Shown here piece by piece: positions 1-64,000 of a stretch of 64,000 nt of DNA; position 1 is the first letter of the stretch, and each line of letters begins with the position of its first letter. Source of the stretch: an uncultured Nitrospiraceae bacterium. Its GTDB lineage: Bacteria > Nitrospirota > Thermodesulfovibrionia > Thermodesulfovibrionales > SM23-35. The notes beneath the pieces were generated by a model. The model searched no databases, was not told where the DNA came from, and saw only the letters and a program-made list of their open reading frames with translations. The DNA lies in the NCBI GenBank assembly GCA_963727775.1, contig CAVSHB010000003.1:32001-96000 (forward strand). The letters are read 5' to 3'. The position numbers and the translations under genes were made by a program.

Positions 1-13703: not shown

Positions 13704-15313
13704 TGGAAAAAAGAGCACTCATTGCCGTAGCACTCGCTTTCGTAATCCTCCTTGGTTATCAATACTTTTTTATTAAGCCCGCACCCCAACCCGTAACCCA
13801 AAAAGTTCAGAAACAGACTAAGGAAGAGGGAAAAGAGACCCCTGCTCCCGGGGAGACCCAACCGTCTCCTGTTACTACCCCGTCTGCGCCCAAAATGAAA
13901 AGCATACGGGCTGAAGAAAAAGAAATACGGGTCGAAACCGAACTATACTCTACCGTCTTTACAAACAGGGGTGCAACATTAAAAAACTATGAGCTTAAGA
14001 AATATAAAGATAAAGACGGCAAAAACGTTTCCCTCCTGAATAACCCGGAGATTAATCGGCCTCTGGCAATGGGGACAAAAGATGATTTTGAACTTTCGGA
14101 TTTAAGTTTCCACGTCACCGGACATGACATAACTCTTGATACAAATACCAAGTCAGGAACCCTTGTCTTTGAATATGCGGATTCGGGCTTTTCCATCCGA
14201 CGGACATATACATTCCACAATGACAGCTATAAGATAGATATCAGAGACGAGGTTGCGGGTATCCCCGACTACTGGATCACCATCGGAACTGATTTCGGCA
14301 TCTTTAACAGTAAGGATACGTCATCGCATATAGGACCCGTTATCCTCGAGGAGGCTGACAGGAAACAATTTTACGCCAAGAAATTGAACGATCCTCAAAG
14401 CTTCAAAGAAGGGCTTAAATGGATAGCTGACGAAGATAAGTATTTCTTTGCCTCACTCGTTCCGCTTACAACGATGGAAGAGGCAAAGGTGTGGAAGGTA
14501 AAGGACTCCCCGGTGGTTGCCTTTAAAGCCAAATCAGGCGTCAACAATTTTATCCTCTACGCCGGTCCAAAAGAATATGACATCTTAAAGACCCTTAATG
14601 TCGGGCTCGAACATATTATAGATTTTGGATTCTTCTCTATAATAGCCGTGCCCCTCTTCTGGGTTTTAAAAGTCTTTTACAAATTGACCGGCAACTACGG
14701 ATGGGCAATTGTACTCCTTACAATAGTCGTAAGAATACCTTTCATCCCCCTGGTGAACAAAAGCCAGAGATCGATGAAGAAGATGCAGCAAATTCAGCCA
14801 AAGGTGGCAGAGATAAGAGAAAAATACAAGAAAGATCCGCAGAAAATGCAGAAAGAAATGATGGATATATATAAGACACACAAAGTTAATCCTCTGGGAG
14901 GCTGTCTCCCTATGCTTCTGCAAATACCCGTATTCTTTGCGCTCTATAAGATATTGTTAATTGCTATAGAACTCAGGAACGCGCCGTTCATGCTCTGGAT
15001 CCAAGACCTATCCGGTCCTGACACCCTTTTCGGGCATATCCCCTTATGGTTTCCCATGATAGGGGGCTTTGCTGTCGGTCCATTACCTATACTAATGGGC
15101 GTCACTATGATAATACAGCAGAAAATGACCCCGACATCCCTTGACCCGACACAGAACAAGATGATGATGTTCATGCCGGTTATATTCACTTTCCTATTCC
15201 TGAATTTCGCATCCGGCCTTGTCATCTATTGGCTCATGAACAATATTTTCAGTATTGCCCAACAATTTTATGCAAACAAAAAACTGGCCAGAGAAGCTGC
15301 CGCTGCGTCTTAG
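13703..15313 (+). CDS. yidC: Membrane protein insertase YidC
   Basis: YAGPKEY, GNYGWAI, NPLGGCLP, WIQDLS. Confidence 0.96.
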   Translation: MEKRALIAVALAFVILLGYQYFFIKPAPQPVTQKVQKQTKEEGKETPAPGETQPSPVTTPSAPKMKSIRAEEKEIRVETELYSTVFTNRGATLKNYELKKYKDKDGKNVSLLNNPEINRPLAMGTKDDFELSDLSFHVTGHDITLDTNTKSGTLVFEYADSGFSIRRTYTFHNDSYKIDIRDEVAGIPDYWITIGTDFGIFNSKDTSSHIGPVILEEADRKQFYAKKLNDPQSFKEGLKWIADEDKYFFASLVPLTTMEEAKVWKVKDSPVVAFKAKSGVNNFILYAGPKEYDILKTLNVGLEHIIDFGFFSIIAVPLFWVLKVFYKLTGNYGWAIVLLTIVVRIPFIPLVNKSQRSMKKMQQIQPKVAEIREKYKKDPQKMQKEMMDIYKTHKVNPLGGCLPMLLQIPVFFALYKILLIAIELRNAPFMLWIQDLSGPDTLFGHIPLWFPMIGGFAVGPLPILMGVTMIIQQKMTPTSLDPTQNKMMMFMPVIFTFLFLNFASGLVIYWLMNNIFSIAQQFYANKKLAREAAAAS

Positions 15314-15373
15314 ATAAGCACCCGCTTCGTATATCAGGCTATAACATAATTTTGTCTGCGCTATACTAACAGT

Positions 15374-16765
15374 ATGTTTACCGATGACACCATCGCAGCT
15401 ATCGCAACCCCATTGGGCGAAGGGGGCATAGGCATAGTCAGGCTGAGTGGAAAAAATTCCGTTGCGATAGCAGAAAAAATATTTAGCTCATCCAAAGATA
15501 AATCCCTCCGCAATTTAAAATCGTATAGCTTGGCTCACGGCTATATACTTAACCCATTAACTGGCGAAAGGATTGACGAAGTTCTTGTATCGGTTATGAG
15601 GGCCCCTCACTCCTATTCAAGAGAAGATGTGGTTGAAATAAACTGCCACGGCGGCATGGTCACGCTGAGAAAAACATTGGAGCTTGTCCTCAAACAAGGG
15701 GCAAGACTCGCGGAACCGGGAGAATTTACCAAGAGGGCTTTTATCAACGGCAGGATAGATCTAAGCCAGGCAGAAGCGGTGCTTGACCTCATAAGGTCCA
15801 AGACAGATGAGAGCGTAAGGATTGCAGTCGAGCAGCTTCAGGGTGGCCTATCTTCAACGATAACGTCATTGAGAGACCGGCTGTTGGAAACCTGCGCTAA
15901 TGTCGAAGCTTGGATAGATTTCCCAGAGGATGAAATCGAGCCTGCATCAAAATATGTTTTATTAGGATCAATGAAAGAAATCGGCAGCGAGCTACACGCC
16001 CTGATTAAAACATATGACGAGGCAAGATTTTTCAGGGAAGGACTTTCAACGGCGATTTCCGGAAGACCGAATGTCGGTAAATCTTCTCTCCTCAACGCGC
16101 TCCTGAAAAAAGACAGGGCAATAGTTACAGAGGTACCGGGTACTACAAGGGATATAATCGAAGAATACCTGAATATCAACGGCCTGCCGCTAAGGATTAT
16201 GGATACGGCAGGTATCAGAGATGTCAATGATATCGCTGAAAAAGAGGGAGTAAAAAGAAGTCTTCAAAGCATTGAAAACGCCGACCTTGTACTCGCCGTC
16301 TTTGATCTGAGCGAGCCCCTTAGGAAGGAAGATTTTGAGGTTATCGAGAAAATAAATAACAAGGATACAATTATTGTTTTAAACAAATGTGATCTTCCTT
16401 CAGCATTCGATAAAGATATTCTAACCTCGCATCTCACGGCAAAAGCCTCACATCTCCTGAATATTTCTGCACTCAGGGGAGACGGGCTTGAGGAACTGAA
16501 AGAACAAATTTTCGAATCGTGCATGAAGGACTGGAAAGAGGAAAGGCAGGGAGTTGTTGTTACAAATATCAGACACAAGATTGCACTTGAGAATGCTCAG
16601 GCAGCCCTTAATAAGGCAATTTATGCCCTTACGGAAAATCACCCGCTTGAAATTCTCGCCCTTGAACTAAGGGATGCGCTTGACAGGCTCGGTGAGATCG
16701 TCGGGGTAATCACAACAGAGGATATCCTCAATAAGATATTCAATGATTTCTGTATCGGGAAATAG
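15374..16765 (+). CDS. mnmE: tRNA modification GTPase MnmE
   Basis: DTIAAIATP, GRPNVGKSS, GTTRD, DTAG, FCIGK. Confidence 0.97.
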   Translation: MFTDDTIAAIATPLGEGGIGIVRLSGKNSVAIAEKIFSSSKDKSLRNLKSYSLAHGYILNPLTGERIDEVLVSVMRAPHSYSREDVVEINCHGGMVTLRKTLELVLKQGARLAEPGEFTKRAFINGRIDLSQAEAVLDLIRSKTDESVRIAVEQLQGGLSSTITSLRDRLLETCANVEAWIDFPEDEIEPASKYVLLGSMKEIGSELHALIKTYDEARFFREGLSTAISGRPNVGKSSLLNALLKKDRAIVTEVPGTTRDIIEEYLNINGLPLRIMDTAGIRDVNDIAEKEGVKRSLQSIENADLVLAVFDLSEPLRKEDFEVIEKINNKDTIIVLNKCDLPSAFDKDILTSHLTAKASHLLNISALRGDGLEELKEQIFESCMKDWKEERQGVVVTNIRHKIALENAQAALNKAIYALTENHPLEILALELRDALDRLGEIVGVITTEDILNKIFNDFCIGK

Positions 16766-16881
16766 TTGCCCCCCATTGCAAATTATAAACCGCAAAATGT
16801 AAAATTTATGTTGCTTAACGTCAACATTTCTTATTTTTTGGTTTCTTATTATTTTTTTAATTTTTACTGTTTTATGAAAGT

Positions 16882-16967
16882 GCCGGTGTGGTGAAATGGC
16901 AGACGCGCCGGACTCAAAATCCGGTGGGGGCAACTCCGTGTGGGTTCGACTCCCACCACCGGCACCA
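16882..16967 (+). tRNA. tRNA-Leu(CAA)
   Basis: Acceptor GCCGGTG/CACCGGC-A-CCA, anticodon arm CCGGA-CTCAAAA-TCCGG, long variable arm, GGTTCGACTCC T-loop. Confidence 0.96.
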
Positions 16968-16982
16968 TTTAAAATCAAAGAG

Positions 16983-18083
16983 TTAGAGGCCACCTTCCAC
17001 CGCCTTTAACTCTTTCTTATTCTCCTGTGTCCAAAAAGTGTCCAATTTGAATATTCCGTTTAGCTTGTTTACCGCCTCTTGAATGTGACCTTTTGAGAGA
17101 TGAGAATACCGCATAGTCATTTTTATATCCTTATGGCCCATTAAATATTGAACAGTTCTAATATCAACGCCCTTCATCACAAGATATGAAGCAAAAGTAT
17201 GCCTTAGATCATGAAAACGGAAGTCAGTTATTTTTGCCTTTTCTCTTGCGTATTCAAATGCGTCTCTCCATCCTCTTCCACCGAAAATATATTCATTCTC
17301 AAAGCTCAAGCTTTTTACTATGTCGACAACAATCTCATTCATTGGAACCATTCTTTGAGTGTTGTTCTTACTTTCTCGTACAAAAATGCCGCCCTTTGTA
17401 TAGTCAAGTGATTTAAAGTTTGCATCTGAAAATAGCTTTTCGTCATTCGGATCGATGATGATGTCCGACCTCTTGAGCCTTTTAAGTTCTTCAGCTCTCA
17501 AGCCGGTATTTACAGCAAATAGAATAATCTTCCTCAATCGGTTATTTGCATGACTCATCAGTTCTTCAATTTCCACAGGTCTTGCCCATCGTATGCGGCC
17601 TGGAGGCTCTTTCAATTTTTTAATAGTAGCGGCTGGATTGTCCTTTAAATATCCCCACTCGATAGCCATTTTGAAAGCATGTTTCATATACTGGACATTC
17701 CGATTGACGGTAGACGATGAAACCTTATTTAATCTATGCGATTTAAACCTTTCAATCATGTAAGGGCTTATCTCTGTCAGATAAAGATCGGCTCCTAAGA
17801 ACGGAATAATCTTCGATTTAAAGGCACGCTCTTCAGTATAAGCCTCTTTCGCACATTTGTTTGTATAAGCATATTTAACGTACTTTTCAACAAAATCTCT
17901 TAGTCTGATTTTTTCGAGTTCAACAATCCCCAAGAATTCTCTTTTGTATTTCTTGACCTCAATATCCTCTAATATCTTCTCTGCAAGACTCCGAGGGCCT
18001 TCGATTATCTTCCGGATACGTCTCCCGCTCGTAGTTCTAAAGTCCAAGAGAAATTTCTTTTTGCCCAATTGGTTAATACTCAT
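16983..18083 (-). CDS. Tyrosine integrase
   Basis: TGLR, HDLRHT, MGH, TMRY catalytic motifs. Confidence 0.95.
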   Translation of the reverse strand: MSINQLGKKKFLLDFRTTSGRRIRKIIEGPRSLAEKILEDIEVKKYKREFLGIVELEKIRLRDFVEKYVKYAYTNKCAKEAYTEERAFKSKIIPFLGADLYLTEISPYMIERFKSHRLNKVSSSTVNRNVQYMKHAFKMAIEWGYLKDNPAATIKKLKEPPGRIRWARPVEIEELMSHANNRLRKIILFAVNTGLRAEELKRLKRSDIIIDPNDEKLFSDANFKSLDYTKGGIFVRESKNNTQRMVPMNEIVVDIVKSLSFENEYIFGGRGWRDAFEYAREKAKITDFRFHDLRHTFASYLVMKGVDIRTVQYLMGHKDIKMTMRYSHLSKGHIQEAVNKLNGIFKLDTFWTQENKKELKAVEGGL

Positions 18084-18282
18084 ATAATTCCTTAACCGGC
18101 TTCACCTTGGATTTTTCAATATATTTGTCCAAATCAGCTAAATCAAACTTATCGAGGCGACCAGATTTATAGTAAGGAATTCTCTTTTGAGATACCCACT
18201 TATAAAGCGTACTAACTTTTAGACCAAGGTATTCCGAGGCCTGCTTAATATTAAGTAGTCTATGCTTACCTTCTGTATGCAC
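18073..18282 (-). CDS. Excisionase-like HTH_17 DNA-binding protein
   Basis: LLNIKQASEYLGLKVSTLYKWV..IPYYKSG; overlaps the integrase start. Confidence 0.85.
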   Translation of the reverse strand: MHTEGKHRLLNIKQASEYLGLKVSTLYKWVSQKRIPYYKSGRLDKFDLADLDKYIEKSKVKPVKELYEY

Positions 18283-18303
18283 CCTTTTGCAAGTTCTCCA
18301 TCT

Positions 18304-18630
18304 CTACTTCCTGTCTTCACATTTCGATGATCTCTTCTTCTTTATGCCAACCTTCCCCTTTAACGCATCCGTTACCGCATCTATTTTCTCAATAGCCGGA
18401 AACAAGGTAGGTCCCCATGCTTCCTTTACTCCTTCTCTGACCCTCTTAAGTTCGGGATCACTATTGATCCACTTGTCGAACGCCTCTTGAGTAGAAAAAT
18501 CTCCCCGCAGTTCTTTCAACATTCCTTTGAGCATGATACTTACGAATTCTGATACGGAGAATCCCCTCGGAACATACTGCAATTGTTTGTATACATCTTC
18601 GTCAATAGATAATGTCAATTTCTTTTTCAT
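18304..18630 (-). CDS. Hypothetical protein with ribbon-helix-helix-like N-terminus
   Basis: MKKKLTLSIDEDVY start, GGAGG RBS. Confidence 0.6.
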   Translation of the reverse strand: MKKKLTLSIDEDVYKQLQYVPRGFSVSEFVSIMLKGMLKELRGDFSTQEAFDKWINSDPELKRVREGVKEAWGPTLFPAIEKIDAVTDALKGKVGIKKKRSSKCEDRK

Positions 18631-19173
18631 GTCCTTTACCTCCCAAAATTACAATAACACACTCAATACGTATTGTCAATACCTCCGTATTTATATACTT
18701 CACGTAAATATGGCATATTAGATAAACCCAGGGAAATCTCCTGCGGATCACAAATAATATGCGAATAGAATTCAAATCAGCGTAAGGATACAAGATCATG
18801 CGCAAAAGGGGGGATACGCAAAGCTCTCGCTTCTTGCGTATCCCCCCTTAAAGCGGTTACAAGGTCTTGCCAACGTGCTCTGTGTATCAAACCTCGCATC
18901 AATAAAGCAATCCACTTACCATAATCTCCTTTAGCACGATATTCGTCTTAGGGACTGTCAACCTCATAGGCCAGCAAACGGGTTTTGCCTCTAATGGTAT
19001 GATCCTCTGTTTGGATATTTCAAGGTCATACCGTTAACCCTCTATCTTAAATCCGAATTCCTTGCTAACTACTTTCTGTAAGTCGCACGTGCGATATACT
19101 TTTTAAAACTGTGGCTCATTATTGCAATTAGGCATCTTGATGTATTTGTTGGCTATGTTTACAATTAGATATT

Positions 19174-19797
19174 ATGGTATGGGAAGATCATGTTCCAAAA
19201 GATATCAAAAATAATTATGAAGTCCATGATTATAAACACGCAGCTGCGATTTTAACTCAAGAATTTCCTAATGAATTTGATGAAATATGCCAAGCCTTAA
19301 GAAAGTTTAGCTTTACAACGGAGGATGTCACTACTCCTGGTGGAAACGAAAGTCAAATCCCAAAAACTTTCTCGGATATTCTTAGACCACTCGGCTGGAA
19401 AGAAGAACAGCTTACTGCAAAAGTTATAGTTGACGGTATTGAAGTAAGTCATGACACTCACAAAGTTGACTATATTAAGGGACGAGTTGCCTTTGATTTA
19501 GAGTGGAATAGCAAGGATCAAACCTATGATAGAGACTTATATGCATTTAGAGCTTTTTTTGAATATAACAAAATAAGTATTGCTGTTCTCGTTACTCGCA
19601 GTAATGAATTAGACCCTTGGATTGAAAGTTTGGGGTCTTATATTGATAAGTATGGGAAAAAAAGAAAATATAAAGAGAAATTTGGGGCTAGTACGACACA
19701 AATGGGGAAATTATTACCAAGACTGGATTCAGGAAGAAATGGTGGTTGTCCCGTTTTGGTATTTGGTATAACGACTAAGTTAAGAAAAGGAGTTTAG
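19174..19797 (+). CDS. BglII/BstYI-family restriction endonuclease
   Basis: THKVDY.KG.VAFDLEWNSKD..YDRDL, GGCPVLVFGI. Confidence 0.8.
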   Translation: MVWEDHVPKDIKNNYEVHDYKHAAAILTQEFPNEFDEICQALRKFSFTTEDVTTPGGNESQIPKTFSDILRPLGWKEEQLTAKVIVDGIEVSHDTHKVDYIKGRVAFDLEWNSKDQTYDRDLYAFRAFFEYNKISIAVLVTRSNELDPWIESLGSYIDKYGKKRKYKEKFGASTTQMGKLLPRLDSGRNGGCPVLVFGITTKLRKGV

Positions 19798-19800
19798 GTA

Positions 19801-20466
19801 ATGAGTATCATTAGATACAATCCTATTGAAGATTTTGTTAAGTTTGTTAACAAAAGAAAATACTCGACAATATTAGCTGATCCACCATGGCAATTTACAA
19901 ATCGAACAGGGAAAATGGCTCCTGAACACAAAAGATTAAACCGTTACTCAACGATGAACTTGCAGGATATAAAAGAGCTGCCCGTTTCATTAGTTGCCCA
20001 GGATAACTGTCATCTTTACTTATGGATTCCAAATGCTTTGCTGCGTGAAGGGTTAGAGGTTATGGAGGCATGGGGGTTTAAGTATAAAACAAATATAATT
20101 TGGCATAAAATTCGCAAAGACGGGGGGCCAGATGGGCGTGGTGTCGGTTTCTATTTCAGAAATACTACTGAAATTGTACTCTTTGGATCACGAGGGCACA
20201 TGAGAACTCTTACACCTGGCAGAAGACAGGTTAATATTATCCGTTCTATGAAGAGAGAACATTCTCGGAAGCCTGATGAACTATATGATATTATCGAGGC
20301 TTGTAGTCCTGAACCTTATTTAGAACTTTTTGCCCGAGGAAAACGTAAAGGTTGGCATCAGTGGGGGAACGAAGTCGACGAATATTCACCTTCATGGCCT
20401 ACATATGCAAATCATAGCCAACAAAAAATAATTCCTTTATTCGGAAAAACAAGGAAATTATCATGA
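19801..20466 (+). CDS. MT-A70-family N6-adenine methyltransferase
   Basis: ADPPW, HLYLW, WGF.YK, HSRKP, YLELFAR, WGNE. Confidence 0.92.
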   Translation: MSIIRYNPIEDFVKFVNKRKYSTILADPPWQFTNRTGKMAPEHKRLNRYSTMNLQDIKELPVSLVAQDNCHLYLWIPNALLREGLEVMEAWGFKYKTNIIWHKIRKDGGPDGRGVGFYFRNTTEIVLFGSRGHMRTLTPGRRQVNIIRSMKREHSRKPDELYDIIEACSPEPYLELFARGKRKGWHQWGNEVDEYSPSWPTYANHSQQKIIPLFGKTRKLS

Positions 20467-20801
20467 ACCAATTCGATGACTTTTCTCAACAACTCGCTAA
20501 AGTAAAACCTATTTCATATTGGAGTTCTGGTGAAGCTGCTTTTCTTGCTCTCAAAAAAACTGTCAATGAACTTGCCAGTTCTGCCCCGAAAGATAATGAC
20601 GTGATTATTGAGGCATTCAATCTCACTGTTAGGGAAGTTAGATACATCGAACCGCATACCCTTGTTTTTAACGGTTTCGATGAACAAGGGAATAATTCCT
20701 TTGTCGTTTGTCATTTTTCACAACTCCTTGCACGTGTTATATATAAACCAAAAGCTAAAACAGAGAGAATAATCACAGGCTTTTCTACAATTACGTCCTG
20801 A
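20463..20801 (+). CDS. Hypothetical protein, DUF6173-like
   Basis: ATGA overlap with the methylase stop; Y..P..L.F.G...HFSQL...IITGF pattern recalled from DUF6173. Confidence 0.55.
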   Translation: MNQFDDFSQQLAKVKPISYWSSGEAAFLALKKTVNELASSAPKDNDVIIEAFNLTVREVRYIEPHTLVFNGFDEQGNNSFVVCHFSQLLARVIYKPKAKTERIITGFSTITS

Positions 20802-20819
20802 TATCAAAATAAAAAAGCC

Positions 20820-21668
20820 TCACTCCACTAATTTCATAAGTGCATCAAAAAACCTGCGACCATTGAGAGCCGTAAAGCCCAAGCCTTGCCACTTCCATTT
20901 GAACCCCATGGATCTATACTCAGCTTTTGCCCATCTACGAAAAAGCCGAAGCTCACGCGATGCTACACCATAAGGAGCTATCTTCTTAAACTCTTCACAC
21001 TCTATGATACCCTGCTTAACCCCCCAGAACCGGCCCACGTCCTCAAAACCTTTAGGGACTTTTGTTTCCTTATCGTTGGCCATATAGGTAACCATGTAAT
21101 TAATCATCTTTCCTACATTTTTGATCTTGTCCACATGGGTACCCGCCTTGAGGTGCTTAGGATCACCGGAGCCTACAATTTCATACCACCGTCGAGCAAG
21201 CCATTTGTAATCAACGGGTCTATCCGTCAAAAAGTGGACATGAGGAGCGTTTCTTATCTGAAAGCCAAGCCGCCACGTCCAAGCAATGCCCTTATATTCT
21301 CTTTGAAGTGACTCCTTCAAGAGTCTTATATCACGCTTAACCTTTTTACCGTCCATAGGGAAATCCGCAGGGTAACCGACTTCCAGTTCATGCGTCCAAA
21401 TCTTTTGAGAGTTACGCAGGAGAAAGCGATATCGGCGCTTTGACTTTTCGCTATAAGCTGCGATCTTACCACGTTTCTGACAATGCGTTTTCTTCTCCCT
21501 AAAATTCATATTTTCTTTAGGGTTTACAATTAACCTAAAAGCAAATTTCGCATCAGTTGAATAAATTTTAGAGGTTAATTCCACAGGAGAGTTATAATAA
21601 TATCGCACATGAGCTCCGCCCACAGCTTTGATAATCCCGATTGGCTTATTTACAATCTCAGTTACCAT
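20820..21668 (-). CDS. HUH rolling-circle replication initiator (start uncertain)
   Basis: RGKI..YS.KS.RR, FQ.R.APHVH (HUH), YM.TYM (catalytic Tyr), GRFWG. Confidence 0.8.
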   Translation of the reverse strand: MVTEIVNKPIGIIKAVGGAHVRYYYNSPVELTSKIYSTDAKFAFRLIVNPKENMNFREKKTHCQKRGKIAAYSEKSKRRYRFLLRNSQKIWTHELEVGYPADFPMDGKKVKRDIRLLKESLQREYKGIAWTWRLGFQIRNAPHVHFLTDRPVDYKWLARRWYEIVGSGDPKHLKAGTHVDKIKNVGKMINYMVTYMANDKETKVPKGFEDVGRFWGVKQGIIECEEFKKIAPYGVASRELRLFRRWAKAEYRSMGFKWKWQGLGFTALNGRRFFDALMKLVE

Positions 21669-21813
21669 CTTTAACTGTCCAAAAACTGTCCATAAGAGGT
21701 GTAAAAAAGAGAAAATTCATCCAAATTGATACGAGAAAATGGGAGGGCCTTGGTTTAAATATGCAGTTAATTTTATTAGGAAAAACTGTGATCTCTAAAA
21801 AACAACAGTCAGG

Positions 21814-21872
21814 CTCAAAATCCGGTGGGGGCAACTCCGTGTGGGTTCGACTCCCACCACCGGCACCATTTA
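21814..21872 (+). repeat. attR: duplicated 3' part of tRNA-Leu
   Basis: Identical to 16913-16971 (CTCAAAATCCGG...GGCACCATTTA). Confidence 0.95.
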
Positions 21873-21874
21873 GC

Positions 21875-23014
21875 CTACTTCTCCAGGAACTGCTTCCAGT
21901 TCATAACAAGTATATTCCCAAGCCTGTAAGGCTCATCAGCATTGCACACGACATAACATGGCACATCCGGATAGTCTTGCTGAAAAGATTTCAGCCCAGT
22001 AAGCTGCGCCGTGGTAATTGTCTTGGACCATTTGATTTCATAAGCGCCGGTGAGTTTCCCTGATTGCTCCATCAGCAAGTCTACCTCTGCTCCGGTGTTG
22101 GTCCGCCAGTAGTACAGATTAATTAACTTCTGCGATGTCTTTATCCATTTTAATGTTTCTATGATGATAAACTGTTCAAATAATCTGCCGAGGAGATACG
22201 GGTCTGAAATGGCACGATCATAACGGTTAATGATGTTTGTGACGCCATTATCGAACAGATAAAATTTTGGATGTCCTGAAAGACGCTTCCGAACACTCTT
22301 TCTCCATGGCTCAAGACGAAAACCGATGAGGGTGTCAACAAGTATTTCATAGTATGTCTTGACGGTCATGACTGCCTGCTGGCACTCTCGTGCAACTGTC
22401 GAATAGTTAACGATCTCTCCAAACTGACTGGCAGCCATATCGAGAAATCTCGAAAATGCCCCTATCTTGCGGACAATACCCTCCGCCTGGATTTCTTCAC
22501 GCAAATAAATATCGACGTATGCGTTCAGAAGATCGATTTTGTCTGCCTCTGTTTCGGCAAGAAAAACGGGAGGAAGTGACCCAAAACGCAGGAAATGCAT
22601 AAGCTGGGCATTCTTAGAGACTTCATTCCACAGAAATGGAAACAGAAACCGCTGCACCGCCCGTCCGCCGAGGAGATTTGCATAACCACGTCTGAGTTTT
22701 CTTGCGCTCGAACCGGACATGAGGAAATGTAGTGAGGTGCTGTCGATAAGATTTTGGACCTCGTTCAGAAGTTCAGGGACGCGCTGTATCTCATCGATGA
22801 AGACATGCTTTATGTTTTTCTTTTTTTCCATGACTTCTCTTCTCAAAAGTGATGGGTCTTTTGAATATTTGAAGAATTGATCGCTCAAGAGCAGATTGAT
22901 CCGATAGACCTTATCCTTAAAAACATTATTGATCAGGGTAGTTTTCCCTGTTTGCCTGGGACCGAAGAGAAAAAATGATTTGTTCACAGGCAGCTTCAGG
23001 GTTCTTTTTATCAT
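21875..23014 (-). CDS. AAA+ ATPase with DUF4143 domain
   Basis: GPRQTGKT, IDEIQ, SGSSARKL, PKFYLFDNG, EVDL..EIK. Confidence 0.9.
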   Translation of the reverse strand: MIKRTLKLPVNKSFFLFGPRQTGKTTLINNVFKDKVYRINLLLSDQFFKYSKDPSLLRREVMEKKKNIKHVFIDEIQRVPELLNEVQNLIDSTSLHFLMSGSSARKLRRGYANLLGGRAVQRFLFPFLWNEVSKNAQLMHFLRFGSLPPVFLAETEADKIDLLNAYVDIYLREEIQAEGIVRKIGAFSRFLDMAASQFGEIVNYSTVARECQQAVMTVKTYYEILVDTLIGFRLEPWRKSVRKRLSGHPKFYLFDNGVTNIINRYDRAISDPYLLGRLFEQFIIIETLKWIKTSQKLINLYYWRTNTGAEVDLLMEQSGKLTGAYEIKWSKTITTAQLTGLKSFQQDYPDVPCYVVCNADEPYRLGNILVMNWKQFLEK

Positions 23015-23108
23015 AATGTAAAAGTGTAAAGTATAATTACATTTATGTCAATAGATTTCAATGACCGGTTCTTACGTGGAATTTCGACATTTTCAAGTAT
23101 AATACACT

Positions 23109-25241
23109 ATGACGGAAGAACCTGTAACCATTGATGCCCTAATTAATAAGGTCCTTTCTTATCATCCTGACGCTGATGTCGAACTCTTGAAGCGCGCTTA
23201 TATTTTTTCGAGTGAAGCTCATTGCAGCCAAAGAAGAGTTGAAGGCTCCCCTTATATCGAACATCCCTTGGCCGTCGCGTCTCTCCTTGCAGACATGAAG
23301 ATGGACGTTTCAACCATTGCGGCAGGGCTTCTTCATGACACAATCGAGGATACGGGGACCACAGTAAAAGATATTAAGGGACTGTTCGGCAAAGAGGTCG
23401 CATTCCTTGTTGAGGCCATGACAAAGCTCTCAAAAATAGAACTCATGACAAAGGAAGAGGCACAGGCGGAAAACTTCAGGAAGATGTTGCTGGCCATGTC
23501 GGAAGATGTCAGGGTGATACTGATAAAGTTTGCCGACAGGCTCCATAACATGCGCACATTACAGCACTTGCCGGAGAACAAGCAGCAGAGGATAGCATTG
23601 GAGACACTTGAGATTTACGCCCCGATAGCAAACAGGCTTGGTATCGGTTGGATGAGGACCGAACTTGAAGACCAGAGCTTTAAATTCCTCATGCCGGAAC
23701 TCTATAACGAGCTTGTCAGGAAGGTTGCAAAAAGAAAAGAGGAGCAGGAGGCTTATTTACGCGAGGTTACGGAGATAGTAAACAATAAGCTGAAAGAAGA
23801 GGGCATACTCGGTAAGGTGTCATGGAGGATCAAGCATTACTATGGTATTTATCAGAAGATGCAGGCGCAGATGATTACATTCGAGCAGGTACATGACGTC
23901 CTCGGCCTGAGAATTATTACCGACACAAAGGCAAACTGTTATGCCATTCTCGGCCTTATTCATTCCCTCTGGACGCCTGTGCCGGGCAGGTTTAAAGATT
24001 ATATAGGAGTACCGAAATCGAACATGTATCAATCTCTGCATACAACAATTATCGGACCCAAAGGGGAAAGGGTCGAATTTCAGCTCAGGACGGCAGAGAT
24101 GCATATGATCGCGGAACACGGGATAGCCTCCCACTGGAAATACAAGGAAAAAGGAAAGGTCGATGAAAAAAGCGACAGGTATATCTCGTGGCTAAGGGAA
24201 TTAATACAGGGGCAGAAAGAACTTAGTGACGCAAAGGATTTTCTTGAGGCGGTAAAAGGCGAGGTCATACCGGAAGCCCTTTATATCTTTACTCCGAAAG
24301 GACTGATAAAAGAAATGCCTTTAGGCTCAACTCCGGTGGATTTCGCCTACAGCATTCACACCGAGGTAGGCAACAGATGTGTAGGGGCAAAGGTGAACGG
24401 AAGGATCGTGCCTTTGAGATTTATTTTAAGGAACGGCGATACCGTTGAAATAACAACCTCTTCAACGCACGGACCGAGCAGGGACTGGCTCAAATTCGTT
24501 GTCACACAACGCGCGAAGAGCAAGATAAAACAGTGGATTAAGGCAGAAGAGCGGAAACAGAGCATTGAACTCGGACAGAAGCTTTTCGAAGGAGAGCTGC
24601 GGAGACATGACCTCGGTCAATCTGTTCTTAAATCGGAAGACATGCAAAAAGTTTTGAAATTTTTTGCTGTCCAGTCAATGGAAGACCTTTACGCCTATAT
24701 CGGTCACGGGAAATTATCGGCACACCAGATCATCAACAAATTAGTTCCTGAAAAATCCGTGGAGGAAACTCCTGTTGCTAAAACTGCAAAGCCCCCAAAA
24801 GAACAAAAAGGAATAATGATAAAAGGAGTAGATAATGTCCTGTACCATACGGCTAAATGCTGCTTCCCTATCCCGGGTGACGGCCTTATAGGGTTTGTTA
24901 CAAGAGGGAGGGGCGTTACCATTCACCGAAAAGATTGTCCGAACCTCGATAGGTCGGCGGTTGATGACGCAAGGATTGTCGACGTTGATTGGAAAACAAC
25001 AGGCGATGCCACATCGCCTGTGCGGTTGATAATTGAGACGGTCGACAAACCCGGTGTGCTCGCAAGCCTTAGCGCGCTCATATCATCAGTAAACGTAAAT
25101 ATCAGCCAGATAGAAGCGACCTCATCAGAGGACAAAAAGGCGCGCATCACATTTATCCTCGCCGTTAAGGATAAGACCCAGCTTTCAGGCTTAATTCATA
25201 AGATTGCACAGACCGAGGGAGTCCTGAAAGTCAGCAGGTAA
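23109..25241 (+). CDS. rel: Bifunctional (p)ppGpp synthase/hydrolase
   Basis: HD domain (LLHDTIED), YQSLHT, TGS (FTPKG), CC and ACT domains. Confidence 0.96.
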   Translation: MTEEPVTIDALINKVLSYHPDADVELLKRAYIFSSEAHCSQRRVEGSPYIEHPLAVASLLADMKMDVSTIAAGLLHDTIEDTGTTVKDIKGLFGKEVAFLVEAMTKLSKIELMTKEEAQAENFRKMLLAMSEDVRVILIKFADRLHNMRTLQHLPENKQQRIALETLEIYAPIANRLGIGWMRTELEDQSFKFLMPELYNELVRKVAKRKEEQEAYLREVTEIVNNKLKEEGILGKVSWRIKHYYGIYQKMQAQMITFEQVHDVLGLRIITDTKANCYAILGLIHSLWTPVPGRFKDYIGVPKSNMYQSLHTTIIGPKGERVEFQLRTAEMHMIAEHGIASHWKYKEKGKVDEKSDRYISWLRELIQGQKELSDAKDFLEAVKGEVIPEALYIFTPKGLIKEMPLGSTPVDFAYSIHTEVGNRCVGAKVNGRIVPLRFILRNGDTVEITTSSTHGPSRDWLKFVVTQRAKSKIKQWIKAEERKQSIELGQKLFEGELRRHDLGQSVLKSEDMQKVLKFFAVQSMEDLYAYIGHGKLSAHQIINKLVPEKSVEETPVAKTAKPPKEQKGIMIKGVDNVLYHTAKCCFPIPGDGLIGFVTRGRGVTIHRKDCPNLDRSAVDDARIVDVDWKTTGDATSPVRLIIETVDKPGVLASLSALISSVNVNISQIEATSSEDKKARITFILAVKDKTQLSGLIHKIAQTEGVLKVSR

Positions 25242-25328
25242 GCTTTACAATCCTGAGGGTCCTTAATAAAGCTTTGATGGGCACTAATATACTATATAAG
25301 TCCTTATTATGATATAATAATTACCATA

Positions 25329-26063
25329 GTGGCAGATTTAAGGATTGGGTGCAGCGGTTTTCTCTACGATCATTGGAAGGGGAGCTTCTATCCGGAAGAT
25401 TTCCCGAGAAACCACTGGCTTGAATATTACAGCAAACACTTCTCAACAGTCGAGCTTAATGTAACATTTTATCGGCTTCCCGAAAGGGAGGCATTCGCAA
25501 AATGGTATTTATCCACGCCTGAGGGTTTTCTCTTTTCCGTAAAGGGCAGCAGGTTTATCACCCATGTAAAAAAGCTCAAGGACTGTGAAGAGCCTCTCGA
25601 GGCTTTTTTTTCACGGGCGTCGGTACTAAAAGAAAAATTAGGCGTTATTTTATGGCAGTTCCCTCCTACCTTCAATTTTGATATAGACCGCTTCAAAGAG
25701 TTCATCGAAGCACTGAAACCATATCGCATGAGAAATACATTTGAATTCAGGAACAAGACCTGGATTAACAAAAAGATTTTTACTTTGCTTGAAAAAGAAA
25801 ATGCCGCGCTGTGCATGGCAGATCACCCTGAATTTCTGAATAACCTGCCGCTCACCGCTGACTTTGTCTATATAAGGAGGCATGGAACAGAAGGAAGTTC
25901 CGCAACATCATACAGTCCTGAATCACTGAAGGAAGACACAAAGTTTATTAAGGAGCATTTGAAAAAGAAAAAAGACATCTTCATTTATTTCAATAATGAT
26001 GCCTTTGGTTATGCTCCCAAAAATGCCGAAGAATTAATCAGCCTCATCGACAAAAAGAAATAG
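25329..26063 (+). CDS. DUF72 protein
   Basis: IGCSG, VELNVTFY, QFPP, EFRN, YFNND. Confidence 0.9.
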   Translation: MADLRIGCSGFLYDHWKGSFYPEDFPRNHWLEYYSKHFSTVELNVTFYRLPEREAFAKWYLSTPEGFLFSVKGSRFITHVKKLKDCEEPLEAFFSRASVLKEKLGVILWQFPPTFNFDIDRFKEFIEALKPYRMRNTFEFRNKTWINKKIFTLLEKENAALCMADHPEFLNNLPLTADFVYIRRHGTEGSSATSYSPESLKEDTKFIKEHLKKKKDIFIYFNNDAFGYAPKNAEELISLIDKKK

Positions 26064-26064
26064 G

Positions 26065-27012
26065 TTATTTTGCCCAGTCCATCCTGTAATTTTTTCTTTT
26101 ATATAAATATTTCTCGGCCGACAGCGCTGCGAGACAGCCCTGAGATGCGGCAACAACAACCTGCCTCACCTCCGTGCATGTTACATCCCCAGCTGCAAAA
26201 ACCCCCGGCGCAGACGTCTCCATCATCTTTCCGACAGGAATACAACCGTCCGCTTCAGTCTCTATAGCGCCGTAAAGAAAATCTACTACAGGCTTATTCC
26301 CGTGAAGATAGACAAAGACCCCGGACAGTTCTAATTCCGCCTCTTTTCCTACAGAATCATGCATTTTTATTTTTTCAACCAGTTCGGCCCCCTCAATGGA
26401 TGTAACAGTATGACCTAACAGCACCTTTATATTAGGTTCTTTAAGGACCGGATCATCATCCACATGAAGTTTTGGAGCAGGAGATATGAGATACACGGTC
26501 TGTGCAGATCTCGTAAGCACCCCGGCCTCTTTTATGGCCTCTTCAGAGTTGCCGATAACACAGACTTTCAGTCCTCTGTAGAACGCCGCATCACATATGG
26601 CACAATAACTGACCCCTTTGCCCAGGAATTCAGCTTCTCCTTTGATGCTCGCTTTCCTCCCCATAGAGCCGGTAGCTATAATTACCGTTTTCCCTCTATA
26701 AGAACCGTCCATAGTGACTGCTTCTTTTATTTCGTCAGTGAGATTCACTCCTATAATCTGTGTTTCTACATATTCCGCTCCGAAATCTACCGCCTGTTTC
26801 CTCATTATATCGAGCAGATTTTTCCCCGGCACAGGGTGAGTAAGCCCCGGATAGTTTTCAATCCTGCTTGAGAAGGCCAGGGCGCCGGCAGTCGGCGATT
26901 TATCAATAATGACTGTCTTTAACTTAGCCCTTGACGCATACTGGCCGGCTGTCAGTCCGGCAGGCCCTCCCCCGATTATGACAACATCATAAATGTCCGA
27001 CGTTTCCTGCAT
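26065..27012 (-). CDS. trxB: Thioredoxin reductase-like flavoprotein
   Basis: GGGPAG, ENYPG, GVSYCAICD, GVFAAGD. Confidence 0.88.
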   Translation of the reverse strand: MQETSDIYDVVIIGGGPAGLTAGQYASRAKLKTVIIDKSPTAGALAFSSRIENYPGLTHPVPGKNLLDIMRKQAVDFGAEYVETQIIGVNLTDEIKEAVTMDGSYRGKTVIIATGSMGRKASIKGEAEFLGKGVSYCAICDAAFYRGLKVCVIGNSEEAIKEAGVLTRSAQTVYLISPAPKLHVDDDPVLKEPNIKVLLGHTVTSIEGAELVEKIKMHDSVGKEAELELSGVFVYLHGNKPVVDFLYGAIETEADGCIPVGKMMETSAPGVFAAGDVTCTEVRQVVVAASQGCLAALSAEKYLYKRKNYRMDWAK

Positions 27013-27044
27013 TCAATTCTCCTTTAAGCCGAGGTCTGAATTAT

Positions 27045-27863
27045 CTATCCCAGCAGAACATCCAGAAGCCTGTCAAGTTCCTCAAGGGAATAATATTCGA
27101 TCTCGATCTTGCCCTTCTTGCCCTTATTTATTATCCGGACTTTGGTGCCGAGATTTCTTATCAACTTCTCCTCCAGCGATGAAACCTGGGGGTCCTTGGC
27201 TGTTTTAGCCTTAAGGGGCGCGGGGACCTTTCTGGACAATATCTCGGCTTCCCTGACACTAAGCCCGTTTTTGATAATTCTTCTTGCGGCATCCAGCTGG
27301 CCGGCCTTTCCTTCTATCGCAAGCAGCGCCTTTGCATGCCCCATACTGAGAGAACCATTGTAAATGAAAGATTTCACTTCCTCAGGCAATTTTAAAAGTC
27401 TGAGATAATTGGCAACCGTAGCCCTATCCTTTCCCACCCTCTCAGAAAGGTCTTCCTGGGTCAGGTTAAATTCTATAATCAGCCTGCTGAAGGCCTCAGC
27501 AGCCTCAATGGGATTAAGATCTTCCCTTTGGATATTTTCTATGAGCGCTATTTCGAGCGAGTCTTTGGAGGATATATTCTTTATCAGCGCCGGCAATTTT
27601 TTCAGACCTGCAAGTCCCGCAGCCCTCCATCTGCGCTCACCGGCGACAAGCCTGAAGCTGCCGTCTCCGGCACGCGAAACGATCACTGGCTGCAATACGC
27701 CTCTTTCTTTTATCGAGGCCGCAAGCTCCCTGAGGGAATCGTCCCTGAACATCTTTCTCGGCTGTTGTTCTCCCGGGAAAATGCGTTCAATATCCAGATA
27801 GACGATCTCGTCACCCTTTTCGGGTATTAAAGATTCAAGTCCTTTGCCCAGCGCCGTTTTCAT
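27045..27863 (-). CDS. parB: Chromosome partitioning protein ParB
   Basis: MKTALGKGL start, GERRWRA, ENIQREDL. Confidence 0.95.
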   Translation of the reverse strand: MKTALGKGLESLIPEKGDEIVYLDIERIFPGEQQPRKMFRDDSLRELAASIKERGVLQPVIVSRAGDGSFRLVAGERRWRAAGLAGLKKLPALIKNISSKDSLEIALIENIQREDLNPIEAAEAFSRLIIEFNLTQEDLSERVGKDRATVANYLRLLKLPEEVKSFIYNGSLSMGHAKALLAIEGKAGQLDAARRIIKNGLSVREAEILSRKVPAPLKAKTAKDPQVSSLEEKLIRNLGTKVRIINKGKKGKIEIEYYSLEELDRLLDVLLG

Positions 27864-28614
27864 GCAGGATCTCCTTTGCAAGTGACAGATAACTCTGCGC
27901 CCCTTTTGAGCGGATGTCATATAATAGCACAGGTTTCCCGTAACTTGGCGCTTCTCCGAGTGTAACATTTCTCGGGATTACTGTATCGTAGACCTTGTCT
28001 CCAAAATGTTTCCTGACCTCCCTTTCGACCTCCTGGGAAAGATTATTTCGTGGATCGAACATGGTAAGGAGTATCCCCTCAATTTCAAGGTTCGAGTTCA
28101 GGGAACCCCTCACGAGGCGCAAGGTCTTTGTTAAATGCCCGAGCCCCTCAAGGGCATAATATTCGCACTGTACGGGAATAAGCACAGAGTCGGCAGCAAC
28201 CAAAGCATTCAATGTGAGCAGGCCGAGAGAGGGCGGACAGTCTATGAATATGTATCTATATCTCTCCCTGATCGAATTTATTACACTGCTTAATATATGT
28301 TCCCGTCCTTCTTTTCCGACAAGTTCAACCTCAACGCCCAGGAGATCTATTGTTGAAGGTATAATGCTGAGATGTTCCATTGCCGTCGCTATTAAGGCTT
28401 CGCTGATTTCACATTTTCCGGAATACACATCATACAGGCTCAGGGCAAGGTTGTCTCGTGAAATACCGAGACCTGATGTCATGTTTCCCTGGGGGTCCGT
28501 ATCTATAACGAGGATGTCCTCCTCCGCGAGGGCAAGTGATGCGGCAAGATTAATGGCAGTCGTAGTCTTCCCCACTCCGCCTTTCTGATTGACTATTGTG
28601 ATAACTTTCCCCAT
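27835..28614 (-). CDS. parA: Chromosome partitioning ATPase ParA/Soj
   Basis: NQKGGVGKTT, DPQGN, DCPPSLG, EAPS. Confidence 0.96.
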   Translation of the reverse strand: MGKVITIVNQKGGVGKTTTAINLAASLALAEEDILVIDTDPQGNMTSGLGISRDNLALSLYDVYSGKCEISEALIATAMEHLSIIPSTIDLLGVEVELVGKEGREHILSSVINSIRERYRYIFIDCPPSLGLLTLNALVAADSVLIPVQCEYYALEGLGHLTKTLRLVRGSLNSNLEIEGILLTMFDPRNNLSQEVEREVRKHFGDKVYDTVIPRNVTLGEAPSYGKPVLLYDIRSKGAQSYLSLAKEILHENGAGQRT

Positions 28615-28704
28615 GGTTTTTTGCAGGTAAGAACTTCTTATTATAACAATAATACCTCTATAAGATTGCGTTCAGGATTCGGTTATCCACAGCAAGTGAC
28701 ATGG

Positions 28705-29055
28705 TTAATCGGCTTCCTGCTTTAAAATCTCTTTTATTTGTTTCCGTAACCTGGGCAGGTCTTTTTTGGAGATGCTCCAGACTATCTTATAATCGATGCC
28801 GAAATAAAAATGAATGAGTTTATCCCTTAAGCCCCCAATCTTCTTCCACGGCACATCGGGATATTTCGCTTTAAACGTGGCTGTTATATTCTTCGCCGCT
28901 TCACCAATCACCTCAAAATTGCGAACAACGGCATCCTGAGTCTTCCTGTCCTCAAGTAACTTTTGATAGGTAAAGCCCTTCGTGTAAAGGATTACCATTT
29001 CAGCCGCTTCCTGAATGTCACCGAGGAAATCCCTATCTCTCCTCTTCTTAGACAT
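28705..29055 (-). CDS. DUF86/HepT-like HEPN toxin
   Basis: AVVRNFEVIGEAAK, RDKLIH.Y (RX4H) motif. Confidence 0.88.
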   Translation of the reverse strand: MSKKRRDRDFLGDIQEAAEMVILYTKGFTYQKLLEDRKTQDAVVRNFEVIGEAAKNITATFKAKYPDVPWKKIGGLRDKLIHFYFGIDYKIVWSISKKDLPRLRKQIKEILKQEAD

Positions 29056-29389
29056 AGATCATACTCTTTTCAATATCTTCCGCGATGTGCTTATATCTCG
29101 GATTATTAAAGCTTCGTTTATAGTGATCCAGCGTTGCAATATCGACTTCTCTGCCCAATTTTTCTTCAAGTATGTCGGCAAGTTCGACGAATTCAAGTCC
29201 TAATGCCTTGCGGAGGTCAACAAGGATATCGACGTCGCTTTTTTTCTTCGGGCTTCCCTTCGCAAAAGAGCCATACAGGACAATTCTTTCAACGCCGTAT
29301 TTTTCTTTCAGATAGGGCAGTTCTTTTTTTAGGATTGAAATTACTTCTTCACGCGTCAGTAAAGTTGCTCTTTTCGGTCGTTTTTTCAC
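29048..29389 (-). CDS. MntA-like minimal nucleotidyltransferase antitoxin
   Basis: GSFAKG..SDVDILV; overlaps the HEPN gene. Confidence 0.88.
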   Translation of the reverse strand: MKKRPKRATLLTREEVISILKKELPYLKEKYGVERIVLYGSFAKGSPKKKSDVDILVDLRKALGLEFVELADILEEKLGREVDIATLDHYKRSFNNPRYKHIAEDIEKSMIYV

Positions 29390-29620
29390 TGAAAAAACCT
29401 CCTCTCTTCATCAATCGCCAACCTAATCGCCAACCTAATCACCAACTCAGGCAAGTAGAATCTGATATTACGCCCTCTACCCTCCGATTGTGCTGGGTTT
29501 AGAAAGCGAGTTTTCATTAAGTTCTTTGTTAATCGTTGCCATAGTCTTTCTCCTTTCTTATACCTTAATATTATAAGACTGTTCCTTTCCCGCTGTCCCG
29601 CCCCATGCGGTATTTGATGT

Positions 29621-29740
29621 TTACTCCTTTCCCCACACCTCTGCACTTATCCGTTCAAGTTGCCCTTCCTTATAAATCCAGGATTCCATCGGTTCCTTGA
29701 AGGGATTATTTAGGATCGGATCGTCAACGGCAAGTGACAT
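29621..29740 (-). pseudogene. N-terminal stub resembling a type III restriction (Res) subunit
   Basis: MSLAVDDPILNNPFKEP..W resembles the 'PILNSPF.EP..W' start of Res proteins; second copy at 28658-28702. Confidence 0.5.
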
Positions 29741-29801
29741 GGTTATTCAGATTCCTTGGCGTCTTTATGTCGCCTTTATGAGGTCTTCGTAGTGATATAA
29801 A

Positions 29802-30917
29802 TCATCCTTTTCCCTCCAAAAGATGTAATGCGCTGATTTTTCTTGCAAGTTCCTTTTCCGTAGGAAGAGCAAGTTTGTATTTTGAAGCAAATATTTTATT
29901 GTTCAAATTCCCCAGAACATATTTTGCAAAGACTTCATCTTATTTAGCGCACAAAATAAGACCAATGGGGTCATTTTCATCATTCACTTTTTCATTTTCC
30001 TTAAAATAATTCAGATAGAAATTCATCTGTCCGATGTCTGAATGATCAAGGTCATCTATTTTCAGGTCAATAAGAACCGTACATTTCAAAATACGATTAT
30101 AAAAAACAAGGTCAACGTAATAATGCCGGTTGCCCACAGTAATTCATTTCTGACGAGCAACAAAAGCAAACCCTTTGCCCATTTCCAATAAAAATTTCTG
30201 AAGGTTATCTATTATTGCCTGTTCAAGTTTGCTTTCCGTGTACACATTTTCCTCTTTGAGGTTCAGAAATTCCAGAACATAAGGGTCTTTTATGGCGTCT
30301 TCAGGAGTTTCAATAATATGCCCTCTTTTCGCGAGCTTCATTACAGCCAATGAGTCTCTGCTCAGCGCCAATCTTTCAAAAAGCTGTGAGTTTATTTGCC
30401 GTTTGAGTTCCCTGAAAGACCAGTTATTATTTAGGGCTTCTTTTTCGTAAAATGAACGGGCAAGGGGATGTTCGACACTCAACAGTTCGCAGTAGTGGGA
30501 CCATGAAAGCTGGGGGTCGAATTCGACAGACGGTGTCTGTCGAGACGATTTACGAGACACCGTCTCGGATTTTAAAGATTTGGCAGACACTGTCTGCGGA
30601 ATTGATGATTTTCCAGACACTGTCTGGAATTTTTCTAAAAACTCCGAATAAAACTGTCTCATAAGAAATAAGTTGCTTTTGCTGAAGCCTCTGCCGAATT
30701 TTTCGGTCATGTCTTTAGACAATCGAATTATCAGTTCTTCTCCATACGCTGCACGGGTTTTCCCTTTTTGCTCAAATTCCACAATCTCTCTGCCGATCTC
30801 GTAATATGCAAGCACTTGAGCCTTGTTGATCTGCCGAGCAGCGGTTGCCCTTGCAGAATGGATTATTTCAGCAAGACGCTTTATCAGAGATGTGTATCTG
30901 TTAAACCCTATTTTCAT
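29802..30917 (-). pseudogene. DUF1016/YhcG PD-(D/E)XK nuclease, inactivated
   Basis: LSWSHY, KDPY.LEFL, FLLEMGKGF, DL.FY, QMNFY, ASKY motifs in one frame, interrupted by TGA (30144-30146) and TAA (29940-29942). Confidence 0.88.
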
Positions 30918-30984
30918 GGTCTAAACCTTAATCCCGTCTCTCAATTGCTGCTCGATCTTTTCGGATGCCTTTCGTCATATCTGA

Positions 30985-31407
30985 TTATTGGGATGTGTCT
31001 CTCTTTTTCAAGAAAACGAATATTTTCTTTAACATTTTTGTCTTGTTAAATCCCTGACCATATTCCTTAGTCAGTTTTTTGGACAGTTCATCAATAATTG
31101 ACGCGCCATAATCGGCTCTGTGCCTACCGCTCTGTTCCCCTTCCACTATTTCCACGCCGATATGCCAATATGCTTGAACCATAGCAAAATTTGCAACCCT
31201 ATAAGCGCCACTTCTTGCGCTCTCAAGAATCTCCCTGACGCGTCTGTATATTGATCCTACTTTTTCCTTGTCTTCTATTGGGTTTGGCCTTGAGGTATCA
31301 TAAGAAGAGAATCCGACAGGAACGGCGTTCTTGCAGGTTTCGGTTTCGTGTTTATAGGCTTCTACATTCTCATCGGCAGAGTCTTTTCTCTTCCTCCCCT
31401 TCTCCAT
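30985..31407 (-). pseudogene. Chimeric remnant: type III Mod-like N-terminus fused to a DUF1016 N-terminal fragment
   Basis: VEAYKHE.ET.KNAVPVG..YDT followed by MVQAYWHIG.EIVE.EQ.G..RA.YG; truncated. Confidence 0.6.
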
Positions 31408-31650
31408 ATCGCTCCTTATCAAGGCTTACTATTGTGATAAGTATAAAATATTTTCGTTTAAATTAATTGCCCTCTGCTCCTGCCCCGTCTAATTCTCCTT
31501 GCCAATCCACATGAGTTCATATTTTTAAGGTTTAGCCATGCCGTTTCCTCATCTTTATAGAATGTTTCTTCAAACCGGTCGGCCCCTCGTCAACCGGAGC
31601 CTTAAATTTGATGTTTTGTCCTCTCTTCAAGATCACAAATTGTGATAAGG

Positions 31651-32055
31651 TTACCCGATCCATTCTACCTTCACATCTTTTGCAGTCTTTTTGAATTCAG
31701 GGTCTCCTGTTACCACCTTGCACTTTTTCATGATACCAAGTGCAGCAGCGAAACAGTCTGCATAAGGAACCGCATATAACGCTTTTAGTTTGGCAGCCTC
31801 TATGGTAATAGGTTTGTCAGCGTCAATGATTGTGATGGGAAGCTGCTCAATGATAAACTTTATCTCCCGGGCCTTTTCAATCCCTCGCTCCCTATAGGTG
31901 TTATAGTATATCTCTCCGAAATTTATCACCGATAAATAGAGTTTCGTCTTCCCGTCACGGGCCGATTTCAATATGCTCCTGACCTTCTCTCCCCCTGCTT
32001 CGTCTTCAAAATGTGCAAGCAGTGCATAGCTATCAAGAACATAAGCGCTATCCAC
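31651..32055 (-). CDS. VapC-type PIN toxin
   Basis: VLDSYA, E.YY, YADCF, VTGD.EF. Confidence 0.9.
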   Translation of the reverse strand: MDSAYVLDSYALLAHFEDEAGGEKVRSILKSARDGKTKLYLSVINFGEIYYNTYRERGIEKAREIKFIIEQLPITIIDADKPITIEAAKLKALYAVPYADCFAAALGIMKKCKVVTGDPEFKKTAKDVKVEWIG

Positions 32056-32281
32056 GCTTTGCCTCTTCTTCTCTATCTTTCAAGAGTGCTTTTAATATAG
32101 AGGGTTTGCCTTTCAGCATCCCCTTTGACGCCTCTATCGGATCTTCAGGCAGGGGCCTTATGATAATGACATTATCTTCGCCTTCATAGATGCTAACCTT
32201 GCTTCCTTTCTTGATATTGAATTTTTTCCTGAGATCAGCGGGTATTACAACCTGCCCTTTTATGGTAGCTTTAGCTATCAT
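32048..32281 (-). CDS. AbrB/MazE-type antitoxin
   Basis: KGQVVIPADLRKK; overlaps the PIN gene. Confidence 0.9.
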   Translation of the reverse strand: MIAKATIKGQVVIPADLRKKFNIKKGSKVSIYEGEDNVIIIRPLPEDPIEASKGMLKGKPSILKALLKDREEEAKRG

Positions 32282-32495
32282 GTTATCCCTCCATATATTT
32301 TGTTATAACATTATACTAAAAAGTATACCTTCGCTTCAATGATTTTTTCTCTGAATCCAACAATATTGCGGTTACGTATTTGTGATATAATTTCTTGAGA
32401 AGAGAGGGGATAGAATGCCGTGTTACCAATTATTTTTTCAATTTTAACAGCGCTTCTGCCTGTCACCGCGATGGCAGGGGAAAAGGGGGATAATA

Positions 32496-33110
32496 ATGGT
32501 AAAAGACATCCACTGGCTCGGGCATGATACGTTTAAGATTATCGGGGAAAAGGTCATCTACACCGACCCGTTCAAGATCAAAAAGAACGACAAAGCGGAC
32601 ATTATTTTAATAACCCATGAACATTATGACCACTGCTCTCCAGATGACGTAAAATTAATCCAGGGGCCAAATACCGTCATCGTCACGACCGCTGACTGTG
32701 CAAAAAAACTGTCGGGTCATATAAAGGTTGTAAAACCCGGGGATAAGATTAATGTCGAGGGCATCGATGTCGAAGTAGTGCCATCCTATAACACAAACAA
32801 GCAGTTCCATCCTATGGCGAACAGCTGGGTCGGATATATCTTCACAGTAAACAAGCAGCGGATTTATATAGCAGGCGATACTGATCGTATACAGGAGATG
32901 AAGGACTTCAAAGCGGATATCGCGCTCCTTCCCGTCTCCGGCACGTATGTAATGACCGCAGAAGAAGCTATACAGGCAGCGCTTGATATTCAGCCCAAAA
33001 TTGCCGTACCGATGCACTATGCGTCGATTATAGGCTCAGAGAAAGACGCGAGAAGATTCGCTGACGGACTAAAAGGAAAGATAGAAGTAGTGATACTGCC
33101 CAAAGAATAA
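32496..33110 (+). CDS. MBL-fold metal-dependent hydrolase (UlaG-like)
   Basis: WLGH, THEHYDH, AGDT, PMHY. Confidence 0.88.
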   Translation: MVKDIHWLGHDTFKIIGEKVIYTDPFKIKKNDKADIILITHEHYDHCSPDDVKLIQGPNTVIVTTADCAKKLSGHIKVVKPGDKINVEGIDVEVVPSYNTNKQFHPMANSWVGYIFTVNKQRIYIAGDTDRIQEMKDFKADIALLPVSGTYVMTAEEAIQAALDIQPKIAVPMHYASIIGSEKDARRFADGLKGKIEVVILPKE

Positions 33111-33113
33111 TAT

Positions 33114-33890
33114 ATGGATTTACGCGATATAAAGAAGAAGATAAAGGGAAATATAGGCAAAGAAATCTTCTTTTATGAGACAGTGGGATCCACAAATACG
33201 ACTGCAATAGACCTCTCCGGCAGAACTGCCGAAGGGGCGATTGTGCTTGCCGATTATCAGGGAAAAGGCAGGGGAAGGCTGGGCAGGACATGGATTTCTC
33301 CGGCAGGGGACAACATATACATGAGCATAATCCTGAAGCCTGAGATAGAACCGCAAGACACAACTTTGATAACAATAATGGCTGCCGTGGCATGCGCGAT
33401 TGCCTTGAGAAGGGTAACGGGGCTCAACATCTCAATAAAATGGCCGAATGACCTGATGGTTTCAGACAAAAAGATCGGGGGGATTCTCACGGAGTTAAAA
33501 ACAGCAGCTGACAAGATTATTGTAGCGATCGTAGGAGTAGGTATAAATATAAATATAGATATCGATATGCTTCCTGACGATATCAGGAAAATAGCGACAT
33601 CAGTAAAAAATGAGGCGGGCAGATCATATTCACGGGAGGATATTATTGCAGAGATCTTGAATGAAATGAGCGATTGGAACACGGAACTCAAAGATATGAA
33701 CAGACAAAGGCTACTTTCAGAATGGCAGCGTCTTACATCTACTCTCGGCAAAGAAGTGAATGTTATTGCCGGCAAAGAATCTTTCAAAGGTTTTGCCGAG
33801 TCCATAGACGATAAAGGGATGCTTATTTTGAGACTTCCATCAGGGGATCTGAAGAGGATCAGCTCAGGGGACCTGACGATATTGAGATAG
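33114..33890 (+). CDS. birA: Biotin-[acetyl-CoA carboxylase] ligase (no N-terminal HTH)
   Basis: STN, QGKGRGRLGR, KWPND, KIGGIL. Confidence 0.93.
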   Translation: MDLRDIKKKIKGNIGKEIFFYETVGSTNTTAIDLSGRTAEGAIVLADYQGKGRGRLGRTWISPAGDNIYMSIILKPEIEPQDTTLITIMAAVACAIALRRVTGLNISIKWPNDLMVSDKKIGGILTELKTAADKIIVAIVGVGININIDIDMLPDDIRKIATSVKNEAGRSYSREDIIAEILNEMSDWNTELKDMNRQRLLSEWQRLTSTLGKEVNVIAGKESFKGFAESIDDKGMLILRLPSGDLKRISSGDLTILR

Positions 33891-34655
33891 ATGCTGATCG
33901 CCCTTGATATCGGTAACTCATCTATAAGTGCAGGGTTTTTTACCAAAGCAGGTCTTTTTGTCCGGAAGATTGACACTTATCCTTTATTGTCCCCCCTAAG
34001 ATATTCCATTATTTTTAATAGGTTTATAAAAGAAATAAATATAGACAAAAGACCTGAAGGAATTATAATATCTTCTGTTGTGCCGGTCCATACAGAGGTC
34101 TTGATAAGGGCAATGAAAAAGTTGAAAGCAGGGGAACCGTTATTAGTCAATCACAAGATTAAAACAGGTCTTGCTTTTAATATTCCAAGGCCGGAGGAAC
34201 TAGGGTCAGACAGAATAGCAAATGCGGTAGCGGCTTTCGAGCATGCCAAAGGCCCTGCGGCAGCCGTAGATTTCGGTACCGCTACAACAATCAGTGTCGT
34301 AGGGAAAGACGCAGGTTATAGTGGAGGCGCAATAATGCCGGGGATAAGGTTGATGAGCGAATCGCTTGCAAAGGGGGCTTCACAGTTAAACGAGGTCCGG
34401 ATAAGCATTCCGGGAGCAGCCCTGGGAACCGACACAGCAACATGCGTTCAGTCAGGTCTTCTTTACGGCACGGCAGGCGCCGTGGAAAGACTGCTAAGCG
34501 AATTTGAAAAAGAGACCGGGGTCAAGCTCAAAATTATGGTAACAGGTGGGTATGGAAACCTTATTTCAAACTTCATTAAGAGAAAGCATACATTGCTGCC
34601 TAATCTCACACTTGAGGGATTAAAACTCATATACACGAGGAATTTGAATGCATGA
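33891..34655 (+). CDS. coaX: Type III pantothenate kinase
   Basis: LDIGNS, SSVVP, LGSDR, DFGTATT, GGAIMPG. Confidence 0.93.
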   Translation: MLIALDIGNSSISAGFFTKAGLFVRKIDTYPLLSPLRYSIIFNRFIKEINIDKRPEGIIISSVVPVHTEVLIRAMKKLKAGEPLLVNHKIKTGLAFNIPRPEELGSDRIANAVAAFEHAKGPAAAVDFGTATTISVVGKDAGYSGGAIMPGIRLMSESLAKGASQLNEVRISIPGAALGTDTATCVQSGLLYGTAGAVERLLSEFEKETGVKLKIMVTGGYGNLISNFIKRKHTLLPNLTLEGLKLIYTRNLNA

Positions 34656-35652
34656 ACTGAGAAAAGATATACTGCTCGGCAGATGGGTTGCCGTCCTGTC
34701 GGAATCCAAGGCTCCTTCCGACTACACCCTGTCTTCGTATTCTAATGAAGAAGAAAGCAATTGTGTATTGTGTCCCGGCAGGGAAAATGAGGCGCCTCCC
34801 GAAATCAGCTCCATAAGAACGCAGGGCGCTCCTAACTGGTGGGTACGGTCATTGCCCAGTTTTAACCCTTTGTTTCAAATAGAAGGCGATCTGGGGAGAA
34901 GAGGGGTCGGGATTTATGACAGGATGAGCAACATCGGCGCAAACGAAATTCTGGTTGAATCTCCTGTCCATAATACAAAGCCGGAAGACATGGGACTTGA
35001 ACAGATGGTAAGGGTCATCACTCTTTACAGGGACCGCATCGCCGACCTTCAAAAGGATTCAAGACTGAGATATATTTTCATATACAAAGATTCAGGAAAG
35101 GACTCCGGGGCGATTTTTTCTCATCCTACATCTTTTCTCATGGCAACGCCGGTAATCCCGAAGACTGTCAAGGACGAACTTGATAGCGCTAAACAATACT
35201 TTGCCTATAAAGAGAGGTGTATATTCTGTGATATAATTAGGGAAGAATTGAAAGTAGGCGAAAGGATAATCCTTGAGACGAAAAATTTTGTTGCTTTTTG
35301 CCCATATGCGGCTCAATTTCCTTTTGAATCATGGATAGTGCCGAAAAGACATTGTTGCGCATTTCACGAGATCACGAATGATGAGATAGCGGATATGGGG
35401 CTTATACTGATGTCGGTTCTGAAAAAATTGAGGAAGGTATTTAATGAACCTCCTTTTAATTATTTCATTCACACTGCCCCCAATATGGTGCCGAGGAGAA
35501 ATCACTGGCATACGCTCGGTGAGGACTTTCATTGGCATCTCGAGATAATACCAAGGCTTCTAAGAACAAGCGGGTTTGAATGGGGTTCAGGATTTTATAT
35601 CCTGTCCACATCACCGGAAAATGCAGCAAAATATCTAAGGGAGGTTGGATAA
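34648..35652 (+). CDS. galT: Galactose-1-phosphate uridylyltransferase family protein
   Basis: ELRKD, C.LCPG.E, CIFCD, HWHLEIIPR, GFEWG; the HPH motif appears as SHPTS. Confidence 0.8.
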   Translation: MHELRKDILLGRWVAVLSESKAPSDYTLSSYSNEEESNCVLCPGRENEAPPEISSIRTQGAPNWWVRSLPSFNPLFQIEGDLGRRGVGIYDRMSNIGANEILVESPVHNTKPEDMGLEQMVRVITLYRDRIADLQKDSRLRYIFIYKDSGKDSGAIFSHPTSFLMATPVIPKTVKDELDSAKQYFAYKERCIFCDIIREELKVGERIILETKNFVAFCPYAAQFPFESWIVPKRHCCAFHEITNDEIADMGLILMSVLKKLRKVFNEPPFNYFIHTAPNMVPRRNHWHTLGEDFHWHLEIIPRLLRTSGFEWGSGFYILSTSPENAAKYLREVG

Positions 35653-36098
35653 TGGAAATCAAAAGTATTCTTTTCCCAACAGATTTTTCTGAGGGGTCTT
35701 CTCAAGCACTGCAGTATGCTGTCGACATGTCACAGAAGTACGGTGCAAAGCTGTATCTTATCCATGTAATTTACGACATAGCAAAGGCCTCAGGCTGGTA
35801 TGTCCCGCATGTGTCCGTAGACCAAATGTATAAGGATATCGTTGAAGGCGCAAAAAAGGAACTTGAAAAATTCGGGATCGAGGAACTGAGTAATCTGAAA
35901 AACTTGGAGCGTAGTGTTGTCATGGGTGTACCTCATGAGGAAATAATAAATTTTGTCAAGAAAAACAAGATAGACCTCATCATTATGGGTACTCATGGCA
36001 GAAAGGGCATCGACAGAATACTGTTCGGAAGCACTGCATCGCAGGTCGTCAGATTTGCGCCGTGTCCTGTGCTTACTGTAAGACTCCCGATGTATTAG
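35652..36098 (+). CDS. Universal stress protein
   Basis: ILFPTDFS, MGTHGRKG..LFGSTA..VVR.APCPV. Confidence 0.92.
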   Translation: MEIKSILFPTDFSEGSSQALQYAVDMSQKYGAKLYLIHVIYDIAKASGWYVPHVSVDQMYKDIVEGAKKELEKFGIEELSNLKNLERSVVMGVPHEEIINFVKKNKIDLIIMGTHGRKGIDRILFGSTASQVVRFAPCPVLTVRLPMY

Positions 36099-36478
36099 GA
36101 AACAGTATTTAGGATAAGAATCTATGCGGGGATACCTCTCGGAGAACGCATTCATTGACCTTCTCCTCAGTTCGGCAGAGGTATATAAAAGGGAATGTTT
36201 TGGCCTTCTCCCTTAATGGTGATGTTTCTGTAAAACGGGCGAAGATACACTGTCCTTTCCCGTCGGGCTTTTGAAAAATTAGTCATGGCCCGGCAGGACA
36301 CAGTCAGAATCAATCTTTTCGCTTATTCTCATACCCTGCAGACGTTGAGGGACCTGAGGATAATTTATCGGAAAAACATTCTGTTGTCGGAAAAAATAAA
36401 AACCGCCCAGCGGCAGTTCCCTCCTTTTTAAGACTGGAAATATAAAGAAATTATAACTATATTTTTTATACCCGGAAA

Positions 36479-37570
36479 ATGAAGCTAACTACAAAGGTAT
36501 TGATAGTAGGTGGTGGTCCGGCGGGCGCCACAGCAGCGGGGGTTCTCGCAGGAGCCGGATTAGATGTCATACTCCTTGAAAGGAATCTCTCCTTTGTAAA
36601 GCCTTGCGGTGGGGGGCTGTCCCTGAATGCCTTTGATGAATTCTGTATTCCAAAGACTGTAATACAAAAAGAAGTTCCATGCATAAGAATTATATCACCG
36701 AAAAGTGAAATGCTCGATATAGATCTGAAGGGCAGCAGTCTCGCGATCATCGCGAGAGGAGAATTCGACAATGAGCTGCGAAACAAGGCTAAAGAAAAAG
36801 GCGCAAACATCATAGAAGCGGAATTTAATAGTATTATGCACAATAAGAATTACAGGATTGCGGCAGCCGGCAGTGAATGGCAATATGACATATCCGCAGA
36901 ATATGTTATCGCTTCAGATGGCGTAAACTCAAGGCTCAGAACAGCCCTCGGCATAAAACCGGCACGGGCATTTTTTACTATGTCGGAACATATACAAGGT
37001 GAAGCCGTTGAATTTTGTGAGTTTTGGTTCGGCTCAACTCATGCGCCCCGGTCTTATTCGTGGGTATTTCCGACATCGGAAGGGATCTCTACAGGTACAG
37101 GCGCTTTTGAACAGGGTCAGGTCAAAGCCCTATTTGAAAGGTTCAAGAAACGAAAGGGGATCAAAGCGGAAGGTAATAAGAGGATATACAAGGTGCCTAT
37201 TTGGGAAGGTAATTTATATAACAAAGGGAAGGTCATCTTTGCCGGAGATTCAGCAGGTCATGTATTGCCATTGACATATGAAGGCATATATTATGCAATG
37301 AAGGCAGGAGAATTTGCTGCAAGGTCGATAATTGAAGAAAAAGTCGGTCAATATAAGAAGATGTGGAAAGCGAGGTTTCTAAAGCGGTTTATCCTTATGG
37401 AAAGACTCAGAGATTATTTTTTGAAGAACGATTACTCTGCCGAGAGACTTGTTGCCCTTCATAGGAGGCCGGAGATTCAGGAGGTTTCATTGAGGCTTTG
37501 GCTCAGCAAAGACAGCAGTAAGGAAGGCCTTGTTAATTACATAAAACTGTTCAGGAAATTTCTGACTTGA
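36479..37570 (+). CDS. Geranylgeranyl-reductase-family FAD oxidoreductase
   Basis: GGGPAG, KPCGGG, YSWVFP, GDSAG..P..EGIYYA. Confidence 0.85.
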   Translation: MKLTTKVLIVGGGPAGATAAGVLAGAGLDVILLERNLSFVKPCGGGLSLNAFDEFCIPKTVIQKEVPCIRIISPKSEMLDIDLKGSSLAIIARGEFDNELRNKAKEKGANIIEAEFNSIMHNKNYRIAAAGSEWQYDISAEYVIASDGVNSRLRTALGIKPARAFFTMSEHIQGEAVEFCEFWFGSTHAPRSYSWVFPTSEGISTGTGAFEQGQVKALFERFKKRKGIKAEGNKRIYKVPIWEGNLYNKGKVIFAGDSAGHVLPLTYEGIYYAMKAGEFAARSIIEEKVGQYKKMWKARFLKRFILMERLRDYFLKNDYSAERLVALHRRPEIQEVSLRLWLSKDSSKEGLVNYIKLFRKFLT

Positions 37571-38394
37571 GCTTAAAAAGATTTTTTATTTATTCAGCTG
37601 TATTCCACGCTTTTATTATTGCGGTAATTCTGCTGACTATCCCCGTGGCAAAAGAAAAAAGAAAGGGAGATGAATTTATGACGAATCTTGTTTCTCCCGA
37701 TGAAATCGCGGAAAAGCCTCGTATCGTGCCTGTTCCAAAGATGAGACCTGTCCCTCGTTCTCTGCCGCGCGCTCGGCAACGCGCAATGCCGAGGCCTGCC
37801 GTCCCCGCGCCGACTATAAAAGAACATGCAATAAACTCGTATGAAAGGGGCGGTCCTTTGTCGCAACCTCCTACAGCTCAGGCTCCTTCATCCCCTGCCT
37901 CCCAGGGCCGTAACAAAGAAGAAAGGCCTGAGAGCAGAGGCGGAAACATGTCAAAGCCTCAGAGTGCGGGCCCTTCTTTGAAGGACAAACTTTTCGACAA
38001 AAAAATTATCGGTGATATCGCGAAACAAAGCATTGAAAAATATGAAAAGGAAAACAAAGACAAAACCTTTACATTCAATGCAAAAGAATATAAATTTCTG
38101 ATTTACAACCGAAGGCTGAAAGAGCGTATAGAGAGCGTCTGGGAATATCCGCGTGAAGCCGCTGAAAAGGGGATTTACGGAGACCTGATCATAAAATTCA
38201 CTATAACGAAAAACGGCAGTCTTGGAGCGGTTGAAATTGTCAGGACATCAGGACATAAAAACCTCGATGACGCTGCAATAAAAGCGCTGAAAGATGCTGC
38301 ACCATACTGGCCTTTGCCGGATGAATGGAATGTGGACGCCTATCCAATAGAAGGACATTTTGTTTATACTGTTTACGGATATGGCATCATGTGA
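37567..38394 (+). CDS. TonB-family energy transducer
   Basis: N-terminal TM with S..H, Pro-rich linker, C-terminal YP..A...SG...LD.AA. Confidence 0.85.
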   Translation: MSLKRFFIYSAVFHAFIIAVILLTIPVAKEKRKGDEFMTNLVSPDEIAEKPRIVPVPKMRPVPRSLPRARQRAMPRPAVPAPTIKEHAINSYERGGPLSQPPTAQAPSSPASQGRNKEERPESRGGNMSKPQSAGPSLKDKLFDKKIIGDIAKQSIEKYEKENKDKTFTFNAKEYKFLIYNRRLKERIESVWEYPREAAEKGIYGDLIIKFTITKNGSLGAVEIVRTSGHKNLDDAAIKALKDAAPYWPLPDEWNVDAYPIEGHFVYTVYGYGIM

Positions 38395-38482
38395 CAAACA
38401 AGGATTCGAGGATTCCAGTGATTCAAAAGAACGTCTTAAATACCGGAACCCTTAAAACCAGGTATCTTAACCCCGACTTTTT

Positions 38483-38701
38483 ATGCCACCGAGACTTTAT
38501 CTAAAAGTGGGAGATATTGTAAGACACTTACGCTATAGCGCCTGGGGCGATGGTGAGGTGGTCGAAGAAAAACACTCCACCCTGCCGGGTGGACTATGTC
38601 TGGTACGAATACTTTTTGAAGACGGTACAGAAAGGTCCTTTATAAACGATCTTGATAACACATGTTGCTGTTATTATGCAGGAATTAAGATAAACAGGTA
38701 G
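38483..38701 (+). CDS. Small SH3-like protein (DUF3553-like), Cys-rich C-terminus
   Basis: GDIVRH...WG.GEV...V.I.F. Confidence 0.6.
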   Translation: MPPRLYLKVGDIVRHLRYSAWGDGEVVEEKHSTLPGGLCLVRILFEDGTERSFINDLDNTCCCYYAGIKINR

Positions 38702-38799
38702 ATAGGCAGATTTTAAGAATAAGGTTAAGTTTATAATGTAACATACTATTATAAAAGAATTTTCTTGACAAAAATCTCATCCAGTGCTTTAATCTCTCT

Positions 38800-39804
38800 A
38801 TGCGTCCTTTAACCTGTCTTATTGAGAAGGAGAAGACCTCTATTCTGGTGGTGGACGATGTCCAGTCAAATCTTGAACTAATGGAAGCAGTATTTACCAA
38901 GGAAGGGTTCAAAGTTTACACAGCCCTCAACTCGTTAGTCGCTCTTGATATATTCAGAAAATATCCTATCGATCTTGCTCTGCTTGATGTAATGATGCCG
39001 GTCACCGATGGATTTAAACTCTGCAGAAACCTGAAGGAAATATCGGGAAAACGTTTTTTCCCTATTATACTGCTTACAGCTCTTACTGACAGGCAGTCCA
39101 AAATTAAGGGCATCGAATCAGGAGCGGACGATTTTATCAGTAAGCCCTTTGACCCCACTGAACTCAACCTGAAAATAAAATCATTACTGAATCTGAAGAC
39201 ATTGAATGAGGAGCTTGACCATTCGGAAAATATCATTTTGACTCTTGCAGTTGCTATGGAGTCAAGAGATCCCTATACAAAGGGGCACTCAGCGAGAGTA
39301 AGTAAACTCTCGGCAGATTTCGTGGCCTTTCTCAGTCTCCCGGAGGACGATAGAAAGGAGATGAAGAAGGCCGGAATCCTTCACGATATAGGAAAGATAT
39401 GCCTGAGTGAATCATTACTCCGTAAACCCGGATCGCTGACAAAGGAAGAAGTGGAGATGATCAAGACCCATACCGTACTCGGAGAGAAATTGTGCAAGCC
39501 CCTTTTTTCTATGAGAAAAATACTGCCTGCAATAAGGCACCATCACGAACGATGGGACGGGACTGGGTTTCCCGATGGCCTCGCAGGGCAGGATATCCCG
39601 ATCATGGCAAGGATCCTTGCGATTACAGACTCCTTTGATGCCATGGTATCGGTACGTCCATATCGTGATCGGCGATCTGTATCGGTCTCCCTCGAAACTA
39701 TAGAATCGGAGCGGTACAGCGGACAGTGGGACTCCGAATTGGTCGGATATTTTCTCGAAATGATGCATCCCTTAACGAAGAAGGGCCATAGAGTAAATGC
39801 TTAA
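38800..39804 (+). CDS. Response regulator with HD-GYP phosphodiesterase domain
   Basis: REC (VDD, LDVMMP, KP) plus GHS, LHDIGK, HHERWDGTGFP. Confidence 0.92.
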   Translation: MRPLTCLIEKEKTSILVVDDVQSNLELMEAVFTKEGFKVYTALNSLVALDIFRKYPIDLALLDVMMPVTDGFKLCRNLKEISGKRFFPIILLTALTDRQSKIKGIESGADDFISKPFDPTELNLKIKSLLNLKTLNEELDHSENIILTLAVAMESRDPYTKGHSARVSKLSADFVAFLSLPEDDRKEMKKAGILHDIGKICLSESLLRKPGSLTKEEVEMIKTHTVLGEKLCKPLFSMRKILPAIRHHHERWDGTGFPDGLAGQDIPIMARILAITDSFDAMVSVRPYRDRRSVSVSLETIESERYSGQWDSELVGYFLEMMHPLTKKGHRVNA

Positions 39805-42800
39805 ATTAGCCATCATAGGAGGGAACATAGGCGCCAGTGCCCTCATTTCCCTCCTTCGGGGAGACACATTTAACAAGCTCAACCTTATCGGGATTTACGA
39901 GAACAATCAGGACTCCCCGGGGGTTATCCTTGCCAGAAAATGGAATATCCCGGTTTTTGAGGACATCATATCTCTCTGCTCTTCAAATCCGGAAATAGTC
40001 ATCAATGTGGCCGGGAACGTTGCCCTCAGTAATGAAATACGGACGGTCTCGGGGAATAGAATAGAAGTCGTGGAAGGCGCCGGTGCAAGTCTTCTCTGGG
40101 AGATTATCGAGAAACAAAAAAAGGCAAGGTTAGAGGCTTTCAAGACAATAGAGAACCAGAAGACCATTTGCAGTTTCTTATCAAAATTCTGCGGCACGGA
40201 TCAGCACACCGATTTTTTAGGTTTCGCACTCGAAAAAGCAATTGACCTAATAGAAGCCCCCGCAGGCAGTTTAGCAGTCTATGAAAATGGAGACATGAGA
40301 CTCGCTGTATCCAAGGGTTTAAGTAAAAAGTTTACAGAGAACAAGTCCTGGAACATAATGCCGGGCGGCCTTACCGATATTATTATCAAAGACAAAGAGA
40401 TAATCGCCATTCACGATACTTCAAAGGCGGATTATACGAAAAATAACCCTGCACTCATAAGTGAAAAGATAAGGGCGTTGCTTGCATGCCCCATCCCGGT
40501 AAGAGATGAAGTTGCCGGCATCTTATACATAGACGACTTTAAGCCGAGGCAATTTTCTGAGAGACAGAAGACGTCTTTGAACCTTCTTGCCTGCGTGATA
40601 GGTGTTTGCATGGAAAGGTTCAAGTTGATCAAGGGAACAGAAGACAAAAAATGGGAACTCGAAAGTCTGAAACAGACCCTTGAGAAGAAGGTGATAGAGA
40701 GAACAGAGGCCCTCGAGAGAATAAACAGCGAACTTGAATATGCCAACCAGCTTAAAAGTCGTTTTATTGCTAATATGAGCCACGAACTGAGAACGCCTCT
40801 TAATTCGATTCTCGGCTTCTCCGATGTCCTCCTCGACAAGACATTCGGCAGCCTTACAGAAAATCAGGAACGATATTTAAGAAATATCCACGTCTCCGGA
40901 AAGCATCTTCTGGAACTTATCAACAATGTTCTTGATATCGCAAAGATCGAGGCCGGAAAATTCGAAATGGTTTATGAGACATTCCACGTTGAAGACATAA
41001 TCAGCGAGGTAATCAACATCATGAAATCTCTGGCAGAGAACAAATTTATAGAGATTTTCGTCTCGATCGGCGAGGGCGTCAGCACTATTACCGCAGACAA
41101 GGTAAAACTGAAACAGATCCTTTATAATCTTCTTTCCAATGCGATCAAGTTCACACCAGAGGGCGGCACAATCAAAGTAACTGTCGACAAGGAAATATAC
41201 TCAGACAAGGGGCAACCTGTCCGGTTATCGGGTCCGGAATCTATGAGATTTTCCATCAAGGACACCGGAATCGGTATCGTACCTGAAGACAGAGAAAAGA
41301 TCTTCGATGAGTTCGAACAGTCAATCACGTCTCTCTCCAATAAATACGGCGGTGCGGGTCTCGGCCTTGCGCTGACAAAGAAGCTTGTTGAGCTGCACGG
41401 CGGAAAGATTACCGTTGAAAGCGAACTCGGCCAAGGGAGTACGTTTACGTTCCTCGTCCCTAGTGCATCACCCGTTGCAGAGATTCCAGGCACAGAAAAT
41501 ATCGAAGCCGTTGATTTCAGTTTTCCCTGGATGAAGGAAGGGTCACCGCTGATCCTTGTTGTTGAAGACGACCTCGCTACTACCGAGCTTCTTACCCTAC
41601 ATCTCACGCAGGCAGGGTATAAGGTCTGCCATGCGTTTAACGGAGAAGAAGCCATTGAGAAGGCGAATGCCCTTCAACCCTTTGCCATCACCCTGGATAT
41701 CCTTCTTCCCAAAAAAGACGGCTGGGAAGTTTTACAACAACTTAAGAGTGATCAAAGGACCGCAGATATACCGGTAATCATACATTCCATAGTGGACAAC
41801 AGAGATCTGGCCTTTGCGCTCGGGGCTACCGATTACCTTTTGAAACCCCTTGAAAAAGAGGCCCTCTTTGCAAAGCTTGAAGAGATGATGGTTGCCAAAG
41901 GGAAGAAAGTGCTGCCTATCTCTGTTTTGATTATCGAATCGGAAGATGAAGTAACAAATACCCTTAAAGAGATATTTGAACCCCAGGGTTTTCTCATTTA
42001 TACTGCACAGAATGGTCAAAGAGGGATAGAGCTTGCAACTGCATTAAGGCCTGCAGTGATCCTCCTGGATTTGACTTTGGCCGACATGATAGGGTTTGAT
42101 GTGATTAAGGAGATAAAGGAGAACCCCTCGACAAAGGACATCCCCATATTTATGCTGACCGAACGAGATATTTCTGTTGAAAACAGGATAGCCCTTGTAG
42201 GGAAAATAGAGAGGATTGTCCAGAAATACTCCTTCGATACAAAGGAATTAATAGGGCATATAAAAGAACTGGAAATGCTTTATCCGAGGAGGGCAGGATT
42301 AATAGATGAGCTTACCGGCATATTCAGCCACCGGTATTTCCAGATACGGCTCGCACAGGAAGTCGATAGGGCAACAAGATATAAACTCCCTCTGAACCTC
42401 CTGCTGATAGACCTGGATTTCTTCAGTGAGTATGTAAAGAAGCACGGTGAACAGAACGGCAATATTACCCTTACAAAGATTGCCGACCTCCTCAGAAAAA
42501 ACATAAGGGGCTCTGATGTTGTCGTGCGCTATGGAGGGGATTCCTTTGCGGTCATACTGCCTAACACCGTCATCACATCTGCCCTTTCGATGAGCAACAG
42601 GTTTAATGCGATAATAAAGAACTACCCGTTTATTTATGAAGATTCAAAGCCAACGGGACATATAACCGCGAGCATCGGCTTGACCTTTCTCGACGGCCAA
42701 TCGACGGAAGAATTCATATTATGCGCAGAAAAGGCTTTATCCCAGGCCCTCAGTAAAGGAGGGAACAGGGTTGAGATCTATTCAAAGGAAGAGAGTGCAA

Positions 42801-42823
42801 GAGAGACAGCCGAGCAGTTCTGA
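39797..42823 (+). CDS. Hybrid sensor kinase: Rossmann-like, GAF, HisKA/HATPase, REC, REC, degenerate GGDEF
   Basis: SHELRTP, NLLSNAIK, DTGIG, GLGL; two receivers; RGSD..RYGGDSF. Confidence 0.9.
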   Translation: MLKLAIIGGNIGASALISLLRGDTFNKLNLIGIYENNQDSPGVILARKWNIPVFEDIISLCSSNPEIVINVAGNVALSNEIRTVSGNRIEVVEGAGASLLWEIIEKQKKARLEAFKTIENQKTICSFLSKFCGTDQHTDFLGFALEKAIDLIEAPAGSLAVYENGDMRLAVSKGLSKKFTENKSWNIMPGGLTDIIIKDKEIIAIHDTSKADYTKNNPALISEKIRALLACPIPVRDEVAGILYIDDFKPRQFSERQKTSLNLLACVIGVCMERFKLIKGTEDKKWELESLKQTLEKKVIERTEALERINSELEYANQLKSRFIANMSHELRTPLNSILGFSDVLLDKTFGSLTENQERYLRNIHVSGKHLLELINNVLDIAKIEAGKFEMVYETFHVEDIISEVINIMKSLAENKFIEIFVSIGEGVSTITADKVKLKQILYNLLSNAIKFTPEGGTIKVTVDKEIYSDKGQPVRLSGPESMRFSIKDTGIGIVPEDREKIFDEFEQSITSLSNKYGGAGLGLALTKKLVELHGGKITVESELGQGSTFTFLVPSASPVAEIPGTENIEAVDFSFPWMKEGSPLILVVEDDLATTELLTLHLTQAGYKVCHAFNGEEAIEKANALQPFAITLDILLPKKDGWEVLQQLKSDQRTADIPVIIHSIVDNRDLAFALGATDYLLKPLEKEALFAKLEEMMVAKGKKVLPISVLIIESEDEVTNTLKEIFEPQGFLIYTAQNGQRGIELATALRPAVILLDLTLADMIGFDVIKEIKENPSTKDIPIFMLTERDISVENRIALVGKIERIVQKYSFDTKELIGHIKELEMLYPRRAGLIDELTGIFSHRYFQIRLAQEVDRATRYKLPLNLLLIDLDFFSEYVKKHGEQNGNITLTKIADLLRKNIRGSDVVVRYGGDSFAVILPNTVITSALSMSNRFNAIIKNYPFIYEDSKPTGHITASIGLTFLDGQSTEEFILCAEKALSQALSKGGNRVEIYSKEESARETAEQF

Positions 42824-43313
42824 TTCTTTTTACGATACATTCGAAAGTCCCATAGGAACTCTTTATCTTATAGTTGCCGGCAAGGTCCTCAGGAGAATTG
42901 ATTTTAAAAAGCCGGACCAGATTCCTCGAAAGGATATCGCTTCCCATCTCATCAAAAAAGAACTCAAGGAGTATTTCGAACATGGCAAGGATGAATTCAC
43001 CCAGAAGATCGACCCCGTAAACGGAACGGAATTCGAAAAAAATGTATGGCTTAGCCTCAGAGAAATCCCTTTTGGAGAAACGAGGACCTACAAATGGCTT
43101 GCTGAAAAGATCGGAAAGCCGAATGCCTCAAGGGCTGTCGGACAGGCTCTCGGTAAAAATCCCCTGCCTGTTATCCTTCCATGCCATCGCATCATCGAAT
43201 CCGACGGTTCACTCGGAGGTTATTCAGGAGGGGTTGATATTAAGAGAAGGCTGCTTGATATGGAATACTATATGAAATTGGAAAAGAACGGACTATGCAC
43301 ATGGATGAAATAA
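42795..43313 (+). CDS. ogt: Methylated-DNA-protein-cysteine methyltransferase (start uncertain)
   Basis: IPFGETRTY, RAVG, PCHR active site. Confidence 0.92.
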   Translation: MQERQPSSSDSFYDTFESPIGTLYLIVAGKVLRRIDFKKPDQIPRKDIASHLIKKELKEYFEHGKDEFTQKIDPVNGTEFEKNVWLSLREIPFGETRTYKWLAEKIGKPNASRAVGQALGKNPLPVILPCHRIIESDGSLGGYSGGVDIKRRLLDMEYYMKLEKNGLCTWMK

Positions 43314-43615
43314 TCGTTTTCATAACCGCTCCCAATGAAGATGAGGCTGCAAAGATTGCAACTGCCGTTGTCGAGAAGGGGCTCGCGGGTTGTGTCAACA
43401 TAATAAAAAACATCCGCTCTGTCTATAAATGGGAAGGAAAGATTGAGGACGAGGACGAGGTATTTATGATCGTAAAGACCCGAAAGGAACTATTTAAATC
43501 ATTAGCTGGAAAAGTGAAAGAACTCCACAGTTATTCAGTCCCTGAGATCATAGCCCTGCCCATCGTTGAAGGATCAGAAGATTACTTACAATGGCTGCGG
43601 AAAGTAACCGGTTAA
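43301..43615 (+). CDS. cutA: Divalent-cation tolerance protein CutA
   Basis: AGCVN, SVYKWEG, HSYSVPEII. Confidence 0.92.
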   Translation: MDEIIVFITAPNEDEAAKIATAVVEKGLAGCVNIIKNIRSVYKWEGKIEDEDEVFMIVKTRKELFKSLAGKVKELHSYSVPEIIALPIVEGSEDYLQWLRKVTG

Positions 43616-43626
43616 TATAGTCCGGG

Positions 43627-44436
43627 ATGAAAGCTGGGTTTTATCAATTCAATCCAGCCTTTGGCAGGACAAATGAAAATCTGCAAAAGGTTTTGTCTGC
43701 GGTAAAAGACGCTGATTTAGAACTTCTTGTCCTCCCGGAGTTTTTTGCAACAGGATATCAGTTTGTCTCAAAAGATGAAGTAGCAGCGCTTTCCGAGGAG
43801 ATACCGGCGGGATTTACAACAAACTCCCTTTTGGAGCTTTCAAGCCAAAAAGGTATTTACATAGTGGCCGGCATTGCTGAAAGAGACAAAGATAATTTTT
43901 TTAACAGCGCTGTCATTACCGGTCCTGCCGGACTCATCGGGGTTTATCGGAAGACCCATCTTTTTTATGAAGAAAAACTTTATTTCGTTCCAGGCGATAC
44001 GGGATTCAAGGTCTGGGATACAAAGATAGGCCGGATCGGCATCATGATATGTTTCGATTGGTTCTTTCCCGAATCAATGAGAACGCTTGCGCTCTCGGGA
44101 GCTGATATTGTCGCGCACCCCTCGAATCTGGTTCTGCCTTATTGCCCTCAGGCCATGCCTGTAAGGTGTCTTGAGAACAGAGTTTTCGCCATAACCGCGA
44201 ACAGGACAGGGGAGGAAAAAAGAAATGGGAAGTCCTTACGGTTTATCGGGCAAAGCCTCATTGCTTCACCTGAAGGGAAGGTCATGATTAAGGCGCCGGA
44301 AGATGATGAAGCACTGTTGATTGTGGAGATCGATCCGGAGGCGGCGCGAAACAAATCATTGAACCCTCTGAACAATGTCTTTGATGACAGAAGACCTGAA
44401 ATGTATTTGAGCCTGACAGAAAAGAAAATAAAATAG
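43627..44436 (+). CDS. Carbon-nitrogen hydrolase (nitrilase family)
   Basis: LPE, YRK.HL, ICFDW catalytic triad. Confidence 0.9.
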   Translation: MKAGFYQFNPAFGRTNENLQKVLSAVKDADLELLVLPEFFATGYQFVSKDEVAALSEEIPAGFTTNSLLELSSQKGIYIVAGIAERDKDNFFNSAVITGPAGLIGVYRKTHLFYEEKLYFVPGDTGFKVWDTKIGRIGIMICFDWFFPESMRTLALSGADIVAHPSNLVLPYCPQAMPVRCLENRVFAITANRTGEEKRNGKSLRFIGQSLIASPEGKVMIKAPEDDEALLIVEIDPEAARNKSLNPLNNVFDDRRPEMYLSLTEKKIK

Positions 44437-44444
44437 GCATCCGG

Positions 44445-45110
44445 ATGAATTCTTTTATCTGGCCTGAAAATATCAGTGAGGCAAAGGCCGCTCAGATGTC
44501 CCTGGAAGGCAGAGTAACTATAGTCCCTTATATGAAAAAACCAATATTTGTTGCAGGAGTAGATGCATCATTTATCGGAGATAAGGTTATCGGAGTTGCC
44601 TGTCTTTTTAAGTATCCCGAATTGATTCCAATAGAAGATGCATACGCGGTCATGAAGGTTTCATTTCCGTACATACCGGGCTTTTTATCATTCAGAGAAG
44701 GTCCTGCGATCATCGAAGCGCTCAACAGACTGAAAACTAAACCCGATTTAATTCTTTGTGACGGTCAGGGGATAGCTCATCCCAAAAGGCTTGGCATTGC
44801 GTCCCATATAGGCATACTGATTGATATCCCGACTATAGGATGCGCAAAATCAAGATTGATCGGAAAATACAAAGAACCAAAATCCAAAAAGGGAGAATGG
44901 ACCCAACTGGAACATAAGGGAGAAATTATTGGGGCCGTTTTGAGGACGAGGGACTATGTCAAACCTGTCTTCGTTTCCCCCGGCCACAGGACTGATTTAA
45001 AGACTTCCATAAAAATCGTGCTCGCTTGCACCGGGAAGTTCAGGATTCCTGAGCCGGTAAGGAGAGCAGATTCCATATCGAAAAAAATAAAGAAAGAAAA
45101 GTTGGATTGA
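44445..45110 (+). CDS. nfi: Endonuclease V
   Basis: GVD, FPYIPGFLSFRE, DGQGIAHP, IGCAK, SPGH. Confidence 0.95.
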   Translation: MNSFIWPENISEAKAAQMSLEGRVTIVPYMKKPIFVAGVDASFIGDKVIGVACLFKYPELIPIEDAYAVMKVSFPYIPGFLSFREGPAIIEALNRLKTKPDLILCDGQGIAHPKRLGIASHIGILIDIPTIGCAKSRLIGKYKEPKSKKGEWTQLEHKGEIIGAVLRTRDYVKPVFVSPGHRTDLKTSIKIVLACTGKFRIPEPVRRADSISKKIKKEKLD

Positions 45111-45112
45111 GT

Positions 45113-45907
45113 TTAATTTTCTGCTTCTCTATTTAACAATTGCAAAGCCCTCTCGTGAAGTCTCTTGTTTCCCGATACAAGGAGAGGCGAAGATTTCTTA
45201 AGGCCGGCTTCTATTCCCTCGATTCCGGTCCCTTTCATATCTGTAAATATGCCTCCCGCCTCCTTTACCAATAACCAGCCGGCTGCAAAGTCAAAACTCC
45301 TCGAAGGGGATGGATTGGCAAAAACACTGATCGCCCCGCACGCGAGGTATGAAAGATCAAGCGCTGTGGACCCGAGGCATCGTGTCTTTCTCGATTCCGA
45401 CAAAAGGGAAATTAGCCGGGGGACATCTTTGCGGGGGTTCTGTGCTTCATATGAAATAAGATAAAAAACATCATCCGTCTGAGCGTGTATCTTTTCACCG
45501 TTCAAGAACGCGCCTTTCCCCCTCTCAGCCACGAACTCATCTCCATTGATAAGGTTCACAACATAGGCAAGTTCAATATCTCCAATCGTATGGCCGTCCA
45601 TAACTGCGATGGAAGTGCAATAAAAAGGGATACCCGAAACAGCATTCCTGCTGCCGTCAACAGGGTCTATTAGTACTTTCTTGCCGCCGCCTCTTATGTC
45701 CTTATGCCCGGCCTCTTCAGAGATGATAGTCAGCGCGTCTCCTGATTCTTCGAGAGCCGAGAGAATAATGTCTTCTGCCTTTTTGTCTATCACATAGGTT
45801 TTATCCCCGGCTGCTCCGATGCCGATGGCAGTCTTGTTTATCTTTTTTGTTGAATGGAATTCTTTGAGAAGCCTCTGCCCGATAGTTCTTAATAGTTCAA
45901 TTTTCAT
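45113..45907 (-). CDS. Inositol monophosphatase/FBPase family protein
   Basis: SEE, IDPVDGS.N, R.LGS.ALD, D.AAG. Confidence 0.88.
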   Translation of the reverse strand: MKIELLRTIGQRLLKEFHSTKKINKTAIGIGAAGDKTYVIDKKAEDIILSALEESGDALTIISEEAGHKDIRGGGKKVLIDPVDGSRNAVSGIPFYCTSIAVMDGHTIGDIELAYVVNLINGDEFVAERGKGAFLNGEKIHAQTDDVFYLISYEAQNPRKDVPRLISLLSESRKTRCLGSTALDLSYLACGAISVFANPSPSRSFDFAAGWLLVKEAGGIFTDMKGTGIEGIEAGLKKSSPLLVSGNKRLHERALQLLNREAEN

Positions 45908-45933
45908 ATAAAATTTATTTTACCAAAAAACAC
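45850..45933 (+). repeat. 84-bp direct repeat, copy 1
   Basis: Identical to 46825-46908; covers the IMPase start and upstream region. Confidence 0.95.
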
Positions 45934-46038
45934 AGATATGGAAACAACAATGCCGTGCTCCCGACAGAAAGGCTTCGCGGTATGATAAAGGAGAGAATCT
46001 GTGAATTCTATTATGAGATAGTTAATGCAAAGGAGATA

Positions 46039-46239
46039 TTAACGTTTTTTTCTTATTTCAGATATTATCTCCCTTATATCGGTATCTTTAAGCCACTGGT
46101 CTCGCTCTTTGGTATAATCTCCCCGTCCGGTTTCAAACTGCTGCAGGAAGCGTACCATTCCAAGCGGTCCCAGTTTCTTTGCGACTGCTTCCAGACCCGC
46201 CTTTCGTATGACAGCCGGGTTCATCGTTAACGTAGTCAT
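46039..46239 (-). CDS. Small putative antitoxin
   Basis: G..AL...LG..G..RFL..F..G.GDYT.ER pattern typical of partners of this PIN class; ATGA overlap. Confidence 0.7.
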   Translation of the reverse strand: MTTLTMNPAVIRKAGLEAVAKKLGPLGMVRFLQQFETGRGDYTKERDQWLKDTDIREIISEIRKKR

Positions 46240-46679
46240 TTAATCACCTCCATCACCCACCGTAGCGGGTTTGCTACCTTCACTTTCAGCGTTCTTTTGT
46301 TCTTCGCTGCTTTGCTCAACAAATTGTCGTCTGTTGTAAGAAGTATCTCTGCCTTTGCTTTTTCTGCGCATGCTACGTGTAATGCATCGAGCGTTTTCAG
46401 CCCCAATTTCTTAATTTCAATAGCGCGCTTTTCAACTACCGCATCGATCTTAACGTGCGCATCGCGGACGGTTGAAAGAATCTGTACCATGAGCCGTTTG
46501 TCATCATCGGGCATTTTAGAAATTTCGTAATCTATTGCATCACTTCCTATTACGCTCCAACCAACCGTTCGGCTATGATTAAGAATAGAAAGGATCGCTT
46601 CTGCCTCCAGATGAATCCTGCTCTGCATTTGATCATCGAATGGCCGATTAAGACAGCACACATCGAAATAAATTCTCAT
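46236..46679 (-). CDS. PIN-domain protein
   Basis: YFDVCCLNRPFDD, DALHVACA, LTTDD, NP. Confidence 0.85.
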   Translation of the reverse strand: MRIYFDVCCLNRPFDDQMQSRIHLEAEAILSILNHSRTVGWSVIGSDAIDYEISKMPDDDKRLMVQILSTVRDAHVKIDAVVEKRAIEIKKLGLKTLDALHVACAEKAKAEILLTTDDNLLSKAAKNKRTLKVKVANPLRWVMEVIK

Positions 46680-46824
46680 ATGAATAATATTATCAGACGG
46701 GTACGATAGCTGCAAGACGTATTGGAAACCATGCCGAAGCGAACCTCTCCCAAAAAACTTTCCCCTGTCTACTTACCGCACAATCTATGCCCTTTTGAGA
46801 AGAGCTGACCCTATAGACTCTTTA

Positions 46825-46908
46825 TTGAATGGAATTCTTTGAGAAGCCTCTGCCCGATAGTTCTTAATAGTTCAATTTTCATATAAAATTTATTTTACCA
46901 AAAAACAC
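46825..46908 (+). repeat. 84-bp direct repeat, copy 2
   Basis: Identical to 45850-45933. Confidence 0.95.
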
Positions 46909-47207
46909 GACTACAGAAACAATAATCGGGAATATCGGCAGCAAAAGCTTACCGGTTCTTTTCAGCGAACTATACCTTTTGCATATTCCGGTGACCTGCC
47001 ACCCATTCTGACGAGAGGCAGCCACGGGGTTGCAGGGAAGAGATGCGAATATTTTGATATCGTGAATATGGTTGGTCCGCCTCTAAATACGCACAGTCTG
47101 TATGTGGATAGTATCTACAAGCCAATACTTTCAGAAAATCGAAACTCCAGCAATAGTCCACCGCGCTATACGTAACAAAACCTACTTTTTCTTTTAGTTT
47201 CAGTTGG

Positions 47208-48140
47208 TTATATGCTGTTGTCTATTATCCCTTTTTTGTCCCACTCAAAGCTATCATCTCTTATTGGCTGTGTCCTTTGCAGTACAACGTTAATGGCTTT
47301 ATAGTAGTCCCGCTGCACTTTGAGATTGGAGACTCTACAATAGCACTGCGTTGTAGTGATCCGGCTGTGGCCCAGTAAATCCTGTATGGTAACGAGATCG
47401 GCATCTGCATTCAATAACTGTGTTGCCATAGTGTGCCTCAAGTGATGACAGGATACCGCTATCCCCGCTCTCTGTGCATAGTGTTCGATCCTCTTTTGAA
47501 TGCCGCGAACTGATATCGGCTTCCCCCTAAGCGGCCCCTTTTGCACTAAGAACAACCTTTTCTCCTTCGACCATCTACGTTTATCCATATAAGTTTTTAA
47601 GGTACTCAGAGCGTCATCGCTGAGATAGACAACTCTGTCCTTGCTGCCTTTCCCATTGAAGACATAAAGCTGTCTGCTGCGATACTCTATCGCATCTGCT
47701 GTCAGTCGCGCAACCTCTTCAACCCGCAGACCGCATCTGAGCATTAGCATGAACATGGCCCGATCTCTGGTATCGCTGATTTCGTTGAAGAGTGCTGCAA
47801 CCTGCTGGTCTCTGAGATGTTTGGGCAGCGGCCGCGGTAACCGAAGCCTGTATTTCTTTTTGACGGGGTTGGCAATAGGCATTCTCTCCTCTTCTATAAG
47901 ATAATCATAAAAGGTATGGATGCAGCCGAAATGACAATTGATGGTCTTTGGTTTCTTCCTCCTTCTCAAGAGATGGTCCATATAGGCGTCCGTTTCTTTA
48001 GACGTTGCCCGCTCTATAGGAATCCGCAGCCAGGCACTGAAATGACCAAGGATATTGACGTAGTTTTTCACGGTGTGCACCGAATAGTTCCTCCGCTTCA
48101 GAAATCTCCGGTATCTCGCAATCAGCTCAGTAGGCTCCAT
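47208..48140 (-). CDS. Tyrosine recombinase (second of pair)
   Basis: CGLR, KGSKDR, HHLRH, LGH, TQCY. Confidence 0.9.
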   Translation of the reverse strand: MEPTELIARYRRFLKRRNYSVHTVKNYVNILGHFSAWLRIPIERATSKETDAYMDHLLRRRKKPKTINCHFGCIHTFYDYLIEEERMPIANPVKKKYRLRLPRPLPKHLRDQQVAALFNEISDTRDRAMFMLMLRCGLRVEEVARLTADAIEYRSRQLYVFNGKGSKDRVVYLSDDALSTLKTYMDKRRWSKEKRLFLVQKGPLRGKPISVRGIQKRIEHYAQRAGIAVSCHHLRHTMATQLLNADADLVTIQDLLGHSRITTTQCYCRVSNLKVQRDYYKAINVVLQRTQPIRDDSFEWDKKGIIDNSI

Positions 48141-49140
48141 CAATGCCTCCTTGCTCGATAATCGCCATGGCACGGAAGTACTCCTCCTCCCGGCTTTTAT
48201 CGGTAAGGCGAGCATACCGCCGGGTCATCTCTATATCGCGATGGCCCAACAAGAGCTGGAGACATTCCAGGCGCATGCCCGCGTTCAGCAGTTCACTCGC
48301 AAAGGTATGTCTCATGCTGTGGATCGTGTAACCTTTATGCTGCAGCCCTGCAGCACATATATACTTCACAAAAATATTGCGGGCTTGAGTGTACCCTAAA
48401 TGTCTATGCTGTAGACCGGGGAATAGATACTCGCTTTGATGTTTTCTTTTTCTAAGCCAGAGCCTTAAGGCCATTAAAGCATCGTCGCTGAGATAGACCA
48501 CTCGTCCAAGGCAGTTCTTTTCCCCCTCATAAATGTGTATCTTTCTTTCCCTAACATCCAAGTCTCTTACATTCAGGCGAAGAACTTCGCCGATTCTCAT
48601 GCCTGTTCGTAAGAGCACGAGTATCAGGGCACGGTCACGTATCTCTTTAATAGCACCAAGAAACTTTCTTACATTGCCCGGTGCAATAGCTCTTGGCAGG
48701 AAATCAGGCACTTTGAGTTTGATCTTACGTTTGAGTATACGTTCGCCAACGATATCCTGATCGATCAGAAACCGCAGGAAAGCAAAGAGGCAATGAAGCC
48801 TTGTCCTTACCGTCGTGACCTTCAGCCCTCGATCCTGTTCGTGTTCGACAAATCTCTCAAGATCGTCACTGACTACATCTTGAAGTTGGCTCTTCCCTAT
48901 GCTGGCATAGAAAGTGAGAAAGGAACTCACAGCGTGGAGACTGCTCTCAAGAGTGCTTGGCTTGTGATTCATTCTCCACTTGTGGCGCATGTAGCTCTCG
49001 CAGGCCTCTTTGCCGGGAAACTCCATTGCAGAAATCTTCTGAAGAATACGATCAATATAAGAGCTTGCTACATCCTGATAACTTATTACTTCGATTTCAC
49101 TGCTGTGTGGTCTGCTGACAATCGGTCTTGCCTGGGTCAT
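48127..49140 (-). CDS. Tyrosine recombinase (first of pair)
   Basis: TGMR, HSMRH, LGH, TRRY; GAGGAGG RBS. Confidence 0.9.
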   Translation of the reverse strand: MTQARPIVSRPHSSEIEVISYQDVASSYIDRILQKISAMEFPGKEACESYMRHKWRMNHKPSTLESSLHAVSSFLTFYASIGKSQLQDVVSDDLERFVEHEQDRGLKVTTVRTRLHCLFAFLRFLIDQDIVGERILKRKIKLKVPDFLPRAIAPGNVRKFLGAIKEIRDRALILVLLRTGMRIGEVLRLNVRDLDVRERKIHIYEGEKNCLGRVVYLSDDALMALRLWLRKRKHQSEYLFPGLQHRHLGYTQARNIFVKYICAAGLQHKGYTIHSMRHTFASELLNAGMRLECLQLLLGHRDIEMTRRYARLTDKSREEEYFRAMAIIEQGGIDGAY

Positions 49141-49623
49141 TGATCCTCCTCTTCCTTTTTGAAAAAGCAGGCTTGATCATGACCCTTGGTGGTCCTAAGA
49201 ATCAATCAATTTTGTTACGTATAGCACTCGGAATAAAACACCATCGGAAAAACCTGAGGGCGCGTGTTTCAGCCACAAAGTCTGATTTTCAATATGATCG
49301 TGAGAGTATCAGTTTCGGATTGAAAGAAAGATATCCATCTTACGTCTTTCACTTCTAAGTGGTAAACCCGAGATACAACAGCACTGCGTCTTTAGCCATA
49401 CGTTGCTACTATTGTCGAAAGTCTGCCAGCGGTAGATTAACCAGCAATCCTTTTACTGTTTGGCATTTGTGCGAGGAGTAAGCATGGCTATTTGGAAGCC
49501 AAACAGGACGACTATTGCGTAAAACAACTTCACCCCTGCTTCCAAAAGTACTCTCTCTATTCAATTCTTCTTTTACGCATAACTTCTCAATCGCAATATA
49601 TAAAACTCGCAACCAGTGATAGA

Positions 49624-50790
49624 TTATTTTGCTCCTGCCCTGATAAGCAGTTCCTTTACCTCTTTGTGGCCATTCTGGTCAGCCGCAAACAACGCGGTTG
49701 AGCCGTCATTCGCTTTAGCATTTACGTCGGCACCCTTAGCGAGCAGCAACTCCACAACCTCTTTGTGGCCTTCCGCGGAAGCCATCATCAACGCCGTTCC
49801 GCCGTTCTGCCATTTCGCATTGACGTCGGCACCCTTAGCGAGCAGCAATTCCACGACCTCTTTGTGCCCCTTCTGGGCAGCTACAAACAATGCGATTGAG
49901 CCGTCATTCCTCTTAGCATTGACGTCGGCGCCTTTAGCGAGCAGCAACTCCACGACCTCTTTGTGGCCTTCCGTTGAAGCTATCATCAATGCGGTTGAGC
50001 CGTCATTCGCTTTAGCACTGACATCGGCACCCTTAGCGAGCAGCAACTCCACGACCTCTTTGTGCCCCTTCTGGGCAGCTACAAACAATGCGATTGAGCC
50101 GTCATTCCTCTTAGCATTGACGTCGGCGCCTTTAGCGAGCAGCAACTCCACGACCTCTTTGTGGCCTCCCGCGGAAGCTATCATCAACACGGTTGAACCG
50201 TCATTCGCTTTAGCATTGACATCGGCACCCTTAGCGAGCAGCAACTCCACGACCTCTTTGTGGCCATTCCGGGAAGCCATAAACAACGCCGTTCCGCCGT
50301 CATTCGCTTTAGCGTTAACGTCGGCACCCTTAGCGAGCAGCAACTCCACGACCTCTTTGTGGCCATTCCGGGAAGCCATAAACAACGCCGTTCCGCCGTT
50401 TCGCCATTTAGCATTGACGTCGGCACCTTTAGCGAGCAGCAACTCCACGACCTCTTTGTGGCCTCCCGCGGAAGCTATCATCAACACGGTTGAACCGTCA
50501 TTCGCTTTAGCATTGACGTCGGCACCTTTAGCGAGCAGCAACTCCACGACCTCTTTGTGGCCTCCCGCGGAAGCTATCATCAACGCGGTTGAGCCGTCAT
50601 TCGCTTTAGCATTGACATCGGCACCCTTAGCGATAAGATCTTTAATCTCAAGCAAATCGCCGTTTAGTGCTGCTTTGAGGAAATCTTCATTCACACCAGC
50701 AATGGCAACAGTTGCCCACAAAGCGAAGACCACTATCAACCCCACTACCATACCAAACGTCTTGATCAGGCTGCTCATCTTTACATGCAT
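49624..50790 (-). CDS. Exported ankyrin-repeat protein (~11 repeats)
   Basis: Hydrophobic signal peptide ending AIA; repeated TAL..AS..GHKEVVELLLAKGADVNAK. Confidence 0.92.
   Translation of the reverse strand: MHVKMSSLIKTFGMVVGLIVVFALWATVAIAGVNEDFLKAALNGDLLEIKDLIAKGADVNAKANDGSTALMIASAGGHKEVVELLLAKGADVNAKANDGSTVLMIASAGGHKEVVELLLAKGADVNAKWRNGGTALFMASRNGHKEVVELLLAKGADVNAKANDGGTALFMASRNGHKEVVELLLAKGADVNAKANDGSTVLMIASAGGHKEVVELLLAKGADVNAKRNDGSIALFVAAQKGHKEVVELLLAKGADVSAKANDGSTALMIASTEGHKEVVELLLAKGADVNAKRNDGSIALFVAAQKGHKEVVELLLAKGADVNAKWQNGGTALMMASAEGHKEVVELLLAKGADVNAKANDGSTALFAADQNGHKEVKELLIRAGAK
49640..50631. repeat. 99-bp tandem repeat array (ankyrin coding)
   Basis: gagcagcaa recurs at 49741, 49840 ... 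50533 at an exact 99-bp period. Confidence 0.92.
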
Positions 50791-51168
50791 ATAAGGTCTC
50801 CTTTAAAAACTAAGGTGAGTTATTATTAGCAAAGGCCACTTTCTTTTGCAAGTAAAAATTACCGCCATGCAAAGGCTGTAGGCGATACCTATGGATGTAT
50901 GCCTGAAAAGGATAACAGCTGTTTGGGGCTGCAGATTCTCGGTCTGTTTTTACGTAATATACGGGGATGTTTTTCACAAAAAAAGGCGGCGTTTTATTGA
51001 TTAACGGTCGAAAGTTTTATATAAACTCTTGCTTTCGAAGCTCAAGATTATAGGGAGGATTCAACGGCAGCGCCAATTCTCCGATTATGAGGAGTAGAAA
51101 CGGAAAGAAACAGATTCAGGATATCGAAATTGACGTGGTGTACAAGAAGGAGTCCTTTTTTGAACCCT

Positions 51169-51988
51169 CTATTCTCCTGTCGCGTCTTCACCATCAGAAA
51201 AGACCTCTTCATGTAAAGCAGTAAACTTAGCATGAACTTTATCCAGGTCAACTTGCGACGCACTTGGCAACACAGAAAAAGCTCCGCGCAGGCAAAAGAT
51301 CATCGACTCAATTGCGGTGAGGAGTATTCCCTCCAAGCCCGCATCACTGGGGCCGTAGCAGAATCCGGTCACGTTTCCATCTGAGTCCACTACCAATGCA
51401 ACTTTCCAAGTCACGAACGTTCACGTGCACGGTCCCGCTGAACACAGAGTATGCACTATGGTAGAAGTCCGCCAACTCAGCCCGTTCGGCAAACCACTGC
51501 GTTTTGAGTTCCCGGATATCGTTGTCATCAATATTCTGCTTGATGGTGGCGAGCAAACTATCAAGCGTTGGATTCCCCAGCGCCGACTTTACGGAGTCGC
51601 TCAAGAGCTTGAACTTATTTATAAACTTCTTACGGTGCACCTCGTCCTCAAGGATATAGGCCCACCCCACCTCTGAATCCTTCGCTATTGCGATCAGCCG
51701 GAACATTACTTCCAGCAACGTCCGGAGGAGCGTAGTTGCCTCAGCAGGCATTCCACGTTCACCCAGTACAACAACACCCTGAAAAGTCGTGAGGGCGCGA
51801 TGAAGAAGACAGGCGATCAGAAGGTGTTGTGCATTGGTGCTCGTTATTCGTGTCGCAAAGATCTCGCGATGCGCCAACTCATTCAACTCCTCCGCGAGAC
51901 CGAAGGCCTTTGTATGAGCGTGTCGAAACTGTGCGGAAATCTCGCTCATTGCGGGACTCAGGAACCCCTTATCTCTCAAATCAGGCAT
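51169..51988 (-). pseudogene. DUF5677-like helical protein, frameshifted
   Basis: LLRTLLE...Y..FS..VH pattern; one extra T near 51400 splits it into 51344-51988 and 51169-51414. Confidence 0.6.
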
Positions 51989-52250
51989 CGCCCCATCCTG
52001 TGAAACTTAATAAGCGTATTCCCATAACAATATCCCATTTATACTAAACATGATTATATCAGAGTTCAAGTGTGTCGAGTTCAAGGAAGGATTCTCCGGA
52101 CGATTAGAGGTGTCCACGTCCCATTCAGTATAGCACTTGGAAATTAGCAGCCTTGAGGTTGGCTTAGGTTGAGAACTTCGGCTACTATTATTGAGTGTTA
52201 GTCAATCAGAAGTAGCAACGATTATGAGGTAAAATGTGGCTAACATTTCT

Positions 52251-52886
52251 TTATTCTATAAATTCAACCACTACCTCTTTTATATCCCAGAGTGGTTCCA
52301 GCTTTTCCTTAATTTCCTCCTTTATTGCAGGGGCAAACTGATGGTGAGGAGGCAGGTCTATTACAACACGTACGATACCGTCCCTTAATTCAACATTTTT
52401 TACCAGGTTGGTTCGCTCCAAATCCAACCCTGATAGTGGATTCACGACTTTCCTTAGTCTTTTATGTATCACCTCTTCAGTAGTCGGGTTTTTTTCTTTT
52501 ACCAGACCATGGCGCTCTTCATAGTTCTGTATGGCTGAACGCAGACCCTCAACAGCAAGAACTGAACAATGAGCCTTAATTTTGGGCAGACCTCCAAGCG
52601 CTTCTGAAGCTGTTTTCCAATTAATTTTCTTGGCTTCATCAAGCGTCTTGCCCTTTGCAAGTTCAGTGATGATAGAACCTGTTGCAATGTTTGAAGCACA
52701 GCCATAAGATTCAAATTTGATATCATTAATAGTTTTTTTCTCAGGATCAACTTTTATATATACGGAAACCATATCTCCACAAGAAGGACTACCTTCAGTA
52801 GCTTTCCCATCGGCATCCTCAATTTGTCCCACATTTCGTGGGTGGCGAAAGTGTTCCAACACTAGTTCACTATAAGGAAATTTCAT
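52251..52886 (-). CDS. iscU: IscU/NifU-type Fe-S scaffold fused to a DUF59-like domain
   Basis: HF.HPRN.G, CGD, GC, LPKIKAHC; C-terminal LRKVVNP...V.V domain. Confidence 0.88.
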   Translation of the reverse strand: MKFPYSELVLEHFRHPRNVGQIEDADGKATEGSPSCGDMVSVYIKVDPEKKTINDIKFESYGCASNIATGSIITELAKGKTLDEAKKINWKTASEALGGLPKIKAHCSVLAVEGLRSAIQNYEERHGLVKEKNPTTEEVIHKRLRKVVNPLSGLDLERTNLVKNVELRDGIVRVVIDLPPHHQFAPAIKEEIKEKLEPLWDIKEVVVEFIE

Positions 52887-54067
52887 TTTGTGTCCTCCGT
52901 TTTTTCTTTCCCGAGTGGGCTGATTATTCTGAGTTCCTTAACTATCTCAGCCAGTGTTCCGACTATATCGTCAACATCACTCATGGTGTTATAGCGTCCA
53001 AAGGTAAAGCGTATTGAGCCATGCGCCCTTTCATGGTCGCCGCCGATACCCATAATGACATGGCTACTTTCAAGAGATCGGCTGAAGCAAGCAGAACCGG
53101 TGCTTACGGCAAAACCATACATATCGAGATGCAGGGTAATGGATTCTCCCTCTACAAAATGAAAGGTAATATTGGCATTTTGTGGAAGCCGCTTCCATCG
53201 GTGACCATTGAGGGTTGTATTCGGTATTTCGGCAAGCATGCGGTCAATAATATGATCTCTCATTTCTTGTAGCATCCGGGTTTCTTCCGGGGTCACCAAT
53301 TCTACTGCTTGAGCAAAACCTACCGCACCCGGTATATTTTCCAGGCCTGCCCTAAGGTCGAATTCCTGGAATCCGCCATCCATCCACTTGACTATGGGTG
53401 TACCTTTTCTGATGTACAAGCCGCCAATACCTTTCGGGCCGTGGATTGTATGGGCGGACACAGTGATCAGATCCACCGGTATTTCTTTTACGTTAAGAGG
53501 CACTCTGGTAAAGGTATGCGTAGCGTCGCTATGAAAGAGGACTTCTTTCTCCCGACAGATACGGCCTATGCTTTCAATATCCTGTATGGTACCTATTTCC
53601 TGATTGGCGTGCTGAATGGAAACCAGGATGGTATTATCCGTTATAGAACCTTTAAGCTGATCAAGATCCACGAAACCATCATTATCTACATTAAGATAAG
53701 TTATTTGGAAGCCCTGTTTTTCCAGCGTTCTTGCACAATGAAGTACGGAGAAATCTTCAATTCTTGAAACTATTATATGCGTGCCTTTTTTCTTCCCAAG
53801 TGCCAAAGCTATGCCTTTAAGAGCAAAATTTGAAGATTCAGTGCTTCCCGAGGTAAAAATGAATTCTTCCTGATTTGCATTTAAAGAAGTACTGAGGTCA
53901 TTACGAACTTTATCCAGGGTCTCCCTGGCTTCAATCCCCTCGGAATAGGCAAATTCCGAGGTAGCAACTGCATAATTCTCGAAGAAGTAAGGTTTCATCG
54001 CCTCTAACACTCGTTCATCGACACGAGTAGCGGCAGCATTATCTAAATATACACGTCTGCTTTGCAT
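52883..54067 (-). CDS. iscS: IscS/NifS-like protein with a degenerate PLP site
   Basis: YLDNAA, FTSGSTE, GPKG, STGSAC, SIRFT; SAHK is SAHT. Confidence 0.85.
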   Translation of the reverse strand: MQSRRVYLDNAAATRVDERVLEAMKPYFFENYAVATSEFAYSEGIEARETLDKVRNDLSTSLNANQEEFIFTSGSTESSNFALKGIALALGKKKGTHIIVSRIEDFSVLHCARTLEKQGFQITYLNVDNDGFVDLDQLKGSITDNTILVSIQHANQEIGTIQDIESIGRICREKEVLFHSDATHTFTRVPLNVKEIPVDLITVSAHTIHGPKGIGGLYIRKGTPIVKWMDGGFQEFDLRAGLENIPGAVGFAQAVELVTPEETRMLQEMRDHIIDRMLAEIPNTTLNGHRWKRLPQNANITFHFVEGESITLHLDMYGFAVSTGSACFSRSLESSHVIMGIGGDHERAHGSIRFTFGRYNTMSDVDDIVGTLAEIVKELRIISPLGKEKTEDTK

Positions 54068-54080
54068 ATTTTTTCTTCCC

Positions 54081-54500
54081 TTAGATGAAGAGCGTTATCG
54101 TTGAATCTCTTGCCTCGCTCACATAAGTGCCGACTGCACAGTAATCAGATATAAGATCCTCACGCAGATCTTCTTTCTTTATTCCCATAATTTCCATAGT
54201 CATGTCACAAGCAAGTATTTTGCCGCCGAGTTCCTTGAAGTCCTGCAGAAGCCGTTCCAGAGAAGCTACACCGACCTTTTTCATCTTTAACTTTACCATC
54301 AGCTTACCTAACCCGAACATGTTCATCTTAGACAATGGTCCTTTTTCAAGTGCGCCTTTTTTCAAACGTTGAAGGCCCCAAAATGTAAAAAAGATTGATG
54401 CTTCCATCCCCATAGCTAACGACCCATTTGCAATAATTAAGGCACTATAGACTTTGTCCATATCGCCGCTATGTACTATTATAGTTGTTTTATCCGCCAT
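54081..54500 (-). CDS. DsrE2-like (DsrE/DsrF/DrsH) sulfurtransferase
   Basis: SGDMDK, FFTFWGL, AC.MTME.MG. Confidence 0.88.
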   Translation of the reverse strand: MADKTTIIVHSGDMDKVYSALIIANGSLAMGMEASIFFTFWGLQRLKKGALEKGPLSKMNMFGLGKLMVKLKMKKVGVASLERLLQDFKELGGKILACDMTMEIMGIKKEDLREDLISDYCAVGTYVSEARDSTITLFI

Positions 54501-54510
54501 GTCTATCCTC

Positions 54511-54732
54511 CTATCGGCGTATTCTTATTCTCCATACTCCATCTTTCTCTTGAATATCAAGCAACTCCAGTCCCAGAGCCTTAACTGCCATCGGTATCTC
54601 TTTCTTGGACGATGGATGAGTACCAATGACCTCTACGATATCACCTGATTTTGCTTTCCTTAGGGCTTTGCGAGTTTCCACCAAGGGAATCGGGCAGGTT
54701 TCCCCGGTACAATCTACTAGTATATCGGCCAT
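54511..54732 (-). CDS. tusA: TusA sulfur carrier
   Basis: DCTGETCPIP motif, 73 aa, GGAGG RBS. Confidence 0.9.
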   Translation of the reverse strand: MADILVDCTGETCPIPLVETRKALRKAKSGDIVEVIGTHPSSKKEIPMAVKALGLELLDIQEKDGVWRIRIRR

Positions 54733-55164
54733 TTCACATCACCTCCTGATACAGTCTTCTGTTTTAAATATAATTAAGATCTTTCTGGAATGCAATCCTA
54801 ATACTGTGAGCGGTGATAGGTTCACCAAACAGCAAATTTTCGGGTTAACCCATATGGGTGATTTACAAAAGATTGTTATCAACTGCTATAGTATTTACAT
54901 TAGGATATCCTCTTGGAAAACCTGAATTGCATACTACATGTCACAATTTAACTCAGAAGAATAGTAAAAAGCGTCTGCATCTGTTATGTAAAGCTGTAAA
55001 ACTGTGTGAGCTTTGTAACTTCTCATTTGACATAAAAAAACTTTTTATTAGGAGTGGGACCCTGTCACTGTCTTCTTTTCTATGAGCATCTTCTATTAGA
55101 GGGTAGGGTAAGGATAGGGCCCAACGAGGGGATATCTGTGAATGGAGTGCAGCGGAGATGAGCA

Positions 55165-55704
55165 GTGAATAGGATCGACACCAATATGCTGATGAAAATA
55201 AAGAGATCGCTGCTGACTTGTCTTGAGCAGCTGGAAAATGAAGCCATAATACTTATTGATGCAGAAGGAAAGCACTGGGTCAATGATTTGGCGAGAAAAA
55301 TTATTGCTCAAAGAGGGCTAGCCGTCGAAGAGTTCACAGAATGGATCAAGCTCGGTTCATCTCACCTGCAAGACATCTCATACCACGACATCTGTGTCCA
55401 TCTGTGCAGGTTGCCGAATAAAGAAGTGATTTCGATTCTCAAGCCTGAGTGTAAAGACCTCGGGACTATAAAAGATGTCAATCTTACCGAGAAACAGAAA
55501 GAAATCTTGCGTTACGTTTTGGTTGGGTTTACGAACAAAGAAATAGCATATAGAATGAACCTAAGTCCCAGTACGATCAATACCCACCTTGACAATATTT
55601 ACTCGAAGCTTGGGTGCTCGTATAGGCTTGAAGCTTCGCTTATTGCGCTCAAAAATGGTCTTTTTCTTCATTCTCGTAAGATTCTGTCAAAAGAAAAGAG
55701 TTAA
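55165..55704 (+). CDS. LuxR-type HTH regulator without a REC domain
   Basis: LTEKQKEIL..G.TNKEIA..L.LS.STINTH..NIYSKLG. Confidence 0.85.
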   Translation: MNRIDTNMLMKIKRSLLTCLEQLENEAIILIDAEGKHWVNDLARKIIAQRGLAVEEFTEWIKLGSSHLQDISYHDICVHLCRLPNKEVISILKPECKDLGTIKDVNLTEKQKEILRYVLVGFTNKEIAYRMNLSPSTINTHLDNIYSKLGCSYRLEASLIALKNGLFLHSRKILSKEKS

Positions 55705-55777
55705 ATGCAAGTAATGTAGGGTGGTCACTTGTGGAGGACCCCTTGCATTATCTCCGGGAGGCGTTCGATATCATCTC

Positions 55778-57769
55778 ATGGACATACATAAAATAGATAC
55801 AACATTATCTTGGCTGCAGAAAAATGTGGCGACCCAAGCCGGCGCTTATCTTTCTATCTATGGATCCGATGGGACTGCAATTCTTACGCCTGTCAATGAG
55901 AATAGCTTCCTTTCACATATCCGCTCCACTCCGATGGGAAAGGGGACATATGAAGCTTTCATTAGAAAGAACATTGCCGAGTCTATTAAAAGCAACGACG
56001 TTTCCATTGTTATGGGTCCTGCAAAAGAATATCATTTCTTCGTCCCTATACCGTCAAATAATTTGGTCTTTGTCCTTGCAGGCGGCGGAACATATCTGTC
56101 TTTTCAGGAGTTTGAAACATTTTTTAGAGATGAAGGATATCTCTACGGCCTCAATCTCGAACACCTGAAAGAGTGGAGCATCGAAATCGGAGTTGCTGAT
56201 CGGGAGAATCTTCTGAAAAAGGCAAGCCATTTAAATTCCATATTTCATCTTTGCATAGGAACCAGCAAGCGCCAGGCCTTCACAGAGAAGAGGCATTGTA
56301 TGATGAAAATGATGCTGGGGCTTTTGTCTGGTGACGATTTGTGTGTCCGGGAAGAGGAAATTTATGTCCTCTTTTTAGACCTCATGCTCTTCCTGCTTAA
56401 TGTCGAGGGTGTCTCCGTGGCAATGCACCACAAAGGCAGCTTCACAATAAAGGGTACTGACGGTATGACAGCTGATCGGCTCCGGTACCTGGCGCAGAAG
56501 CACAGCGGGACCATCTCGGAGGTTCTGGAGAAAGGCCATCCTGTTCATTCGGAATCTGTCACGAAGATCATGCGCTCGGATTTCGGAGAAGAGATTACCT
56601 CGCTTCAAGCATTTCCTCTGCCCTGGAATGAGTGGATTCTATTACTTTTGAACTCGGATATCTGTAGCGAGGACGAAGCTTTAATATACGAGCTATGCCG
56701 GATGGCGGGTTTCCTTCTCAGGCTGGCCGCATTGCAGAATTCTCAAATGAAGTGTCTTCAGAATATCGACATCTTGCATGCAGCGACGGCACGAGTTATG
56801 TCTGTAAAGGATATGGAAATGCTCTGTGATACCATATTGGATACCTCGATGCGTCTTGTAAGTGCTCAAAGAGGTTCCTGCATGCTTGTTGATAGGGATA
56901 CGCCCGACCTCACAATTAAGGCATCGCGGGGAATCCATAAACGGATATTGGATGAACTCCGGATACGGGCCGGTGAAGGCATCGCGGGTAGGGTATTCAG
57001 TGAAGGTGAGCCCCTGCTCGTGCTTGACATCAAGAAATACAATAAAGTTTTTGCAAAGAAGCGCCCGGAATACACGACAGACTCTTTTATTAGTGTCCCC
57101 TTGATATTGGGACAAGAAACAATAGGAGTTTTGAATGTCTCCGATAAAATAACGGGAGAGAGTTTCTCTATAGAAGACCTTTGCCTTCTCCGGTCCTTCG
57201 CATCATGTGCGTCGATAGCTCTTGAACGCTCAAATTACTACGAATTCGCCAGGAACATGAAGGACCTATCTATAATTGATCCCCTCACAGAGCTTTTCAA
57301 TAAACGGTATTTCGATGAAAAGTTTTACAAAGAGATCGAGCGGGCAAAACGTTATGATTTATCTTTCTCTCTCGCTATGATCGATATCGATGATTTCAAG
57401 TTATTTAATGACACCGAGGGACACCTTGCCGGCGACGAAGTTCTGAAATGTATCGCACATCATATGAGAGAGTGTCTGCGGATGATAGATGTTGTTGCCC
57501 GGTTCGGCGGGGAAGAATTTGTAGTTGTCATGTCGCAGACGACAAAAGAAGAGGCCTTACTTGTTTCAGAGAGAATAAGAACAACCGTCAAACAAGAGAT
57601 ACCCCGCATATGGCGTAATTATCCGAAGGAGCAATTGACCGTAAGTATCGGAATCGCGGCTTTTCCCGACGATGGTGAAGACGGGAAAGAATTGCTGGAG
57701 AATGCGGACCGGGCGCTGTACAGGGCAAAACTGGAAGGTAAAGACAGAACAGTCCTATGGGAAGCATGA
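55778..57769 (+). CDS. GAF-containing diguanylate cyclase (start may be 55721)
   Basis: GEGIAG GAF; DPLT, DIDDFK..ND..GH..GD, RMID..RFGGEEF. Confidence 0.9.
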   Translation: MDIHKIDTTLSWLQKNVATQAGAYLSIYGSDGTAILTPVNENSFLSHIRSTPMGKGTYEAFIRKNIAESIKSNDVSIVMGPAKEYHFFVPIPSNNLVFVLAGGGTYLSFQEFETFFRDEGYLYGLNLEHLKEWSIEIGVADRENLLKKASHLNSIFHLCIGTSKRQAFTEKRHCMMKMMLGLLSGDDLCVREEEIYVLFLDLMLFLLNVEGVSVAMHHKGSFTIKGTDGMTADRLRYLAQKHSGTISEVLEKGHPVHSESVTKIMRSDFGEEITSLQAFPLPWNEWILLLLNSDICSEDEALIYELCRMAGFLLRLAALQNSQMKCLQNIDILHAATARVMSVKDMEMLCDTILDTSMRLVSAQRGSCMLVDRDTPDLTIKASRGIHKRILDELRIRAGEGIAGRVFSEGEPLLVLDIKKYNKVFAKKRPEYTTDSFISVPLILGQETIGVLNVSDKITGESFSIEDLCLLRSFASCASIALERSNYYEFARNMKDLSIIDPLTELFNKRYFDEKFYKEIERAKRYDLSFSLAMIDIDDFKLFNDTEGHLAGDEVLKCIAHHMRECLRMIDVVARFGGEEFVVVMSQTTKEEALLVSERIRTTVKQEIPRIWRNYPKEQLTVSIGIAAFPDDGEDGKELLENADRALYRAKLEGKDRTVLWEA

Positions 57770-57814
57770 AGGACATAGATAAAACAAGGGAGCAGAAGTG
57801 ATGGAGATGAACCA

Positions 57815-59667
57815 GTGGATTTCCAGGCCGGAAATGTCATGAAAAATGAGCCGCATGCATTAATAGAATGCATCATAAACGGCATATCCGAATCGATTAT
57901 CGTTATCAGCAACGAGCGCCGAATAAAGTGGATCAATAGGGCGGCCCGTGAGTTTCTCTTTGGCGGTGGCTCCCCTTTGAATGCCGTCCCGTGTTATGAG
58001 TGCTTCCACAAAAAGAAGATACCCTGTGATGGAGCAGATTACGACTGTCCGTTGACAAGGTGTTACTTATCTCGTGAGCCGGTGACCGTTGTTCATGAAC
58101 ATTTCAGATTTGACGGACAAAAACGTCTTCTTGAAATTGTATCATCTCCTCTCTGGGACGAGGAAGGTGTTTTTCAGGGAATCATCCAAGTGGCCCGCGA
58201 TATAACCGAACAAAAGAAGAGTACCGAACAAATTAACTTTTTAGCATCCATAATTCAGACCATTCCGGATGCGGTCTGTTCTATCGACTTGGACGGCATT
58301 ATACGTACATGGAATAAGGGCGCCGAAAAAATGTTGGGCTATAAAGGGGAGGAACTCCTGGGGAAGCATATTACCACTATTATGCCCAAGAGTGAACTTG
58401 ATCATTGTCTGACTGTACTAAATACAGAGGGATTTTTCGCAGGCTATGAGTCTGTAAGGATAGCAAAGGATGGGAGGGTTGTGCCTGTAGAAGTTACCGG
58501 CATAGCCATAAAAGATAAAGACCGAAAGGTTATAGGCTATGCTTCTATAGCGCGGGATATTACCGAGCGCAAGAGAATGGAAAAAGCTTTAAGGAATAGC
58601 GAAGAATATTTTCGGGCGTTGACTGAAAACGCCTCGGATATCATCACTATTGTCGATGCAAATGGAATCATTCTATATAAAAGCCCTTCCAGCGAACGTG
58701 TTCTTGGGTATAAGAGGGAGGAATTAATCGGCAAGGACAGCTTTGAGCTGGTTCATCCGGACGATAAATCCACTGCTATGCACGCCTTTGCCGAGAGTCT
58801 GCGCAACCCCTGCATTCCCTTCTCTGTGAGGATACGTTTTCTCCATAAAAACGGGACATGGCGTATCCTTGAAGTTGTCGGAGATAACCTTCTTGATAAT
58901 GCGGCGGTTAAAGGCATAGTCCTCAATAGCCGTGACATTACTGAGCGCGAAAATGCAGCGTGGAAACTGAAAGAAACAACTGAGGAACTGGCACGTTCCA
59001 ATACCGACTTGCAGCAGTTTGCCTATGCAGCCGCACATGACCTGCAGGAACCCTTGCATATAATCGAGGGCTTTGTAAAATTATTGTCCCGCCGTTACAA
59101 AAACAAACTCGATACAAAAGCCGACGAGTTTATTTTATACACTCTTGAGGGCGTGTACAGGATGCAGGAACTTATTAAAGATTTATTGGAATATTCTAAA
59201 GTGGGCACAAAAGGGATTGTCTTGAAACCCCTGATTCTTCGCTTGCCTTAAAAAAGGCGCTTTTAAATCTGAAAGCAGCCATTGAAGGAAACAGTGCAAT
59301 AATCACACATGGGGAGCTTCCGACTGTGATAGTTGATATCCAGCAGATGAGCATCTTGTTCCAGAACCTGATAAGCAATGCAATAAAATTCCACGGCAGC
59401 GAGGCGCCGAGGGTTCATATTTCGGCTGTAAGAAAGGAAAATGAGTGGGAATTCTCAGTCAAAGATAATGGGATCGGAATAGACCCAAAAGAAGCTGAAA
59501 GGATATTCATTGTGTTTCAGCGCCTTCACCCCAAAGCCGAGTATCCCGGGACAGGCATAGGTCTTGCAACCTGTAAGCGGATAGTCGAACGCCATGGCGG
59601 CAGAATTTGGGTGGAACCGGAGCTTATGAAGGGATCGGCCTTTTACTTTACGGTTCCTGATAGATAG
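57815..59667 (+). pseudogene. Triple-PAS sensor histidine kinase, frameshifted between HisKA and HATPase
   Basis: HDLQEP in 57815-59251; NLISNAIK, DNGIG, GTGIGL continue in another frame; break at AAACCCCTGAT ~59226-59235. Confidence 0.85.
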
Positions 59668-59760
59668 AAAAGTTCCTGAGGCTTTCTCACAAAGTAAGTT
59701 CGCCTTGAGAGAAAGTTTATATAGTGGTAATATCGGAATTAAGAGGCCAAAGAGATAGAA

Positions 59761-61689
59761 ATGAAAGATGAAAATAAAACGAAAAAGCAGCTTATAGATG
59801 AATTAATTGAGCTGCGCACGAAAACCGGCGATGCGAGAGAGTTGAGAAGCATCAGCATGGAACTGGCGATAAGCTTGTCCGAGGTCTTCGACGCATTAAA
59901 GAAGATAGCTGCCGGAGATCCTGACGTAAGTATATCGGAAGCATCGGAAGTTGAGTTAATTTCACTGTTAAAGCACATGGTCAATAGCGCAGCAGGGGAG
60001 ATCAGGGCAATGGTTGATCAATGTCATGAGTTTGCCATAAGCCTGTGTGAGCATTTTGATGTATTGAAAAGGGTCTCCAGGGGAGAGCTTGAGGCAAGGG
60101 TTTCGGGAAAATCAAAGATAGAACTATTAGAAGCTCTAAAATATGTGACAAACGAGACGATAGAGAGTATCGATAGGGCAATCACTGAACGTAATAGGTA
60201 TGAGAAGGTTATAGAAGATCTCCGGCGTCAACACGAGCTAATTTTGAATTCGGCTGGAGAAGGGATACTGGGGTTGAATACATCAGGGAAGCACACCTTT
60301 GTTAATCCTGCCGCGGCTAAAATGCTCGGCTACGAAGTTGAAGAACTTATAGGCAAGCATAGCCATACAACCTGGCATCATACGAAAGCGGATGGAAGTC
60401 CATTCCCGGAAGAAGAATGCCCGATTTATGCGGTGTATAAGGACGGTGTTGTTCATCATATGGTCGAGGAAGTTTTCTGGAGAAAGGACGGGACCAGTTT
60501 CACAGTGGAATGTACCAGTACTCCTATCTTAGAAGGCGGCAATCTTGTCGGCGCAGTCGTAAATTTCAGGAACATCACCAAGCGCAAAATGGCGGACGAA
60601 CAGATTCGTAACCAGTTACGCCATCTTGCGGCCCTGCGCGACATAGACAGAGCAATCACCTCCAGCCTTGATCTGCAATTCACCCTTAAGGTCGTTCTGG
60701 AAGAGGTTACGGCGCAATTGCAGGTCAGCGCTGCCGACGTTCTGCTTTTCAAACCGAACATGAAAACGCTCGAATACGCTGCCGGCCTCGGCTTCCGCAC
60801 ATCTGCCCTCCAGCATACTGAACTGAAGCTCGGCCAAGGCTATGCAGGACGCGCCGCAATTGAGCGCCGTATTATTAAAATTACTGATCTATCCACTGTT
60901 GAGAGCGATCTTGCACAGGCGCCGTTGCTAAAGTCTGAAGGGTTCGTCAGTTATTTTGGAGTACCGCTGATCGCTAAAGGGCAGGTAAAAGGTGTTCTGG
61001 AAATCTTCCACCGTTCACTATTGAAACCTGACGGAGAATGGCTGGGCTTTCTTGAAGCCTTAGCAGTACAGGCTGCCATCGCTATAGATAACGCAGAACT
61101 GTTCAATGAGCTTCAGCGCTCAAACATTGAGCTTACACTTGCATACGATGCAACCATCGAAGGCTGGTCACATGCGCTTGACATGCGTGACAGAGAGACA
61201 GAAGGTCATTCTCAACGGGTCACGGAGCTGACTGTAAAAATAGCTCAGGCCATGGGCGTCAGCGATCTTGAACTCGTACATATGCGCAGAGGCGCATTGC
61301 TGCATGATATCGGTAAAATGGGAATACCGGACAATATTCTTATGAAGCAGGACAGACTGACCGATGAGGAACAACAATTAATGCGTAATCATACTATGTC
61401 CGCCTATGAAATGCTTTCGCAAATTACATTCCTGAGACCGGCCCTCGACATACCTTACTGTCATCACGAGAAATGGAATGGCACAGGTTATCCCCGCGGA
61501 CTAAAGGCAAAGCAGATTCCCCTTTCTGCCCGCATTTTTGCGGTAGTGGATGTATGGGATGCATTATGTTCTGAACGCCCGTATCGTCCTGCATGGTCTA
61601 AAGCGGAAGCAAGGGAATACATAAAGCAGCAGGCCGGCATTCATTTCGATCCGGACGTTGTGAAAATATTTTTAGCAATGGAGTGGTAG
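59761..61689 (+). CDS. PAS-GAF-HD-GYP c-di-GMP phosphodiesterase
   Basis: PAS, GAF, GHS, LHDIGK, HHEKWNGTGYP. Confidence 0.92.
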   Translation: MKDENKTKKQLIDELIELRTKTGDARELRSISMELAISLSEVFDALKKIAAGDPDVSISEASEVELISLLKHMVNSAAGEIRAMVDQCHEFAISLCEHFDVLKRVSRGELEARVSGKSKIELLEALKYVTNETIESIDRAITERNRYEKVIEDLRRQHELILNSAGEGILGLNTSGKHTFVNPAAAKMLGYEVEELIGKHSHTTWHHTKADGSPFPEEECPIYAVYKDGVVHHMVEEVFWRKDGTSFTVECTSTPILEGGNLVGAVVNFRNITKRKMADEQIRNQLRHLAALRDIDRAITSSLDLQFTLKVVLEEVTAQLQVSAADVLLFKPNMKTLEYAAGLGFRTSALQHTELKLGQGYAGRAAIERRIIKITDLSTVESDLAQAPLLKSEGFVSYFGVPLIAKGQVKGVLEIFHRSLLKPDGEWLGFLEALAVQAAIAIDNAELFNELQRSNIELTLAYDATIEGWSHALDMRDRETEGHSQRVTELTVKIAQAMGVSDLELVHMRRGALLHDIGKMGIPDNILMKQDRLTDEEQQLMRNHTMSAYEMLSQITFLRPALDIPYCHHEKWNGTGYPRGLKAKQIPLSARIFAVVDVWDALCSERPYRPAWSKAEAREYIKQQAGIHFDPDVVKIFLAMEW

Positions 61690-61819
61690 CTTTTAGGAGG
61701 TGAAAGAAATAGGGAATTGAACAGATATTGAAAATTTATGTTTTACCTGTTTCTGTGAGAAAGTAGTAAGCTTAGATTGCTATATGAAATTGTTCCTTAG
61801 AAACGAAAAGGCAAGTTTT

Positions 61820-62581
61820 CTATGATGCAGCCTTGCTCAATTTATGACGCATAATGCCGATGTACTTGTTGATAGGGTTTGATCTTTGAAGATACGGTAT
61901 AACGGGAGTTCTGCGGATACCTATTTTTTTTACTTCCCAGAGAAGGTCCTTATTTTCCCTATTATATGAAAGGCCCTTTTGAAAGGAATTGATCGCTTTA
62001 TGTTTTTTACCCGACGCAAGGTGTGCCCTGCCGAGGTTGAGATAGAATGTAGGTAGATATATCTCCCGCCCGAAGGTCATTTTATCATTCAGCATCTCTA
62101 TTGCCCTCGCACATGTACCGATACCATAGGAGTAATTTTTATTAACGACTGTCTCAAGACAGCCGTAATAAGAAAGAAGGAAGGGGTCATCAGGATATTT
62201 TTTAAGGGCATGCATAAGTATTTCAAGTGCAGCCTTTTTATTTTTTCTCTGAAGCAGGTCTTTTACTTCATCAAGATAATCTGATGGGGTCTTCGATCTT
62301 CTGCTCTGCTCTTTTCTGAGTGTTTCGAGAATTGTCTCGTGCTGCCTGTGAATAAGTTCTGAAATTATTTTATCGGAGTCGGGTTTATTCATAATGGTAC
62401 TGCAGTCTATATTTCTTGTCGATATTATCTTTCCCCCAAGATAAAGATTTGTAGTAATTAATCTATTTGCAGGATTCAGGTCTTCTGTCAGGATCATGTA
62501 TTTCTTGCCGCTGACAACAACCTTCGTAATTATTTCTTTGAACAGGCTCGACCTAATTTTTATCGCATCTTTTTCTTTCAA
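61820..62581 (-). CDS. TPR-containing protein
   Basis: C-terminal TPR-like helices (YLNLGRAHL..G....A). Confidence 0.7.
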   Translation of the reverse strand: MKEKDAIKIRSSLFKEIITKVVVSGKKYMILTEDLNPANRLITTNLYLGGKIISTRNIDCSTIMNKPDSDKIISELIHRQHETILETLRKEQSRRSKTPSDYLDEVKDLLQRKNKKAALEILMHALKKYPDDPFLLSYYGCLETVVNKNYSYGIGTCARAIEMLNDKMTFGREIYLPTFYLNLGRAHLASGKKHKAINSFQKGLSYNRENKDLLWEVKKIGIRRTPVIPYLQRSNPINKYIGIMRHKLSKAAS

Positions 62582-62663
62582 ATTATACTGTATGATAATT
62601 TTTGTAAATTTTACTGTATTTATTTAGTTTACAACTTTTGAGGAAAAAATGTTTTGCGGATGG

Positions 62664-62692
62664 AAAAAAATTAGGGCAGGTAGAACCTGCCC
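62664..62692 (-). terminator. Intrinsic terminator
   Basis: GGGCAGG-TTCTA-CCTGCCC hairpin followed by TAATTTTTTT. Confidence 0.7.
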
Positions 62693-62750
62693 CCGAATTG
62701 CCTCCGGGGTTCGCCTGTCACTACCCAGAGGATATGCGGTGTTTGACCCA
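62664..62750 (-). ncRNA. Candidate small RNA (~85 nt)
   Basis: GC-rich structured segment between a sigma54 motif and a terminator, no convincing ORF. Confidence 0.45.
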
Positions 62751-62760
62751 ACATATAAAA

Positions 62761-62777
62761 AGCAAAACATATGCCAA
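62761..62777 (-). promoter_or_regulatory. Sigma54 (-24/-12) promoter
   Basis: Minus strand TTGGCATATGTTTTGCT: GG-N10-GC. Confidence 0.65.
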
Positions 62778-62934
62778 AATAGAACTTCTTGATTTATCAA
62801 GATTATTGAAATTCTAAGAGATGAGATCTCGGACAATATGACTTATCGTCAGGGCATATTATCCTTATTGCAATTTACGATAAAACGATATTAAAATGCA
62901 GTTAATAACACAAAAATCTTTTAAAGTTTGATAT

Positions 62935-63267
62935 ATGAGATGCCCTAATTGTGATAATGAATTAGACGAAAAACATATCTGCAGCAAATGCGGGAAGAAG
63001 ATAACAGTTCCGGAACCGGGGATAGAGGTCGAATACAAAGAGTTTAAGGTATCCGAATTCCTGGAAATACGCCGGAAACAGCAAACATCACTTGATTCAG
63101 GAGAAGGGAAAGCAGAAAACAAGGACATTCAAGAACGGAGAAAATATCATTGGATCAGAGGAATTTCGTCGACCGATAACAAACTGTTAATTGTTTCAGT
63201 TGCGGTTTTCCTGATTATAGCAGTAAGCATCGGCGCCTTTTACGCTCTGCAATTTCTTCTTAAATAG
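62935..63267 (+). CDS. Hypothetical protein: N-terminal Zn ribbon, C-terminal TM
   Basis: CPNC...CSKC; hydrophobic C-terminus. Confidence 0.65.
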   Translation: MRCPNCDNELDEKHICSKCGKKITVPEPGIEVEYKEFKVSEFLEIRRKQQTSLDSGEGKAENKDIQERRKYHWIRGISSTDNKLLIVSVAVFLIIAVSIGAFYALQFLLK

Positions 63268-63444
63268 AGTCTGTCCATAAACTACCGTTTCCTAATTTAC
63301 GAACAGAAAACTGTCCCGGCAGTGCCGGTACCTGTTCGGATTGTGGTCCTTATACTTCAAAAAGCATGCTGTCGTCATATTTTTCATGATTTCGGACGTG
63401 GATATCCCTTTATGCTCCTTTTGTGATCTGCCTTTCGCCTGTCT

Positions 63445-64000
63445 TCATTGCATCTGCGTTTGCATCTTCGCAAGGAGCGCTCCTGTCATCACACGAATGT
63501 TGTAAACAATCACGTTCCAGTACACCTTGGCATCAAATCGCGCCCTTGTCTTCCATTCGCACCGGTACAATTCAAAACCCCTTTTCAGATTCGAGATAAC
63601 TGCTTCAATGCCGCTGCGCCATTTCTTCAGCCGCGTTTCCATGTTCGCGCTTCTGACGATGTTCTTAAGCGACCCTTTTATCTTATTGAAGACGATGTTG
63701 ACGATCCCTTTCCCATGCGCTATCCTCGCATTGTCCTTTGAGGCATAGCCGCCGTCAGTCACCATATCACGGGGGATTATCTTATAGTTATCCTTGAGAC
63801 GATCTATCACTGCCCCATAAAGTGTTGTGTCGGCAGGGTTGCCCTCCAGCACCTTGCAATCAAGTATCAGATTGCTACGGCCTGTCGCAAGGTTTATCTT
63901 ATGTCCAAATTCTACTTCTCTCCTCCCCTTCACTATGATGTCCGTATGGTCTTCATAGATCGAAAATATCTTCTCTTCGTTCGGCACAGCCTCCCCAAGG
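63445..64000 (-). CDS. ISNCY/IS5-like transposase, C-terminal part (5' end off window)
   Basis: EKIFSIYE.HT.II.KG..EFGHK, DGGY, WRSGIEAVISNLKR; probable IS end near 63266-63283. Confidence 0.85.
   Translation of the reverse strand, partial: LGEAVPNEEKIFSIYEDHTDIIVKGRREVEFGHKINLATGRSNLILDCKVLEGNPADTTLYGAVIDRLKDNYKIIPRDMVTDGGYASKDNARIAHGKGIVNIVFNKIKGSLKNIVRSANMETRLKKWRSGIEAVISNLKRGFELYRCEWKTRARFDAKVYWNVIVYNIRVMTGALLAKMQTQMQ

Follow-up and report, generated by a model that had tools for sequence, protein, structure and literature searches.

A conserved cassette of TusA- and DsrE2-type sulfur carriers, a lysine-less IscS homologue and IscU, and its likely use of relayed inorganic sulfur for iron-sulfur cluster assembly

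A type I desulfurase without the PLP-binding lysine has been described in Archaeoglobus fulgidus, where IscS retains the loop cysteine, is reported to be inactive as a desulfurase, holds PMP and can ligate a [2Fe-2S] cluster on IscU (PMC8918507). In published work, the A. fulgidus iscS2U2 pair could not rescue an isc/suf mutant of E. coli, not even when sulfide was supplied, and Methanothrix iscSU likewise failed. In Methanosarcina acetivorans, the isc1 cluster comprises MA0810 (SirA-like), MA0809 (DrsE superfamily), MA0808 (IscS1) and MA0807 (IscU1) (Deere et al. 2020, PMC7585200); the discussion of that article mentions the loss of the IscS1 lysine, and IscS1 is stated to have formed inclusion bodies and was never characterised, its neighbours being termed genes of unknown function. 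In the same organism, suf deletion mutants are viable and an iscSU2 deletion strain grows much like the wild type. By definition, the minimal ISC system MIS (MisS and MisU) has an active cysteine desulfurase and no extra components (reviewed in PMC13066941). Finally, TusA/DsrE-type homologues accept sulfur from polysulfide and can exchange it among themselves (PMC11094781; PMC4175335), and TusA is a known acceptor of IscS sulfur, the E. coli IscS-TusA complex having been solved (3LVJ). A literature search covering few of the subscription journals yielded no proposal of a TusA/DsrE relay that feeds a lysine-less IscS.

The window, i.e. the whole stretch of 64,000 nucleotides from an uncultured Nitrospiraceae bacterium that was analysed, carries four tightly packed, co-oriented genes on its minus strand, as the preliminary description had stated. 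These are tusA (54732-54511), coding for a 73-aa TusA/SirA-family sulfur carrier (Pfam TusA, 5e-24); dsrE2 (54500-54081), coding for a short, 139-aa DsrE2-like sulfur carrier (Pfam DrsE_2, 5e-36); iscS* (54067-52883), coding for a 394-aa type I cysteine-desulfurase homologue; and iscU (52886-52251), whose 211-aa product is an IscU-type scaffold with a C-terminal DUF59 domain (Pfam NifU_N, 4e-41; FeS_assembly_P, 1e-12). The genes are separated by 10 bp (tusA/dsrE2) and 13 bp (dsrE2/iscS*), or overlap by 4 bp (iscS*/iscU), and a purine-rich, ribosome-site-like stretch stands at all four starts. This confirmed tusA-dsrE2-iscS*-iscU::DUF59 as an intact cassette. A promoter and terminator scan stayed at chance level (10 vs 7.3 ± 2.9 and 3 vs 2.5 ± 1.8 hits, respectively), no tRNA was found near the cassette, and its GC content showed no clear departure from the typical value. 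Mobile-element genes are present in the region. None of the public sequencing runs contained half of the words of the stretch (best, 0.37), while contigs of relatives (85-99%) in two RNA libraries spanned parts of the cassette, which is not a demonstration of transcription.

The minus-strand codon ACA at 53447-53449 places Thr207 at the position of the PLP Schiff-base lysine (aligned with D199/K199 of A. fulgidus), giving the motif SAHT, just as had been noticed at the outset. The other listed motif changes were all found, namely IED (stacking His replaced by D105), NQE (Q156), DATH, RAGLEN and AVATS, but DATH had been overstated as a full change: E. coli IscS reads DATQ (Fig. S2 of PMC7585200), and only Gln to His184 differs. 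The mobile-loop motif STGSAC with Cys327 is intact. Among 120 protein homologues, residue 207 was invariably Thr or Ala, and in each of 80 genome loci it was Thr or Ser, lysine never occurring and Cys327 always being kept, and the stacking and acid-base histidine position was Asp105 in the same 120 proteins and 80 loci. At codon 207 (n = 81), all four Thr codons occurred (ACC 49, ACG 14, ACT 10, ACA 7), together with one Ser codon (AGC). Median dN/dS values were 0.095 for iscS* (493 unsaturated of 3240 pairs), 0.093 for iscU (454 of 2775), 0.069 for dsrE2 (491 of 2926) and 0.103 for tusA (507 of 2850), and relaxed selection, which would have spoken for decay, was thus found in none of the four genes. 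The lysine loss is conserved and supported as being under purifying selection. That IscS* is a decayed pseudogene or the product of a sequencing error has a negligible probability: ACA is a single base away from AAA and mobile-element genes lie in the region, but the frame is open, and the lysine-less homologues, the variety of Thr codons and the dN/dS of about 0.1 refute it, in line with the original judgement that an error was unlikely.

Several pocket residues are nevertheless retained, N155, D181 and R353 (the substrate-binding Arg) being invariant and T76 and H206 nearly so. The label "PLP-less" applied in the preliminary description is therefore premature, since the lysine-less A. fulgidus IscS holds its cofactor as PMP and several PLP contacts are invariant in IscS*. 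Furthermore, 27 positions, among them D105, F106, Q156, H184, T207, F233 and F328, carry a residue that is fixed to 95% or more across 201 rows of the family but shared by no more than 10% of 132 Lys-bearing representatives. The predicted fold is that of IscS/NFS1 (TM ~0.84), a class V PLP-enzyme fold with a long Cys loop, and the protein scored under the curated NCBIfam cut-offs (best, 443.5 vs 530.75 bits for TIGR03402). Since the pocket loops 11-14, 32-43, 231-242 and 324-348 were of low confidence, the monomer model is uninformative on PLP binding.

The putative carrier cysteines are equally well preserved: Cys13 of TusA (CP motif) was present in 74 of 74 aligned loci and Cys98 of DsrE2 in 76 of 76, while Cys8 of TusA (57/74) and Cys121 of DsrE2 (57/76) varied. 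The DsrE2 protein, whose nearest structure is 2QS7, fell below the NCBIfam DsrE2 cut-off (NF047629; 71.9 vs 210 bits), and its nearest fused relatives (41-49% identity) were mostly CoA-disulfide-reductase/rhodanese/TusA/DsrE fusions. IscU, closest to A. fulgidus IscU in 4EB5, kept all its cluster-site residues (C36, D38, C63, K104, H106 and C107); its three cysteines had been described correctly, but the fused DUF59/FeS_assembly_P domain at residues 138-208, which contains no cysteine, had been overlooked. Complex prediction for an IscS* dimer with TusA gave scores of 0.29 and 0.27 against a mark of 0.32, in runs made without folded controls, and carries no weight for or against a contact.

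The four-gene cassette was shown to be common to many oxygen-avoiding bacteria and archaea, with tight linkage across phyla. The exact gene order was found in 69 of 80 loci, and in six more a single gene was missing where the locus met a contig end or an N-run; among close relatives, DNA similarity started immediately upstream of tusA and ceased at around the iscU stop. By comparison, none of 60 control loci with a Lys-bearing iscS and an upstream flank of at least 900 bp contained dsrE2, and one gave a weak tusA match. Reciprocally, 17 of 18 genes of the cassette DsrE2 subfamily, collected from 133 genomes, sat directly before IscS*. The co-occurrence of lysine loss with tusA/dsrE2 anticipated in the preliminary description was thereby borne out. 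Homologues retaining Lys or His in the same operon, which it had named as contrary evidence, were absent from the 120 proteins and 80 loci, but at L097/L199 the gene immediately after a close homologue of dsrE2 is a Lys-bearing iscS, and the association of lysine loss with dsrE2 is therefore tight, not exclusive. Other departures were a half-way lysine-less iscS with iscU-DUF59 at L094, where tusA and dsrE2 were absent within 7.8 kb, and two Anaerolineae loci (L012, L046) with iscS* but neither carriers nor iscU nearby. A conserved fifth gene was rejected, the commonest real neighbour families reaching at most 15 of 80 loci once antisense shadow ORFs were ignored. We also discarded a connection with dissimilatory sulfite reduction (dsrA in just 6 of 51 cassette genomes), and sulfur-oxidation genes were not conserved among the neighbours in the 80 loci.

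By gene content and by signature motifs compared by eye, the cassette is judged to be an orthologue of M. acetivorans isc1. In PMC7585200, the Fig. S1 legend and layout place the same four neighbours together, IscS1 shares AVATS, IEDF, NQE, DATH, SAHT and STGSACFS with IscS* (Fig. S2, by eye), and IscU1 has a similar C-terminal extension (Fig. S3, by eye). Hence, the arrangement cannot be called novel, the same cluster and lysine loss being already in print; the sections of the article that were consulted make no mention of a sulfur relay, a DUF59 fusion or a cross-phylum spread in connection with isc1. Whereas isc1 is flanked by MA0806 and MA0811, no fifth gene was conserved with the cassette in the 80 loci. 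Among solved structures, the best sequence match for both IscS* and IscU was A. fulgidus IscS2-IscU (4EB5, 4EB7, 4HVK, 4R5F), which has the absent lysine, the loop Cys and an IscU partner in common with the cassette; however, A. fulgidus IscS has Asp at the lysine site and retains the stacking His as well as NNE, and its 153-aa IscU is without the extra domain. In trees with a weak backbone, A. fulgidus-like lysine-less sequences fell on separate branches; a single clade was not rejected by the AU test (p-AU 0.20), with P0147, P0225 and P0230 serving as proxies for the A. fulgidus protein and six members of the wider lysine-less clade outside the constrained group. Like MIS (PMC13066941), the cassette pairs adjacent genes for a type I desulfurase homologue and an IscU-type scaffold in anaerobes without chaperones, but it differs in the loss of the catalytic residues from IscS* and in having two sulfur carriers and a DUF59 domain besides. 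The cassette represents an as yet uncharacterised form of this minimal ISC (MIS) system. The carriers belong to the same families, with the same conserved cysteines, as those of the relays of sulfur oxidisers and of E. coli IscS-TusA; known relays supply either sulfur oxidation through sHdr or rDsr or the thiolation of tRNA, whereas the cassette holds no rhodanese or oxidation gene.

Another desulfurase-like gene was present in 38 of 50 cassette genomes, and the host itself carries a Lys-bearing nifS and a three-domain nifU. Of the 36 cassette genomes tested for further assembly systems, 29 had SufB and the remaining seven a second IscS of canonical type (lysine read in five), so the cassette was never the sole Fe-S system among them. 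A Thermococci-class sample of 61 genomes contained 14 that encode full-length IscS*; in 10 of these, which are close kin and incomplete MAGs of methanogens, no other desulfurase-like match was found at E 1e-15. A Pfam search of the 10 MAGs gave 20 further weak matches, of which 10 were classified, all as aminotransferases or SepCysS, and in all five MAGs tested mcrA was present and the cassette IscU was the only IscU. With no desulfurase homologue but IscS* found there, a canonical desulfurase is an unlikely source of the sulfur of IscS* in these methanogens. These 10 MAGs, together with the lack of dsrE2 in the 60 Lys-bearing controls, are new. The 10 MAGs fit the earlier proposal of cysteine independence, against which stands the presence of SufB or a second IscS in 36 of 36 genomes.

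Relayed inorganic sulfur, not cysteine, is the likely source from which the cassette would build iron-sulfur clusters. We give an even chance to a particular route, in which DsrE2 Cys98 and TusA Cys13 would collect sulfane sulfur from polysulfide or the cellular persulfide pool and hand it to Cys327 of IscS*, acting as a non-catalytic adaptor, and then to IscU, where the cluster would form; the fused DUF59 domain may help to deliver it to target proteins, an electron donor would be encoded outside the cassette, and the whole would be an accessory minimal ISC-type unit. A broader version, which we consider doubtful, casts the cassette as an importer dedicated to inorganic sulfane sulfur, in which TusA/DsrE2 would feed a pseudo-enzyme IscS in reverse and clusters would be made without cysteine desulfurase; the carriers would also supply SufBC (SMS) and SepCysS in desulfurase-less methanogens. 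The presence of SufB or a second IscS in the genomes tested, the host nifS and the exceptions L097, L094, L012 and L046 weigh against the route through IscS*. The failed complementation by A. fulgidus iscS2U2 counts against it too, although Methanothrix iscSU failed as well, and SufB*C functions with Na2S alone, a persulfide relay being unnecessary for free sulfide (published).

The same complementation result, obtained with Na2S, also burdens an explanation already proposed in print for A. fulgidus IscS, in which IscS* docks IscU and offers Cys327 as the fourth cluster ligand, free sulfide enters, and TusA/DsrE2 do not feed in sulfane sulfur but serve to buffer any surplus of it, strip it off or reduce it. 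The fusions among the nearest DsrE2 relatives and the description of carrier transfers as a reversible network agree with it, but it leaves unexplained why the carriers track the lysine-less and not the Lys-bearing form, because excess persulfide would trouble the active enzyme more; we regard it as unlikely. Somewhat less probable still is a repurposed enzyme, whose pocket would bind a non-covalent cofactor, a metal or another sulfur substrate (e.g. thiosulfate) and make the Cys327 persulfide, sulfur flowing outward to IscU and TusA/DsrE2 as from E. coli IscS to TusA. The pocket has been rebuilt from new, near-invariant residues at the 27 positions, not relaxed, its retained contacts are in place, the Lys-bearing iscS that follows dsrE2 lies near the base of the clade and fits an outward-flow ancestor, and the 3LVJ complex offers a structural counterpart; however, Lys and His, both acid-base residues of the published mechanism, are lost, we found no precedent in the literature searched, and many of the new residues are bulky aromatics that could merely fill the pocket. 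Lastly, a Lys-bearing NifS or IscS of the host could load TusA in trans, cysteine-derived sulfur passing via DsrE2 and IscS* to a second scaffold. This still cysteine-dependent scheme draws on the additional desulfurase genes, on canonical iscSU within about 3 kb of the cassette at L019, L021 and L049, and on the role of TusA as IscS acceptor, but 10 of the 14 Thermococci-class genomes in which the cassette is intact and conserved yielded no such donor, and we consider it improbable.

How a lysine-less IscS-IscU pair obtains sulfur is a question raised in a review (PMC8918507), for which the cassette offers concrete candidates; it likewise offers candidates for the factor trafficking inorganic sulfur to Fe-S scaffolds in anaerobes, a question raised in PMC7585200 and PMC13066941. 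The copy in the genetically tractable M. acetivorans makes the model testable there. If the importer reading were true, the cassette would be the unknown sulfur-trafficking factor called for by Deere et al., and a candidate reason why M. acetivorans survives the loss of both suf operons. As the sources annotate IscS* family proteins as "cysteine desulfurase", genomes with IscS* only are wrongly credited with mobilising sulfur from cysteine. In two Methanobacteriaceae loci, sufC-sufB-like genes lie directly upstream of tusA.

All four genes of the cassette lie on the minus strand, namely tusA (54732-54511; Pfam TusA), dsrE2 (54500-54081; DrsE_2), iscS* (54067-52883; Aminotran_5) and iscU (52886-52251; NifU_N and FeS_assembly_P, i.e. 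DUF59), separated in this order by 10 bp and 13 bp and then joined by a 4-bp overlap, which confirms the tight co-oriented packing claimed in the preliminary description. None of the four proteins reached an NCBIfam cut-off in the profile search. The residue of IscS* aligned to the PLP lysine is indeed Thr207 (codon ACA, 53447-53449), and the other pocket changes claimed were likewise read, with D105, Q156, H184, L242 and AVATS replacing the canonical residues and the persulfide cysteine, C327, retained. The fourth gene had been correctly taken for iscU, but its fusion to a cysteine-free DUF59 domain had been overlooked.

The homologues of IscS* analysed were the top 120 database proteins (identity 79-96%) and the best 80 of 539 genome loci (71-96%), two sets that may overlap. 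Residue 207 was Lys in none of them, being Thr in 115 and Ala in 5 of the proteins, and Thr in 79 and Ser in 1 of the 80 loci, while D105, C327 and R353 were invariant in both sets. Since Lys was absent throughout and the site uses all four Thr codons across the family, a sequencing artefact was rejected, as had been argued at the outset. Among the best 80 loci no homologue in the same operon kept Lys or the stacking His; the only three genes with Lys were distinct iscS genes encoded on the other strand. Three Dehalococcoidales genomes carry a canonical Lys-bearing iscS-iscU pair on the opposite strand, at most about 3 kb from the cassette (L019:9218-10832, L021:8712-10321 and L049:8887-10469).

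The order tusA-dsrE2-iscS*-iscU was found in 69 of the best 80 loci, once with two inserted ORFs; of the others, four stop at a contig edge after iscS*, two are without tusA, at an edge or a run of Ns, three are rearranged or partial, and two hold iscS* alone. Record titles range over Thermodesulfovibrionales, Dehalococcoidia, Syntrophales, Anaerolineae, Atribacteria, Methanobacteriaceae and Thermococci. The neighbours of the 80 loci revealed no fifth conserved gene, and DNA similarity in the six closest relatives spans the cassette and ends at its borders. The cassette was present in 0/150 other genomes of the host phylum, 1/25 relatives, 2/71 genomes of a Dehalococcoidia-class sample (one being the search centre) and 14/61 of a Thermococci-class sample, a patchy distribution that suggests horizontal transfer. 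In two Methanobacteriaceae genomes (L058:2891-7945, L063:2891-7900), tusA is immediately preceded on its own strand by sufC- and sufB-like genes, which join the SMS scaffold (SufBC) to the cassette. Two Anaerolineae loci (L012:2481-5134, L046:5703-8352) have a stand-alone DUF59-like gene before iscS*, with ORFs resembling ferritin and ferredoxin:thioredoxin reductase (named by eye) close by and no tusA, dsrE2 or iscU in the vicinity.

The expected co-occurrence of Lys loss with the carriers TusA and DsrE2 proved tight but not exclusive. Among 80 control metagenome loci around Lys-type iscS, 60 had at least 900 bp upstream and were scored; dsrE2 was found in none and tusA in one (a weak match), although the cassette-family profiles used may miss distant carriers. 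Conversely, the cassette's DsrE2 subfamily occurred in 18 of 133 genomes, followed by Thr-type IscS* in 16, by a truncated gene with IscS*-family N-terminal motifs in one, and by a Lys-bearing iscS in one, G315 (L097/L199). In the IscS tree, the Thr-type clade (support 99) is nested in a larger one (97), 15 of whose 16 rows lack Lys, and the L097 iscS is among its nearest Lys-bearing outgroups; the carrier link may therefore predate Lys loss, or G315 may reflect rearrangement or mis-binning. In this MAG, L097:51-1613 holds dsrE2 and then the Lys-bearing iscS, and another contig (L094:3746-5591) holds a half-way iscS, with Leu at the Lys site and the His kept, adjoining iscU-DUF59 without carriers, besides a second, cysteine-poor iscU-like gene; the two loci are possibly a snapshot of the cassette's origin. 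Lys-less forms made up 18 of 150 IscS representatives (P0121-P0270), with Thr, Leu, Asp, Met, Pro, Ser, Gly or Gln at the site, and their several tree positions, on a weakly supported backbone, indicate that they may have arisen more than once.

N155, D181 and R353 are invariant in the IscS* family, the first two being what we take to be PLP or substrate contacts. The arginine matching R353 is such a contact in the published type I desulfurase mechanism, in which Lys and His are both catalytic (PMC8918507); as both are lost, the sequence makes desulfurase activity of IscS* very unlikely. Loss of Lys is nevertheless compatible with PLP binding, given these invariant residues and the PMP held by A. 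fulgidus IscS without it (PMC8918507), and IscS* as a repurposed enzyme sending sulfur outward is a rather improbable reading. TusA and DsrE3 proteins acquire sulfur from polysulfide and form a network for its exchange (PMC11094781). The simplest joint reading, to which we give about even chances, is that sulfane sulfur would flow inward from DsrE2/TusA to C327 of IscS*, which would then pass it to IscU, every transfer step being one that we infer. Deere et al. (2020, PMC7585200), who show SirA-like and DrsE genes in the M. acetivorans isc1 cluster, noted the missing Lys of IscS1, which has the same signature motifs as IscS* (PMC7585200 supplement), and suggested an A. fulgidus-like role; a ligand-only role of IscS*, with free sulfide as the sulfur source, seems unlikely. 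The main sections and supplement covered contain no sulfur relay proposal, nor did the literature searched yield a publication proposing a carrier relay into Lys-less IscS. Both this type of locus and its loss of Lys have been published, unlike the function proposed here. Decay of iscS* is hardly credible: its median dN/dS (0.095) resembles that of its cassette neighbours (0.069-0.103), with no sign of relaxed selection, and 27 positions fixed in the family are rare among 132 Lys-bearing representatives, so the pocket and the surroundings of the Cys loop have been rebuilt rather than relaxed.

Sulfur supplied in trans by a canonical desulfurase is quite improbable. Another desulfurase-like gene was matched at E 1e-15 in 38 of 50 genomes examined out of the 80 cassette genomes and in none of the other 12, one of which (G178) does hold a VC1184-type homologue. 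Of the 14 IscS* genomes in the Thermococci-class sample, for which a completeness filter of 85% was requested, 10 gave no second desulfurase match, so the cassette is retained where the search found no canonical desulfurase; a Pfam family search of these ten added 20 weak matches, of which the 10 classified were all aminotransferases or SepCysS. All ten have SufB, and the five tested carry mcrA and a single IscU. Because SufB was matched in 29 of 36 cassette genomes tested (once weakly) and a second IscS, of canonical type, occurs in the remaining 7, the cassette was never the sole Fe-S system among them. A role in sulfur respiration was ruled out by the presence of dsrA in only 6/51 cassette genomes. 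We regard the cassette as a variant of the minimal ISC system that is real, conserved, probably mobile and uncharacterised.

The host genome (96.8% complete) has dsrA, a Lys-bearing nifS accompanied by a nifU of three domains, and yet another desulfurase-like gene, its third, which also has the Lys. It gave no SufB match, unlike 5/6 close cassette-bearing relatives tested (G153, G167-G170). A possible selenium-handling locus (G000:C1:1550255-1552057; named by eye) consists of a yedF-like gene and, after it, a Lys-bearing gene resembling a desulfurase or a selenocysteine lyase. Downstream of the cassette, a stretch of the window (46039-51988) looks mobile: it contains a toxin-antitoxin-like pair of the PIN type and, at 47208-49140, two tyrosine-recombinase-like genes in tandem (identified by eye). 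It also encodes, at 49624-50790, an ankyrin-repeat protein whose start resembles a signal peptide, and carries a DUF5677 gene at 51344-51988. The genes at 55165-61689, which do not accompany the cassette in relatives, comprise a divergent LuxR-type regulator and then GAF-GGDEF, PAS histidine kinase and HD-GYP genes, the kinase being apparently split at about 59250-59330.
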